Below are positions 1 to 4,851 of a stretch of DNA of 4,851 nucleotides, piece after piece. A model generated the notes under the pieces. The model had not been told where the DNA came from and made no database searches. It worked only from the letters and a program-made list of their open reading frames with translations. The translations under genes were made by a program, and so were the position numbers. Source of the stretch: a virus (taxonomy: Duplodnaviria > Heunggongvirae > Uroviricota > Caudoviricetes); the IMG/VR virus record IMGVR_UViG_2740892230_000008; one strand, given 5' to 3'. How positions within the stretch are numbered: the first letter of the stretch is position 1; each line of letters begins with the position of its first letter.

Positions 1-331
1 TTTCCGCGTTACCCGCAGCGTTAACGGTGATGGTATGTCCATGTGAGCCAATCGCAACGGAGTGCGTATGAGCACCAATACCGACAGTATGTGCGTGTGC
101 ACCTGCAGATGCGGCTGTGCCGCTGACACTATGAGTGTGCGCTCCTGCAGCACTTGTATTCACACTGGCCGCAGACACTACCTTATGTACTGACCCATTT
201 TGTGACCACTGGCTGACTGCTGATGCGCCTGTGACACTATGAGTATGGTTTCCAGCACTTGCGGCTGTACCGCTCACACTGTGCGTATGCGCCCCGATGT
301 TATTCGTGGATTTAGTGCCGTAATCAAACGA
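1..331 (-). CDS. stf: side tail fibre protein fragment, C-terminal His-box region (partial; no stop in window, bounded by N run)
   Basis: Seen: reverse-strand translation from 331 down to 1 is open for 110 codons: [110 protein letters not shown]. Repeated GAHTHS boxes; last 60 nt are an inverted copy of 4792-4851 with 2 mismatches. Absent from the ORF track because it has no stop inside the window. Established: His-box C-termini are typical of lambda Stf / T4 gp37-like fibres. Frame differs from fragment 342-766. Confidence 0.8.
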
Positions 332-341
332 NNNNNNNNNN
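332..341. other. run of 10 N (probable scaffold gap of unknown true length)
   Basis: Seen: 10 N. The coding frame changes across it, and the downstream fragment restarts at a position homologous to 296-626. Confidence 0.7.
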
Positions 342-766
<425 letters not shown>

Positions 767-776
767 NNNNNNNNNN
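767..776. other. run of 10 N (probable scaffold gap)
   Basis: Seen: 10 N flanked by a 14-bp direct repeat, acgcatatcaggga, at 753-766 and 778-791. The coding frame shifts by 1 across it. Confidence 0.75.
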
Positions 777-1928
777 TACGCATATCAGGGATCAGGCCTG
801 ACGGATAAGCGGCTGCAAGTTTCGGGTATGCAGATTTGTCAAAAGTCTGCCCCTGCATCAGGGCATAACCAGACGGAACGGTATCCGATGGCCACGGGAT
901 TGGTGCACCGACTGGATAAAACTCTGCAGGAGGATGAGCCGAGGTGTAAAGCTGCGCCCACGGCGACCAGTTTGCGTCGGTCATATCCCGTCGTGAACGA
1001 ATAAATGCCGGAGCATGAGCACCGCTTGTACCACTCCAGCCGATGAGTAACTCACCTTCGCCAACGGCTGTCATCCCTTTCAGGTGAATGATATTTCCAT
1101 ACGCTGTTGGATATCCGTTGTTATACACCTCGTATAACTCAAGACCTGCTGCCCCCTGCGTATTGTCTGTCAGCGCGGTTACCCGACCTTTTGAAGCCAG
1201 ATTAACTGATGATACTGCTGTTCCACCTGACGGTAACGCCCCGATCTCTGATGCCGTTGGCTTATTTCTGGAGTTATAGTCCCTTCGCCAGCCAGGTGAA
1301 TAATCTGTTCCGTGATTAATATAGGTAAACTGGGCGTTGGTTGTTCCGCCACCGCTGGATGTGGTCGGAGTGGTAATGCGGATCGTCATCGCTGACTTTA
1401 TCCCCATTACTTCAATGACAGCTCCGGCGAGATGAATATTACCGCAGTCAGTATCAGTAATGATTTTATTATTGCCATAAGACCAGGACCCCTTGCACAT
1501 CCAGTAGGGATGGTTAAATGCTCCCTGAGAATCCAGCCACTCGATAAACTGTGCAGTCGTCCAGTTTCCTGTTGTTGTGCTTACTGACCCACCGAAGGCA
1601 CGGCAGGCACCAATATTTTTCGTAAAGGTGTCTTTGCCAGGGATATCCGCACCGTTCTGATCTTTCTGCAGACGTTTCTCAGCATTGTCATTGGCTGCTT
1701 TTACTGCCTTTGGCGTTGCCGCCAGCGTTTCAGACGTGCTGTTGGTCGCGCTGCTTAGCTGGATTATCCCTTTCTGTGCTGTCGTTGCATCCTGTGCGGT
1801 GTATTTCCCGTTAGCCAGGTCATACGCGGCCTTAACGGCTTTTGGCGTTGCCGCCTGTGACTCGGAAGTGCTGTTGGTCGCACTACTGAGCTGGACTATC
1901 CCCTTTTTCGTCGTGCTCGCATCCTCAA
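777..1928 (-). CDS. stf: side tail fibre protein fragment (tail-fibre repeats, central module, conserved C-proximal linker; partial)
   Basis: Seen: same frame as ORF-track 760..3012 (-). Protein starts [82 protein letters not shown], then a central module (...[27 protein letters not shown]...), and ends ...[47 protein letters not shown]. Last ~130 nt (777-905) are an inverted copy of plus 4206-4330 with ~4 mismatches. The track's stop at 760-762 lies beyond the N run and is not meaningful. Confidence 0.8.
1681..1908 (-). repeat. two tandem in-protein tail-fibre repeat units ([16 protein letters not shown][11 protein letters not shown])
   Basis: Seen: unit 1 at 1825-1908 ([28 protein letters not shown]) and unit 2 at 1681-1776 ([32 protein letters not shown]), separated by a 16-residue spacer. 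Established: this is the short phage tail-fibre repeat found in Stf-like proteins. Confidence 0.7.
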
Positions 1929-1938
1929 NNNNNNNNNN
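1929..1938. other. run of 10 N (probable scaffold gap)
   Basis: Seen: 10 N. The protein on either side is not contiguous: ...GWFKLA on one side, restart at [11 protein letters not shown] on the other. Confidence 0.7.
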
Positions 1939-2175
1939 TGCCAGTTTGAACCACCCTGCCCCGCCAGAGAAAGAGATCGTTACTGAATTTAAAGTGCCAA
2001 TATCTTTCGGTGTTAATGTTATATCCGCAGTCAGTGCTTTCCCGTTAACTTTTCGGTTAGATGGTACCCTGCCATTCGCATTGTCATTCGCTGCTTTAAC
2101 TGCCTTCGGTGTCGCGGCAAGCGTTTCAGATGTGCTGTTGGTCGCACTGCTGAGCTGTACTATCCCCTTTTTCGT
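1939..2175 (-). CDS. stf: side tail fibre protein fragment (79 codons, bounded by N runs on both sides)
   Basis: Seen: [79 protein letters not shown]. Inverted near-copy of plus 3021-3254 (B-type allele). In frame with neighbouring minus fragments in window coordinates, but it is an alternative continuation, not a contiguous one. Confidence 0.75.
2077..2175 (-). repeat. tail-fibre repeat unit ([33 protein letters not shown])
   Basis: Seen: the same motif as at 1681-1908 and 3021-3116. Its first 56 nt also recur at 2186-2241 across the N run. Confidence 0.65.
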
Positions 2176-2185
2176 NNNNNNNNNN
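2176..2185. other. run of 10 N (probable scaffold gap)
   Basis: Seen: 10 N flanked by a ~56-bp imperfect direct repeat, 2120-2175 versus 2186-2241, whose last 33 nt are identical. Confidence 0.75.
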
Positions 2186-2579
2186 AGTGACTCGGAAGTG
2201 CTGTCGATCGCACTGCTGAGCTGTACTATCCCCTTTTTCGTCGTACTTGCATCCTCAAGCGCCACGGCGGATGCAATATCCTCTGCCCGTTTTGCCGCTG
2301 TCTCGGCGCGCGTTGCCGCGGTTTCTGCCGTACTTTTGCTCTGTGCTGCCGCTGTCGCACTGCCAGCAGCCTCTGTCGCCTTCGTGGATGCTGTCGTGGC
2401 GCTGCCCTTCGCTGCTGACGCCTGTCTGGTCGCCTCATCTTTTGAAGCTGACGCCGATGATGCCGATGACGCCGCCGAACTGGCGGACGATGCGGCAGCC
2501 GTTTTTGAGGATTCTGCGCTGGTTTCCGACGCTTTCGCGTTCGTCTCGGATGTCTTCGCTGCGGAAGCAGACCTCGCTG
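2186..2579 (-). CDS. stf: side tail fibre protein fragment, Ala/Ser/Thr/Lys/Glu-rich N-proximal shaft segment (partial; N-terminus missing)
   Basis: Seen: [130 protein letters not shown]. Inverted near-copy (only a few mismatches per 60 nt) of plus 2682-3075. The part of ORF-track 760..3012 lying above 2589 is antisense to the plus-strand gene and is not part of this CDS. Confidence 0.75.
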
Positions 2580-2589
2580 NNNNNNNNNN
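2580..2589. other. run of 10 N at the head-to-head junction of two 5'-truncated tail-fibre gene fragments
   Basis: Seen: 10 N. Coding sequence runs leftward on the minus strand from 2579 and rightward on the plus strand from 2590, and the flanks are inverted homologues. Confidence 0.75.
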
Positions 2590-3588
2590 CCGCCGCCGGA
2601 AAATCGGCAGAAAGTGCTGCATCGTCCGCTTCAACAGCCACAACGAAGGCTGGCGAAGCCACTGAACAGGCCAGTGCAGCAGCGAGGTCTGCTTCCGCAG
2701 CGAAGACATCCGAAACGAATGCGAAAGCGTCGGAAACCCGTGCAGAATCCTCAAAAACGGCAGCCGCATCGTCCGCCAGTTCGGCAGCGTCATCGGCATC
2801 ATCTGCGTCTGCTTCAAAAGATGAGGCGACCAGACAGGCGTCAGCAGCGAAGGGCAGCGCCACGACAGCATCCACGAAAGCAACAGAGGCGGCAGGCAGT
2901 GCGACGGCAGCATCTCAGAGCAAAACTGCTGCTGAATCCGCTGCGACCCGTGCGGAAGCTGCTGCTGATCGTGCTGAAGAGATTGCCGGTGCAGTTGCGA
3001 TGGAAGACGCAAGCCTTACAACTAAAGGTGTTGTGAAACTTAGCAGTGCTGTTGATAGCACCAGTGAATCGCTGGCCGCAACGCCAAAAGCAGTTAAAGC
3101 AGCCAATGACAATGCGAATAGCAGGGTGCCATCTAACCGAAAAGTTAACGGAAAAGCACTGACTGCGGATATAACATTAACGCCGAAAGATATTGGTACT
3201 TTAAATTCAGTAACGATGTCTTTCTCTGGCGGGGCTGGGTGGTTCAAACTGGCTACGGTTACCATGCCACAAGCGAGTTCCATCGTTTACATCGCATTGA
3301 TTGGTGGCGCTGGTTACAACGTCGGTTCCCCACATCAGGCAGGCATTTCAGAACTGGTTCTACGAGCAGGCAATGGAAACCCCAAAGGAATTACCGGGGC
3401 TTTGTGGAAGCGTACAGCCGTCGGATTAACGAATTTCGCCTGGATCAACACATCCGGCGATACATATGATATTTACGTTGAGATTGGCAATTATGCGACT
3501 CGTGTAAATATCCATTGGGATTGTACTGCAAATGCGACAGTTTCTATTTATACATCGCCAACATATTCAGCGAGTAAGCCTTCCAGCG
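2590..3588 (+). CDS. stf: side tail fibre protein, N-truncated fragment (Ala/Ser-rich segment, tail-fibre repeat, first part of central module)
   Basis: Seen: frame with codons starting at 2592 is open throughout: ...SASAAKTSETNAKASETRAESSKT...[118 protein letters not shown]...[29 protein letters not shown]. Absent from the ORF track because this frame has no stop before the window end. Begins directly at an N run with no start codon context. Confidence 0.8.
3021..3116 (+). repeat. tail-fibre repeat unit ([32 protein letters not shown])
   Basis: Seen: plus-strand copy of the same motif, more diverged at its 5' end than the minus-strand copies. Confidence 0.65.
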
Positions 3589-3598
3589 NNNNNNNNNN
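3589..3598. other. run of 10 N (probable scaffold gap) inside the plus-strand tail-fibre gene
   Basis: Seen: 10 N flanked by an ~85-89-bp imperfect direct repeat, 3500-3588 versus 3599-3687, with about 3 internal mismatches. Confidence 0.75.
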
Positions 3599-4851
3599 GA
3601 GTGTAAATATCCATTGGGATTGTACTACAAATGCGTCAGTTTCTATTTATACCTCGCCAACATATTCAGCGAGTAAGCCTTCCAGCGTTACCGATGGTGT
3701 TGTTTATACGATGTATAGCTCACATCAGAAACCTACACCATCAGATATTGGAGCGCTGCCAACGACTGGAGGGACTATTTCAGGTCCGTTGTCTGTTACT
3801 GATGGGATCACCGGGGCACTGAAGGGGAACGCCGATACCGCGACGAAACTTGCGGCAGCCCCAAAAATTAACGGTGTTAAGTTTGATGGCTCGGCGGATA
3901 TTAACCTCACGTCGGAAAATATTGGTGCATTTGCCCGACGTTCGACGGGGGCTTATGCGGATTCGGATGGAGCCGTTCCCTGGAATGCCGAATCAGGCGC
4001 TTACAATGTCACCCGCTCTGGCGACAGCTATATTCTGGTTAACTTCTATACCGGAGTCGGAAGTTGCCGGACCCTGCAGATGAAGGCGCATTACAGAAAT
4101 CGTGGTCTGTTCTACCGTTCTTCAAGAGACGGTTATGGTTTTGAGGAAGACTGGGCAGAAGTTTATACCTCGAAAAATCTTCCACCAGAAAGCTACCCAG
4201 TTGGCGCACCAATCCCGTGGCCATCAGATACCGTTCCGTCTGGTTATGCCCTGATGCAGGGGCAGACTTTTAACAAATCTGCCTACCCGAAACTTGCAGC
4301 CGCTTATCCGTCAGGCGTGATCCCTGATATGCGTGGCTGGACGATTAAGGGCAAACCTGCCAGTGGTCGGGCCGTATTGTCTCAGGAACAGGACGGCATT
4401 AAATCGCATACCCACAGCGCCAGCGCATCCAGTACGGATTTGGGGACGAAAACCACATCGTCGTTTGATTACGGCACTAAATCCACGAATAACACCGGGG
4501 CGCATACGCACAGTCTGAGTGGCTCTACGGGGTCTGCCGGTGTTCATACTCATGGTAATGGTATTCGTTGGCCAGGAGGCGGCGGTTCTGCGTTAGCATT
4601 TTATGATGGCGGTGGGTTCACTTATGTCCAGAATTCACAGTATCAAGTAAGCCCGGGGACTTCTTCCTATAGATCGTATTATCAACGTATTCAGACACAG
4701 TCAGCAGGTGCTCATACCCACTCGCTGTCTGGTACTGCAGCAAGTTCTGGCGCACATGCACATACTGTAGGTATTGGTGCGCATACGCACTCCGTTGCGA
4801 TTGGTTCACATGGACACACCATCACCGTTAACGCTGCGGGTAACGCGGAAA
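3599..4851 (+). CDS. stf: side tail fibre protein fragment (central module remainder, tail-collar-like segment, His-box C-terminal region; 3' partial)
   Basis: Seen: same frame continues after the N run: [111 protein letters not shown]...[79 protein letters not shown]...[48 protein letters not shown]. No stop before 4851. Established: this domain order matches lambda Stf-type fibres. Confidence 0.85.

Follow-up and report, generated by a model that had tools for sequence, protein, structure and literature searches.

The window, by which we mean the whole 4,851-nucleotide stretch of viral DNA analysed here, carries parts of two side tail fibre (stf) genes, one read on the minus strand and the other on the plus strand. 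The minus-strand gene is the stf gene of complete genomes, where it carries a RefSeq annotation, as in Escherichia coli 55989 (WP_001387657.1, 1,024 amino acids). Full-length homologues comprise PF08400, an Ala/Ser-rich region, Phage_fiber_2 repeats, two domains that we term beads A and B, a Collar domain, an HxH needle and a tip. The 5′ end of the gene is absent from the window, and the N-terminal domain was tested on the full-length genomic copy, which contains PF08400, the N-terminal domain by which prophage tail fibres are anchored to the tail (E=1.4e-71). The first 94 residues of the full protein match PDB 9E7M, 'Tail fiber protein'; at its other end, where the gene closes with ...NIAFNYIVRLA, residues 794-1024 match the T4 gp37 collar, needle and tip structure 2XGF (phmmer against the PDB, E=5e-83). 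The gene order J-lom-stf-tfa is found at two loci of E. coli 55989 and in phage mEp460. All three marks of a lambdoid Stf were thus found: PF08400, this gene order, and a gp37-like collar followed by an HxH needle.

The contig that holds the region studied here (778-1928) is present over at least 80% of its length in 801 of 5,426 complete E. coli genomes, and it also occurs in the lambdoid phages mEp460 and PhiR68_2 at 97.6-98.7% identity. The stf genes of 55989 (WP_001387657.1) and mEp460 (VUF53340.1) are the same gene, with the same architecture and synteny and nothing substantial that differs; the mEp460 stf has the same beads as the window with another tip insert. Unlike these genes, the window holds fragments only, scaffolded with pieces of other stf paralogues. 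Its features relevant to this analysis are as follows.

354-554, minus strand: tip insert in the HxH needle, the second variable cassette (seen in the 55989 stf identity profile; coordinates from the mapping of the window pieces onto the 55989 genes)
778-915, minus strand: start of the conserved collar (...PDMR); PF07484, E=6.5e-12; match to 2XGF, E=5e-83; 96% DNA identity to plus-strand 4205-4334
916-939, minus strand: C-terminal connector AHPPAEFY leading into the collar; part of a 29-column hhalign match to the plus-type bead; 63% DNA identity
940-1206, minus strand: bead B, module residues 159-247; a widespread, uncurated fibre-shaft domain
1207-1272, minus strand: inter-bead connector, module residues 137-158; core of the single BLASTP match to the plus-strand module
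1273-1617, minus strand: bead A, module residues 22-136 (NIGACRAF...WMCKGSW...GWRRDYNS); the shaft domain of Mu S', P2 gpH and P1 Sv'
1618-1680, minus strand: N-terminal connector, module residues 1-21, with the NGADIP.KD.F motif that precedes bead A in Mu S', P2 gpH and P1 Sv'
1681-1928, minus strand: upstream conserved flank of two 'phage tail fibre repeat' units (PF03406, E=5e-37 in the full-length homologue); direct-repeat families D1 and D2
3115-4196, plus strand: central module of the other prophage's stf, interrupted by a gap and an 87-nt duplication (3502-3588 and 3601-3687); 99.9% identity to the stf at the trp/yciE locus of 55989
4533-4745, plus strand: tip insert of the plus-type gene (seen in the translation and the 55989 stf identity profile; coordinates from the mapping of the window pieces onto the 55989 genes)

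A preliminary description, made from the letters of the window, had placed at 916-1680 on the minus strand a central module of about 255 residues between conserved flanks, and this holds in every respect that concerns its extent. The translation is free of stops and reproduces the 255 residues reported. The upstream boundary is exact, with the Phage_fiber_2 repeats ending at 1681 (..NDNA) and the plus-strand copy ending in the same motif at 3114. Downstream, the boundary is the YPVGAPIPW motif, which runs from 915 downward. This motif had been taken for a linker; it is instead the start of the Pfam Collar domain, homologous to the collar of T4 gp37. The described fall in DNA identity is likewise real: minus-strand 778-907 agrees with plus-strand 4205-4334 at 125 of 130 positions (96%), the next 60 nucleotides agree at 38 of 60 (63%), and further upstream the two strands' copies are unalignable. 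The NDNA repeat end of the 1681-1928 flank is the upstream recombination joint and the collar start (778-915) the downstream one. The general premise that lambdoid tail fibres are mosaics with exchangeable modules applies here, the stretch being an exchangeable cassette between conserved joints.

Comparison of the two complete stf paralogues of E. coli 55989 gave the following identity profile along the protein.

Residues 1-480: conserved, 80-100% identity
Residues ~481-787: first variable cassette, which holds the module; unalignable
Residues 788-907: conserved collar and proximal needle, 73-100% identity per 60-nt block, mostly 93-100%
Residues 908-974: second variable cassette, the tip insert; low identity
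Residues 975-1024: conserved C-terminus, 92-100% identity

Bead A is the better characterized of the two domains. Residues 539-695 of the full protein match residues 178-334 of PDB 8JU3 across the whole domain (phmmer against the PDB, E=3e-68), and residues 178-200 of 8JU3 are the same lead-in that precedes bead A here. As referred to in PMC11821841 and PMC11915804, 8JU3 is the Mu G(-) fibre gp52 (S') of Mori et al. 2024 (Virology 593:110017). AlphaFold 2 (AF2) modelled bead A with a pLDDT of 80-89, and the only significant Foldseek match in the PDB was again 8JU3 (E=1e-19). By tblastn, bead A is 82-83% identical to P2-type gpH, 74% to P1 Sv' and 71-73% to the S' proteins of Mu, SfMu and D108; an alignment of 20 homologues contains 39 invariant columns in this domain. 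In the same 20 sequences, Cys is near-invariant at module positions 62 and 79 (WMCKGSW ... DTGCGN), and many Trp and Tyr residues are invariant. Judged from this conservation pattern, the Cys pair could form a disulfide and the aromatic residues could lie on the surface, perhaps as sugar-binding positions.

The surroundings of bead A differ among these fibres. After bead A, Mu S' has a gp37_C-type bead, as found in the plus-strand module of the window, and then a Tfa-dependent tip; the Stf of the window continues instead with bead B and then with a collar, needle and tip of the T4 gp37 type. Both beads are present in P1 Sv', P7 Sv and SSU5, whose matches span 91-96% of the module with 63-74% identity; in P1 the two beads align as separate pieces. 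P2 gpH and the S proteins of P1 and P7 are fibres of contractile-tailed phages, and their N-terminal anchors and tips are unlike those of Stf.

Bead B is marked by the motif YNNGYPTxYGN...WSxWAQxYT. Its family comprises 651 representative clusters (E<=1e-3; 1.84 billion representatives searched), and the domain sits at many different places in proteins that range from 71 to 2,183 residues, with up to four matched stretches per protein. No Pfam family was matched in any of 32 members examined, and a profile search of the PDB returned no solved relative. Bead B is common, yet absent from both Pfam and the PDB, which is a mildly new point. Separately, the C-terminus of bead B (about 940-1010, minus strand; VRSRRD..WSxWAQ) weakly resembled the WSxWS strand of leptin-receptor FN3 domains, below significance (E=0.15), and this resemblance is probably due to chance or convergence. 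An enzymatic or depolymerase domain in the cassette was considered and rejected, Pfam giving it no support.

Structure prediction on the whole 255-residue module with 20 sequences was poor for bead B (pLDDT ~40-55). Modelled alone from 32 domain-trimmed sequences, bead B yielded a beta-rich domain with a pLDDT of 89.4 and a pTM of 0.74. The best structural matches of this model were all fibre proteins, namely T4 gp34, Mu S', R-pyocin fibres and a phage tailspike. The predicted fold is likely that of the T4 gp34-type shaft domains; because the match scores are moderate, this assignment is unproven. The C-terminal shaft domains of T4 gp34 (PDB 4UXE, 4UXG, 5NXF and 5NXH) are 13-18% identical to bead B, and no sequence method links the two. 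T4 gp34 forms the proximal half-fibre and is not the receptor-binding part.

The cassette had been described as one module, a view that the distribution of its parts in phage genomes does not sustain. When searched by tblastn, residues 1-147 occur alone in P2-type gpH, in S' of Mu, D108 and SfMu, in PSP3 and in Yersinia P2-like phages. In Goslar (77%), Ro157c2YLVW, Salmonella SW3 and SI7 and many Vibrio phages (45%), only residues ~133-255 are found, and P1 Sv', P7 Sv and SSU5 combine the two beads. PHROG profiles contain both beads in either order, and individual proteins display a range of arrangements. Bead A followed by a gp37_C-type bead and the tip is the Mu-like order (P0063 and P0117); A, B and tip are found in P0033 and P0042; B precedes A, a gp37_C-type bead and the tip in P0028; and the Photorhabdus fibre P0017 has two A beads before its tip.

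Three observations point to the single bead as the unit that moves. In P0010, identity to the module is 72% over bead A, 95% over the connector and 92% over bead B, and this step between A and the connector with B marks a natural joint between the beads. Mu S' combines a minus-type bead A with a plus-type last bead, which shows that the exchange unit is a single bead. Finally, beads end in a common connector, W-x-x-Y-[TN]-[ST]-x-x-KP[TS]-x-x-[DE]-[IV]-G-A, which indicates that single beads are reshuffled and not only the 255-residue block. A separate case is the 938-residue protein P0123. Bead B, a collar and a truncated needle come first in it, then more shaft domains and a gp37_C bead of the plus type, and finally another collar, needle and tip, this set being complete. 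Either two fibre distal ends have fused in tandem in nature, or the protein is an artefact of assembly or gene calling.

A second mosaic break lies downstream. The tip inserts of the minus and plus genes, situated between the HxH repeats of the needle, are completely different from one another, and both differ from that of T4 gp37 (2XGF). At least seven different tip inserts follow B beads that are nearly identical, and the mEp460-type tip is also found behind a plus-type bead, in P0123. These combinations show that cassette and tip assort independently, with the collar as their common joint. Across three phages, the Tfa assembly proteins share 92-94% identity irrespective of which cassette is present. 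The module itself lies entirely upstream of the collar, and not at the location of a gp37-type receptor-binding tip, which is distal to the collar, in or after the HxH needle. From this arrangement, the tip insert at 354-554 of the window is likely the primary receptor-contacting part.

Taken as a whole, the data are best explained by two shaft beads that are swapped at conserved joints and are mainly structural, with the tip recognizing the receptor; we give this explanation a probability of about 0.72. The cassette consists of two consecutive globular beads of the distal Stf shaft, set between the tail-fibre repeats and a T4-gp37-like collar, needle and tip. Recombination at the conserved joints, the NDNA repeat end upstream and the collar motif YPVGAPIPW downstream, has swapped the cassette between paralogous stf genes, and the connector common to bead ends offers short homology for such recombination. 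The beads would serve mainly as structural and trimerizing elements of the shaft that set the length and geometry of the fibre, and the separate variable insert in the needle would make the primary contact with the receptor. We arrive at this division between spacer beads and a recognizing tip because of the position of the cassette, the gp34-like fold predicted for bead B, the independent assortment of cassette and tip, and the two further domains that follow bead A in Mu S'. A spacer role for the beads is accordingly a reading of position, fold and assortment.

The preliminary description had called the cassette an alternative specificity module. It is alternative and exchangeable; specificity, as stated there, is unsupported given the gp37-like tip downstream and the seven or more tips found on the same B bead. 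In its fuller form this proposal would have one or both beads bind the host surface laterally, for example at the LPS core or O-antigen, so that a swap would alter the host range, either by itself or jointly with the tip. The cassette is indeed one of only two hypervariable cassettes in genes that are otherwise 80-100% identical, and bead A, with its conserved aromatic and Cys positions, is common to the LPS-recognizing fibres of P2, Mu G(-) and P1 (for P2, see PMC11338833). A precedent has also been proposed in R-pyocin fibres, in which a non-terminal 'head' domain is thought to contact O-antigen (PMC6363177). Set against these points, bead A is non-terminal in Mu S', with two more domains beyond it, and the fold of bead B appears to be that of gp34 domains, a part of the proximal half-fibre. 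Downstream of the cassette lies the homologue of the receptor-binding tip of T4 gp37; the same beads accompany at least seven tips, one of which also stands behind a plus-type bead; and the best-matching genomes keep the cassette at 99% identity while their tips swap. On balance, we consider a change of host range through the cassette unlikely, at perhaps one chance in five. A further variant would make bead B a lateral glycan-binding or environment-sensing bead that, with bead A, forms a second layer of specificity assorting independently of the tip; this we find more doubtful still.

The plus-strand module, with which the cassette was compared, is a composite. By the distribution of its sub-modules in tblastn, its N-terminal part resembles T-even gp37 and ST64B, and its last bead (about 3913-4182) is of the Pfam gp37_C type (PF12604, 24.7 bits against a cut-off of 22.5) and matches residues 320-409 of 8JU3 (phmmer against the PDB, E=3e-22). 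The two modules had been said to share no similarity visible by eye, which is mostly correct: BLASTP found no counterpart in the plus-strand module for bead A, or for the first ~140 module residues. The exceptions are two short stretches. A single significant BLASTP match (19 of 46 identities, E=1e-5) covers module residues 135-180 (window 1141-1278), at the inter-bead connector, and hhalign of a B-bead profile (64 sequences) against plus-type last beads (13 sequences) aligned only the last 29 columns (probability 93%, E=3e-7).

These two matches speak for a common ancestor of both modules, as does the MAFFT alignment, in which bead B falls against the gp37_C-type bead that Mu-like proteins carry. 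Bead B also has a fold-level match to 8JU3; provided that the aligned part is the gp37_C-type bead, and only then, the last beads would be distant relatives. It is nevertheless very improbable that the modules are diverged orthologues alignable over their whole length. Neither BLASTP nor hhalign extends the similarity beyond these stretches, bead A has no detectable counterpart in the plus-strand module, and the N-terminal part of that module belongs to another family, like that of T-even gp37 and ST64B. The modules differ in length (255 against ~327 residues), none of 32 B-bead sequences matches PF12604 even at E<=1, and the cassette DNA is unalignable although its flanks are 93-100% identical. 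The preliminary description was right, then, not to treat the module as merely a diverged orthologue. As judged from these alignments, the minus and plus genes, which are stf paralogues from different prophages, differ through replacement of a cassette.

The layout of the window requires separate treatment. Six runs of exactly 10 N interrupt it, at 332-341, 767-776, 1929-1938, 2176-2185, 2580-2589 and 3589-3598. Overlapping or duplicated sequence flanks some of these gaps: the gap at 767-776 has an overlap of 14 nt, and around the gap at 3589-3598 stand two 87-nt copies (3502-3588 and 3601-3687; repeat family D4) that are 97% identical. The pieces were mapped onto both complete stf genes of E. 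coli 55989, one in a prophage adjoining ybhB/bioA and the other in a second prophage at the trp/yciE locus.

1-122: matches either stf gene, 94% identity
342-766: best match the stf of the prophage adjoining ybhB/bioA, 100% identity
778-1928: best match the ybhB/bioA-side stf, 99.1% identity
1939-2175: best match the stf of the second prophage, at the trp/yciE locus, 100% identity
2187-2579: matches either stf gene, 98% identity
2590-3588: best match the trp-locus stf, 90% identity
3599-4851: best match the trp-locus stf, 99.9% identity

The contig at 1939-2175, which encodes ...NGRVPSNRKVNGKALTADITLTPKDIGTLNSVTISFSGGAGWFKLA on the minus strand, is 100% plus-type (trp-locus) stf, yet it sits inside the minus-strand 'gene' and is a misplaced piece. 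The head-to-head junction of the two genes falls exactly at the gap 2580-2589, within the constant N-proximal part of both. Because of the N gaps, the mapping of the pieces and the position of this junction, the window is a scaffold that joins short contigs of collapsed stf paralogues, at least two (two or three) in number. The head-to-head layout is an assembly artefact, and the 'minus' and 'plus' genes are paralogues of different prophages, not neighbours. Pieces 2590-3588 (90%) and 1-122 (94%) are less like the 55989 stf genes than the neighbouring pieces (99-100%). The source genome probably has at least a third stf paralogue. Conclusions drawn from the gene layout of this window, built as it is from collapsed paralogous prophage genes, are unsafe.

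That the cassette itself is a chimera of contigs from different genes has next to nothing in its favour, for although six N gaps, the misplaced piece at 1939-2175 and the artificial join at 2580-2589 make the window as a whole chimeric, no gap lies inside 778-1928, this contig runs collinear, at 99.1%, with complete genomes that include E. coli 55989 and O104:H4, which rules out such an origin for 916-1680, and it recurs at 97.6-98.7% identity in phages mEp460 and PhiR68_2.

An invertible cassette of the Mu or P1 type was also considered and rejected. Mu switches its fibres by Gin inversion; unlike in Mu, neither an invertase nor inversion sites are present within the window. In the invertible Mu G, P1 C and e14 P segments, alternative 3′ exons are convergent and have their own tfa; inverted crossover sites flank them, and a serine invertase gene lies alongside. 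The copies here lie head to head, which is the wrong orientation, their junction is an N gap, and they come from different prophage loci. In phage mEp460, a gene annotated 'Ser recombinase' (6373-6963, minus strand) is located directly downstream of stf-tfa, a position that recalls that of the Gin, Cin and Pin invertases beside invertible fibre segments.

The cassette at 916-1680 is an ordinary case of well-documented tail-fibre mosaicism, and its biology was already known, because it consists of two known shaft bead domains and not of a receptor-binding tip. Exchange of stf and other tail-fibre segments among lambda, P2, P1, Mu and T-even phages has long been documented, as recounted in the passage of PMC3945230 that cites Montag 1989 and Haggard-Ljungquist 1992. 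What is mildly new is that bead B has neither a Pfam model nor a solved structure, and that joints at the level of single beads can be mapped precisely. The finding leaves the understanding of tail-fibre mosaicism unchanged, and its value is mostly practical. The exact natural joints, namely the NDNA repeat end, the KPTAxDIGA connectors and the collar, are now mapped, and junctions of this kind are used to engineer chimeric fibres for phage-based delivery, as in a working fusion of lambda Stf residues 1-393 to P2 gpH from residue 251 to its end (PMC11338833).

Follow-up and report, generated by a model that had tools for sequence, protein, structure and literature searches.

The head-to-head arrangement of truncated tail-fibre genes in the centre of the window (the whole 4851-nt stretch of DNA that was analysed) is not a real genomic feature. 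Almost certainly, it is a scaffolding artefact of a short-read de Bruijn-graph assembly, in which two chains of contigs were set antiparallel to each other. A mis-join was the reading preferred in the original prediction, and it is supported by the lack of continuity at 2580-2589, terminal overlaps of 34 nt, a strand conflict between pieces of one gene, the normal 5' continuations of the arms and the absence of the arrangement elsewhere. The mis-join had been attributed to two stf paralogs; the sequences are indeed paralogous stf genes, but the arms are chains of fragments from at least four paralogs.

Composition of the window

The window consists of seven short pieces (331, 425, 1152, 237, 394, 999 and 1253 nt, in order) separated by six runs of exactly ten N (Table 1), of which only the central one had been noted before. 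A repeat search revealed eight inverted-repeat pairs, which form a pseudo-palindrome across the entire window; this, too, had gone unnoted.

Table 1. Pieces, gaps and repeated ends of the window. L001 is the C-type reference gene; L002 and L003 are paralogs A and B of E. coli 55989; L005 and L004 are paralogs A and B of NCCP15648 (L004 at 2.315 Mb); rc, reverse complement.
Feature	Position	Strand	Description
Piece 1	1-331	-	additional stf paralog (type D), His-rich repeats of the C-terminal region
10-N gap	332-341		flanks overlap in gene coordinates, ~81% alike (252-331 vs 547-626)
Piece 2	342-766	-	paralog A, gene nt 2510-2934; 100% over 425 nt to L002 and L005
10-N gap	767-776		actually a 14-nt overlap, 753-766 = 778-791
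Piece 3	777-1928	-	paralog A, gene nt 1373-2523; 99.1% to L002/L005
10-N gap	1929-1938		precedes the intruding piece 4
Piece 4	1939-2175	-	intruder, paralog B, gene nt 1390-1626; 100% over 237 nt to L003 and L004
10-N gap	2176-2185		flanks share a 34-nt exact word, with mismatches before that word
Piece 5 (left arm)	2186-2579	-	Ala/Ser-rich shaft, A-like paralog, gene nt 1052-1444; 98.2% to L002/L005
10-N gap	2580-2589		false head-to-head junction
Piece 6 (right arm)	2590-3588	+	C-type paralog, gene nt 962-1960; shaft and Phage_fiber_2 repeat (PF03406)
10-N gap	3589-3598		actually an 87-89-nt overlap with 3 mismatches; flanks from different paralogs
Piece 7	3599-4851	+	paralog B, gene nt 1872-3124; 99.92% (1 mismatch in 1253) to L003
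Shared stem of fork	2590-2713	+	2590-2679 is the apparent spacer
34-nt pair	1-34		= rc 4818-4851
34-nt pair	298-331		= rc 4461-4494
34-nt pair	733-766		= rc 4321-4354
34-nt pair	2142-2175		= 2208-2241
34-nt pair	2546-2579		= rc 2680-2713
34-nt pair	3555-3588		= 3654-3687

Four of the same-strand junctions are negative gaps, that is, their flanks overlap in gene coordinates. At the second N run, for instance, the adjoining pieces map to positions 5459-5883 and 4322-5472 of L002, and piece 5 overlaps piece 3 by 72 nt with six mismatches. Single-nucleotide differences occur in three of these overlaps, with 3 mismatches over 87 nt, 6 over 72 nt and about 19% over 80 nt, and the fourth is a 14-nt exact match. 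The differences within same-strand overlaps indicate that even neighbours inside one arm come from different copies.

Central junction and its two arms

Coding of tail-fibre proteins had been proposed to run leftward from 2579 on the minus strand and rightward from 2590 on the plus strand. Both directions were confirmed by translation in the frames fixed by the reference genes: the left arm, read from 2577 to 2186 (-), gives ARSASAAKTSETNAKASETSAESSKT... and then 17 protein letters, and the right arm, read from 2592 to 3588 (+), gives AAGKSAESAASS...ARSASAAKTSETNAKASETRAESSKT... The peptides ASETSAESSKT and ASETRAESSKT, quoted earlier as an example of the likeness between the arms, are both present in these translations. 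It also proved correct that both arms begin mid-gene. Their inner ends correspond to nt 1052 of a 3075-nt gene on the left and nt 962 of a 3171-nt gene on the right, so the junction has no start codon, RBS or promoter. No determined sequence exists across 2580-2589, which is a gap marker only.

The region 2186-2579 does have an inverted near-copy. Its partner is 2680-3073, and the earlier coordinates 2682-3075 are 2 nt off, a register in which identity is just 22%. In the proper register the two segments are 81.7% identical over 394 nt and 88.5% identical over 130 amino acid residues. The repeat search returned the pair as 2198-2579 and 2680-3061 (382 nt, 83%), which is far above chance.

A palindromic chimera of the foldback (amplification) type, one of the forms suggested for the mis-join, was considered and rejected as unlikely. 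Such a chimera needs the same sequence in inverted orientation, and the arms, about 82% alike, map to different paralogs.

Reference stf genes and origin of the pieces

Both arms matched thousands of E. coli records, always within genes for a "prophage tail fiber N-terminal domain-containing protein". The five reference loci are intact genes of 3075-3171 nt situated in gpJ-lom-stf-tfa modules of lambdoid prophages; every one of the five annotated contexts shows lom and gpJ ahead of stf on its strand. Flanking genes are missing from the window, and this context is seen in the references only. The distance between paralogs A and B is 590 kb in the genome of strain 55989 and 1.46 Mb in NCCP15648, where they occupy opposite strands. 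Each arm aligns colinearly with an internal stretch of an intact stf gene of 3.1-3.2 kb, and in closed genomes each is preceded by the normal 5' part of such a gene.

Identity to the interiors of lambdoid Stf genes is 98-100% for all seven pieces. The pieces differ from such genes in that none has the prophage tail fibre N-terminal domain (PF08400), the last 47 nt or tfa, because these parts are common to the paralogs and were assembled elsewhere. According to the Pfam search, PF08400 occupies residues 1-134 in both reference proteins; it was found in none of the pieces, and the first 961-1051 nt of the genes are missing from the window. The pieces are consequently gene fragments and not whole members of the Stf family. 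The domains carried by the window translations are PF03406 (Phage_fiber_2), PF07484 (Collar) and PF03335 (His-rich Phage_fiber). Two copies of PF03406 and the Collar domain were detected in piece 3, and gp37_C-like, Collar and His-rich Phage_fiber repeats in piece 7, which ends 47 nt short of the stop codon.

Comparison with the reference genes shows that the pieces derive from at least four stf paralogs of lambdoid E. coli prophages. Piece 1 is 99.1% identical over its full length to a tail-protein gene in NZ_CP027544.1, but only 94% identical (122 nt) to paralog A and 88-89% to paralogs B and C. Piece 4, which matches paralog B perfectly, is only 85% identical to paralog A over 92 nt. For the right arm, identity is 98.7% with L001, 99.6% with intact stf genes of numerous genomes and only 90% with paralog B of strain 55989.

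The segments 342-766, 1939-2175 and 3599-4851 are 99.9-100% identical to prophage genes of the E. coli 55989 / O104:H4 lineage. Since these pieces are of the 55989 type and piece 6 is much closer to genes of unrelated strains than to paralog B of that lineage, the source would be a mixed sample or else a related strain that carries an additional prophage.

Two further observations concern the right arm. The divergence of the C-type piece from paralogs A and B is concentrated in a block of about 200 nt (window 2890-3090, gene nt ~1262-1460), where 29-41 of every 50 positions are identical, and the flanks of the block are 94-100% identical to B; judged from these alignments, this is apparently the kind of mosaic that recombination among stf genes typically produces. 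Besides, the region 2590-3075 is 98.6-99.0% identical to tail-fibre genes on non-mobilizable E. coli plasmids of 100-120 kb, e.g. NC_011917.1 (LF82). Phage records of about 108 kb (Cyrano, CMS-2020a) match it in the same identity range, and chromosomal lambdoid prophages do so as well. This distribution suggests that the stf module may be exchanged between prophages and phage-plasmids.

Terminal overlaps of constant length

At seven piece ends, exactly 34 nt are repeated elsewhere in the window, and the sequences part beyond that point. Six of these are right ends, each of a different piece; the only left end among them is that of the first piece. In the two overlaps that were compared base by base, a mismatch immediately precedes the 34-nt run. 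An overlap of constant length, equal to k-1, points to contigs of a de Bruijn graph broken at branch points, with k = 35.

Between the two paralogs of strain 55989 there are 12 shared exact runs of 35 nt or more. Both ends of the scaffold lie exactly 34 nt into the last of the shared runs, an 81-nt exact run at the 3' ends of the paralogs. The breaks fall where the paralogs become identical. It was also observed that each chain ends 47 nt short of the stf stop codon, inside the exact run that the paralogs share into tfa.

Direct repeats of 72-107 nt, spaced at multiples of 66 nt (132, 264 and 66), occupy window positions 1687-2258 and encode the Phage_fiber_2 unit of 26 protein letters. The repeat array adds to the tangle of the graph, and the foreign piece 1939-2175 is inserted within it.

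The inverted ends of the window could also recall an invertible tail-fibre segment of the Mu G, P1 C or e14 P type, captured in mixed orientations. Invertases of the Din family classically act on tail-fibre genes, and the window shares with the segments they invert both the opposed tail-fibre coding and the inverted terminal repeats. Nevertheless, the polarity is wrong: real segments hold convergent alternative 3' parts with the 5' ends of the genes at the borders, whereas the genes of the window point outward from its centre. The inverted ends arise because the two chains break off in one shared 3' repeat. In addition, the window shows no continuity across the junction, and neither a match to gix with up to three mismatches nor a match to the AAACCNNGGTTT core with up to one mismatch was found. 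No invertase gene is present in the window or annotated within 3-4.5 kb of the reference genes in the five contexts. An invertible segment is extremely improbable.

Fork topology and strand conflict

The branch word at the inner end of the left arm (2546-2579, minus strand) is identical to 2680-2713 when read parallel to the right arm. In paralog A, the sequence directly upstream of the left arm (L002 3911-4000) is identical to window positions 2590-2679, in the same direction, at 85 of 90 positions, and the last 52 nt match exactly. A parallel 34-mer combined with a parallel upstream near-copy indicates that the true local topology is a fork that has been flattened into a false palindrome. 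The stem of the fork is 2590-2713, and its two continuations are the sequence from 2714 onwards and the reverse complement of 2545 to 2186.

The strands of the pieces are in conflict as well. Piece 4, on the minus strand, and piece 7, on the plus strand, match a single gene of E. coli 55989 (paralog B) at 100% and 99.92%, respectively, and lie on the two sides of the central gap. Pieces 2, 3 and 5 belong to another gene, located 0.59-1.46 Mb from B. An intact gene cannot have its pieces on opposite strands, which means that one of the chains is mis-oriented.

These data bear on the view that the junction is a genuine breakpoint of inverted duplication or illegitimate recombination in the shaft region, where two stf paralogs have been fused 5'-to-5', leaving two dead 5'-truncated genes that were linked correctly and not closed. 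The scaffolder did place the chains next to each other, so some linking signal may have existed, and the arms, being paralogs with 82% nucleotide identity and not identical copies, are not a simple foldback. At the same time, the proposed breakpoint coincides with an N run without sequence, and the parallel overlap of the inner 34 nt of the left arm with 2680-2713 implies that reads continue into the ordinary upstream part of the gene. The presence of pieces of a single gene on both strands also contradicts a breakpoint, as does the failure to find the arrangement in any of the closed genomes, phages and plasmids searched. When inverted paralogs undergo homologous recombination, the products are colinear hybrid genes and not a head-to-head fusion. 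A genuine breakpoint is highly improbable.

Search for the arrangement in other sequences

The region 2186-3075 was used as a query against 5,426 complete E. coli genomes. An arm was matched in 3,717 of them, and in none was at least 80% of the query covered at one place, a threshold that requires both arms to be colinear on one strand. The arrangement was likewise absent from all 23 matching phage records and all 214 matching plasmids. The two flanks separated by a gap of 0-30 nt had no match in viral, genome or metagenome contigs, a pattern search that may miss records with literal N. The N-free 65-mer 2186-2250 had no match in the genome or metagenome contig collections.

The closed-genome comparison joins only arms within about 945 nt of each other, and pairs of divergent genes set wider apart are outside its reach. 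Ten Ns, moreover, can be a placeholder and not a measured distance. It might be supposed, then, that the central gap is larger than written and hides the 5' parts and the intergenic region of two complete, divergently oriented stf neighbours. The organisation of the tail module speaks against this. As lom and gpJ precede stf on the same strand in each of the five contexts, the partner gene would lie beyond a whole tail module, past the reach of a short-insert scaffolder. The remaining junctions, being negative gaps between paralogous pieces, show the links of the scaffold to be unreliable, and a larger gap leaves the strand conflict of pieces 4 and 7 as it is. Two complete divergent neighbours are very improbable.

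Proposed origin of the scaffold

The scaffolding artefact most likely arose as follows. The assembly was most likely run at k = 35, and seven unitigs would have been joined by minimal 10-N gap markers. The sample, either a mixture or a single E. coli genome that harbours several lambdoid prophages, would hold at least four paralogous stf genes, with exact stretches longer than k in common and differences elsewhere. Every paralog-specific stretch would then become a short contig of its own, ending 34 nt into the next shared stretch, and the scaffolder would chain these contigs by ambiguous links, mixing the paralogs. The chain 1-2579 would have been set antiparallel to the chain 2590-4851, and the 5'-truncated, promoter-less, head-to-head genes would be the point where both chains abut.

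The assembler was presumably Velvet-like, with only the first piece keeping its left k-1 prefix and gaps shorter than 10 bp written as ten N; no support for this Velvet rule on short gaps was found in the literature. In its short pieces, minimal N gaps and constant k-1 end overlap, the window resembles other de Bruijn-graph scaffolds of tangled repeats, and it is also like them in that the pieces map to different loci of closed genomes and the breaks fall at exact repeats common to the paralogs. Nothing essential sets it apart from such scaffolds, except that here the sides of a paralog "bubble" are joined at their ends in opposite orientation and so imitate a palindrome.

One point counts against the artefact account. 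Forward-reverse read pairs mis-assigned between paralogs give rise to parallel joins and not to antiparallel ones, and no inverted exact repeat of at least 14 nt, able to flip a walk through the graph, was found in the reference genes. Neither mechanism, then, accounts for the orientation flip.

Implications for annotation

An open reading frame of 750 amino acids on the minus strand (760..3012) crosses four N runs and fuses three paralogs. Further open reading frames at 1685-2665 (+), 2435-2875 (-) and 2614-3036 (+) pass through N runs or represent alternative or antisense frames of the GC-rich Ala/Ser shaft. All four are by-products of the scaffold and of codon composition, and a gene caller could report them.

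The relevance of the finding is one of quality control only. A gene caller applied to such a scaffold would emit chimeric products, such as the 750-aa frame, and calls of this kind would inflate the apparent diversity of tail fibres or suggest exotic inverted architectures. A test for terminal overlaps of constant length, 34 nt in the present case, is a quick way to spot such scaffolds without reads. The case of the window calls for caution in the annotation of tail-fibre genes in draft assemblies.
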